DNA of 64,000 nt from Azolla caroliniana (taxonomy: Eukaryota; Plantae; Polypodiophyta): positions 4,464,001 through 4,528,000 of the forward strand of contig JBHGNT010000003.1 in NCBI GenBank assembly GCA_043228905.1, given 5' to 3'. Shown here in pieces: positions 1 to 64,000 of this stretch. The notes below the pieces were generated by a model. The model saw only the letters and a list, made by a program, of their open reading frames with translations, made no database searches and was not told the origin of the DNA. The first letter of the stretch is position 1. Each line of letters begins with the position of its first letter. The position numbers and the translations under genes were made by a program.

Positions 1-295
1 TCCATCAAGACAAAGTGGCCAAAGTGCTCTTAGAACAAATGAAAAATGAGGGAGCTCAAGTTGCTTATATAGCCAGGGCCTTAAGTTTCCTATCTATGTG
101 GGATAGTTCTAATTTTTCTATCTTCCCAAACTTTATTTTCACATAACTTGATATGTATTTCTCCATTTTGTATATAGTAAAATACATTTTGAAGCTCTTG
201 AGTACATCCATCTTTCTATAGTAAGCTACTAATCTAATCTATAATAATTATTTCATTATTATTTTTTTACATAGTGTGTGAAGATTCACACGACA
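1..295 (-). mobile_element. Partial Gypsy LTR (family X), truncated by the window edge and inserted into a gag region
   Basis: Ends ...GAAGATTCACACGACA at 295. It is the reverse complement of the start of the LTRs at 58054 and 59258 and resembles the U3 end of the element D LTR (41890-42153). Flanked by ACGC. Orientation inferred from D. Confidence 0.75.
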
Positions 296-998
296 ACGCT
301 TATAATGACCGATATGATAGACAGGATAGATACCGGGACTATAATGGACAGTATGAAAGATATAACCGGGATCATTCCCCTGGTTACAACTACCGACGGG
401 ACGACTATGACAAGGATGCCGCAACAAAAAGAATTTTAGTAAGAAATGTCATTTCAACAAAAAGGGGGGTCATCCACGAGAACCGGAAAAGGGCGGTCCG
501 AGTAGCTAACCAGACCAAAACCAAGCACTTACCCCTGGTCCTCCACTAAGCACACACTCCGAATCCAACAACGCCCAGAAGTCGTACTGCTATCATTGCC
601 GGCAAGAAGGCCACTATAGTAATCAATGTCCAGCGAAGAGCTACGACAAGCGACCAACGGTGAACATGGTAGACGCGGAAGTCGCAGACATACAAGTCAC
701 TACAAGATCAAAAGGCAAAGCCACGGAGTGGGAAACTCAAGAAGTCATCCGGAAGCAGGCAACCGAATGGGTGAAGAAGACAAATTCAAGAAACCCATTT
801 GAACAAGTAAAGGGCGACACAGAACCGGACATCGGTAAATCGGAAGAGACGGCCACACGTTCAACAATCAACAAGCGCGAAGCCGGTAAGAGGGAGCACG
901 AGCCGGCAAACGACAACAACGATGCAACGGCAAGCAGTTCAGTGGCCGGAAAGGACCACAATCCGGATAGGGGTCTAGTGGGACCGGATGCGAATTAA
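296..998 (+). pseudogene. Retrotransposon gag C-terminal remnant (CCHC zinc knuckle)
   Basis: CX2CX4HX4C motif followed in frame by VNMVDAEV...TTRSKGK, typical of a Gypsy gag end. Frameshifted and interrupted upstream. Confidence 0.7.
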
Positions 999-1241
999 CA
1001 AAATCATTGTTAATCTTAAAATAAATATAAAACGAATCAAATCAAATCAAATCAAAGTAAATCATGCAAGGGCGAGGGGTGAACGGACACATGCAAGAAC
1101 AAGGAGTGAACAGGCACTTTGTAAAGGTACGTAGTGGGCTATTAATAGGGTATTAAACCGCCGCCACATGGCACAACATTCTATTTTAGTACACGACGTG
1201 CACATGCGCGGGTAAGAAAAAAATAAAAAACAGGCGCCAAC

Positions 1242-4160
1242 ATGCAACAAGAAGACCCACACCACATAGAAACCCTCACATTTCGCGAACAGAGGAGCAC
1301 AAACGCAGACAGGCGATTGAAGATCAACAGACGCGAGCCCACGCACACAGAGCCTCCTCACACACAACCCTCACCACCACTCACCGACCTCGACGAAGCC
1401 ATGGACTGCCAAGCACTCTCTGAAGCAGCCAAGAAGTGGTTAAGGCAACACGAGTTAGAGGGTTTCCTCACAATCATGGAGGCGCCACCGCACCGGGAGG
1501 CGGAGAAGATAGTCAAAGAAATCGACACGGAGCTGATCACGGAGGAGGCCATCCATGCGTTGATTGGCCTTCCGGAGGGGGGCATCTTCACCATCGACAA
1601 TCCTACCCCGGCGCAGCTCCGAAAATATTTTGGGGAATACTCTCTAGCCAGCAAGGCTTACCCGACTCAGGGCGGCGAAGATCCACTCTTTCGAGATATT
1701 GCCCGTGTGCTCCATGAATTTGGACATGTATACCCTCGACCCCCGTGCATGCCCCAGAACCAGGCCGGCTTAATCATAGCCACATATGAAGACGTAAAGG
1801 TGGACTGAGCGGTACTGATTGCGGATGGCCTCTGTGCGGCCATCGACTCTGTCAAAGGCAAGGAGGGTCGGAAGATATGGACGGCAGTGGCGCAATGGCT
1901 CTACATTGGCGCCACCTATCGAACCCCTCAAGACCACGAAGCGGGGACGAACAACCGAAGGCACCCCGAAAACGGCCTTGAAACAGCAGCAGTTGTTGGC
2001 TTCTAAGGCAACCAAAGGGAAGGCGGCCAAAATGGACCAGGCGGCAAAGGAGCGCGCCAATAGGAAGAGGCAGGCGGAAACACAGGAGTAGCCATAGGTT
2101 TGGCCAATCAAGATCAGGCTTCACCGACCGGTTCAACAAGCGTCGGACCCCTTGGCAGCAAAAATCAACATCGGGACTCAGGAGGAGGAAGCGGAGGAGG
2201 AACCGTTAGAGCACCTCCAGTGGCGCCAGAAGGCAAGCACCTCCGAACAGGACGGGGAGCGTTCGGACCCAAAGAAGGATAGAACGCCTGTACCCCGCAC
2301 TGAGCAGCCTGCACCAAGGATGGAACCGGAACCGGTTCGAACAGAACCGGTCACAGAGCTCCCTGCACAACAACCTCTACCGACGGGTCAGGATACGGCA
2401 AGACCCGAAATGCAAGCGTCGGAAGTACAGTTGCCTACCCCATCGGCAGGCCAAGAGCATTCAGAGGCGGAGCGGCCAACGGAGCCGCAACTAGAAAGGC
2501 AAAGTGGTCACCAACAAGAGCCAGAGTTGCAGCTCGACGCAACCGGACAAAACCGACCACTGGCCAGCAACACCAACAGCCAACCCTCCGGGCAGACGCA
2601 ACAACAGGGCACCGGCAACCAATGGTTTTGGTGGATTGGAGAACAGATTGCCGGAGTGGTACACTACATAGAGGCGGAAGAGAAAGCGTAGATGGACCGG
2701 TTGCTCGTCACAATAGGAGAACTAGAGACGGCCCGGTCAAGGATCCGGAGCCTAGAACAAGACTTGGACCTGGCCACAGAAGAATTGGCCAAAATGGCCT
2801 TAACCGGACCACAACTCCAAGCACCGGTGACTCCGGTCGATGTATAGAATAAAGAAACCATGACACCTGTACATAGCAATAAGACCCCAGAGACAGACCC
2901 TGTCCCGAAGATAGTGGCGACGCAAGCACAAGAGCTTGCTGAATTGAGAGATGAACTGGCCGCACATGAAGCATTACGCACCTGAGAGCAGAACTTGAAG
3001 AAAGCGGCAGAAGAAGAGCTGAACGAAAGACTGCTAAGCACCTCCGTCGGGCAGAAGAGAATCTGCGGAAAGGGCATCAGGCCTATGACCGGCTGAAGGA
3101 GGAGAAAGAGAAGGCGCTGCAAGAAAAGGAGAAGCTGCGACGGATGGCGGAAACAGAGATCGAAAGACTTAAAGAAGAACTCCGTCAACAGAAGGATCGG
3201 GAAGACCGCGCTCGCCGGCAACTCAACCAAAAGCTGAAGCAAAAGACTGATGATTTTGAGCACCTGCACCGGGACTTCAAGCACCTGGATACGGAGCATA
3301 AGAAACAGCAGGAGAAGATGGCAGAGCTCCGGCAGGAGGTGCATCGAGTTGAGACGGCGCTGGCGGAGGAACGGGTTGAAAGAACCACGCTTCTGGAGGA
3401 AGCCGCGCAAGAACGGATGGAGCTGCATAAGCAGCATTATGAAGAGAAGGAAAGAGCGATGATGGTCTTGCAAAGGCTGCAGAACAGCTATCAAACCCAA
3501 TTGTCACATTACCAGGAGCAGGAGGTGGATACGGTGGCACTGATCAAGCAGTTGAAGGACGAACGACAAGCCGCGGAGGACAAATCGAAGATGGGATTGG
3601 AGCAGATCCAGTTCATTGTCCAGGCATGGAGGAACAAGACCAAATGCTTGATTGACGAAAGCTCCACACAATGGTGGGACAAATGGGCAAAGCACACAGC
3701 CAAGCTCCAGTTGCTACAGGCGGACGCGGAAAACCGACAGATGGCGATGACTGCTACATGCTAACGAAGGAGGACTTCACTGCCGTAAGAGATGAGTTAG
3801 CCGAAGATTTTGTAACTCTGGCGGAGGAGTAGTCAGCAGTGGTCAAATCCAGTTTGAAAGCTATGAACGGACCAGGCTACGGAGAGAAGAAGCAAAGCAG
3901 GCGGCGACCGTCAACCTCAGTGATGAGGAGCCATCACCAGATCAAGGACCGGACGGAGACAAGGTCGGGGCGAGTCAACCAGAGTCAAATCCGGCGGAGC
4001 AACTAACAGAGGAATCACTGTCACAACCGCCGGTACCGGGAGCTGAACAAACGCCATCTAAGGAGCAACAGTCGGAGGAGCCGCAGCCACAACAACAACA
4101 GTAGCCACAACAGTAGTCGCATCAACAACAACAAAGTTCCGAACAACCATTGGATACCCT
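1242..4160 (+). pseudogene. Degenerate retrotransposon accessory ORF (globular N-terminus, acidic/Pro-rich linker, long coiled coil)
   Basis: ORF pieces 1242-1808, 2152-2691 and 3144-3764 are separated by single stops or frameshifts. The 3144-3764 piece is an E/K/Q/R-rich heptad coiled coil. The motifs ITEEAIHALIGLPEGG and VD(W>*)AVLI resemble the extra ORFs of plant retroelements. Confidence 0.55.
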
Positions 4161-4230
4161 GAAGCAGAGTATTCTGGATATCTTGGACGAAGGCTAAGGG
4201 CCGGATAGTGGGATTCAACGTACAAGGTAC

Positions 4231-4727
4231 TGTCCCACGGGCGTGCCATGTGTTACCTGGCCGGCAAAGGAGTAAAGACCAGAATGTGAAAGGGATGGTT
4301 ATTCGGAATAGATTTTAATTAAGTAGAGTAGATTATAATTATGTAGTGAACGGACGGACCGGAATCGGTATGCCGATCCGGATCCGGACTGGTTCCGAAC
4401 AGGTGCCGGTTGGCACCGTTTTGTACGCAGCATCGGTGACCTATATAAAGGCCCAGTTACAATGTATAACTTTAACGGAGAATTAATATAAGCTTCTTGT
4501 TTTATCTTCACGTATTGATTATCGTTTTGTATTAATTGTTATATCTTACGCGTGTATTAAGTGAATGCCTTATTGCTAAGTAGCCAATTAAGTCGGATTA
4601 ATCGTTGTGTCTTAAGTTATCTCCCCGTAACACCCCTTTGGTGAAGTGTCTTCCGGAGACACCCTGTGTTAGGCCATTGTCTAGCCCTAAGGAATAACAT
4701 AAGGATCATTAGGGGCCCCTAGGGACA
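4231..4727 (+). repeat. 3' LTR (497 bp)
   Basis: Inverted termini TGTCCC/GGGACA; TATA-like CTATATAAAGG at 4441; CCGG-rich U3. Confidence 0.7.
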
Positions 4728-5335
4728 AAACAATAATGTGATAATGGTTTACTTGGCCACTCCCATTAAGGACCTTGTTTCATCCTCGAGTAATTGTTGC
4801 CCCTAATGCACTCTTCTTCTATAGAAGTCTCTCATCGCGAGTTCATGTTGGGAGGATTTGAACCAACAACTACCCTAATAGGGATGAACCGTGTAAGAAC
4901 AAATTCCAACTATTCGTAACCATATTAACAAAGTGCTAACCATTTCGATGGACTCTACACTAAATTGTCAACTCTTAACAATTACATAAGGAAACAAGGC
5001 GCAACCTTTTAGCCTTAATGTAAACCTTTTAATTAACTAATTAAAATAAGAAAGGGCAAAATGAAGGAACCACAACACTTCCAAATTTTATCAACAAAAC
5101 AAGTTGAGGCTAAATACTTCGGGTTCATAATCAAATACAGAACCAGATACTACATATAAAATCAAAAATCTAAATTAAGTTTACATAGTTATTGTGAAAT
5201 ACTTTCCTATTCCTATCTAGAAAGAATTTCTTCACACAACACAATTTTTTCCTTGTAGAGCACCCTATGGCTTCTTGAAATTTTCAAGAGCACACAAATT
5301 TCTCCTCAATTTACAGTGTCATTGTAGGTAGTGTG

Positions 5336-5834
5336 TAGTTGTCGGCCCGGTTTCGGCACGAATCGAACTGAACCGTTAAGCCATGGTTTATCGGTATCAA
5401 AAAATTTTAATGGTTTGGTTTGAATTATTAATAAACGGTCTGATTTTAGTTCGGTTCAATTCAAAAACTCAAGTTTATCAGTTTATAGGTTTAACTGGTT
5501 TGGTTTTATTGATTTAATTAATTTAACCTACTTTAATTTAGTGTTTTAATTGATGCTTTTTATTGATTTGCTTATTTACTTTAATGTATTTAGTTTATTT
5601 AGTTTTTTAATTAGTTTGACTTAAATGGTTAGGTCTAAAAAAATTTATTGAATAGTGCGGTTTGGCTTCAACTTTTCCCTAAATTGTTTTGGTTTAAATG
5701 GTTTGGTTTACCATTTCTTAAATGGTTTGGTTTAAATGGCTTGAGAGCTCATAAACGGTTTGGTTTGGTGTTTGTTTTATATAAATGGTGTGGTTTGGTT
5801 TCAAGGCAAAGGAACCAAATCGAGGCCATTGCCA
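5336..5834. mobile_element. hAT-type MITE (AACC/GGTT-rich)
   Basis: Degenerate TIRs homologous to the copy at 61436-62069, in opposite orientation. 8-bp TSD GTAGTGTG / GTAGCATG, both derivable from GTAGCGTG by CpG deamination. Confidence 0.75.
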
Positions 5835-7779
5835 GTAGCATGGTCCTTGGAAGTTCTTGTCTTTTCTCCATGCCCCACCTAATGCTCTTCATGCAAATTT
5901 AGGTAGTTAGTGTCCTACTTATACATGTTGTCAATTTGGTTAACAATTGTAAAAGTATTGATAAGTATTGAAATATCTCATTTGAAAATATCTTGATTTT
6001 GATGTGAAAGATTTAGATCTTCAAATATAAATAATCAAGAAGAACCATAGGAAGCCTAGCAGATCTAACTTTATATAGATTTACGAGACGAAGAAATAGA
6101 ACATATTCCCATATTATCCCATTGCTCCTATTGCAAATAACATCATTGGATTTTCAAATTCTTATCCAATTCTTTCTTTGGCTCTCACAATTGTATAAAT
6201 CTCAAACTTTAATTTCACGATTTCCAAAAGGCTTAGTTTTTGCAACAATCCACCAATTTGGTGTCAAACGTTTACTCCGTGAAGGTTACTTATTGCAACA
6301 ATCCACCAATTCCAAACTTTTACCTATTGGATTCCACAAAGCTACTTATTACCACAATCCACCAATTTGTAGGCCTTGGTGACTATAACACATGCCTATA
6401 TGATGCTACATGTGTTTTGTCTTTGGAAACAGAACACGAAGATTCTTAATTGTAGGAAATGGGTGACCTACCCATTATGATCACACGTTTCCAAATGATA
6501 TTCACATTCGTCTGGATTCCCCAAAAGAGATCACTAATTGCTATTGTGCTTTCCCACATACCAATTGTATCAAAGAATCTATTTCATCAATTCTTGCATT
6601 TAACTATACAATAATCTATATGGAAATACTAAACATATTAACATACTAGAAATGCACATATATTGCATCGTACACTCCTTACAAAAATTCAAAAGTAAAA
6701 ATGCAAGTTGCCACTTTGATTCCAATAATCTTGAACAATATCAAAGGTTATATTGCAATTTCTCTTGATGACTCATGATATTGTAATGTTCATATTTTCA
6801 TATAATTGATTTTGGGTAGGAAAAACACACACAAATAGTTGTATCCTTCGATATGGCTTTAGTCGCTCTTCAGTATGTGGCCTTAAATATCCACTACATA
6901 CATGGTGGATCCTATTAAATTTGGTTGTCTTACCTCATATGTGGCACATCCAATGAGTCACTATAGTCCCCTAAATGCTTTAATACAAATATTATGATAA
7001 TTTTCCGTATTATTATTTTCACTCTTTGGATGACATCATATGATGCCCACACACATGTGAAGGTGATTCCCACTTGGAGAGTTGGATAGAGGCAACCTAT
7101 TCCCTTACATGAAAACATGATGTTTTACTTTCTTATGTAGTCAACCTTGTTCCTTGTTGAACAATCTTAAAGGTTTTCGGCCCTTTTGTTCCCTTACCCT
7201 ATCTCTCGAAATTGAGTATGCTATGTCCAAAGCTTACTTCAGGGGTTTCTAGGGTCAATTCTAGGTTGGGGAAATGAGTTACATGGATACAAGACCATTG
7301 ACTATTCAGTAAAATGAAGAGTACAAATTCAACCTATAGGAAACATAGTAGAGCAAATAGCAACATATTTATTGTAATATCTTATAATAAGTTAGTGGTT
7401 GGCTAATATTGTCTTCCTTGCAATGTACGATGAGAGACAAGGTTACACACTCTAACCTATAATGTTATCTCGTTCCTAATTAGTGGGCGACAAGCTCAAG
7501 GAAATTATCAGGCTTGAAATTGATTTATATACCATATAGAAACCTTCTTTACTAATCTTAAATCAAGACAAAAAATATTTTGTTAACAAAGTTAATCCGC
7601 CATCCAACAACATAACAGAGTCCAAATTTACATATCCAAAAGAGTTCATCTGAAGGCCTGGCACACATATCATGTTCCTCACACAATTATCACCAAGTTT
7701 TGGAAAAAAATTTGGAAACAATAACACGCACGGCGAATCACCACTTTCTAATAGCTATTAATATATAAGTCACTACCGG

Positions 7780-8420
7780 TTGGTGCATGGCAGCGTGGGA
7801 ACCTTAGCTCTCCTAATTTTGTAGTGTGTCCAAATGCTTTGTGGGACTGCCCAGAGTCCCATCGAATATGGCAGGGGGTTTGCCGCTTATTGCAATTATG
7901 GCAGGTGCAAGGCTTAATCAAGTGGGGAAATATATGTTGGCTATCATGGCAGGCCCCAATTGACAGATACGAGCATCAGGAGGAGGGGATGGCTTTGGTG
8001 ATAAAAGCACAAGAGGTTTTTTTCTCCACCATTGACAATGTCCACTCAACTCCTATCAATGCCAAATCTCAAGTTGTGTTTGAATTGGTTAGCCCAATAA
8101 CTCTTTAGACTCTATGGAAACAACGATGTAGATGGGTCTTCTCCAACCAAACCGCGCAACCAATAGTGTTAATGCAAGAGATATGGAGTAAAGTTGTAGC
8201 CACTCTAAAAAGCCAATATGATAGCCTCAAGGGCGATTCCGATGGAGTTGAAAGACAACGACTAGCAAGTTCATCCAGCAATGGTCAACCTCCCCCTTTA
8301 TTGAGTCGGTGGGCATCCACATAAGATGGACATATCGCGTCCCTACAGGGATTTGTATATATTAATCTCATATGTAAAATTTTATAACTAATGGATGGAG
8401 TTTTTTTTTTGGAAAAAAAA
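7780..8420 (+). mobile_element. L1-type LINE 3' remnant
   Basis: Translates to ALWDCPESHRIW...ITL*TLWKQRCRWVF, the zf-RVT/C-terminal motifs of plant L1 ORF2. Ends in an A-tract at about 8413-8421. Confidence 0.6.
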
Positions 8421-11400
8421 AGATTTCATCTGAAGTACATTAGGGTTTAGGGTTTATACCTTACGTGCCTTTATATGTGATGCATGTTGATGCCATAATG
8501 CCACTCAAATACCTAGCTTGTGTGATTAGTGTGAGGGCTCTATGATAACTAATACTAATTCTGGCTATGGGATAAGGTTGAATATAATCAATAGACATTA
8601 TTGCCTTAAATTGAACCCAACAATCAAACCATTTGATGTTTGCAATATAATATTCTCATTTTGTCCTTTTAACATCTTTCCAGTTCTTCCTTAACTACAT
8701 ATAGCATGACATCACTTGAAAGCTCTAACAAATATTCCACGACCCATCATTTGAATCATTTTTTTATGTCAACTATCCAACCAAATGAGAGAATTTTGCC
8801 CTCATGATTCTTTCACAATTTACATCCCACATTCCAAGCAAGATGTGGTAATCTATGATTTGGCTTATTCTTGAAAAGGTAATGATGGTTTAGAAGGGAT
8901 AATTGATTTAATGGTCTAAAATGCATAGTAAGTTACTACTCTATGAAACTTCAAGAAGGTTCAATTTTGTTGAATTATGTTAACTTTTTGTATATCAAGG
9001 TAACCTCATAGATGTCCACTAATGTACATTTGTTAAGCCAAGGTTTTGTGAACAAATTATCTTTTCCTATAGCTTCACAAAAAACCTTTTAGCTTATTCT
9101 ACATCACATTGCTCCTCCTTAGACCTTACACATGTGCCCACTTCAAGTTCTATATATATATTCTTATGATGAAATGTTTACCCTAGTGGTGGAGATTGAG
9201 GTTGTGCAAATTTTCACATCATCCTAGCAGGTAGCATAATATTATTTTTTGGCTTGTGAAATTCTAGAATATAATAATCTAATTTTCTATATTAATGAGG
9301 TAGTTTATTATGCACATTATGTACATTTTTCTTTAAACTTGATCCTTGGAATTTTTTTGTAGTTTACATGAGCTATATCTAATGCTCTTCATGTAATCCC
9401 CATAATGTGTTTTGAATTTGGTTAAAAAAAATCTAGTCTTATGTTGTTTTCTATTCAAATAACTAATTCTAGTTTCTTAGTTACTTTCTATAGATTTAGT
9501 GGTGACAGATTTAGAATATATTCTCATAGTATTACCCTATTATGAAAAACATCATTATCTTCTCTAAATTTTTAGCAAACTCTTCCTATAAGTGTCAAAT
9601 ATTTATGTTAAGAATTTAAAAAAATTACTTATTGCAACAATCCACCAAGTATGGAAGCTTAAGTGGCTATATCACATGGGTATATGATGGTGTAGGTGTT
9701 ATTTCTTTGGAAATGTGACAAGAAGATTTTTAGTTCTCGGAAATATGGGAAATGTTCTAAATAAAATATCCACGTTCTTGTGGATTTTCCCAATGAGATC
9801 AACATTCTTATTCTAGTGTTCTCCCCAACAATTCGTACAAGAGCAAATATTTTTAATCTATTCCTCCATTTAACTATAAAACCTTGTACATAGTAAATAA
9901 ATCCATGTACCCATTACAAATGTACTTGTTTTGCATAGAACATTCCTTACAAAAACTATTTATTAGCAAAAGTGCAAGATGGCAAGAGAAAGTTGCAACT
10001 CTTATTCCAACAATTTGGAACAATATCCAAAGTTATATTTCAATTTATCATGATGCTTCTACGAATATTTTTAAGAAATATATATTCCATTTTGAAGAAA
10101 CGTTCAATTCTAGGGTATGTCAAATACACTCACATTGGACATGGTTATCTTTAATTTGTTTTATCTTTGTTTAAGATAGTTTTTTAGGCCCTCACAATGG
10201 GCAATATTGATCCATGGAATACGATGTAAGGTTTACAACAAAACATCCACGTTATGGCAAAAAATGTGTGGAGTTCGGGATTCCGTCCCAAAACACATCT
10301 TCACTCATGGAATCATCTCTCCGCAAGAGTATTGTTCAGTGAGGTCAAACCAATGTCTACCTTATTGTTCATGAGTTGGGTAGGTATGGATGTCCAATTG
10401 TTCCTAGGTTTACAAGTGCTAGCACTAACCATTTGAGCAAACCTCATAGAATTGTTCCTATATTATTAACGAAAGATATATGTTCATAAGTATAGATTAA
10501 GTTGTTCAATGTCTATATCATATATTTCTTGTTAAGTTGTTTAAATGTGTCATATATTTCTTGTTAAGTTGTTTAAATGTGTCATATATTTCTGGTTATT
10601 GATGTATTCCTTATTATATTGATTAACATGATGGCACCTAGGCAGTATTAAACCCAAAGAACTACAAATAAGAACCAAGGTTAACAAGTACAAAGAACCA
10701 AGGTGGTGGTTCTTAAACTTGAAGGACGAGAAAATGCATGAAGGCAATCACATAGCTTTTAACTACCACTTCAATCAACTTTGTACAATGAAGTTCAAGT
10801 TCTTAAGATGGGATGCCAAAGACTTGGACACTTGGTACGGATGTGATAGGGTTTGAGAAATAAACATTATCATCCCTAAACCCTAAACCCTTAAAGATGC
10901 CTCCATTTTGATAGAGAGATAGATAGATAGATTATATTATCGTCTTCAGAGGTCAAATATGCTATGTTAGATTCACCATTTTGAGAAATAAAAATGATCA
11001 TCCCAAGATATTTACTTAAATTACATTTTGTGGACCTAAATTGTCCCACGCTTCTATCTCCCCTTTCAACAATAGTTTGGATTAAAATTGGAGAGCAACT
11101 AGGAGAACCTACATGGCAAAAGTATATTAATGGCATCAAATTTCTTACAAGGTTTGAGCTTGTGCCAAGAAATTTCCTTTCTGCAGTTGCAATAAGGCCC
11201 TAGTTATATTCATCACACTTTTATATCAATGTATGAAAAAGGTGACAAAGGGGAATAGATGAGCTACAATGCAAGGATAAAGACAAAGTGCATGTAAAAG
11301 AAAAATACTCTCTTTATCCAACAAGAGAGCTTGATAGTTTGTGGATATGAATGCCCAAGTGTCCACAAAAAACCAAATCACAAGGGTGTAGTCAGGCCTA

Positions 11401-13706
11401 CAATGACCAAGATAACCGTTAATCATATACTTATGGTGCCAAAACTCAAGGATATAAGGGCTCACACAATATGTAATCTAAGCTATTTTGATTTGATTTG
11501 ACAAAAGGCTATTGTAAATTTGTACGATTCTGAAACAATATTCTCTTTGTAATCTATTTAAGATGATAGAATTATTACCCAAATTTTTTTGTGTATACAT
11601 ATTTATAAGTTATAAATCACAAGTGATCAATGGTGAAAGATAGAAGACAAAAAGAAAAGATACGAGAAACCCCTTGCAAAACCATCAACAAGTTTATCCC
11701 ATAAGCTTGATATGAAAGACATTCTTGGCATGACTCAATGAGTGTAATGCATGTTTTCCTATGGAAATTATGGAGTAGTTCTTTTGTGTAGGGCAAACAA
11801 GCCACTTGTCATCTACAATGGCTGAATACAATGGAAGCAATCAATAATGCTCTCTTTGAGAGAACACGTTTGTGTTTTACATAGAGCTTTTGGAGGGATT
11901 GCTTCCGTTTAGAGGCCTACAATGTAGTATGTACATTGTTCATTTACCTAGTAAATGGATACTCTAATCCTACTAGTAAAACTAGACAAATATATAAAGA
12001 CGTCATGTCCGTAATATGTGTTTGCTCTTTAGAAGTAACATTGAAATAATTGAGAGTCAATTCACAATGAGGATCAGTCAAACATTAATTGTTTAATGTT
12101 CAAGAAGCCAGTTTGGAGACAGTTTAAATGCATTGAACTAGGTTATGTTAGTTTCTCTAGAATGGGGAATTCAATTGTACGATTACATCCTAGAGAAAAA
12201 CCTTGATACTTTTATGTGGAAAAAGTTATTTGAAAATCATAGTGTTGGGGTTTATCATTATAGTGGAAATTCTAGCTACATCCTCAAAGAAATGAAGTTT
12301 CTGAGATTAGTTGCTCAAATTTTTTAGAACCATAGGGATATATAATGGTAAAATATGTATGAGCATTTGAAGCTAATGTATAAATATGTGAGGACCAATT
12401 CCATTCTTGTGGTAACCAAATAAGGCATCCAAAGGTGACCTTATGCATACGCTCACTGGTGAGGTGAAACTTGACTAGCGCATCTAATGATTACAAACAT
12501 TTACGTTTGCAACTAGTAGAATTCAATGGTCTAAACGAATTCATTCAAATATATCTAATTTTGCGAGGCTTGAGAATAAATACCTTTTAATACTATATTG
12601 TAGTTAAACCTCAAAATCGTTAGCACCTCGTATTAGAACTTTAATGTTTTAGCTACTTGCATGTTTGGAACTTATACATTCTACTTAGGGAATATATCCT
12701 TGAATTAAGAAGCTAATCAAGGCTTATATAAACTTCAACCTAAATATGTTTTTGTCATGGTTGATAAGATAGACTATGTTTCATAGTTTTTCTTTGCAAT
12801 GGTGTGTCACATGAAGGGCATTCTGGTTACACATCTAACGTAGACACTCTCTCATTCATATAAACAATTTTTCTATTGCGAATGTAGACTCTTTTAACTA
12901 GTATAAATACATTTTATTTACACTCAATTGCGTAAAAACATCTTATTCACACTAAAGTGAAAGTATTGAGAAATCATTTTAAGCGGTAAAGAATAATGAC
13001 ATAGCCACTTTTTCTTCACATTGGCTACCATAAAGATGTTTCCCTTATGGTAATTAACATCCACAATTTTTTTTACACGGATTAACATACATGATTTTGC
13101 TCACACTAGAGAAAGTACAAAGAGAGGACAAATTCCTTAGATCCACGTCCGACCAATATTTAGTTGCATTACAAAAGAAAAACATATAACCTTTTAAATT
13201 CTCATCTCATATATCATAAGTTTAGAAAAAAGTGAGGGTAATGATTAAGATAGAAAGCTCTCTTTTCACCTCAAAAGGAGAGAAGTTTGATTGGTTAATA
13301 CTCTCAAACTCCTCAATATACTCGTAAGGTTTAGTATATTTAGAGAAAATCTAGCTCCTAAATGCATTAAACTAAACAAATGTTGTGAGAGAATGTTTTA
13401 GTAGATTTACCCTTTACTTTAATGTATGGAAGAGCTATTCAAAGTTCTTGGGACTTGGTTCTTAGATGGGAAAGAATAACTTTGTTTGTTGTACGTGATG
13501 AGGCAAGGAGAGGTATAAGAGTTGGTGGACCGTGAATACGGAAGAAACCCCAACAAGAAGATATGGAGAAAATCATGGGAGAGTAGTGGGCAAAGAATAA
13601 TCTCAATCCATTGAAAGCCTTTCGATCCGTTGAAAGCCTACCATGGGTTCAATATAGCGTATTGATTCCGCCTTTACATTTATTCCTTACACACCCTTCA
13701 AAGTAG

Positions 13707-13713
13707 TATAAAT
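13707..13713 (+). promoter_or_regulatory. Candidate TATA box of LOG
   Basis: TATAAAT about 200-230 bp upstream of the start codons, followed by a pyrimidine-rich 5' UTR-like stretch. Confidence 0.35.
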
Positions 13714-13936
13714 ATAAGTATCCACCACCCTTGGCCACTCAATTAACTATAAGGCTCCTAGAAAATTGCACATTTTCACTTCTCCCACAACCTCTTAAGT
13801 TTCTTTGGTCATCATCTCTCTCCTCTTATCTTGCCTTCTCTTCTATTTCCTATACCAATTTATCTTTCACCAAGTGGGCAAGTTATATAATTTTTCTTCC
13901 ACCCTACTCATGGACCACAAGAGATCTGCTACACTT

Positions 13937-15832
13937 ATGGAGGCAAGAAGGTCAAAATTTAGAAGAATATGTGTCTTTTGTGGTAGTAGTAGTGGCAACA
14001 AACGAGTATTTAGTGACGCAACACTCGAGCTTAGCAAGGAAATGGTACCAACGTTTTAATTATTGTATAACCAAAGGTTGTTGCTTTGGGCATGCCTTTC
14101 TTTACATTCCTTAAGTTTTTCTTTCGTAGGTACATACCATGATCCATAAGTTTCAACAAATGTCTTGTACATCTTTAATCTATAAATTTATGCATGATGC
14201 AATTCCGCATTAGTTAATAAAGGCCAACAAACAAATTAAAACAGTAAAAATTTTGTAGATACAATATATACTTATAATTATGTGAATTGGCATACTAGCT
14301 AGTTTATGCAAGGCCATTGAGCTCTTATTAGGTGTGTCGTAGAAATGATATGAAAAGTATCGCTCTCAAGTGCTTCCCATTGATCGTCTAATGCTAACAA
14401 CCCTTGCAATACTCTACAAATAACCTCTACAAATTTTTGGGATTCTTTGCTTGTCCAAGAATGGAGATATGATAAAGTTTTTATTTGTTTTCTCAATAGA
14501 TAGATAGGAGAATCGGTTTGATCTATGGAGGTGGTAGCATTGGTCTTATGGGCCTAGTTTCTAAAACAATTTACGAGGGTGGTTGCCATGTAATTGGGTA
14601 AGTTATTGAAAAGTGAACCTTAATTAATTTTGCTAGCTATATGCTAACATAAAAATTAAAATGGTACATTTCATGCTTCTTTTACCTATATAGTATATAA
14701 CACTAGCAAATAAATTTTTTTCAATTGATGTGTTGCAGTGTCATTCCAAAAGCGCTCATGCCTCGTGAGGTGAGAAAAATCTTGTCAATGTTATTAATAT
14801 AGATGTATGCATTCTATGTTAATGTGTTTTCCACTTTGTGAAGTATTTTTGTTTGAGCTATTCACACAAATATATGTTTTGAACACTAGAATCAAAATAT
14901 TCAGAAAACACACTTACATATGAATGGGCAACGAATATATCCTTGTTATAAAGGAACTTGCAAATTATAAAAGTGTTGTAAAACTTCATATGGAAAATAT
15001 GGATGAAGAACATTATACTCCACTGCTATTATCCACTAGTAATATGTATTTAATAAACTTATGATCAAGTAAAAACTTAGTTTCTTGAAAGACCCATGGT
15101 ACAACTTGTTGATAAATCATATTGATACAAACTATTGTAAATTGTATATCGTATGTTGTGAAATTTGGAATATATGCTGATAACTTATAATTTGAATTGT
15201 AAAGATGTGTGGCCAAACCGTGGGTGAAGTTAGGGTTGTGTCCGATATGCATCAACGCAAAGCTGAAATGACACGTCAAGCCGATGCATTTATTGCGCTT
15301 CCAGGTAAAATCAATGACATCCATTAATAGAAAATCTAACATCAGTCAAACAAAAATCATGTAGAAAAACTCTAGAAGGGAGTATTGTGTATTTATGTAT
15401 AGGACAACTTTGCACATTTTTATATTCGAACTTTTTCTTCTACGAAAAATAATAAAAGTTATATGTATGAAAATATCTAGAGATATAGATGATAAATAAT
15501 CATTTATACAGAGTTAAATTCCCCTCTAGTACATACTTTTATGGATGAAAAAGCATGTACGGAATATAAACTTGAATGGGCTAACCATCATAGATGCTTG
15601 TTTAGATGGAAAAATGTTTAGATAATACGAATTCTTCAACGATAATTACAAGTGCTTGGATTTAAGTAGACATTCTAGTAGATGATTTTTAGTCAAACTT
15701 TATACTTCAATAACATGATATATATTCGCATTCCAATTCTTTACTTTACATTGAAATCTTATTTAATTTTGCTACAATTTGAGATTAGGTTTTTTATCTT
15801 TTAAAAACTCAAGATCATCACACAAAAATCTG

Positions 15833-15893
<61 letters not shown>

Positions 15894-16631
15894 GTAACCA
15901 CTACATGGATACAGGAGGTTATGGCACCCTAGAGGAATTACTTGAGGTAGCTACTTGGGCTCAACTTGGAATTCACAATAAACCGGTATTGATGATAATA
16001 TTTTAGTTAAATTATGAATAATTCATTGTCAAAGTTACTTCAAGGTAATATAAAATGTGTTTGAATCAGTCGTCTAAAAGGATTCCCTCTACCTCAAATA
16101 TGTACTCTTAAATATGCTCAATACGTGAGAATCAATGTATATTTAAAGGATATGTCGATTGCCAAATCTAAGAAAGTGTCACCTTTTTATTACTTTCAAC
16201 GTATGAAAGGAGAACTATGCAAAAGTATCGAGTGAGAGTGATTGGAGTTACTATGTATTAATCTTAAATCTTAAGCAGCTAATCTAGGAACACTATATCA
16301 TTACAGGTTGGGTTGCTGAATGTAGATGGATACTATAATCCATTGCTTGCCTTGATCGATAAGGGAGTAGAAGAAGGCTTCATTAACGTTGCCGCTAGGC
16401 GTATCCTAGTCTCAGCTAGTACAGCAAAGGAACTATTGCGGAAAATGGAGGTAAGGCCATTACACTTTTAACATTGAGTTGTTTGGAAGATAACCTTGAT
16501 GATATAAACTAAATTGTTGTTTTCGTATTTGTCAATATTAGGAATTTGTGCCTATGCAATATGATACAAGAGTTCCAAATTGGGATAGGCCACCACTTGC
16601 CACAACTACAGCCACTAATTATCGCCGATGA
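13937..16631 (+). CDS. LOG: Cytokinin riboside 5'-monophosphate phosphoribohydrolase (LONELY GUY family), 7 exons, 213 aa
   Basis: Exons 13937-14044, 14500-14597, 14739-14769, 15205-15304, 15915-15985, 16307-16450 and 16542-16631, all GT-AG, 642 nt in total and in frame. Motifs: [78 protein letters not shown]. An in-frame upstream ATG at 13910 would add 9 aa. Confidence 0.95.
15833..15890. repeat. (GT)n(GA)n microsatellite in LOG intron 4
   Basis: Directly visible, ending about 25 nt before the exon 5 acceptor. Confidence 0.95.
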
Positions 16632-16992
16632 TATCATGATTTGGATATATAAATATATATATAAGCAATCGAAGGCACTTAGAAGGGACATGATGTGTGC
16701 ATTAAATTAAAAATAACCTAGTAATATCTCATTCTAAAATCCATTCTAATGTGGAAAATAATGCCTAAAAAATACGCATATTCATACAAAGTTGTAAAAT
16801 GTATAAGTTTGAATCCAAATAGTGTTATAGTGGCATCTTATATTAGGTTGTAAACTTATTATCATAGGTCATTTTGACATTAACCAAACATTAATGCTAC
16901 ATTTAATTGGTTGTAACTATATCATAAATACATCATTTTCTTTCATACTCTCTCTCTCTCTCTCTCTTTGTGTCTTTTTTTCGTAAGTACTT

Positions 16993-17049
16993 TACCCTAG
17001 TGGTAAGTTCTTAACACTACAAGCACTGCATCGTGGGTTTGAAACCCAA
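16993..17049 (+). other. tRNA-derived Pol III promoter-like module (SINE-head-like)
   Basis: TACCCTAGTGGTAAGTT + 18 nt + GCATC + GTGGG TTTGAAA CCCAA. tRNA A/B-box spacing without an anticodon stem. Confidence 0.5.
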
Positions 17050-17089
17050 TCTCCTCAACCTCTTAATTCACTAGATGCCACTATGGAAT

Positions 17090-17154
17090 GTAGGGGTTGA
17101 ACCCATGATCACTTGGTCTCCATTGAGCAACCTTACCAACTGAGCTACATCCAT
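17090..17154 (-). other. tRNA-derived Pol III promoter-like module (SINE-head-like)
   Basis: Minus strand TAGCTCAGTTGGTAAGGT + 18 nt + TGATC + ATGGG TTCAACC CCTAC. Near-consensus A and B boxes. Confidence 0.6.
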
Positions 17155-17156
17155 CT

Positions 17157-17190
<34 letters not shown>

Positions 17191-17879
17191 CTAGAGCATG
17201 AACCTTAAGCAAGTGCCCATGTAATCAAGATGGTTGACGATATGTTACAAATCACAAAGATACAACATGGTGCCACACTCGAATACAAATGGGAAGCTTT
17301 TTAGAAAGTCATCCTCTCTTGCACAAACAAATGTTTTTCTACCAACCGCACATCTTAGAAATACACCAAGAAATGTAGTTCAAAGAAAAAATGGTTTGAT
17401 AAAGAATGTCATGAAGTTCAAAAGTAGCTTATGATTTTGGATGTAGTTAAGGATAAAGAAAATGATCAAAAACATTTGCATGAGTACAAAAGGCTTCTTC
17501 AAAGAAAGAGAAGAATAAGGGAAGTTACTCAATAATTTCACCAAACGCAAGAGAAAGCACATGCATGTGCTAAATTTTGGGGAAATCTAAAGGGGAAACG
17601 TTGTCACGAAGTTTCGCGCATGTGTGTTACTTGGGCGGGACCACGGGGGTCTTGGACTAGGGAGTACTCAAGGGATAGAGAAGACCCGAGGTTTGCTTTA
17701 CAACAATACTACTTCTTGACCCCTTCCCGAGCAAGGTCTCGTTGCCCTTTGTTTTGTGAGGCCAGTGGCTCTCGTTGATCACGACTCGTCGACCTTCCGA
17801 GATCACCGTACGAGCCAAGTGACCAAACGGGTACAAGCAAGATGAGCACGCAACATGAACGCACAAGGGGATGATAACA

Positions 17880-18510
17880 CAAACATGAATGTCTGTACGT
17901 CTTTATGAGGAGAAGAGGTGCATGGGTGCGCCCGAACGCTCCCTCGTCACAAGACGTCGAACGTACGAGGAAGACACAAAACACATGCACAAAATGCTCG
18001 TACGCCTTTATGAGAAGGAAAGGTGCATGGGCAAAAGCCCAAATGGTCCCCTCGTCACAAGACGGCCGAACGTACGAGGAAGACACAAACACACACACAA
18101 ATGCTCGTACGCCTTTATGAGGAGGAGAGGTGCATGGGCGTGCCCGAACGGTCCCCTCGTCACAAGACGGCCGAACGTACAAGGAAGACACAAACACACG
18201 CACAAATGCTCGTATGCCTTTATGAGGAGGAGAGGTGCATGGGCAAGCCCGAACGGTCCCCTCGTCACAAGACGGCCGAACGTACAAGGAAGACACAAAC
18301 ACACACACAAAATGCTCGTACGCCTTTATGAGGAGGAGAGGTGCATGGGCATGCCCGAACGGTCCCCTCGTCACAAGACGGCCGAACGTACAAGGAAGAC
18401 ACAAACACACATACAAATGCTCGTACGCCTTTATGAGGAGGAGAGGTGCATGGGCAAGCTCGAACGGTCCCCTCGTCACAAGACGACCGAACGTACAAGA
18501 ATGACACGAA
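17880..18510. repeat. ~108-bp tandem repeat (about 6 copies) inside LTR A; second array at about 29190-29810
   Basis: Unit AAATGCTCGTACGCCTTTATGAGGAGGAGAGGTGCATGGG...CCCCTCGTCACAAGACGGCCGAACGTACAAGGAAGACACAAACAC. Confidence 0.9.
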
Positions 18511-19160
18511 TAAAGAAAGAAGGAGAGAAAGAAACACGAATGATATTGACCAAAGAGGTAAATACGTGTTCGATTCTAACGCAAGAGGACCCTTTATAAA
18601 ATAGGGTTTGTTTACAATGGCAACTTATAGTTAACCACAAGCTCAATCAAAACATAAATATTAAATGCCCTTAGAGACAAGGCAAAACCGAACACGACGA
18701 AGATGAACACACGAGCACCACCAAAATGCCAATCCCAACGAACCACGACCACCCGAACGGCGAGCACACGGGCTCGCAACGACGAACGGGGCTCGCAACG
18801 TCGAACCAACGAAGCTTGGGCTCACGAGCACTTCGAGTGCCGACGCGAATAAGACGAGCACGTGGCGATGGGGGGATGAAGGGGTATGAGATGAAGAGAA
18901 GTGGTGAATAAGGAGATGAAGAGCTTCGAAGGAAAATTGGCGATAGTCTCCTCCTCCCAAAACTACCCCCTCAATGAGCCCCCCTCGACCTCCTTTTATA
19001 GGAAAAAAAGAAGGGGGGGTCGCCAAATTTGTCTTCAATGAAAAAGGAATAAAATTCCTTAAATCACGCTGCACTATAAGACTAGATTCAAACCATGCAC
19101 CTCTAGCTAGTAGTCAATGTGACTATCCACTAGCCCACTAACTCTCTCTTATAATATATA

Positions 19161-19998
19161 CCGGATGAGGAGTACCCGGCTACGGAGAGCCGGATGGTGC
19201 AGGCCCGGTATGAACCGGACGAGGAGTACCCGGCTACGGAGAGCCGGATGGTGCAGGCCCGGTATGAACCGGATGAGGAGTACCCGGCTACGGAGAGCCG
19301 GATGGTGCAAGCCCGGTATGAACCGGATGAGGAGTACCCAGCTACGGAGAGCCGGATGGTGCAAGCCCGGTATGAACCGGATGAGGAGTACCCGGCTACG
19401 GAGAGCCGGATGGTGCAGGCCCGGTATGAACCGGATGAGGAGTACCCGGCTACGGAGACCCGGATGGTGCAAGCCCGGTATGAACCGGATGAGGAGTACC
19501 CGGCTACGGAGAGTCGGATGGTGCAGGCCCGGTATGAACCGGATGAAGAGACATATTTGTGAATATGTTTCTGAGAGCCCATCGTGGCTATATTTGTAAA
19601 TAGCTGAAAAGTCATATTAGTATAAATATGACTTAGGGCAAACTAATATAATGTTGTTATTTTTCTTGTTGGTGCAAGAAGTAGAGACAGTACGTAACGT
19701 TGTACAGAGAGAGAGAAAGAAAGAGGTCGCTGCCTCTGTTGTAACCACCGCCTGTGGCGAAGATCGTGAGTCCGAGGTCGTTGCCTCCGTGAACTCACTG
19801 TTTTGTACATTCTTACATAGTGACAGTTTGCAGCCTCTGGGCTGCCGTGGTTTTTCCCCTAGTTTGGGGTTTTCCACGTAAACCTCCTGTGTATCTTCCT
19901 CTCCTGTGTGTCGTGTTTTTCGTTTCCTTTTTTCTGTGTATGAAAAGAATCTCGGTTGTGGCCGAGCGTTGCGCATAAGGAACGACAAGTTCCCGTCA
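19161..19998 (+). mobile_element. 5'-truncated LTR of the 54-bp-repeat family (copia-like)
   Basis: About 7 copies of a 54-bp unit, then CCGTGGTTTTTCCC...GGGTTTTCCACGT, ending CCCGTCA. Same family as 39364, 50944 and 52187. The 5' end is lost at a deletion junction with LTR A. Confidence 0.85.
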
Positions 19999-21256
19999 AG
20001 ATCCTCCACACTCGTTTCGTAGATCTCGGTAGCTCCGTCGAATTAACGAAGACTGACACGGCAAGCCGGGGTGACAAGCTGGTGGGGGCGAGGGGATGAC
20101 GGCAAGCGGAAGACTCAGGACCTGTTGCAGCAGCACGAAGACGGGAAGGGCCAAGCGGGCTACTACGGGGTGTTCCTCGGATGTAGAGGACACCGGTATG
20201 CGGGTGAGCAGCGATGCACGGTCTGGCCGGAAAGGGGGCCGACAAGGAGTGCAACACGGGTAGTGCCAAACAACGGACGAGGGTATGTGGCACACGGAGG
20301 TGCTGGAGCGGAAAGGCGAGCGCGGAGAAGGCCGGGAAGGGATCCTCCACACCGTTCCGGAGACCATGGCGGTTCGAGCCGATGCGGCAATGTAAGACCA
20401 TGGAGAAGGAAGGTGGTGGTGAGAGGGCGGTGGCCACGCGAAGCAACATGGGATGACAACCAGGACATCACGAAGGGTCAACGGAGGCCAAGCAGGCCAC
20501 TACGGGCATGCCTCAAGCGGAGGACATCGGGCATACGGCGGGAAGCGGGGCGTTCATACGGCCGAACAAGGGCCAACGGAAGAACGCGTACTACGGAGAT
20601 CGCGGCAGAGGACTCATCGACGGGTCGAATGAGCCTACAGGAAGGCGAGCGCGACGGAAGACTCGAAGCCGACGGATCAAACCGGCAGCAAGCCGAGATG
20701 CAGATCACGGAAGACCGGTTTCTCACCGGCCAAAATCTCTCACCCTTCAACCGGACTTGGCACATACTGGTGGATGTGCAGTTAGGTGGGGGCGGATGTC
20801 GTGAAGAATTTCGGCCAGAGGCGAAAACCGGGAAAGATTGGCTACATCGGCGGGGTGCAGTGTGTGTACGCATAAAGGCGCCCTCGAAAAATGTAGCATA
20901 ATGAATCGAGGGCGCCTTTATGGCGCCGAAGAGTAGTCAAGTCGGGACAGACGATCCCATGTAAGTCGGGATTTGTCCCGCATTGTAATGCCTCCCTTTC
21001 CTTGTTCTATAAAAGGAAGGGAACGCCCTTTGTAAAAGGGTTTCCCATTTTGCATTAGAGGATATACCGTTAGGTTTAGAGTTAGCTTCTTCTTCTTCTT
21101 CTTCTTCTTCTTCGTGTTCGCTTAGGGTTTGCTGCAGCTCATCTCCTGTGCAAGACCCCACTCGGCGCGACGAGCTGAGAGCTCCCCGACGGCGGCTTGC
21201 CAGCAAACGACTATTGTAACCTACCTCAGCCCGGCTCGAAGCCGGGAATGTATTCT

Positions 21257-21287
<31 letters not shown>

Positions 21288-21629
21288 CGTTTGTCTATGT
21301 ATATTCGCGTCGTTGTTGGCGTCGGGTGCTTACCCTCTCCTGCGTTTTCTGTACATAAGGCGTGGGTTGGGTTGGGCTGTGTGTGCGGGTGTGTGTGTGT
21401 GCGTGAGTCGGTGTTAATCTCTCTCTCTCCCTTCGGTTGCTTCCGGCGTGTCTCTGGGATGCCTCGGTAACGGTGAAGCACGACTTCCTACACTCCATCA
21501 CTCCCTAGTCCAAGACCCCCGTGGTCCCGCCTTTCTCCACGCACGCGCTGTCGTAGTGTAGGTTGCACACTATGTGGAAATTATATTTTTGTCCCTCCGG
21601 ATAGAGAATGGAGTGCTCGGTGAGAACCG

Positions 21630-21745
21630 GAAGGAAACGGCATACCGGCAAGGAGGAAAACGGCATACCGGCAAGGAGGAAAACGGCCGGCAAGGAGGAA
21701 AACGGCATACCGGCAAGGAAGAAAACGGCATACCGGCAAGGAAGA
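21630..21745 (+). repeat. 20-bp tandem repeat AGGAAAACGGCATACCGGCA (about 5 copies) in LTR B U3; also 28140-28260
   Basis: Directly visible. Confidence 0.9.
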
Positions 21746-21800
21746 GCCGGATAAAGAGACATAAATGTAAAAAGAAAGGAAATACTCACTACTGCGCAAG

Positions 21801-21857
21801 GCGTGATTCGAACTCTGCACCTCCACGTTGACAAACCCCAACCTTACCATTACATTA
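21801..21857 (-). promoter_or_regulatory. tRNA-like A-box/B-box module in LTR B U3 (copy at about 28318-28374)
   Basis: Minus strand TAATGTAATGGTAAGGT-18 nt-AGGTG-CAGAG-TTCGAAT-C, with a T-run about 30 nt downstream. Confidence 0.6.
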
Positions 21858-22397
21858 AATTATCTTAAGAGTTTTAAATATAGATTTAATATGTATAAGA
21901 CCTTTATTTATGCATACCTTTATTAAAAGGTAAATCGTGTATTTCTTTAATATATGAAAAAGAAAAAACACGAGACATTAAAAATAACTCATGCACATCT
22001 AGCGTACATGAGCCCTATACTTAGGAAATAAAAAAAGCATCACATGCACATTTAGTGTGCATGAACATATGAGAAAAAGCATGTAGCTATGCTTAGTCTC
22101 TCCCATCACTATATAAGGATGGGGAGCACATTGTAGTTGTTGTTGATTATTTGGATTAAGAATTAATCAATACAAAATTTATTCGTGGGATTCACGATTT
22201 ATACATCTACTTCTCTCTTAACACCCTAAGTACCAATTAATATAGTATACTCGTGTGATTCACGAGTTTCTTATCTTTCTCTTTGCTATTTACTCATAAT
22301 TAATCTCTATCTCACGAACTTCTTTCTCCTAGTCCAAGACCTCTGTGGTTCCCACCCGACTCACGCAACGATCCGGAGCCGAAAGGCACGACACAGT

Positions 22398-22414
22398 TGG
22401 TGAACCCGACGTGA
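22398..22414 (+). other. Primer binding site complementary to tRNA-Trp
   Basis: TGGTGAACCCGACGTGA lies 4 nt after the LTR and matches the plant tRNA-Trp 3' end ...UCACGUCGGGUUCACCA (sequence recalled, not looked up). Confidence 0.85.
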
Positions 22415-22431
22415 AGACGGGTGGCAAGGAG

Positions 22432-24471
22432 ATGGAGGCTCAACAAGCTAACAATATGATGGCGATGTTCGAACGGATGCTTCAAGAACAACGCACGATG
22501 TCGGAGATTTCGGCATCAGTAGAGCGGCTCGTGCAACGCAACGGGCAATTTAATGGTAAGGATGTGTCGCAATATTTGCAGGACTACAAGGCGGAGATGC
22601 TCCGGTGCCGGGCTTCGGAAGGACTGCAAGTGACATCCTTTAACCGGGTGGCGACCGACGGGCTTCAAGGGAGTATCCACGGGTTGCAACAACAAAATCC
22701 GACGTGGGAAGCATTCGAAGAGGCGTTAAAGACCACGTTTGCCATCGAGGACTCCTCCAAGGCAACGCGGAGGGGATTCGAGGATTGGGTGGAAACGTCA
22801 GGTAAGGGGCTGAAGGTCCTCGAAGTATTTTCGACATTCGAAAGTCGGTTCAGGAGGTTGTCCGCGAGAGATCAAACTATTCTTGCACCGGACAAAGTCA
22901 TCATGTTTTTGCGAGCTGTGGACGTCCGGGACCGGAAAGATCTCGGAGTGCTTCTTGAGGACACGGCCACTGAAAGCGGCCTCACCGAAACATGGGAAAG
23001 CGTGCGGGATATCGTCGCGCGGTACACGAAGAGGGGGCAATGGCTTGCCAACGAAGAAAAGAGGGTTTCGGAACCGATTCCGAAACCGAGAACGGGACTG
23101 GAAGACCATCAACCGAGGGCTCGGGAGATTACGGCCGAGAAGGGAGTCGACGCGTCTACGGTGGAGCAGCTGCTGAAGGAGATGGAGAATCTAAAGATCG
23201 CGATGGTGAAGAAGTCGGATGACCGCCCCACAAGCTCCAAATATACGGATCGACGGTGCATATGGTGCGATAGCGCCAAACACGATCGGAGGGATTGCGA
23301 CGACCATAAGGAGGCGCTACGACGGGATCTCATCTACTACGAGGGAAACCGGATTCATTCGATGGACTCTCGGAAGCCACTCCGACCGAACTTCCGGAAA
23401 GGCGGCATGAAGAAGGTGCTCGAGGAGGAGTTAGCGGCAAGAAGCAACTATGCGACAACCGCGGGAATATGTGTCGGGGAGTCATCGGGAGCGAAAGCGT
23501 CTTTCTGGCCGGAGGTGCTAGGAAACACCGAGAAAACCGACTCCAACGATATCCGAAACACCGCGGAAGGCGTCCGGGAAGCTACGGGATGGGAGTGCCC
23601 TGTCGACAAGAATAGCATATACGCCCTGTGTCAATTACATGAGGTGTATGTGGACGAGAAACGACGGCGCACGGAGGATGCGGCCGGACCATCGAAGATA
23701 CCGGAAAGCTGGAACTCCGGAGGTAAGGGAAAAGAAAAGGCGACTCCGGCATTCAAGCTCGCCTCGGACATAGAACAACAAACCGACTTGAAAAGAGTGT
23801 TCGAGGAAAGAATCTTGGATAGCCGGGTAGATTTTTCGCTGCGGGAACTACTCGGAATAGCGAAGAAGGAGTTTCACGATCTTCTTGTGGATCTCGTAAA
23901 AAGGAAGAGACAAAGTACGGAGGAAAATGCTCCAAGGGTGAATGCAAATACCGTTTCAATGAACGACACCGAAGTGGAAGGCGAAATTCCGAACTCCCAC
24001 TATACAAGGCCACACTGGGCACGTGCGACTACGGAGACTCCGGTCCGAATCGGCAACATCAAAGAACCCGTGCTAGCATTGATTGATCACGGATCGGAGA
24101 TCAACTTGATGTCCAAGGAGTTCTACCGAAAGGGGAAGTGGCCTATAAACACCAACCATGGATGGAAGATTCGGGCAGCCACGAAAACGACAGAAGACCT
24201 ATTTGCGGCTTGTCCGGATGTGACGGTAAAGATCGGGGATGTAGAAATTGACCAAAATTTCTTTGTGCAGGATGAGGTTTCACATTCTGTCATCCTCGGC
24301 CAACCCTTTATCACGGCTTCACGGATGGAGACGAAGGTGCTCGATAGTGGTGCGGCTTTTGCGCGAATTCGGAGCCAAAACGGAGGGAAATCCGTCCAAT
24401 TCCTAACGGTGCCGGCAAATCACGAAAGGAACAAGAGGGAACTCTTGTCCCAAGTGAGAATGGATTTTTAA
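22432..24471 (+). CDS. gag: Gag-protease polyprotein of element B
   Basis: Open frame with zinc knuckle CIWCDSAKHDRRDC and aspartic protease LIDHGSEINLM...ILGQPF. ATG at 22432 just after the PBS. Confidence 0.9.
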   Translation: MEAQQANNMMAMFERMLQEQRTMSEISASVERLVQRNGQFNGKDVSQYLQDYKAEMLRCRASEGLQVTSFNRVATDGLQGSIHGLQQQNPTWEAFEEALKTTFAIEDSSKATRRGFEDWVETSGKGLKVLEVFSTFESRFRRLSARDQTILAPDKVIMFLRAVDVRDRKDLGVLLEDTATESGLTETWESVRDIVARYTKRGQWLANEEKRVSEPIPKPRTGLEDHQPRAREITAEKGVDASTVEQLLKEMENLKIAMVKKSDDRPTSSKYTDRRCIWCDSAKHDRRDCDDHKEALRRDLIYYEGNRIHSMDSRKPLRPNFRKGGMKKVLEEELAARSNYATTAGICVGESSGAKASFWPEVLGNTEKTDSNDIRNTAEGVREATGWECPVDKNSIYALCQLHEVYVDEKRRRTEDAAGPSKIPESWNSGGKGKEKATPAFKLASDIEQQTDLKRVFEERILDSRVDFSLRELLGIAKKEFHDLLVDLVKRKRQSTEENAPRVNANTVSMNDTEVEGEIPNSHYTRPHWARATTETPVRIGNIKEPVLALIDHGSEINLMSKEFYRKGKWPINTNHGWKIRAATKTTEDLFAACPDVTVKIGDVEIDQNFFVQDEVSHSVILGQPFITASRMETKVLDSGAAFARIRSQNGGKSVQFLTVPANHERNKRELLSQVRMDF

Positions 24472-24525
24472 AGCGGACTGTTGCGGAGTGGGGAAGTGAT
24501 AGTCCGAGAAGCCCTGATACCCCAC
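24462..24525 (+). promoter_or_regulatory. Predicted -1 ribosomal frameshift signal (slippery GGATTTT + H-type pseudoknot)
   Basis: G_GAT_TTT_TAA ends gag-PR, and the -1 frame is open from here into RT. Stem1 is 24474-24484/24496-24506; stem2 is GTGGGG 24488-24493 / CCCCAC 24520-24525. Confidence 0.75.
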
Positions 24526-27500
24526 ACAGGAAGAAAACTCTCGGAGCAAAACAAGTACGAATCGGCCCGGATGGGGCATCTACGTACACGGCCGTAACCG
24601 GAGGAATGAAGAAACAATACCGACAAGTGGAGGATAAGTTACGGTCGGCATCAATAATAAAAGAAGACGAAGAAATCGTGGGAGTGATCGAGGAAGTGTT
24701 CTATGGGAATACACTACAACGGCTTGAAGAGCTTGCGGAAGATAAAAGCCAAGAGAACCGGGTAGTCCCGGTGGAATCGGTCGAGATGTACGAGATCGTT
24801 GCGAAAATGGGGCCGGATGCGCTCCGCAAAGAAGAAGCAATGGTAAGTACGAAATACAAGACCGTGGAGAAGAAGGTGAAACCGGCCGCGGGACCACTAC
24901 CCGCCGATAGCGAACAAAAGAAGAAAGAAGTCTCGGGAGATCCGACACTTCGGAAGTCCGTGGATATCGGACATGCCTTCACAGATGAGACCCGGAAGAA
25001 ACTTCGGATCGGTGGAGGTGGGTTCCTCTTACAAGAAGAAGAAAAACGGTTTCGAGAGATGTTGGAGCAACATGGCAAAGCATTCGCATTCACATCGAGG
25101 GAGATCGGATGCATTGATCCAAAGATAGTGGAGCCGATGGTGATTTTCACGATTGATCATGTACCGTGGAACCTGAAGCCGATTCCGGTGCCACGGGCGC
25201 ATATTCCGAAAGTCATCGACTTGCTCAAGGAGAAGGTGGCGATGGGGATTCTAGAGCCATCAAGTGCTCCGTACTCAAATCGATGGTTTACGGTTCCGAA
25301 GAAGAATGGGTCACTCCGATTCATCCAAGACTTGCAACCGGTGAACAAGGTCACGATCCGGAACTCGGGAGTCGGTCCGATAGTGGACGAATTCGCGGAA
25401 GCTTTTGCCGGACGTGCGATATACTCCATCGGGGACCTATACTCGGGATATGACCAATTCCAACTAGCCGTGGAGAGCCGAGACATCACTACCATGCGGA
25501 CACCGATAGGACTAGTTCGAATGTGCACACTACCACAAGGAGCGACAAACTCGGTTGCACATATGATGAACGCGATGAACAAGGTGCTTCGAGATTGCAT
25601 CCCGGAGATAACGATGCTGTTTCTAGATGACATTCCGATGAAAGGATGCGTGGTGGAAGAAAAAGATGAGACTATGGATGATCGGGGATGCCGAAAGTTC
25701 GTGGTCGACCATATTCATGATTGCGAGAAAGTGTTGCGAAAGCTAGAAGATGTGCACCTAACACTTTCCGGGGAGAAATCGGCATTCGGGCAAGAAGAAA
25801 TATTGGTGGTCGGACATCTATGTGGACCCTACGGCCGAAGACCGTCACCAACAAAGATCGATGCGATTCAAGCTATGAAGGAAGTATGTGAGTCAACATC
25901 GGAAGTCCGAAGGTTTCTGGGTGCGTGTGCATTCTATCACATATGGATTCCGCACTATGCACATATAGCGGACCCGCTCTATCACTTGTTGCGGAAAGGT
26001 AAGAAATTCGAGTGGAAACCGGAACACACTAAAGCCATGAGGAAGCTCAAGAAGACACTATGGAGGGCGGAATCACTTAGGAAGCCAAGCTACGAGCGGC
26101 CAATCATACTAACGGTTGATACAAGTCCAACCGATATCGGGTGGGTCATCAATCAAGCCGACTCGGATGGTTCGCGGTATCCGATCCGATTTGGAGCAAA
26201 GGTCCTCAATGAAAGGCAACGCGGATATGCACAAGTCAAAAGAGAATTGTGGGGAGTCATGTCGGCGATAAAATCGGATCGGGATTATTTGATCGGAGCT
26301 GAAGTGGTGATCGAGACGGATTGTCTTCCGATACTCGGGATGATGCGGTGTTGTACGATACCGGATGTGGCTATGCTAAGGTGGATTGCATATGTCAAGT
26401 CACTTAATCCGGAGGTTCGACACATCTCGGGGAAGGACAACGCGGTAACGGACATGTTATCGAGGGCGCGGTTTGAAGACGACATAACCGAATCAGATAA
26501 TGAAGAAGTTTCCGAAGACTACTTCACGTCAGAACACATATGCCGAGTGAACGTGATCCGAGAATTCCGGGAAGAAGAATACGAGGGGGAAACCTTGATG
26601 ATCGGGAAGATGCTACAAGAGGTCGAGGATTCAACCAATGATAAAGAAAGGAGAGCCGAGATCTGAAGGAAGAAGAGGCAAGTCCAAAAGTTCTTCTTGG
26701 AAAACGGTTTAATATGGAGGACGCCGAAAAGACCGGATGGGATACCACTTCGAGTAGTCGGGACGAAAGAGCAACGAAACCGGATAATGTCCGAGTTCCA
26801 CGAATCCGATTGGGCTGGACATCGAGGAACATGGGCAACTTTTGTGAAAATCAAGCAAAGGTATTGGTGGAAGAACATGTATAAAGATGTCGCGGAGTTC
26901 ACAGAAAGCTGCGAGAAATGCCAAGTCTACTCCGGGGTCCGACACCGAGATGAGCTGCATCCGACATTCTCACCGACAATCAACTTCAAGTGGATGGTCG
27001 ACATTGTAGCTATGCCGACCGGGATTGGACAAAAGAAATACTTGGTGTTAGCTCGAGAAGATCTCACAAACCAAGTTGAAGGTCGAGCGCTTCGGAGGAA
27101 AACGTGTGCCGCGGTGTGCCAATTTCTTTTGGAAGAAGTGTTTTGTAGGTACGGCTGCGTAGGACAAGTGATTGCGGACCGGGGAGAACTCGACTCGGAC
27201 AAAGCTAGGGGATTCTTCGCCAAACATGGAGTTCGGTTAACGTTGACAACGGCCTACAATCCGGAGGCCAACGGGAAGATCGAACGAGGACATAGTCCGA
27301 TCGTGAAAGCACTTGCGAAGGCATGCGACGGAAGGGTGAAGGATTGGCCACAAATGCTTCCGTATGCACTATGGGCGGATCGGACGACGCATAGCTCCGT
27401 GACAGGTTACATGCCGGCAGAACTCATGACCGGACAAGCACCGGTAATGCCAACGGAAACCGCAATCGCGACATGGACAATACTACCGTGGAAGGAAGAG

Positions 27501-28073
27501 ATGAGCCGGGAAGAACTACTAGCGGTCCGGATACGACAACTGGAGGGAAGACCGAAAGATGTAGCGGAAGCGTCACGCCGACAACAAGAAGCACGGTTCC
27601 GGAACAAAAGCCGGTTCGACACAAAGCACCGACTACGACCGAGGAGGATTGAAGAAGGAGATTGGGTGATCGTCTATGATAGTAGCTTGGACCATCAACA
27701 TACAACGATGCGGAAATTCGCGAAAAGGTGGTTCGGGCCGTACGAGGTTCGGAAGGTCTTTGACAACGGGACGTATCGACTGTCCGAGTTGGATGGAACA
27801 ATACTACGAGTGCCTATAGCCGGGAAGCGGGTGAAGATTTTCAAGAAGCGGACCGACGACAAACCTTATGTGATCCAAGTCGAGGCCGACAACGAGGAGC
27901 AATCGGACGAAGACCACAATGATGCGGGAAGCGAAGAAAGTGGATTACAACTCATAGTCGACATAAGGGGAGAATCGGAGGAAGCTTCGGATGAAGACGG
28001 ATATGAAGAATCAAGAACTTCGGCACATACCGGAGGATGTGCGGGTTTGGAGGGGGCGAGTGTCGTAGTGTAG
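24465..28073 (+). CDS. pol: Pol (RT-RNase H-integrase) of element B, with a single in-frame TGA at 26664-26666
   Basis: RT motifs DLYSGYDQ, LPQGATNS, FLDD; RNase H LTVDTS; integrase HHCC, WMVD...ADRGE...KIE and WFGPY; no chromodomain. ORFs 24606-26666 and 26697-28073 are in the same frame, and the stop is probably CGA>TGA. Confidence 0.9.
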
Positions 28074-31000
28074 GTTGCACACTATGTGGAAATTATATTT
28101 TTGTCCCTCCGGATAGAGAATGGAGTGCTCGGTGAGAACCGGAAGGAAACGGCATACCGGCAAGGAGGAAAACGGCATACCGGCAAGGAGGAAAAACGGC
28201 ATACCGGCAAGGAGGAAAACGGCATACCGGCAAGGAAGAAAACGGCATACCGGCAAGGAAGAGCTGGATAAAGAGACATAAATGTAAAAAGAAAGGAAAT
28301 ACTCACTACTGCGCAAGGCGTGATTCGAACTCTACACCTCCACGTTGACAAACCCCAACCTTACCATTACATTAAATTATCTTAAGAGTTTTAAATATAG
28401 ATTTAATATGTATAAGACCTTTATTTATGCATACCTTTATTAAAAGGTAAATCGTGTATTTCTTTAATATATGAAAAAGAAAAAACACGAGACATTAAAA
28501 ATAACTCATGCACATCTAGCGTACATGAGCCCTATACTTAGGAAATAAAAAAAGCATCACATGCACATTTAGTGTGCATGAACATATGAGAAAAAGCATG
28601 TAGCTATGCTTAGTCTCTCCCATCACTATATAAGGATGGGGAGCACATTGTAGTTGTTGTTGATTATTTGGATTAAGAATTAATCAATACAAAATTTATT
28701 CGTGGGATTCACGATTTATACATCTACTTCTCTCTTAACACCCTAAGTACCAATTAATATAGTATACTCGTGTGATTCACGAGTTTCTTATCTTTCTCTT
28801 TGCTATTTACTCATAATTAATCTCTATCTCACGAACTTCTTTCTCCTAGTCCAAGACCTCTGTGGTTCCCACCCGACTCACGCAACTATCCGGAGCCGAA
28901 AGGCACGACAGCGCGTAACAACGCGACAATGTGTGTTACTTGGGCGGGACCACGGGGGTCTTGGACTAGGGAGTACTCAAGGGATAGAGAAGACCCGAGG
29001 TTTGCTTTACGACAATACTACTTCCCGACCCCTTCCCGAGCAAGGTCTCGTTGCCCTTTGTTTTGTGAGGCCAGTGGCTCTCGTTGATCACGACTCGTCG
29101 ACCTTCCGAGATCACCGTACGAGCCAAGTGACCAAACGGGTACAAGCAAGATGAGCACGCAACATGAACGCACAAGGGGATGATAACACAAACATGAATG
29201 TCTGTACGTCTTTATGAGGAGAAGAGGTGCATGGGTGCGCCCGAACGCTCCCTCGTCACAAGACGTCGAACGTACGAGGAAGACACAAAACACATGCACA
29301 AAATGCTCGTACGCCTTTATGAGAAGGAAAGGTGCATGGGCAAAAGCCCAAATGGTCCCCTCGTCACAAGACGGCCGAACGTACGAGGAAGACACAAACA
29401 CACACAAATGCTCGTACGCCTTTATGAGGAGGAGAGGTGCATGGGCGTGCCCGAACGGTCCCCTCGTCACAAGACGGCCGAACGTACAAGGAAGACACAA
29501 ACACACGCACAAATGCTCGTATGCCTTTATGAGGAGGAGAGGTGCATGGGCAAGCCCGAACGGTCCCCTCGTCACAAGATGGCCGAACGTACAAGGAAGA
29601 CACAAACACACGCACAAAATGCTCGTACGCCTTTATGAGTAGGAGAGGTGCATGGGCATGCCCGAACGATCCCCTCGTCACAAGACGACCGAACGTACAA
29701 GGAAGACACAAACACTCATACAAATGCTCGTACGCCTTTATGAGGAGGAGAGGTGCATGGGCAAGCTCGAACGGTCCCCTCGTCACAAGACGACCGAACG
29801 TACAAGAAAGACACGAATAAAGAAAGAAGGAGAGAAAGAAACACGAATGATATTGACCAAAGAGATAAATACGTGTTCGATTCTAACGCAAGAGGACCCT
29901 TTATAAAATAGGGTTCGTTTACAATGGCAACTTATAGTTAACCACAAGCTCAATCAAAACATAAATATTAAATGCCCTTAGAGACAAGGCAAAACCGAAC
30001 ACGGCGAAGATGAACACACGAGCACCACCAAAATGCCAATCCCAACGAACCACGACCACCCGAACGGCGAGCACACGGGCTCGCAACGACGAACGGGGCT
30101 CGCAACGTTGAACCAACGAAGCTTGGGCTCACGAGCACTTCGAGTGCCGACGCGAATAAGCCGAGCACGTGACGATGGGGGGATGAAGGGGTATGAGATG
30201 AAGAGAAGTGGTGAATAAGGAGATGAAGAGCTTCGAAGGAAAATTGGCGATAGTCTCCTCCTCCCAAAACGTCCCCTCAATGAGCCCCCCTCGACCTCCT
30301 TTTATAGGAAAAAAAGAAGGGGGGGTCGCCAAATTTGTCTTCAATGAAAAAGGAATAAAATTCCTTAAATCACGCTGCACTATAAGACTAGATTCAAACC
30401 ATGCACCTCTAGCTAGTAGTCAATGTGACTATCCACTAGCCCACTAACTCTCTCTTATAATATATAAAATTCTATCTCTATAAATTTATAGCTTGTCTCC
30501 CCTCTACCTTTTATCTCTCCTCTCTCTTACTCTTTGCACGAGCTTCTATACTTCCTTTTCACCCTTTCTTTTCCTTTTTATTTTGCATATGCACAATTAA
30601 TCGCTTTTGTGTGCACACACATTGCACATGCACATTTTTGACCCCCCCTTTCGCCGGTTTTTCCCACCCTCGAGCACGCCACATAATGACAACGTGTTGA
30701 GAGTTATGGTGACTTAACTCTTTATGACTCGTCTATACATTGGAAGAATTTATATGAGTTGTCTCTTGCCGAAAAGATGATGCACTATGGTTCTCTTTCA
30801 CATATGTCTCCCTTCTTTACAATTGAAGATATTTTCATAAGACTTAAGAAATTGGTCTCTCGAATGGCAAGCAATCTTCAATGTATAAGCTATATGTTTA
30901 AAAATTGGCTGAAATGCTCAAATGGATAGGAAAGGAAGCACGTGTATGGATAAGCTATATGTTTAAACATGCATTGCAACATGGTATGTCGTACAATTGG

Positions 31001-32852
31001 ACTACAAATTGGATCAAACCTTTACATAAGGTGGAGATGTAAATAATGTAAACAACTATCGAACCATCATGGTGGGTTCGCTAATGGCAAAACTATTTGG
31101 ATGTATAATGGAATCAAAGATAAGTGCATGTGCTAAAAGAAATTATGAGAGAGCTTATGGACTAGTTGACTTTCGAAAACACCATAACACCATTGATCAC
31201 CTTGTCACCCTTTGAGTATTAATGGAAGAAAGTCGCCTTAGAGGTAAAGATTTATATTGTTGCTTCATAGACTTCGAGAAAACTTTTGATATGGTACCTC
31301 GTGAGCATCTTTGGAGGTGAATGGAAGAACTCGAGGTGCCACGTGAATATATGCTTGTAGTTTCCCGAATATATGAGAATGTTATATGTTGTGCGCATAT
31401 GCGCAATAGACTTTCATAAATTTTCAATAGCACTATTGGTGTTATGCAAGGATTCCCACTCTCACCAACTCTATTTGGTTTATGCATTGATGAATTGGAA
31501 GAAAGGATTGTCAAGTTTGTAAAGGAAGAATGTGTTGATGACATTGCAATTGGAAATGTTGTCATTATGCTTTTGCTATATACGAATGATGTAGTGCTTT
31601 TAGCAAATACTTTAGGAGATGCACAAAAGCTTATGAAGGCATTGGAAATTTTTTGCATGCATACTAAATGAAGTGTCAATAGCTCTAAAACAAAGATTAT
31701 GCTTGTGAAGAGACAAAAAAGAGATAAACCATGCATTATGTACAATAATGAGCCACTTGAATGTGTGGAAAGCTTCAAATATCTTGGCCTTAAAGTTCCT
31801 TCAAATAATAGATGCAATGAATGTGCTACATCCCGCGTAGAGGTGGGAAAGCGAGCATATTATGCATTTGAGAACACGTGCAATCATGGCGATATTAAGT
31901 GTTGGGTCCTCAAGAAATACCTTTTCGACACTTTGGTGACACCAATGCTTCTATATGGGGTGCAAGTATGGAGTGATAGTATCCCTAAATCTAAGTCTTG
32001 GAAAGAGTTTGAAAATGTCTAAAAACATTTTCTTACAAAGTTTCTACAAGTTAAGAAACAAACGCCATACACCCTCCTCCTTGAGATGGGATCACTTCGC
32101 ATTGAGATCATGGCCATGGAAAGGGTTTTTGAATACATGCTTAAGGTTCAAAAAAGTCTCTCACATTGACTTCCTAGAATTACATGGGAAGCAAACAAAA
32201 AGATCCAAAAGACGCATAAAAGCAATATTTTGTGTTCCGGTTGGATGCAATCTATGGAGAAATGGTTTGGTAGATGGGATGCAACACACTTGCTTCATGA
32301 TGCATCGCTAGATTCTTGAGACCTTTTTGCAACGCCAATGTATCATGACATGGGACAATTGTGGAGGCGCATACTTCACACATTATACTACACATGTTGC
32401 ACCTAACTACAAAACCATATTCTTTGCAGAACGGGGAAAACATACACAACGATACAAGTTAGAGCCCATCCCGCTGTTTACCATTGAAATCATTGCTTCC
32501 ATGCAACTTAGCTCACACTCATTATGATGTGAGATGGGGTGTTGGGGCACAAGTGATGAGAGCGGTCGGCAATGCACACTTTGACCTAAACAAGTTTGAG
32601 AGTCTGAGTATCACACTTTGATACAATGCTCTGTCTTTGATCATATTCGACCATGCTTTCTACACACATCCAACAAATCCCAATCCTTGCACGAATTTCT
32701 CTCAAAACCACAACGTGCACTCTTGATTGCAACATTCATTGGTAAAGTTCTTGAACATCAAGAGTCACTACTCACTTTAACATGTATCACAGAAATGTAA
32801 TATTTTTGTTCTCATAGGTCATATTTGACCTCCAAAGATGATAATATAATTT

Positions 32853-32853
32853 A

Positions 32854-32927
<74 letters not shown>

Positions 32928-33008
32928 TCACTCACTCACTCACTCACTCACTCACACTCACGCAGTCACTCACTCACAAACACACACACCCACACACACT
33001 CACTCAAA
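32853..33008. repeat. Compound (TC)n(CA)n(CACT)n microsatellite at the LINE tail
   Basis: Directly visible. Confidence 0.95.
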
Positions 33009-33639
33009 CATCAAGAGTCACGAGTCACGACTCATGAATCACAATTCAATTCCATACATATTATGTAAAAATGATTCACTTTTGGTTCCATGGATCATAT
33101 TTGACCTCCTAGGTCAAATATAAAATATATATATCTATCTCTTTCGTGAGAACGCATAATTATATTAATTGCACTCAAAAGACACGACAATGTTACTACA
33201 ACTAATTTATTTAGTGTTTGCTACGTGGGTAAAGGAACATGTTGAAATGTCAATGGGCAAGAAACACATTTTTTACACCAATACTCCCTTAAACTTCTTT
33301 TTATATGCTTTAATCATATTCAAACATGAAAGCATTACACTTACCCTAATAATTATTCAATCCCTAATACCACACAAAGAGAAAAACAACCTCCCTCTTT
33401 GATTTTAGATTAGGCTATGAAAATTGTGCAAATACCTATTCTCTTAAAGTTAGATAACAAGGTGACATAATTTATCAAAGGCAAGCATTAAATATTCTTA
33501 TTCAAGTGATTCCACAGATACATAGATCTATTGTTAAGATTTGTTGGAAACCAAATGTGATCTATGAGAGGGGGCTTAGCAAACTTCAATTCTCTCAATT
33601 TTATGACTTTGATATTATGGCGTAAACCACCAAGACAAA

Positions 33640-34447
33640 AGCCAGAGTAGTCACATAAAACATTAGCAATGACTTGCAAAATATTCCTTTCTCCTCATTC
33701 TCTTCTTCAACTCAATCTTTTTCTTGGCTATGACCATGACCTTTGAACCGAAATAAAGCGTTCTTGTTCATTCTTTGTTTTTTTGGAGGGACTTCTTAGC
33801 CTACCTTCTCATAACCATGACAACAATAAGTGAACAAGAATATAGGTGTGTTCTAGTTGTTCTATAACACAACACGCATGTTTATGCCCTTGGAGTAGGT
33901 GGATTATAGGTTTCTTGGGGATTTACAACAAGTGAATGCTAAGAAAGGGAAACAATATGAGGAATTAACTCAGAGGGTTCACCAATTTGAAGTTCGCTTT
34001 GTGACAACAAGCTTTGGGACCACCAAGTTCGCCCAAAGAACCTAAGATAAGTCGCTAATGAAGTTTGATGGTACTCGGTAACAATTTTGATCTAATCCAA
34101 GTGTGTCTGTTAGTATCACAAATGTATCCCACCCAATATCCAATTGATTGAGCACAACTAGGGTTGGTCGACACTCTATTGACTGGTATAGTGCTACCTT
34201 GGTTTGCGCTATTAGTACTCAAGAAAAGGTTGTCTATTTTAAATAATTTTGATGAGTTTATTAAGGAATTTTAAGCTTGTTTTTTAGATTTGGATGGTGT
34301 GCAAAGCACTATCATTAAGATTTGAACGTTAGGATAAGGAGATCAACCAACGTCCACATATGTAGCTAATTTATTCCCTTGTTGGATGGACATCCCTAGG
34401 GATGAAGAGGCATTGATCGAACAATTCGATGAGGACTTGGAAACAAT
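33640..34447 (+). mobile_element. Old Tcn1-like remnant (LTR end, PBS-like TTTGAACCGA, degenerate gag)
   Basis: Degenerate PKIS..MKFDGTR, NNFDEFIKEF and DEEALIEQF, similar to the gag at 46400-47620 (minus). Confidence 0.55.
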
Positions 34448-37400
34448 GTGGAAGAAGACGTAAGACCGGAGAGATGGAAGGTGGCGGCGAGGAGACCTAG
34501 AACGATGCCAACGAAGACGGATGAGGAGAAGAGCCCTCGACACCGAATCCGGAGACATCGGCAGTCAAGCCCGTGTGCCGACATGAGACCGAAGAGATGG
34601 AAGGTGGTGGCAAGGAGACCTAGCACGATGCTAGCCAACATGGAAGAGGGGTGGCCTACAAGGAGGCCAAGGATGAAGCCCGGAAGAGCGAAACGAAGAA
34701 GCAAGGGGCGGCGATGCGGGTAAGAGTGTCAGAAGTCGGCCTGACCGAGAGTCGAGTCGATCCAGTCGACATTTCAATTCGGGTGGAACGCGATCCGGAC
34801 ATGGATCATTCGATCGGAACCACTCGACATGCATGAGATAGGTTGAACGAGAACGAAGAGGCAGTTGGGGATGGTCAACCAAGGACGGGTCTGGACGACA
34901 GTGGAGAATGTCGAGTTTTGAATGGCCGAGCAAGACAAAAGTCGGACCGACCCGATCAGGGGTCGGAGGAGTTGAGACCGGTGGATGCGGAGAAGGGAAT
35001 TAGCGGGGATGGTGGTGACGAAGAGAAAGCCCAAGGGGGATCCTCCACACCTGATCCAGAGACTTCGGTAGTTACGGATCAACATAAGACCAAGGAGACA
35101 AAGGGTGGTGGCGAGGGGACAAAGGTCGCAGCAGATGACGACACCGAAAGAAGCAAGAGAGGCGTCACAGTGGACAATGGAGGCCAAGCAAGCCAATCAG
35201 ACAATCAGGACGAAGCGACGATATCAGACACTACAAAGGACAGCGAAGCAGAGAGTACCGACGTGGATACCGGGGTAGCAGTGTGCCTTGTTGAAAGGGT
35301 ACACACCGAAGGACGAAACGAGAAACATCCAATGTGGTTGCGTTAGGGCTGAGTGATGAGCATGGAGGAGATTGACAATGGTGGGAAGCAAGAAAAAGGT
35401 TGGCAAGCGACGGTGCCGGATCAAGGAAATGGTCAGGTCGAAACAAGCACGGACGAGGTGCATAAGGAACGGTTTCATACATGCAGTGGAAGTGGTTAGG
35501 GGTTCGAATGAAGGTCATACATGGAGAACGAAGGAAGTCGGGTTGGGTCGGGGACAACATTTGGGATGTCTGCTCTAACCAACCGGAAAACAGACGAGGA
35601 TGACCGGCTATCAGGAATAGTACTAAGACAGAGAGGGAATTAGTACTAAAAGATGAGGATTAGTATTAAGAGAGGTGTAGAACTCTCGGGAGAAGGAGAG
35701 AGATAGAGAGAGAGAGAACAATGATAACAAAAGATATATATTATATGAAGAGAATATATAGGAATAGCTAGGAGGCTGAAGACTGGCATCGAACCGATTT
35801 GGTTCTCAATAATGCCATGTGCCTCTTTTTATAGTGGATTAGGAATACTCTTGATATTTCTAGAATGTTCCAAAGAAATCTAGAATATACATGGATTTCC
35901 TAAGTGAAAAAATAAATGGAAATAATATTCTTTGTATTACAATGTATAGCTTAATGGTAAGGCTTCAACCCATGTGACACAAGGTCATGGGTTTAAATCC
36001 TTTGGAAGCCATACCATGTTATATCATCACACTACCCCCTCCTTAAGATGACGAGTGTTACGAGTCGTCTTAGATGGAGGACTTGGCTTGTCGGGATATT
36101 GCTGATGAAAGTTCTCAACAAGAGCTCAAGCATTTACCTTCATTCTCGATTGGTTCCCAAGCACGCTCGCTTGGACCATAGCCTAGCCAATTGACCAAAT
36201 AGTAGAGCTAGTTGCAAACAATCTTGGAATCGAGGATGGTAGCTACTTCATACTCCGGTCCTGCTTCAAGCTCGATCGGGGGTGGAGGTGGTGTAATACT
36301 ATTCGGAATAGTGTTGTCTTGATACGGTTCGAGAAGAGAACTATGAAATGAGGTAGATCGAGAGGAAATACGACATCATTAATTTTTCCAATAATACGGA
36401 AAGGACCTAATCGTCGATAGTCCAATTTGTCGCATGGGCGAGTAGTCTTGATGTGTCTTCGTAATAGCCATACCCGAGCTCCAATGTTAAAACTAAACGG
36501 AATCCGATGACGATCCGCATAATCCTTCTGTGTTTGTTGAGCTTCTTGTAAATGAGTAGATAAGTCTACTTGTATCTTGTGTAGCCACTCTAAACGATCC
36601 TCCGCACAAGGATTTGTGGGTAACTCTTGAGTTTCGAATACATACGACCGAGGATGATAGCCTGTATAAGCATAAAATGGTGTAACCCTAGTCGATGAGT
36701 GGACATAATTATTATACGCAAATTCGGCAAAGTGGAGAATATCCGCTTAGTCATCTTGTTGATAGCTTAGAAAACACCAAAGATATTGTTCCAACGTTTG
36801 ATTTGTTCGTTATGTTTGTCCATCTGTTTGCGGGTGGTAAACGAAGTAGAGGTTACAAGTGACCTTAAGCATTTTGAAGAGATGTTTCCAGAATTTCGAG
36901 ACGAATTGGGGTCCACGGTCGTTGATGATACTATCGAGGAGGCCATGATGCCGACATACCTCACGCATGACAATTTTGGCGGTTTCTTCACTAGTGATTT
37001 CCTTAGTACAAGGCAAAAAATGTGTCATCTTCGTATAGCGATCTACTACTGTTAACATCGCATCAAATCCTTTTGAAATTGGAAGATCTATGATGAAATC
37101 TAGAGAAATGGATTGCCACGGCTTGCTTGGAATTGGTAATGGTTCCAATAAATGATTTCTTGGCATCTTTGCTCTGCAACATGTATCACATGTCCGAACA
37201 TAGTCTTCAACAAATTGTCGCATATGAGGCCACCAAAATGATCATTGTACATACTAAATCCAATGTTTTAGTACTACCGAAATGCCCTACTATATATGTG
37301 TCACGACAATTTTCGACTACTCGAAGGAGACAAGAACCATTAGGAACATACAAGAGTTTCTTAAAGAATAGTAATCCATCATGACATTCGAATTGTCGAT

Positions 37401-38403
37401 AGTCTGTACCTAGTTGTTGCAATTGTGAACAAGATGCCCGAGAGGGATCAATTTGTGTTAGAATGGCTTGAACAAAAGTATCTGTCTTCAAGTCTTCACG
37501 TATAGTATCAATAATGTGGGAATCCAATGGCGTATCGAAAACCCACGTTGCGTGCAATCGTGTCGGTCCTAGGATTACTTGCTTTTGATTATCGAATGCT
37601 CGCTCATTGGGACACGATGCTAGATACAAGCGTCGTGATAATGCATCTACCTTCCCTAGCTGCTTCCCAGGACGATATGTAATTTTGAAGTCAAAACAAG
37701 TGAGGAATTGGGCCCACTGAGCTTGACGTCGATTTAATACACAAGCATTCTAGAAGTAGGCAAGATTTTTGTGATCACTGAATATAGTGACTTGATGAGA
37801 AGATCCCTCTAAAAAATGCCTCTATTGTATAAAAGAGTCCACTATTGCTAATATCTCCTTGTCATGTATTTCGTAGTTGATTTCGGCGGTGTCAAACTTG
37901 CATGAGTGGAAAGCCATAGGATGTAGCTTTTCATCATCACCTTGTTGTGACAAAATGCTACCCAAGGCGAAATTTGATGCATTTGCCTCAATGATGAACG
38001 GATTTTTCGGATCAACATGAGCTGATGTAAATGCTTTCTTAAGACTCACAAAAGCCGTGTCTGATTCTTTAGACCAAACAAACGACTGCCCCTTCTTGGT
38101 AAGTTGTGTGAGAGGCAGAATATGCTTTGAGTAATCCTGTATAACTTGGCGATGCCTAAAAAGCATTGCACATCTCGCAACGAATGTGGAGTCTGCCATT
38201 CTACCACTGTTTTGACCTTAGCTGGATCCATAGAGATGTCTTCCGAGGAAATGACATAGCCTAGAAATTCCACCTGGTTGCATTCGAAACTACATTTTTC
38301 TAGTTTTGCATAAAGATCATGTTCTCGAAGTCGTTTTAGTACTAATAGTACATGAGAGTCATGTTCTTCTTGAGTCTTCAAATAAACCAGTAGATCATCC
38401 AAA

Positions 38404-38939
38404 TGTTGGAAATATGTCCCTCTAGTGGGAGGATGATCCGACTGTTCGAAAAACCAACAGTTGAAGAGTCGGAAATTAGGAGCCGAGTTCGGGAGACTAT
38501 ACTTGTAAATAGTCTAAGTGTGCGCCCCATGAGGGCTACGTATGTAAATAACCAGAAAGTTGCGTAAGTATATATGCAACTAGGGCAAACTTTTAGGAGG
38601 AGTGTGATGAATAGAGAACGGTGCGTATGTGCAGAACTGTGTAGAACGCGAGTGAGTGTATGAGAGAGAAGTGTGAGCCGCGCCATAGCTGTGTTTGTAA
38701 CAACAGACGCGAAGAGCCCTGCGTGGCTGATACACTCGACAGAGTGTTGTATTTCTCTCGGGGTTGTATATCCACTATACTATAGTGAAGATTCTGTTCA
38801 CCCGTGGTTTTCCCCATTTTAGGGTTTCCACGTAAGTCTCTGTGTATATTCGTCTATCTTGTCTTTCTCGCATCTTGGTGTGATTCGTAGTTCAGCTTCG
38901 TCTAATTATTGTGATTAATTCCGCAACGATTTCTCATCA
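38404..38939 (+). mobile_element. Solo LTR (copia-like, 536 bp)
   Basis: TG...CA termini, TSD CCAAA on both sides, CCCGTGGTTTTCCC...GGGTTTCCACGT motif. Inserted in the YLDD codons of Tcn1 #1 RT. Confidence 0.9.
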
Positions 38940-39363
38940 CCAAATACATGATCAAACAAATATCCACGAGATCTCGGAATATATGCTGGAAGACTGATGG
39001 CGCATTAGTGAGACTAAATGGCATAACCGTATACTTGAAGTGCCCATATATGGTGCGAAACACGGTCTTCCATTAATCTCTTGGTCGGATCCGTACGAGG
39101 TTATATGCTCCTCGTAAGCCGATCTTTGCGAAGAACTTTGCACCATTGATCCATCCTAAAAGACTTGAGATAAGGGGAAGTGCATACCTATTCCTGATGG
39201 TGACCTTATTCAAGCATCGGTAATCTACGACGAGACGAAGTGATCCATCCTTTTTCTTGACAAAGAAAATGGGTGCACCGGCTGGAGATTTCGAATGTCG
39301 AATGAAACCGTTTGCCAAATTCTCCTCTACGTAGGCTCGAAGGAATTCTAGCTCGGTTGGTGA

Positions 39364-40118
39364 TGACGGGAACTTGTCGTTCCTTATGCGCAACGCTCGG
39401 CCACAACCGAGATTCTTTTCATACACAGAAAACAGGAAACAAAAAAAAACACGACAGAAAGGAGAGGAAGATACACAGGAGGTTTACGTGGAAAACCCCA
39501 AACTAGGGGAAAAACCACGGCAGCCCACAGGCTGCAAACTGTCACTATGTAAGAATGTACAAAACAGTGAGTTCACGGAGGCAACGACCTCGGACTCACT
39601 CGCCACAGGCGGCGGTTACAACAGAGGCAGCGACCTCTTTCTCTCTCTCTCTCTGTACAACGTTACATACTGTCTCTACTTCTTGCACCAACAAGAAAAA
39701 TAACAACAAAAACATAATATTAGTTTGCCCTAAGTCATATTTATACTAATATGACTTTTCGGCTATTTACAAATATAGCCACAATGGGCTCTCAGAAACA
39801 TATTTACGAATATGTCTCTTCATCCGGTTCATACCGGGTCTGCACCATCCGGCTCTCCGTAGCCGGGTACTCCTCATCCGGTTCATACCGGGCCTGCACC
39901 ATCCGGCTCTCCGTAGCCGGGTACTCCTCATCCGGTTCATACTGGGCCTGCACCATCCGGCTCTCCGTAGCCGGGTACTCCTCATCCGGTTCATACCGGG
40001 CCTGCACCATCTGGCTCTCCGTAGCCGGGGTCCTCCTCATACGGTTTCGGCCTCGGCCGAGTTTGTTCATCGTCACTGATCTTCTCCCTTCCCATCCGGA
40101 GGGACCTGTCTCCCAACA
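39364..40118 (-). mobile_element. Solo LTR of the 54-bp-repeat family
   Basis: TSD GGTGA on both sides; TGTTGGGAGA...CCCGTCA on minus; about 4 repeat units. Confidence 0.92.
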
Positions 40119-41036
40119 GGTGACAAGTTGTAGATTAGTCCCCATGGTGGCTCTTTTCCCGGTTGTAAATCAATGGGACAATCATATGGTCAGTGGTGAG
40201 GAAGCGTACCGGCTTGTACCTTATCGAACACATCGACATAATGACGATACTTCTCTGGAAGTTGAATTGTGGATTCCTCTTTAGTGGTGTTGGAAGGTTT
40301 TACTAATACCGCGAAGACAAACATTGCTTCCTTGCGTCCTTCCTCACGCAATTGTTGTAGCGAAATGGTTGCAATCTTATGAGTAGGTCCATGGGTTTGT
40401 TGATATCGGATTTCTCTTGTTCTCCAATCTATGTCTAGGTTATGTAATTCGAACCATGGTAACCCCAAGACAATTGGATGATTTAGACTGCTAATTATCT
40501 ACGACAGCCCTAATTGGCTCTAACTCTTCTACGATATTTCTGGAAGCAATGGGACGACCATCAATAATTATTACAGATGTTGGGCAAGAAAGTTTTCTTA
40601 GGGATATCTGATGAGCTTGGGCAAAACCCGAGCAAAATTCCTATCCATGAAGCAAGAGTTGGCTCTAGAATCTAAGAGTGCTAAGACATGTACTGGAGGA
40701 GTACTTTTAGTATTAACCATTACTTGAGCTAAGAACACATTGCTAACTTGCTTAGAGGGAATGAAACCACTAATGGGTTGCACAGATCTAGGGCTGTCCA
40801 ACCAAACAACTCATATTTTGGTTGGACTTAGTCATTTAACTCTTTTCTAATAGGCGAAGGACTTCAAATTTGTTCGATAGATTTGGGCTATTAGTACTAT
40901 TAGAACTATCAGAAATTTCTAATGAAATAGATTAGTACAAGCTACTACATTTACCTAACTTCTTGGCCTATGTGGATAGTTTACTACGATATGCCCTGGC
41001 CCTCCGTAATAGAGACATAATCGATTTGCTCGACGT

Positions 41037-44000
41037 TGTCATAAAGATCCGTTACTATGTGCGGATCGTGAGACGGAACCGCTGGGGTTCTGGATCGGAA
41101 GGCTCGAAGTACGCACTAGCTTTAGCGAGAAAGGATTTAAGAGAGATTGAGATAAGATAGAATGCTTAACTTTAGATTGAGAGAGATTAAAATTGAACTC
41201 TTGACTTTAGATTTGAAGAACAAGATTGATACATCAATTGGATAACAAATTTCTTACTTTTAATTTCTTGATTAATACATCGCTCCCCCTTTTTGATCTT
41301 TTTCATCCACCCTTTTATAGATGCTCCCATGCATATGATGCATGTGAGGGTACAAGACATGCATACAATGCATGGAATGCATGTATGCATGTTTGCCATT
41401 TGGCGCTCATGCATCACATGTCACTCAATCAAGCTCTAATATGAGAATTTACATGTAACATTATAATGATAAAAATATAATCCCTAAAGAAATGGTTTGG
41501 CTTAATGGTAAGCCTATTGCTTCCTATCTTGGAGGTGCTAATTTTGAGTCTTACCTACATCTTTTTCTTTTATGCACAAAATACTATTAGGCTTTTGGAC
41601 CAAATATCTTTAAGACTCCATGCACTGCGATCAACCAACCCGACCGATCCGTCCGATTTGCATCCGTTTGGTCCGGCTCAGTCCGCATCCCAAGTTGCTT
41701 CCCGGTCCCCGACACACCGGCTCCGTCGCTGGTCGCCACCTGTTTCGGTTGGCCAAAAACTTTTACAAGTAGCTAGGCCACACCCACTCATCCAATTAGC
41801 TTAGTTCAAGTGACCTTGACCTCTCTATGCTCAACACATAAATATAAAGATAATAACTTTTGGTCTGCCTTATATATGGTAAGATCCTTATTTGTCCTGT
41901 CTATGTGGGATATCTCACAGTTTTATATTTCTCTTTTCCTTTGCAAACTTCCTACCCTCATAACTTGAGACTTGGATGTCTGTTTCTTATGTAGTAAAGT
42001 GCATTCGAAAGCTCTTAAAGACCTCCATCTTTTTGTACTAAGATATTAAACTTATTTAAAATAGTATTTTCATTATTATTGTTTTATATGATTCATACTC
42101 GATTTCGTATGTTTTATGCGATTTTCACACCATTGCCGAAAATCTTCACGACATCCACCCCCACCAAACCGCACGTCCTCCAGTACGTGCCAAGAAGAGA
42201 GAATGTGAGATTTTGGCAATGGTGATCAGCATGACTACTCAACGTCGAGCATGTTTGTTTCTTTGTACTCGAATCATTGTTGCCACCCAATCCACCATAT
42301 CATTCGTTTTTTCTTTGTTTTACCATGACTTGTTGTCATGGCCCTTGGCCCTCTTCTTGAGGATAATCGTTTAAGTCTCATGAATGTTCCACTTTTGTCT
42401 CGATTGTCTCCTTTCTCAAGGCACTTTGACTCGTTCACAGTAGAGTCTTTGATAGATTTTTTTATCACATCCTTTGGATCCTCATGGCTCATTTGGCCAT
42501 CGCCATCCCTTGTCATATTTTGCTCAAACTCTTTGTTGCACACATCAGCTTTAACCCTTGGTTCTTCCCCGTCACTATCCTTCTCTTGGGTCTTACATCG
42601 ATTAATGCCCAAGTCTTTAGAATGAGTGTGGAGGGACCCATACATTTCCATCGGCCACCTTTTTCGTGCGGCACTTAGCCATTTCCATCTTAAAGTTGTT
42701 CGAATTAGTATTGACCTTTACTTCCTTGCTGCCAGCTTCCGTCTCTTTGGTCTTACATCGGTTAATGCCCAAGTCTCTAGAACTAGTGCGAGGAAAGGCT
42801 TTTCATGGCCATTCACCATCTTCGCCTTGACGTCATTTTCCATAGCTATTCCTTCAAACTCATGGGCCTCGTACCCATCGATCCTTTTTATTGAACAATC
42901 CTTTATTATGCTTCTCTCTTCGTCGCATGTATTAGTTTCGACCTTCAGTTATTCTCCATCACCTCCCGTCTCTTGGGTCTTACATCGGTTCTCGGACGCA
43001 ATTGCTCAAGTCTCTGGAACAAGTGTGGAGAAAATTTGGCCGTTGTCATTGGCTGTATTATCTTGGTCCTTCTCTTCCTTTTCACCACCATCCGTCTCTT
43101 GGGTCTCACGTTGGTTCCCACACACAACTGCCTAAGTCTCTAGATGAAGTGTTAGGAAAGTCTCCACATGACCATCCGTCATCGACTCGTTCATAGCCAT
43201 CTCTGATTGGATGTCGTTTTTTGTGGCCATCTCTTCAATCTCATGGGCCTTGCACCCATTGACCCTCTTGATCGAATAAGCTTCGATCATGCTTCTCTCT
43301 TCGTCGCATGTATTCATTTCGACCTCCGGCTCCTCGCCGACACCTTCTATCTCTTGGGTCTCACGTTGGTTCTTTGACACAACTGCCCAAGTCTCCGGAG
43401 CATGTGTGGAGAAAACCCGGTCATGATCGTTGTCGACGCTTATTGTCTTGTTCATAGTTGCCTCCTCGATGTTGATTTCAATGGCAAGATCCTTCATCAT
43501 GTTGATCTCACACTCTTTATCTCCCTTAATGCAAGTTTCGATTTGGCTTGCTCCATCATCCGTTGTTTAGAACACGACGCATGTTCCGAAACATTTGTCC
43601 TCCTTTGAAATGGCCGTCATCGTCCTCGAGTCATCATCAATCTTCTTTTTATGTTGGATGCGTTATTTAGGCGTCTCGACTTCTTTAGATGGTTTTGATT
43701 TTTCTACGCTTGGTCTTACCAAGTCAATATCATCGAGCCATCGATGATGCTTGTCGATCTTGTTGCATGCTTGCTTAACCGCAACCCAGTCCGCCACAAG
43801 CCTATTCGCTTGGGTATCATCTTCGAGGAGAGTCCCCAACTCTCGCCTATCCTTCCTATCCACGACCTTTAGGAAGTACAAAGTTTTGTCCTACTCAAGT
43901 AGCACTTGGTCTGTGGCGGGGAGACAACGAAACATTTGGTCCAATTCGTCGTACACCCTCGAGGCGCTCATCTTCTTATTTTTCTTCTCTATCCACTTCA

Positions 44001-46159
44001 TCAAGGCATGTCAAGTCACCCTCGACAAATCCTCCGTCGCAAACTCCGCTAATATCGCTTTCTCGAACTCCGACCACGTTATCTTCCCTACTTGAAGCTC
44101 GATGATGCGCCTTTGGCTGTTACTGGCGACCACTCTCTTGAAACTCGTGATTTGACATGCTTCAGACACGTCCCTCTGATTCATCTCCCTTCTATATGCA
44201 TCAAGGAACTTTGTAATGTTCCTTCCATCAAATTGACCCTCGATCTCAATGACACGGTCGACAACCTTCTCCATGCTCGCATCGTTGTCTCGAGATCTCA
44301 TCATTTGTTCGACGATCAACATCATCCTTTCAAACTCTCCCACTTGGTTGCTTGAGGATGCCATCTCCAAGTTTCGGTTGATCCTCGACTTGATCCTTCC
44401 TGCCGCTTCTTTCACGTCGGGTTCACCACTTAATTATGTCGTGAAGATCCTTCACTATGTGCGGATGGTACGGCGGAACCGCCAGGGTTCTGGACCGGAA
44501 GGCTCGAAGTACGCACTAGCTTTAGCAAGAAAGGATTTAAGATAGATTGAGAGAGAGAGATTGAGATAAGATAGAACGCTTGACTTTAGATTGAGAGAGA
44601 TTAAGTTTGAACTCTTGACTTTAGATTTGAAGAACAAGATTGATACATCAATTGGATAACAAATTTCTTACTTTTAATTTCTTGATTAATACATTGCTCC
44701 CCCTTTTTTATCTTTTTCATCCACCCTTTTATAGATGCTCCCATGCATATGATGCATGTGAGGGTACAAGACATGCATACAATGCATGGAATGCATGTGA
44801 TGCATGTTTGCCATTTGGTATTCATGCATCACATGTCACTCAATCAAGCTCTAATCAGAGAATTTACATGTAACATTATAATGATAAAAATATAATCCCT
44901 AAAGAAATGGTTTGGCTTAATGGTAAGCCTATTGATTCCGATTTGCATCCGTTTGGTCTGGCCCAGTCCGCATACCGAGTCGCTTGTCGGTCACCGCTCA
45001 TCGGCTCATCGGCTCCGTCGCCGAATGCCACCGGTTTTGGTTGGCCAAAAACTTTTACAAGTAGTTAGGCCACACCCACTCCTATCTTTAAGACTCCATG
45101 CACCGCGATCAACCAACCTGACCAAACCGTCCGATTTGCGTCCGTTTGGTCCGGCCCAGTCCACATACCGAGTCACTTGGTGGTCACCGGTTGTTGGCTC
45201 ACTGGCTCCGTCGCTAGTTGCCGTTGGTTTTGGCTAGGCCAAAAACTTTTACAAGTAGCTAGGCCTCCTATCTTGGAGGTGCTAAGTTTGAGTCTTGCTT
45301 ACATCTTTTTCTTTTATGTTCAAAATACTATTAGGCTTTTGGACCAAATATCTTTAAGACTCCATGCACCGCGATCAACCAACCCGATCGATCCGTCTGA
45401 TTTGCATCCGTTTTGTCTGGCCCAGTCCGCATACCGAGTCGCTTGGCAGTCACCGGTTGCCGGCTCACCGGCTCCGTCGCTGGTTGCCGCTGGTTTTGGC
45501 TAGGCCAAAAACTTTTACAAGTAGCTAGGCCTCCTATCTTGGAGGTGCTAAGTTTGAGTCTTCCTTACATCTTTTTCTTTTATGTTCAAAATACTATTAG
45601 GCTTTTGGACCAAATATCTTTAAGACTCCATGCACCGCGATCAACCAACCCGACCGATCCGTCTGATTTGCATCCGTTTGGTCCGGCGCAGTCTGCATAC
45701 CGAGTCGCTTGCCTGTCACTAGTCGCCGGTTCACCGGCTTTGTCGCCGATTTTGGTTGGCGAAAAGCTTTTACAAGTAGCTAGGCCACACCCACTCATCC
45801 AATTAGCTTAGTTCAAGTGACCTTGACTCTCTATGCTCCACACAGACACACAAAGATAATAGCTTTTGTTTTGCCTTATATATGATAAGATCCTTATTTG
45901 TCCTGTCTATGTGGGATATCTCACAGTTTTATATTTCTCTTGTCCTTTGCAAACTTCCTACCCTCATAACTTGAGACTTAGATGTCCGTTTCTTATGTAG
46001 TAAAGTGCATTCGAAAGCTCTTTAAGACCTCCATCTTTTTGTACTAAGATATTAAGCTTATTTCAAATAGTATTTTCACTATTATTGTTTTATATGATTC
46101 ATACTCAATTTTATATGTTTTATGCGATTTTTACACCATTGCCGAAAATCTTCACGACA
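41037..46159 (-). mobile_element. Non-autonomous Gag-only Gypsy element D
   Basis: TSD ACGT. LTRs 44437-46159 (internal duplications) and 41037-42153. tRNA-Trp PBS at 44412-44428 and PPT at about 42154-42170. The gag N-terminus GQFDGRNITKFLDAY is homologous to B; no PR/RT/IN. Confidence 0.88.
42274..44361 (-). pseudogene. Degenerate gag capsid region fused to a repetitive acidic tail (element D)
   Basis: MASSSNQVGEFERMM...FLKVVDRKDRRELGTLLED aligns to B gag (FLRAVDVRDRKDLGVLLED). It is followed by repeated PETWAVV..NQRETQE-like modules with stops. Confidence 0.65.
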
Positions 46160-46525
46160 ACGTCATTGCTTTTCTTCTTCTGACAATGGACCACGACGAC
46201 GTGTGGTGTCGATTTTCATCGGTGTTGGAGTATTTTCCGGAGATGCATTGTATGACTCCCTTACAAATGGTTTTGTTGCGACCGAGGCGTATGTGGGCTC
46301 TGACCTAGTCCTTGGCATTTGTAATTGGTGTTCCGAACATCGCTCGAAAAGCCGGTTATCGTATCTTACCGCTCGACAGATTGCCTCTGTGAGTGATTTT
46401 GGTTCTTCAGGTAAAGTCAGGAGTAAGTCTTTGACATCATTTTGTAGGCCATATTGAAATTGTTCCATTAATGTTTGATCATCCCAGGGGATATTAGAGG
46501 CGAGTAGATGGAAATCTTCCACTTG

Positions 46526-47287
46526 TGTCATGCCTTTCAGCGTCGAATCGTTGTGTGAGTCGGGTGGGAACCGTTGGGGTTTTGGACTAGGAAGAGGAAG
46601 CATTTGAGACGATTTTAATTATGAATAGATTATTATAAACTTGTGAATCCCACAAGTATAATATATTTTATTAATCAATATTTAGATAAGAATATGTATT
46701 TAGATGGAAAGAAAGATATAAGAAACTTGTGAATCCCACAAGTATAGATTATATTATTTTCGTGAATCCCACGATTATATTAATTGGTTGGTGTTTTCGG
46801 AAATATATCCAATTTCCAAGTATTTCACACACCTTTTTATATTGTGCTCCCCATCCTTATGTAGTGATGAAGGAGTCTTAGTAATCCATGTTTTTTTTTC
46901 TCTAACTATAGACTCCATGCTTTTCCTATAGATAGACTATATGCTTTATCTAAAGTGATCATGCTTTTGCTAACTTGTGCATTTTTTTATCAACTATAAC
47001 GTTCATGCACGCTAGATGTGCATGCGTAGCTTTTTCTTTTAGCATGCGTTTTCTTTTAACTAAAGTTTATCCTAGGTGAACTAACCTTTCTATGTGGAAC
47101 ATCTACTTTTTAATACTAATGAAATGCTAGTGTAATGGTAAGGTTTCACATTATTAACATGGAGGTGCAAGGTTCAAATCTTTTTTTTGCATGTTATATA
47201 TATTTTAATATTTTCTACTATTTATTCATATTTATTAAATCGGCACTTTATAAGTTTTTCATGTAGTGTACAAAATACACTACGACA
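46526..47287 (-). mobile_element. Single LTR related to element B (B')
   Basis: Termini match LTR B (TGTCGTAGTGTA... / ...AAAGGCATGACA on minus). ACGT on one flank only; the other flank CAAGTGG resembles a PBS start. Confidence 0.8.
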
Positions 47288-50200
47288 ACGTATGCGGAGG
47301 CAAGACAATCACCTTGATGTAATCGTCAGATTTTGTTGATTGCCATCCTTATACTATCAATATCTCCAAAACAAGCTTTAAAATCGCTTATAAACTCCTC
47401 AAATTTATTTAGTAATGGAGATTCCTTTTCTAACAACGGAGCGAACCATGCAAAAGCGGAGCAACTTAGCAACGTGCCTACTAGACCCACTCTTGATGCA
47501 TTGGTGGGATATCGGGAAGGATGCATTTGAATGACTAATTGTACCTGATTAAGGAATCCTCTGAACTGTGATCACGTTCCATCGAATTTCATAGGAAGGC
47601 CGATCTTGGGTTCTTTATGAATCCCTTATGTACTTGGTCCTTGTTGTTGCAACGCTATAGTGGTTGCTTCAAGTTGTTGCACGCGTAAAGCTAGTTCCCC
47701 ATGTTGTTGTTGTGTTTGCTGCTTTTCTAAGGAGATTTGTTGAAGATCCCCCAACAGCCGTTGATTTTCTTGTTCCAATCCGAGAAACTTTTGTTTCAAG
47801 CATTGCAACTATGAGAAAATGAATTGATATTCTTGAACGCTAATAGTTGCTATAGTATTAGAGAAAGGAGGGATAAGTAAGAAGATAGAAGGAAGGAGGA
47901 AAATCGGTTCAAACTGTCAGGAATAGTATTAAGACATAGACGGAATTAGTACTAAAAGATGAGGGTTAGTACTAAGAGGGGTGTAGAACTCTCGGGAGAA
48001 GGAGAGAGAGAGGAGAGAGAGAGAGAACAATGATAACAAAACATATATATTAAATATGAAGAGAATATACACGAATAGCTAGGAGGTTGAAGACTGGCGT
48101 TGAACTGATTTGGTTCTCAATAATGCCATGTGCCTCTTTTTATAGTGGCTTAGGAATACTCTTGACATTTCTAGAATGTTCCAGAGAAATCAAAATATAC
48201 ATGGATTTCCTAAGTGAAATAATAAATGGAAATAATATTCTTTGTATTACAATGTATAACTTAATGGTAAGGCTTCAACCCATGTGACACAAGGTCATGG
48301 GTTTAAATCCATTTGAAGCAATACCATGCTATATCATGACAGCGCCAAGTTTGGTAGATCGGGTGGCGTCGGTGGATCGACGAGCACCAGTAAGTATGGT
48401 GGATCGGATAGAGTCGGTGGTTCGGGTGGAGAGGTTGGACGAGCTCGAAGTGGAGAGACAAGGGCAACGATGGAGACGAGCTCCCAACAGAGGACGAGGT
48501 CGGCCCGAGAGTCGATAGTTCAGGACCGTCAACAACTGGCACAGATATGGGGTGTTGGTTCGGCGGCAGACTCGGTTGATCACCATCACGAGAATCCTGC
48601 ATCTACTCTTCCCATTCTTGGCACATTCCAGTGGATGTGCGGTTTGGTGGGGGTGGATGTCATGAGGATTTCTAGGAAGAAATAAAGGGAAATTGTAAGG
48701 GTGCACGAGAGGTAGTGAGGAATAAGTGTCTTGTGTACATTAGTGCACTTACATATGTAGTGGGTGTGTGAAAGTGAGGATGTTTAATGTACCTCTCCGG
48801 AAATCGAGAGGAATATTTGACCGACTTGTAACGTATCTCCCTCCTTGGGTTATAAAAGGAGCGTTAGAGTCTCCTATTTGGGGGTTCCCCATTTTTGGTG
48901 TTTTTCTTCTCTCTCTCTCTCTCTCAGTTTAGGGGTCCCATTTTGTTTGTGTCAAGTGCGTTTTGGTGTTTAGGGATTAGTCTGGCTCAAGCTCATATGC
49001 TTTGAAGGTTTCAGTTCTGCCCTATCTTCTGTGCAAGACCCCACTCGGCGTGACAAGCTCGATATCTCCCCGATTGGGGGCTTGGCGGTAGACAATTGTT
49101 GTAATCTGGATTGCAGGATCCGACACAAAGCCAAAATTCTATTATGTTGTTCTGTAAATAAATATATACAAAGGGTTGTCTATATCTGTCTTTGTCGGTG
49201 TTGAATGTGTTTCTCTTCCTCTCCGATTGTTGTACATAGGAAGTGTGTGTTGCGCGCGTGTTTTCTATCTCACTCATTCGGCTACTTCTGGTCCGTATCC
49301 AGAAATGCTCCGGTCGGCGCCACAGTCGGTGTAACCGGTAGTGGCGAAGCTCGGTCTCCCATCATCCATCTTTTCCTGGTCTGAGACCCTGGTGATCCCG
49401 CCCTCGTTTCAACACATACTCGCGGATTTCCACAACATAACGTCTCCTCGGTTCGTTGCCCGGGGAGTGCATGGCCAAGTCTTCAATTCGTTGAATACGA
49501 CGTCTCGGCTCACTCATACCTGTTTGGTCTGGGGGTTGTAGAACTTATACCCTGTCTGTTCATGTGAGTAACCGATTAGTATGCACTTTTCTGACTTGGC
49601 ATCCAACTTCTTCCGCTTCTCATCCTTATACATCCACATATGCTATGCTACCGAATACCCTAAGGTGCTTCACATTCAGCTTGCGCCCGAAATATAGCTC
49701 GTGAGCTAACACCTTTTCTCTGGTTGTCGAAATTCGATTTTGGATATATACTATCATCCGAACAGCTTCAGCCCAATAAAATTTCTGCATGCTCTTCTCC
49801 TCCAGCATTGCCCTTGTCCTTTCGATAATCGATTGTTTTTTTCTGTGAGGCTACGTAGTTCTTCTCTGGCGTATATCTACAATTGAATTCTCGCTGAATT
49901 CCCATCTGTTGTAGATAACAGTTGAACTGGCCGGAAAAGTATTCTTTCCCGCAATCTGACCCCAGACACTTGATTTTCCAACCTGTTTCCCTTTCAACAA
50001 GATTTTGCAAGTTCCAGAAATAGGAGAAGACCTCGCTCTTCTTCTCTATCAGGTAAATCCACGTGTGTCAACTATAGTCATCGATGAAGGAAATGAAGTA
50101 TCAACCCCTGCCTAAGCTCACATTCTGTATCAGTCCCCATACATCCGAATGTATCAAGTTGATCTTGTTGCGGCTCCGATTATGCTCATTGGGAAATGAA

Positions 50201-50943
50201 AGTCGGTGTTGCTTCCCTAGCTGGCAGGCTTCACAAACTTGGGCCTTCCAGCCACTGAACTTCGGCAAACCGAATACAACTTGTTTCATTTGCAATTCTT
50301 GAAGCCTTTGGTAGTTGATGTGGCCATGCGACAAGTCAATATCCGATTCGACTTTTTGTCCCTTAGCGAGCAATGCAGCGCTGACGTCATTTGTATCGAG
50401 GATAAACGTCCTCCCTTCCCGCCCTTTGGTAGTTGACGTGACCAATCTGCTTATGCCACAAGTCGATATCCGATTGGACATTTTGTCCCTTAGCGAGCAA
50501 TGTGGTGTCGACGACATTTGTATCGAGGATAAACATCTTCCCTTCCCGATGCCCTTTGTCACAAAATGTCAATATGAAGATTTGAACTTGTAACCTTTAA
50601 ACAAGGGTCTTACACTTTAACCAACTTATTTTAATTAACAAATGTATTTTCATATTATTATTATTCAAGAACTATGGAGCACTAAACATAGTAGATGACC
50701 GCCAAATGGCATGCACACATGTATGCCAAGTGGCACATAGCATGTATGCCAAATGGCGATCATCCACAATCCGATGTATAGTATATAAGTTGAAGATACT
50801 ACACTTGATCTTAGCCAAAATGGTATTGTTGATCACACAATACATTTATGCTATTGTTGTTTATACAGGTTTTAGGAGTTGCACGAATAGATGCATGATG
50901 TAGAAATGAAGCACATTGTTGATGTGCAAAATGAAGAGATTAG

Positions 50944-51603
50944 TGACAGGAACTCAAACGCTCCTTATGCACAACGCTCGGCCACAACCGAGCTTAGAAT
51001 CATACACAGAAAACGGGAAATAAACCACGACACGAAGAAGAAACGAGTGCACAGGATGTTTACGTGGAAAACCCAAAGAGGGAAAAAACCACGACAGCCC
51101 ACAGGCTGCAAACTATCACTATGCCAGAATGTACACCAGTGAGTTCACGGAGGCAACGACCTCGTGCTCACGATCCTCGACACAGGCGGCGGTTACAACA
51201 GAGGCAACGACCTCTTTCTCTCTCTCTCTCTGTACACTGTTACGCACTCACTCTATTCTTGCACCAACAAGAATGACAACCACGACTACAAGTTTGCCCT
51301 AAGTCATATTTATACTAATATGACTTTTCGGCTATTTACAAATATAGCCTCAATGAACTCTCAGAAACATATTTACGAATATGTCTCTTCATCCGGTTCT
51401 CACCGGGTCTGCACCATCCGGCTCTCCGTAGCCGGGTACTCCTCATCTGGTTCTCACCGGGTCTGCACCATCCGGTTCTCCGTAGCCGGGTACTCCTCAT
51501 CCGGTTCTCACCGGGTCTGCACCATCCGGTTTCGGCCTCAGCCGAGTTTGTTCATCGGCACTGTTCTTCTCCCTTCCCATCCGGAGGGACCTGTCTCCCA
51601 ACA
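50944..51603 (-). mobile_element. Solo LTR of the 54-bp-repeat family
   Basis: TSD ATTAG on both sides. Confidence 0.92.
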
Positions 51604-52186
51604 ATTAGGAGGAGTATCACGACAGGTTCAAAATGGTATAAATTGAGATAGGTGATGTGGTATTGAAGCAATTTGTCAGTGAGAATGGTGGTGGTATGGG
51701 CTGAAGCAAGGTTTGATGTGGGGGCATGTTTTAATTTCATGGTGATGATTGATGATGGCGGTAAGAATTGAAGCATGTGTCCCGTTTTGTTGTTGTTTGT
51801 TTGACAGGACCTTGATGGTAATCGGTTAATAGGTGAGATGTTGGATGGGACTGAATGAAGCAGTTTTTTCTCTGATAAGGATGAGTGAAGACGGTGGGGG
51901 GGTCGAAGCCGATTATGATGAGTGGGTGAGGAAACTTGTAAACTATTTTTGTGTTGTTAATACAGGTTTTGCGTGGACATTGGCAAGATGCTAGTCGACG
52001 AGTTGGCTGATATGGACTGAAGGAAGAATTTTTATGAGATAAGGATGAGTGAAGATGGTGGTGGGGTCGAAGTTGAATAGCATGAGTGGGTGGGGAAATT
52101 TTTGTACTGAGTTCTATTGATTATGCAGGATTTTAGTGGACTTTGGCAAGATGCTGCAACATGCTAATCACCGAGATGGCTGAAGT

Positions 52187-53039
52187 TGACAGGAATTGCA
52201 CGCTCCCTATACGCAACGCTCGGCCACAACCGAGCTTAGAATCATACACAGAAAACGGGAAATAATGAACGACACGAAGAAGAGACGAGTACGCAGGATG
52301 TTTACGTGGAAAACTCAAACTAAGGGAAAAACCACAGCAGCTCACAGGCTGCAAACTATCACTATGCTAGAATGTACAACAGTGAGTTCACGGAGGCAAC
52401 GACCTCGCGCTCACAATCCTCGCCACAGGCGGCGGTTACAACAGAGGCAACGGCCTCTCTCTCTCTCTCTCTCTCTCTGTACACAGTTCCACGCTGTCTC
52501 TCTCCTTGCACCAACAAGAATAATCATAACTAAAAGTTTGCCCTAAGTCATATTTATACTAATATGACTTTTCGGCTATTTACAAATATAGCCATGATGG
52601 ACTCTCATAAACATATTTACGAATATGTCTCTTCATCCGGTCTCGACCGGGTCTGCACCATCCAGCTCTCTGTAGTCAGGTACTCCTCATCCGGTTCTCG
52701 ACCGGGTCTGCACCATCCGGCTCTCCGTAGCCGGGTACTCCTCATCCGATTCTCACCGGGTCTGCACCATCCGGCTCTCCATAGCCGGGGACTCCTCATC
52801 CGGTTCTCACTGGGTCTGCACCATCCGGCTCTCCGTAGCCGGGGACTCCTCATCCGGTTCTCACCAGGTTTGCACCATCCGGCTCTCCGTAGCCGGGGAC
52901 TCCTCATCTGGTTCTCACCGGGTCTGCACCATCCGGCTCTCCATAGCCGGGGCCTCCTCATACGATTTCGACCTCGGCCGAGTTTGTTCATCAACACTGT
53001 TCTTCTCCCTTCCCATCCGGAGGGACCTGTCTCCCAACA
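52187..53039 (-). mobile_element. Solo LTR of the 54-bp-repeat family
   Basis: TSD GAAGT on both sides; about 6 repeat units. Confidence 0.92.
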
Positions 53040-56000
53040 GAAGTGGATTATATGAAGCATTTTTCTTGTTATGAGGATGAGTGAAGATGGTGGTGCCGTC
53101 GAAGCATACTATAGAGAGTGGGTGAGGAAAACTTTAGATTAACTGCTTGTGTTAATACAGAATGTTTATGGACAGTGCCAACTTATCAAACAATTATGTG
53201 GGTTAAAAAAAGACAAAGGCTTCACACGCTTATAACACTGGACAATGGAAGTATGCAAGCCACAATCTTTAAACCAAGGGGACATATAGTTTGCATTCAG
53301 TATGGAGGCCTTGACAATCTTCTCGAGGCATCAAACAAAGAGAAAAACAGAGAGTATTGGGATCTTGAATGGAACATCCCTTGAGGACTCTTGATCACCC
53401 AGAACGGGTGAAAGAAGATGGCTATTTACAGCCTGCAACATGTTATGGAGATTGAAGGTTCTTGATTGCATAACAAAAGGGTATAGATTGCATTTTACCT
53501 CGTTTGGTAGACCTTTGTGGAAGCTTTTTATAGAACAATTTTCAGATTGATTGTTTACTTTACTCTATGTTGGAGTCAACTTTTCATCAAAACTTTTGTT
53601 TTTTCAACCAACATCTTATAAAGATGTTTTGGGGAAATTTTTGTATGTTGTTATGACTTTTCTAAATACTAATGGAAGTATACTTTCTTTTGAAAAAAGA
53701 AGAAGTTGAAGATCTATTTAGTGTTGAATCATTCCGGTTCAACACCAGTCTTATGCCACCATGTAATATTGGTTTACGGTAATACAAATTCTTTTCACCT
53801 TGTCTTATTATTGTCTTCTCATTTGTTATTATCTTCTTTTCTTGGACATCGACATCTTCTTCGAAGCTTGGGTCATGACAGTTTGAACCAAAATCTACTA
53901 AAACAAAACTCTGAGTATCTAGCCAAATCTTCTTGTCACAATGGAGACAGTTAGAAAACAAGAGTATATGCATATTCTATCCAAACTTGACCTCCTAACA
54001 ACAAAATTTGTCACATTAGAACACGAGAATCAAAAACTTCTTGGTGACATACAACATGTGAGTGTTGAAAAGGCACAACAACATGAGGAACTCTCAAAAC
54101 GTGTCCAACAACTTGAAGTCGTTATGTTATCTCTTTGACAACAAACATATGTCGACATGCCTTAGATCAAAGCAAACATATGTTGCAACATTAGCCTCAC
54201 CAGCTTTAGAACCAATGCAAGTTCCCAATCCTAATTCTTTTAATGGACCTACTCCAATGGAGATTGATGCGGCACATCGTCGAGGTCCTTTGTCTGAAGT
54301 CGAGAAACAACGACGTCGAGCAAATCAACTTTGCCTATATTGTGATGGTCCAAGACATATAGCAATACATTGTCCACATCAACCAAAGAGACAATTAAAC
54401 CAAGTTAAGTGTTGTCGAGAATTTTGATTCATGTTCCCTAGTCAAAGTAAATAAACCAAGAACTCCTATCAATGGCCCTCAGTCCAACAGTTTTGATGTT
54501 CTAAGCCAATTGGATGGCTTGTTAAATGAGTAAGTCTAACCAAAATCGGAGCCATTTGGTTGGACCAACCAAAGCATATAGAACTTGTTCCTAGCTTAGG
54601 TTCCATTGCATCGAACTGAGTTAGTGAAGTTTTAACGCCATAAGTTCAACTCAGCCCATCAAGATGTCATGAAGTTCTTGCATCTGCGCTCTTGGATTCA
54701 GGAGCCAACTCATGTTTCATGGATCGGGATTTTGCCATAACACAATAAATTATACTATATTAGCTTCCTTGTCCAGCATCTGTAGTAGTAATCGATGGAC
54801 GTTCTATTGCATCATGAGATATTACTGAAGAATCAGAGCCTATTTGTGTAGTTCTTGGTAATTTAGCTTGTGTAATATCTTTCAATATCATAAGTAGTCC
54901 TGAATGTCCAATTGTTCTTCGGTTGTCTTGGTTCGAACTTCATAATCCTAGGATTGATTGGAAGAAGCATGAAATCATAGATTCATGAGACAACAACAAT
55001 TCAAAGCTCCTCACCACGTCAACCATTGCTATGGATGAAGGTTCTAGATTGGAAGACACCAAGCTCAGTTCATGATTTTCAATGTTTCTTGGGATTTGCA
55101 AATTTCTACCACAAGTTCATCAGGAGTTACTCAAAAGTTGTTTTGCCCCTCACAGAACTAACACAAAAAAACCAACCATTTGTATGGACATCAAGCATAG
55201 CAAATGCATCTGATTTTGCACTAGGAAGTGTTCTATCGCAAAATGCACATGATGAGAAATTGCATCCAGTTGCATTTCATTCAAGAAATTTTGAACCTAC
55301 AGAAATCAATTATGAAATCCATGACAAAAAATTGTTGGCAATTTTTTTATTCTTTCGAACAATGGCGTCCCTTCTCAGAAGGCTCTCCCCACCAAATTGT
55401 TGTTTACAATGATCATAAAAACCTCACATACTTTCAAAATGCTCGGGTCCTAAATTGACCACAAGCTCGGTGGGCACAATTTCTGACATGGTTCAACTTT
55501 GTGATAACATATCGACCAGGAATACAACAAGGTAAAGTTTATGCCTTATCAAGACGCTCTTATTTTGCACCAAAATCGGGGGACCTAACTTATGACCATC
55601 AAGAACAAGTCCTTTTAAGTCCTAGTCGTCTACAATTAATGGTGACAAATGTTGCTGAGACAACTTTGGATTCAAAATTTCTTGATTTTATTCGCTCGAG
55701 CATTGCCTCAAATGATTTTGCAGAAGATATTTTAGATCACATTGTCCTAGATCGTGCTTCTTGTTCACGCTCCAAGTTTTCTCGCATGGATTATGGGAAC
55801 TTCAGTTGGCATGATGGGTTGCTTTTTCAAAACAACCATACTTATACTCCCAATGGACCTTCTCGACTTGAAGTCTTGCATCACTACCATGATTCACCAT
55901 TAGTTGGACATATCGGAGCTAGTTACCCAAAACTATTGGTGGCCTCAAGTTCGTCAATTTGTGATAGACTATGTTTCTACTTGTGATGTATGTTGTCGAT

Positions 56001-58053
56001 CAAAGATGCCTCGACATCGGCCATATGGTTTGTTGCACCCATTGCCCATTCCAGATGGTCCATGGAAATCCATTTCTATCGATTTCATCACAAATCTCCC
56101 ATCTTCCCAAGGCTATGATGCTATTCTTATAGTGGTGGATCCCTTTACAAAAATGACACATTTTCTTCCATGTAGAAAGACTTTTACTAGTCAAGAAATG
56201 ACAAATCTTATTCTGCGAGAAATTTTCAAGCATCGTGGCCTTCCAGATGAAATCATTAGTGCTCGTGGACCAGAATTTATTGCAAAGTTTTGGACACACT
56301 TACTTGAGATCCTTAGAATTTCTCGTAAACTATCTTCAAGCTACCATCCTCAAACCGATGGTCAAACGGAATGCACAAATCAAACATTAGAACAATATCT
56401 CCATTGCTTTATCAACTATCCACAAGATGATTGGATAGATTTCTTACATATGGCAGAATTTGCTTACAATAATTCAATCCATTCTTCTACGGGATTCACT
56501 CCATTCTTTGCAAACACAAGATATCATCCTCGATGGATGATGCATTTCGTCTAGACCTGCCTTCACATATGCGTCTTCATCTAGTATTTCAAGTTTCATT
56601 GTTAGAACCATGGACATCAAGCTCTATCCCAAATCGGGTTATTCCACCACCACCTCCGGTTCAACTTGCTAAAGGACCCGAATATGAAGTAGAAGCTATT
56701 TTGGACTCCAAGATTGTCTGCAATAAGTTATATTATCTGATAGATTGGCTTGGATACACACCTGCCTATCGAACATGGGAACCTGCAACAAATGTCACTA
56801 ATGCCTCTAAACTTATACAAGAGTTTCATCTTCGTTATCCCCATAAACCAAAACCTAGTTCATGCATTGCGACTCATGGAACTCGTCGTGAAAGGAGGGG
56901 ATGATGTCACAAAATGTCAATATGAAGATATGAACTTGTGACCTTAAACAAGGATCTTACACTCTAACCATTACACCAACTTATTTTAATTAATAAGTAT
57001 ATTTTCATATTATTATTATTAAAGAATTATGGACCACTAGACATAGTAGATGACCTCCAAATGGCATGTATGCATGTATGCCACGTGGCACATAACATGT
57101 ATGTCAAATGGCGATCATGTACAATCCGATGTATAGTATATAAGTCGAAGATCTGGTTAGTGTTGAACCATTCCGGTTCAACACCAGTCTTAAACCACCT
57201 TGTAATCTTGGTTTACGGTAATACAAATTCTTGTCATCTTGTCTTGTTATTGTCTTCTCGTTTGCTATTATCTTCTTTTCATGGACACTGACATCTTCTT
57301 TGAAACTTGGGTCGCGACACCCTTGCGCGATGATCTGGCCTTCTTCTTCAATGATGCATCCGAGGTGTGTGAACCGAACCTGCATCCCTTGATTGACAAT
57401 CTGTCCAACTGATACCAAGTTCTTCATGATTGTCGGGACATGTAGAACGTTCATTAGTCTCCCCTTCTGTCCAACATGGCTTAGGAGGACACCCACCAAC
57501 ATGTTTGATGGGATGTGAGGTGTCGTCTCCGGTTTCGACAACCCCCGATTGTTCCTGTTTCTCCAAATATGAACCACTCTTCGTGGCTCGTCATGTGGTT
57601 TGACGCTCCGGAATCGACATACCACACCTCGTTCGGTTTCTAGGTGCTTGTCTTCATTGAATTTTCCTTGTGTTTCATCACAAAGGTTGGGCCCTTTCCG
57701 GTTCCTTCCGATCCTCCGGCATAGTGTGATCGTTGCCGATTTCCCTATTTGGGTTTGCCCAATCCGGATTTGTCCAAATCAGCCTTCTTTTTCTAGCACT
57801 CACGTTCCTTGTGGCCTTTCCGACCACAATACCAACATTCCGTGCCGGCTTTCCCTTGCCGGTTTTCGGCACTACCTTGACTCCCCTTGCTTGTGGAGGG
57901 TCCGGAATTGTTGTCGGCATGCCAATTATGCCTTTGATTCTACCCTTGTCGGCTGCCACCATTGCGTTCCGATCCACCTCGTCCTCCATGACCACGGGGT
58001 CGATCTGCCTCCATGTACAACATCTGGTTGTTAGATTGCATGCTCCTTGACGT

Positions 58054-60591
58054 TGTCGTGTGAATCTTCTCACACTATTTAAATAATAATAATAATAAAA
58101 TAAGTACTTTATATTAGATTAATGGCATGTTATAGAAGATGGATGTTGAGAAGATAGGGAAAATAGAACTATTATTTATCCCACATAGATAGGAAACATA
58201 AGGCCCTGGCTATATAAGCACCTTGAGACCCTCATTTTCATTTGTGCTAAGAGCACTTTGGCCACTTTGTCTTCATGGATGATGCTAGCCAAGTTCCCAA
58301 AAACTGGAAACCGGCCGGTAAGCAATCCGGAACCGACCGATAAGCAAAACCAAAAACCGGTCGGGAAGCAAACCAAAACTGGCCGAGAATCAAACTAGGT
58401 CGGTAAGCAAAATCGGAAACCGGTCGGTAATTAAACCGAAACCAGCCGGTAAGCAAAATCGGAAATCGACTAGTAAGCAAACCGGAACCGGCGGCGATAA
58501 TCGACGGCTGAACAGAACCGGCGACCGGACGAGGCTGCATGCAAACTGAACGGATAAAAGGATCATGTGGCTAATTAAAGTGAAGTGAAGAAAACTAAAG
58601 TAAAGGTCATGTGGACGGTCGCATGCAACTAAAAGAAAAAGCCATGCAACTAAAAATAGATGCAACTAAAAGAAAAAGCTAAGCAACTAAAAGTAGAGGC
58701 CATGCAACAAAAAGTGGACATGCATATGATCAATTGGGAACTCCATATAAAATTCCATCTTTTTTTTACACTCATTCTCTCTCCATACTATTTTTCTTTT
58801 CTTTCTTAACTCCCTTATCTTATCAAAGCCAAAAACCCTAATTTCCCTACGGAACCCATACGACTCATAAACCCTAATTTCCCTATGGAAGCCATAAGAC
58901 TCAAAAAGCCTAATTTTCCCTACGGAAGATCTATCACTCATAATTCCAAATTTTTCCATACGGAAGCTATTCAACTCATAAACCATAATCTCTTATCAAA
59001 GCCAAAAAACCCTAATTTTCCATTGAATCCATATCTCAAATTCTTCTAATCTACTACTCTAGCAATCTCCATTAACTAAACTTTTTGTAATCCCAATCTT
59101 GGGATTGATTGTAATCTTTCTTTCTATTTATTAATGAAATTTGTCAATCTTTCTTATTTCCATTAATTGTTTAATATAAACATACGAATCTGATATCCTC
59201 TGGTCGGAGGCCCCGGGGTCCTGCCTCAAGTTCACATGTCCTCATCGTATTTTCACGTGTTGTGTAAATCTTCACACACTATGTAAAAAAATATTGAAAT
59301 AAGTATTTTAGATTAGATTAGTAGCTTGTTATAGAAAAATGGATGTTTGAGAAGAAAGGGAAATTAGAACTATGATTTATCCCACATAGATAGGAAGTTT
59401 GACAACAATGGGAAAACTAGGACTATGATTTATTCCACATAGATAAGAAACTTAAGGCTCTGGCTATATAAGCACCTTGAGATCCCTCATTTTTCATTTG
59501 TGTTAAGAGCACTTTGTCCACTTTGTCTAGAAGGATGAATGTGGCTAAGTTCCCAAAACCGGCTGGCAATAAAATGGAATTGGCCAGTAATGGGAACCAA
59601 ACCAAAACCGATTAGCAAGCAAACTGAAACCGAAACTGGCGGCAAGCTTATCGGACCCGGCCGGCAAGCAAATCCGGAAACCGGCCGGTAAGTAAACCAA
59701 AATCGACGGCGAAGCCGGCAAGGCAATGACAATCGGCGACCGAACGGAACCGACGACCGGACGAGGCTGGACGCAAACCAAACGGATAAAAGGATCATGT
59801 GGCTAATTAAAGTAAAGTGAAGAGAACTAAAGTAAAGGCCATGTGGACGCAAGCAACTAAAGTTGGAGTGCATGCAAAAAGTAAAGGTGATGTGGAAGGT
59901 GTGCAACAGAAAGGTGGAGATCATGCAACAAGCTAGAGTCAAGTGAAGAAAACTAAAGTAAACGCCATGTGGGACGCATGCAAGGGAAGGAGAGAAAAAA
60001 AAGGAAGAATCCATCAATCAAGAAGGGGGCTATCACTCATAATTCCTATTTTCCATACGGGGGAATGAAGATAACTCTCATAAACCCTAAATTCCCTACG
60101 GAAGCAATAACACTCAAAAACCCTAAAATTCCCTATGGAAGCCATAACACTCATAAATCATAATTTTCCATACAGGAGAAGGAAGTTATCTCTCAAGTAA
60201 ACCCTAATTTCTTAATCAAAGCCATACAACTCAAAAACCCTAATTTTCCCTATGGAAGATCTATCACTCATAATTCCAAATTTTTCCATACGGAAGCCAT
60301 TCAACTCATAAACCATAATCTCTTATCAAAGCCAAAAAACCCTAATTTTCTATCGAATCCATATCTCAAATTATTCTAATCTATTACTCTAGCCATCTCC
60401 ATTAGCAAACTTTTTGTAATCCCAATCTTGGGATTAATTGTAGTCTTTCTTTCTACTTGTTAATGAAATTTGTTAATCTTTCTCATTTCGATTAATTCTT
60501 AGTACATAAATACACGAATTTGATATCCTCTAGTCAAAGGCCCTAGGGTCTTGCCTCAACGTTCACATATCCTTTTCGTATTTTCATGACA
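58054..60591 (+). mobile_element. Two head-to-tail family-X LTRs (58054-59257, 59258-60591) inserted in copia gag
   Basis: Both start TGT(C/T)GTGT(G/A)AATCTTC. The second ends TTTTCATGACA and the first lacks its terminal ACA. Flanks ACGT/ACAC form a degenerate 4-bp TSD. Confidence 0.8.
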
Positions 60592-61435
60592 ACACACCCA
60601 GGTGATTTTCTTCGACCAAGAGCATTGATTGCAGGTCGAAGAATGACAATGGCTTCTCTCCCTTGTGCAAATGGTCGTTCAAATCGGCCTGTACCTTTGA
60701 GCTAGAACACCAAGGCAGATCTGTATCATCTCGTCCTCATCCACCGTCACATTGATGGATCCCAAGCCATCATAGATCTCCTTGATTTTGGTGGTGTAGT
60801 CGGTCACCGTCATATCCTTTCATCAGATATTGTTGCGGTCTTGCCGGAGCTACAAGTTCGGGGCCATGGTACTCGCGGCAAAAATCTTTTTCAGATTTTC
60901 CCAGGCCTCCGTCGGCGTCTTCGCATCTCGAATGTAGCCCATCATCTGATCGTGCACATTGGACACAAAGCAATAGAGAACTCTACTCGTCGCCTATTCC
61001 CAAGCCGAAAAATCCTTGTGTGCTGAATCCAGTGCTACTTCGTTTACTCCTTCACATAGCTCTAGTAATCGTGCCCAAGCAGGTACTAGTGCATCTTGTA
61101 GGACCAAGATGTGTAGTTGCTCCGATCAGAGCTTTTCTATGGGAAGTGAGCTTCCCATTCCTCTGTCCATTTCCTCCTTGTCTGTTCTTACCATGGTTTA
61201 GGGTTTGTTTGTGTTGCAACTCCTGTCGGCATCAAAGGATTCTCAACCCTGACGCTCTAACACCATATAAAGATTAGCGTGCAAAAACTAAAAACAAATA
61301 CAATTGGCTCAACCGGACAACAACAAAAACAACACAGAGAAAACAATGGAGAGAGAACACATAGTATGGGGGAGAAGATAGAGAGAGCAAAAGACTAAAA
61401 CTCAATTCAAAATAATAACGCTCTGTACATACAAA

Positions 61436-62069
61436 TAGCATTGGGCCCGGTTCGGTTCGGTTTCTTGGCCTTGAAACCAAACCAAACCATTTATTAATAA
61501 TAAAAACCGAACCAAACTGTTTTAAAATTTATGAAGCCATTTAAACCGAACCATTAAACCAATTCGTTTAAAGAATAGGAGAAACCAAACCGTTTACGAA
61601 AAATTTAAAACCAAACCAAACCGGTTTATCATAAATCAAAACCAAACCATTTTTTATTGATATTAATCATCATACTTATTATAAATTTGTGTGAGAAAAT
61701 CATCATAAATTTATTCATCATACTCATCATAAATTTTGTCATCATACTTATTATAATTGATCATCATAAATGAAAAGAAGACTCTACATATAATACATAT
61801 AAAATTTAATAAATTAAAACAAGAGTTTAAAATTAAAAGTTGAAAGTTAGAGCCAATAGAGAATATTTTTGAGTATTTTTTAACCTATAAACCTTTAAAC
61901 CGAACCACATAAACAGAAACTGATAAACCAGTAAATTCAAAACCAAACCGAAACCAATTAGTAACATTTGAAACCAAACCAAACCGTTTATTTATCTTTG
62001 AACCTATAAACCCTTAAGCCACGATTTTTCGGTTCGGTTCGGTTTGAGCCGAAACCGGGCCCATTACTA
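61436..62069. mobile_element. hAT-type MITE inserted in the copia LTR
   Basis: TIR TAG(C/T)A(T/A)TGGGCCCGGTT, perfect 8-bp TSD CATACAAA, and many AAACC/AACCG subterminal motifs. Confidence 0.9.
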
Positions 62070-62353
62070 CATACAAACATGCTCAGAGAGCACTTTTATA
62101 CAAGTCCTTGAAAGGAGTGATAGAAGTACTAACACGTACTTCAATGCTCATAATTGAGCTACTAACACAAACTCCCAAAAATATGTCTATCTACTAGACT
62201 AGGATCGTAGGCCTCTAACGGTCTACCGGCTCACGCGGATCCGGCTCTCTGATCCGATCCGATCCGATCCGGGCCTACCCGATCGGTCTTCATCCTATCC
62301 CGCACTCGGCTTATTCAGTCGATCCTGCCCAAGTTGAGCTTGCTTGCTCAACA

Positions 62354-63140
62354 GTTAGGAAATGATCTATTTTTTGACACTTGCGGTATCTAATGGGAAT
62401 GGGTGTTACAAATGGTCAATTGACTAAATGGATGTCTAGTAAGTTAAGGGATAAATTCATGTATTGGAAGTCACAATCTTGGTCATCTCATGTATGCTTG
62501 AAGGACGTACAATATATTATGGAACCCATGATATTATATTACTTGGCATTGTTGCCATGGACAAAGAAGGCTTTGCATTTTGTTTTGCAACCTCTTTGCT
62601 ATTTGTTGTGAAGGAAGAGGGATAAGATGGGAATCACATGGGTTGCATGGATTGATCTAACAACCCCTAAGCGCTTTGGGGGAGTTGGAATATTGGACTT
62701 ATCTATGCATATGATGGCTCTTAGATTTTCGTTATTACAAGACATGTGTTCAAACTCACGACCATGGATATATATTATTCAATATTTGATTGAGAAAAGG
62801 GTCTAACACATGGGAGGACAACGATTAAAGTTTCATGACAGATGTATCACACTTAAGATTCTTCGTTGTTCATGTGTTCAACACTTGGTTATCAAGAAGC
62901 ACCCTTGTTATGTGTATGGAAACCATCATTTAGTAAAGAGCATTATAATTCATTGCAAAAAGAGTTATTTGTGTCTTTTCGGTTATTATTTTGGCCTAGA
63001 AAGGAGAGATTGAGCGTTCAATTTAATTGTTTGGGGGTCAAAGAGATGGGAGATACAGTTGAGGCTCCATCGTTACCATCAAATACAAAATCATTGCCCA
63101 TAATATGGTGGGTGACCATACTCTATTGTGACGCCCATTG
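62354..63140 (+). mobile_element. Degenerate L1-type LINE ORF2 fragment (post-RT region)
   Basis: RYL..G...KFMYWKSQSW...VAWIDLTTPKRFGGVGILDL resembles the L1 motif W..+..PK..GGLG+.D. Confidence 0.6.
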
Positions 63141-64000
63141 TAAGTAGTGTTTTTCACACACATTTATTAATATAATTGTGTGTCTTCACCGAGAGAGAGA
63201 GATTAATATCCAATAGGATCAAAATGAAACAATTTTATGCAAAGGTTGAAAGTGAGGAAGAAGACAATAATGATCACTCTGGAAAACCAAATTACTAGTA
63301 CTTACCTATATGCAAGAAAATATAGATATTTGAAGCCTCGTTGGAAAACAGACCATGGGATTAGTGGATGATCATGAAAACAAATTTTGAAAATTTCAAT
63401 TTGGTTATTGAAGGACTCAAAGGAAATTCTTACTTACGAAGACACAAAATGATTTCATATCCATGATAAAAAAAGATCAATCAAGGAGATGAATAGGCAC
63501 AATTATAACTAGGAACATCAACTAGTAAATAGGTTGACACCAAACAAAATGTTCAAACATTCTATGTTACTTCGTTATTTCATTGGTAGTGTAAGAAAAA
63601 TAAATAAAAAATTATTGAAGGAAAAAGGGTGGAATATGGTGCTTTGTTTAATGAAATGGTGGAAAATGTAAATATTGCATAAAAGAGACTTGAAACAACC
63701 AAAGGAAAAAAGTTGCGTTTTTTTAACATGAGATGTAAACATTCTTATTCAAATCATTCTTGGAAGATAATTAACAATAAAGAAAGTTTAAGCTTTCATT
63801 AATATATATTCTAATATAACTATATATTGCCTATTTTATCTTCATGATCAAACCTAGTTGTTATTGATGAATAACATGACAACAATGTATGAATATAACC
63901 AAGTTTGCGGTTTGGCACGAAGTTGATAGGTAGAATAGAAAGATTTGTGCTATCCAATGAAGAAAGAAGTGGATACCAATGAGGAGTGTCGTGTCAATAG

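What the first reader, a model, noticed from the sequence alone, without database searches (positions are those of the whole stretch)
24462..24525. Virus-like -1 frameshift with an H-type pseudoknot placed after the protease in element B
Seen: gag-PR ends ATG GAT TTT TAA. The -1 frame has no stop from 24465 to the RT ORF, so the apparent 134-nt gap between ORFs can be coding. Five nt after G_GAU_UUU, CGGACUGUUGC pairs with GUGAUAGUCCG (11 bp including G-U pairs), and the loop GUGGGG pairs with CCCCAC 13 nt further on. Established: GGAUUUU next to a stop is the slippery site of dianthoviruses such as RCNMV, and retroelement frameshifts normally lie between gag and pro. Inference: here protease would be made 1:1 with Gag and only RT-RH-IN would be down-regulated, an unusual strategy for a plant LTR element.
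Basis: partly seen in the sequence, partly recalled or inferred. Interest (0 to 1): 0.7.

Follow-up and report, generated by a model that had tools for sequence, protein, structure and literature searches.

The report
Moss retrotransposon frameshift switch, −1/−2
A young, high-copy jumping gene in what is likely a moss genome keeps a slippery sequence and a predicted RNA pseudoknot right after its protease gene, likely making ribosomes slip one base back to build its copying enzymes, and a recently transposed sister family has altered the signal in a way that likely makes them slip two bases instead.

Summary
Confirmed and extended. The element (21549-28910) has the marks of the moss Phygy Ty3/gypsy lineage. 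Gag-PR ends G_GAU_UUU_UAA; RT-RH-IN lies in the −1 frame, open from that site. This is not a private indel: 40 of 40 scored genomic copies are identical across the junction. In 80 diverged relatives, 65 of 67 terminal Asp-Phe pairs read G GAT TTY. Stem 1 (8-bp core) and stem 2 both covary; a pseudoknot was found in 30 of 31 family representatives. −1 ribosomal frameshifting is therefore very likely but untested at the bench; RNA-seq was too thin to test splicing. Protease on the Gag side is not itself unusual (plant Retand/Ogre, Rous sarcoma virus). A pseudoknot-driven −1 shift was not found reported for any plant retrotransposon. New here: a monophyletic, recently transposed sister clade (95 sites in this genome) has AG_GUU_UUU, a spacer one base shorter and pol in the −2/+1 frame, with the −1 frame closed. 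That fits −2 frameshifting, with the arterivirus −2 motif but driven by RNA alone.

The parts
21545..21548 (.). 5' target-site duplication GCGC (NCGN type)
   Evidence: same 4 bases at 28911-28914
21549..22393 (+). 5' LTR (TG...CA, 845 bp)
   Evidence: 99.06% identical to the 3' LTR
22398..22415 (+). primer-binding site complementary to the 3' end of tRNA-Trp
   Evidence: complement found in genomic tRNA genes; 4 of 4 fetched loci called tRNA-Trp(CCA)
22432..24471 (+). ORF1, Gag-protease, 679 aa from the first AUG, ending ...MDF*
   Evidence: relatives at 39-99% identity are separate proteins ending in or near DF
24034..24420 (+). retroviral-type aspartic protease domain (approximate limits); catalytic motif reads D-H-G at 24085-24093
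   Evidence: Pfam Asp_protease_2 E 2e-4, below its cut-off; model pLDDT 61.6 matches Ddi1 and XMRV proteases, E 2e-5 to 4e-4
24462..24468 (+). slippery heptamer G_GAU_UUU
   Evidence: 65 of 67 terminal DF pairs in relatives read G GAT TTY
24469..24473 (+). ORF1 stop (UAA) and 5-nt spacer
   Evidence: the stop varies among TAA, TAG and TGA in relatives
24474..24484 (+). pseudoknot stem 1, 5' strand (conserved core 24475-24482)
24488..24493 (+). pseudoknot stem 2, 5' strand (GUGGGG)
24496..24506 (+). pseudoknot stem 1, 3' strand
24520..24525 (+). pseudoknot stem 2, 3' strand (CCCCAC)
   Evidence: partner-swap test 0 of 20000
24639..24797 (+). conserved unnamed domain in the −1 frame between the shift site and RT
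   Evidence: aligns across 30 family representatives and liverwort and moss database proteins
24462..26663 (+). pol, −1 frame: transframe region, RT, RNase H
26664..26666 (+). in-frame stop private to this copy
26667..28073 (+). pol continued: integrase (H2C2, rve, SH3-like)
28061..28910 (+). 3' LTR, preceded by a purine-rich tract
28911..28914 (.). 3' target-site duplication GCGC

Best explanation
This Phygy-type Ty3/gypsy element encodes Gag-protease and RT-RH-IN in two overlapping frames, and a minority of ribosomes likely pause at the predicted pseudoknot and slip −1 on G_GAU_UUU just before the Gag-PR stop, making Gag-PR-RT-RH-IN. Most would stop at UAA and release Gag-PR, so protease would be made with every Gag and only RT, RH and IN would be scarce. 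Shown: two-frame layout, conserved heptamer, covarying stems, open and protein-conserved transframe region. Inferred: the slip, its rate, the folding in cells. A sister clade has changed GAU to GUU and has a spacer one base shorter; its pol lies in the −2/+1 frame and is likely reached by a −2 slip (about 0.65).
For: (1) Fixed in young copies: 40 of 40 scored matches, the window's own place among them, are 100% identical over 24380-24680 (best 40 of 1362 candidates). Of 20 full copies, 12 have pol open for 1203 aa from the heptamer; three with identical LTR alignments have both ORFs intact. 42 of 49 sister copies picked by an upstream peptide pattern have GGATTTY plus stop in the ORF1 frame. 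(2) Constraint on the RNA, not the peptide: with no nucleotide filter, 65 of 67 terminal DF pairs read G GAT TTY, against a background of GAT 153 of 245 Asp codons and third-position G 817 of 2348; the preceding codon encodes 12 different residues among 35 representatives. (3) Of 63 loci with heptamer and RT on the contig, 59 have pol open in −1 from the heptamer, 2 open in −2/+1, 2 broken. The other two frames carry 2-20 stops each over that stretch. (4) Stem 1: 6 of 11 pairs with double-sided changes, covariation 0.270 against 0.191±0.016, 0 of 500 shuffles; slid controls 22-44% paired against 81.5%. (5) Pseudoknot in 30 of 31 representatives at 5 or fewer of 100 shuffles; 26 of 31 score at least 31 against 10 of 798 control windows; stem-2 strands fit their own family better than swapped partners, 0 of 20000 permutations. 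(6) The transframe domain is conserved, and in 7 of 25 families it lies before the first AUG of the pol frame. (7) GGAUUUU with a 5-nt spacer is a tested −1 site in wheat-germ extract (PMC4737148).
Against: No direct evidence of translation. RNA reads over the junction had depth 2 or less and came from related elements, so splicing is not excluded by data. The relatives are related by descent and most metagenome loci carry similar record prefixes, so counts overstate independence; the shuffle control does not keep relatedness. 8 of 80 loci had no heptamer in frame near the ORF1 end and 7 of 49 genomic sister copies are altered there; they look truncated or decayed. Eleven database proteins from Riccia and Physcomitrium are annotated as fused Gag-PR-RT; their linkers vary from 71 to 190 aa, as gene models bridging the junction would, but their DNA could not be checked.
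Confidence: 0.9

Rival explanations
1. Ogre-like splicing: an intron over the junction removes the ORF1 stop and fuses Gag-PR to Pol.
For: Known for Ogre, a non-chromovirus lineage with the same GAG-PROT / RT split (PMC6317226). Automated gene models fuse the two ORFs. The RNA data here cannot exclude it.
Against: No GTR donor position within 60 nt either side is shared by more than 12 of 30 representatives. The would-be intron is stop-free in the pol frame and encodes a conserved domain. An intron would not need a fixed heptamer, spacer and covarying pseudoknot.
Confidence: 0.05
2. Pol is made separately by reinitiation or internal initiation at an AUG after the ORF1 stop; the structure serves initiation or RNA packaging.
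For: An AUG lies 134 nt after the stop here, and a Met recurs about 100-110 codons into the pol frame in many families.
Against: The 24606 AUG is not conserved. In 7 of 25 families the first AUG lies after most of the conserved domain, yet the frame is open back to the heptamer. It does not explain the G GAT TTY constraint.
Confidence: 0.03
3. A one-base indel or decay in this copy, or an assembly error.
For: This copy does carry other damage (stop at 26664-26666).
Against: Identical junction in 40 of 40 scored copies; same layout in families with RT regions only 66-83% identical.
Confidence: 0.005
4. For the sister clade only: pol is reached by a +1 slip (on UUU_N or at the UAG stop), or by splicing at CAG|GU, rather than by −2.
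For: +1 and −2 reach the same frame and cannot be told apart from DNA. The UUU_UAC variant allows a clean +1 re-pairing of tRNA-Phe. CAG|GT resembles a donor site.
Against: 28 of 30 fetched copies have UUU_GAC, which gives poor +1 re-pairing (inference). The conserved part is AG_GUU_UUU, the PRRSV −2/−1 site; the spacer is one base shorter, as −2 shifts prefer (PMC7618472). Stem 1 starts inside the stop codon, too close for a stop-dependent +1 shift (inference). The nearest AG after that GT is only 12 nt on.
Confidence: 0.3

Closest known systems
Phygy lineage, non-chromovirus Ty3/gypsy of Physcomitrella (PMC6317226; passages and supplement 5 read)
   Same: 4-bp NCGN target duplication, tRNA-Trp primer site, compact interior, no chromodomain or extra RNase H hit.
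   Different: That survey lists the Phygy ORF layout as not determined. The element is 7362 bp, just under the listed 7656-9968 bp. No reference Phygy sequence was available for a tree.
Alpharetroviruses RSV/ASLV (PMC12789967 and PMC5009743; passages read)
   Same: Protease encoded in Gag, then a −1 shift into pol with a pseudoknot stimulator: the same logic.
   Different: Retroviruses with env; a different heptamer (recalled); a different lineage.
Umbravirus, dianthovirus and luteovirus −1 sites (PEMV2, RCNMV, BYDV; PMC4737148, passages read)
   Same: GGAUUUU (PEMV2), 5-nt spacer, stop at or next to the site, plant ribosomes.
   Different: They use a bulged hairpin plus a long-distance pairing; here a local H-type pseudoknot.
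Plant Retand and Ogre (PMC6317226 supplement 5)
   Same: [quoted passage not shown]
   Different: Retand has an in-frame stop and Ogre an intron; neither is listed with overlapping frames at this junction.
Arterivirus nsp2 −2/−1 site (PMC7618472; passages read)
   Same: AG_GUU_UUU, identical to the sister clade's site.
   Different: PRRSV has no downstream RNA structure and needs a protein stimulator; the moss clade keeps the pseudoknot, and its whole pol would depend on the shift.

Membership tests
Ty3/gypsy LTR retrotransposon | LTRs, primer site, order GAG-PR-RT-RH-IN | tested here: met
Phygy lineage | 4-bp target duplication of type NCGN | tested here: met
   GCGC here; ACGT in the copies where both ends were resolved; NCGN flanks in the sister clade
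Phygy lineage | tRNA-Trp primer-binding site | tested here: met
Phygy lineage | no chromodomain, no additional RNase H, no extra ORFs | tested here: met
   Pfam scan of the three ORFs; coding region fills the interior
Phygy lineage | length 7.66-9.97 kb | tested here: inconclusive
   7362 bp here, about 7.9 kb in the sister clade; a range seen in one species, not a hard limit
Phygy lineage | groups with reference Phygy RT sequences in a tree | not testable with these tools
   reference set too large to read; closest named proteins are from Physcomitrium and Riccia
−1 programmed ribosomal frameshift signal | X_XXY_YYZ-type heptamer in the zero frame (G_GA accepted as XXX) | tested here: met
   PMC5009743 passage
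−1 programmed ribosomal frameshift signal | stimulatory structure 5-9 nt downstream | tested here: met
   predicted H-type pseudoknot with covariation; spacer range from PMC7618472
−1 programmed ribosomal frameshift signal | conserved −1 frame open from the site | tested here: met
   59 of 63 loci
−1 programmed ribosomal frameshift signal | transframe product measured | not testable with these tools
   needs a reporter, proteomics or ribosome profiling
−2 programmed ribosomal frameshift signal (sister clade) | RG_GUU_UUU-type site, downstream ORF in the −2 frame, short spacer | tested here: met
−2 programmed ribosomal frameshift signal (sister clade) | direction shown to be −2 rather than +1 | not testable with these tools
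   needs the junction peptide
Ogre-type spliced junction | non-coding intron between GAG-PROT and RT, removed in transcripts | tested here: inconclusive
   region is open and protein-conserved; RNA depth too low to test splicing

The most novel reading that the evidence does not exclude
One bryophyte retrotransposon lineage has switched frameshift direction in evolution. Most families use a pseudoknot-driven −1 shift on G_GAU_UUU after the protease. One recently transposed clade moved to AG_GUU_UUU with a spacer one base shorter and makes its whole polymerase by a −2 shift driven by RNA structure alone: a natural test of the mRNA-tension model, and a −2 shift in a retroelement that the reviews read here do not list.
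Probability: 0.62. Interest if true: 0.85.

Novelty: new variant of a known kind. Interest (0 to 1): 0.72.

Why it matters
Plant retroelements are generally described as single-ORF or spliced, not recoded (PMC5580714); a 2016 review lists only +1-frame cases in plants (PMC5009743). This gives a plant retrotransposon lineage a virus-like −1 pseudoknot signal and fills the 'not determined' layout for Phygy-type elements. It also suggests why database gene models fuse these ORFs with variable linkers. The −1/−2 pair of natural cassettes, alike in structure but differing in one slip-site base and one spacer base, makes a standing mechanistic question (what sets frameshift direction) directly testable on plant ribosomes.

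Tried and rejected
Private indel: rejected. A second recoding site at the RH/IN stop: rejected, private to this copy. RNA evidence: no RNA holder listed; two lays gave junction depth of 2 or less from related sequences and no joints in the RNA runs, uninformative. Viral-contig scan with P0011 found no relative. Rfam had no credible match in 24300-24700. Plain folding of the hairpin was not significant. A first pattern search used a wrong spacing and missed the family. The PDB sequence search gave only Ty3 protease at E 0.88; the fold search settled the domain. Gao et al. 2003 (PMC1370496) was not held and is cited only through PMC5009743. Three look-ups of earlier scan findings returned nothing. 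Rows left out: 10 of 35 representatives from the stem-1 alignment (broken or most divergent), 4 of 35 from the pseudoknot search (broken or deleted), 8 of 30 from the tree (short Pol). RNA-polymerase slippage on a 5-U run was considered and set aside as too short (own knowledge, not tested).

Full report
Observation. ORF1 (first AUG 22432) ends ATG GAT TTT TAA at 24471. The −1 frame is open from 24348 to 26663 and holds RT and RNase H; integrase follows in the same frame after a stop at 26664-26666. Five bases after G_GAU_UUU an 11-bp stem can form, and its loop can pair with CCCCAC 13 bases beyond it.

The element. It spans 21549-28910 with LTRs 99.06% identical, a GCGC target duplication and a primer site matching tRNA-Trp. 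NCGN duplications and a tRNA-Trp primer are the marks of the moss Phygy lineage, whose ORF layout the reference survey left undetermined (PMC6317226, passages and supplement 5). The named relatives are Physcomitrium and Riccia proteins, so the host is likely a moss; I did not identify it. The last domain of ORF1 is a retroviral-type protease by fold, with an unusual D-H-G motif kept in 26 of 30 representatives.

Not an indel. The 40 best of 1362 candidates in the genome are all identical over 24380-24680. Of 20 full copies, 12 have pol open for 1203 codons from the heptamer, 11 of them with ORF1 also intact; several have identical LTR alignments. The RH/IN stop is private to this copy. Among 49 sister-family copies chosen by an upstream peptide pattern, 42 have GGATTTY plus stop in the ORF1 frame; 7 are altered. 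In the protein database, 14 of 30 hits end in DF and three more have DF five residues before the end; the rest end elsewhere and look truncated or frameshifted.

The constraint is on the RNA. Eighty metagenome loci were fetched. With no nucleotide filter, 72 had the anchor motif, 67 had DF in the last 8 codons, and 65 of these read G GAT TTY; background use is GAT 153 of 245 and third-position G 817 of 2348. The two exceptions are a single altered copy and a member of the clade described below. Of 63 loci with both heptamer and RT, pol is open from the heptamer in −1 in 59, in −2/+1 in 2, and broken in 2. The other frames carry 2-20 stops over the same 120-140 codons. That stretch encodes a domain conserved as far as liverwort proteins, and in 7 of 25 families it precedes the first AUG. 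The loci are related by descent, so the 25-35 dereplicated representatives are the fairer unit.

The pseudoknot. On 25 representatives, stem 1 has an 8-bp core paired in 23-25 of 25; 6 pairs show double-sided changes, the covariation score beats all 500 shuffles, and slid registers pair 22-44% against 81.5%. A constrained search found an H-type pseudoknot in 30 of 31 representatives; 26 of 31 score at least 31, against 10 of 798 control windows from the same loci. Stem 2 changes sequence on both strands together (GUGGGG/CCCCAC, GCGGGG/CCCCGU, GGGACA/UGUCCC, UGAGGG/CCCUCG, GCGAGA/UCUCGC, CAAGG/CCUUG), and own partners beat swapped ones in all 20000 permutations.

Mechanism. The likely route is −1 slippage on G_GAU_UUU while the ribosome meets the pseudoknot, giving mostly Gag-PR and a little Gag-PR-Pol. 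Heptamer, spacer and adjacent stop match tested plant-virus sites (PMC4737148 passages; PMC5009743 passages). Splicing and internal initiation fit the conservation poorly but were not excluded by RNA data: junction depth was 2 or less. Eleven annotated fused proteins exist; their linkers range from 71 to 190 aa against 180 here, which suggests gene-model bridging, unchecked.

A clade in another frame. Two metagenome loci (L165, L171) have CAG GTT TTT NAC TAG with pol open in the −2/+1 frame. A pattern built from them matches 95 sites in this genome and none in the control. In 30 fetched copies the protease is in frame 0, the −1 frame stops at once in 28 and within 30 codons in all 30, and the −2 frame is open for at least 150 codons in 16. 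In an independent sample picked by an upstream peptide (30 of 203 fetched), 8 copies of this family have pol open in −2/+1 across the junction, one with a changed slip site, and a ninth is internally deleted. Of 10 full copies, chosen among those that looked open, 6 have both ORFs intact (736-738 and 1154-1155 aa); LTRs are 99.4-100% identical with NCGN flanks. The clade is one branch (100/100) among −1 families in a midpoint-rooted tree of 23 rows, and its two subfamilies are 86% identical in RT. It keeps the pseudoknot. The distance from heptamer to the conserved GG of stem 1 is 5 nt in 2 of 2 such loci against 6 nt in 54 of 59 −1 loci. AG_GUU_UUU is the PRRSV −2/−1 site, and −2 shifts are optimal at spacers 1-2 nt shorter than −1 shifts (PMC7618472 passages). 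I infer a −2 shift (about 0.65); +1 cannot be excluded from DNA.

Comparison and novelty. Protease on the Gag side is known: Retand and Ogre in plants, RSV/ASLV in retroviruses (PMC12789967 passages). Overlapping frames are listed for plant Tcn1 and Selgy, but before the protease and with no mechanism given. Eight answered full-text searches and passages of PMC7466625, PMC2864245, PMC11963269 and PMC12786077 showed no report of a frameshift signal in Phygy or bryophyte elements. The −2 cases named in PMC5009743 are phage Mu, arteriviruses and Trichomonas vaginalis virus 1. Subscription papers, Gao et al. 2003 and the large supplements of PMC6317226 could not be read and may bear on this claim.

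Verdict. The feature is real and lineage-wide, very likely a programmed −1 frameshift: a new variant of a known kind. The likely −1 to −2 switch in a sister clade is the more surprising part. Interest 0.72.

Noticed in passing
G000, e.g. L214, L271, L273, L277; metagenome loci L165, L171: Sister clade with AG_GUU_UUU, a spacer one base shorter and pol in the −2/+1 frame; 95 pattern matches in this genome, young intact copies.
   Followed up: yes
window 24085-24093: Protease catalytic motif is D-H-G instead of the usual D-T/S-G (recalled); DHG in 26 of 30 representatives, DQG in 3. Activity untested.
   Followed up: partly
window 24639-24797: Unnamed conserved domain at the start of pol, before RT, shared with liverwort proteins; no Pfam hit.
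   Followed up: partly
L172, L176, L184, L187: Divergent families with the ORF1 stop moved 1-5 codons past the heptamer and variant sites G_GAU_UUC, G_GUU_UUC and G_GGU_UUU, all with pol in −1.
   Followed up: partly
window 17615-19160 and 28922-30466: The element sits between two 1.55-kb direct repeats (98.5% identical) that contain 105-bp tandem units; likely nested in another repeat element, inserted 11 bp before the second copy.
   Followed up: no
window 19101-19604, 39722-40014, 51291-51529, 52535-52936: 54-bp tandem arrays shared among several dispersed copies in both orientations.
   Followed up: no
G000 C8:17.80-17.82 Mb and C16:4.99-5.11 Mb: Dense clusters of matches to the tRNA-Trp 3' end, many spaced about 1.2 kb apart on C8; possibly tandem tRNA arrays.
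   Followed up: no
window 510-3764: Several ORFs with a zinc-knuckle-like motif and a coiled coil, probably part of another retroelement; no clear Pfam hit in those scanned.
   Followed up: no
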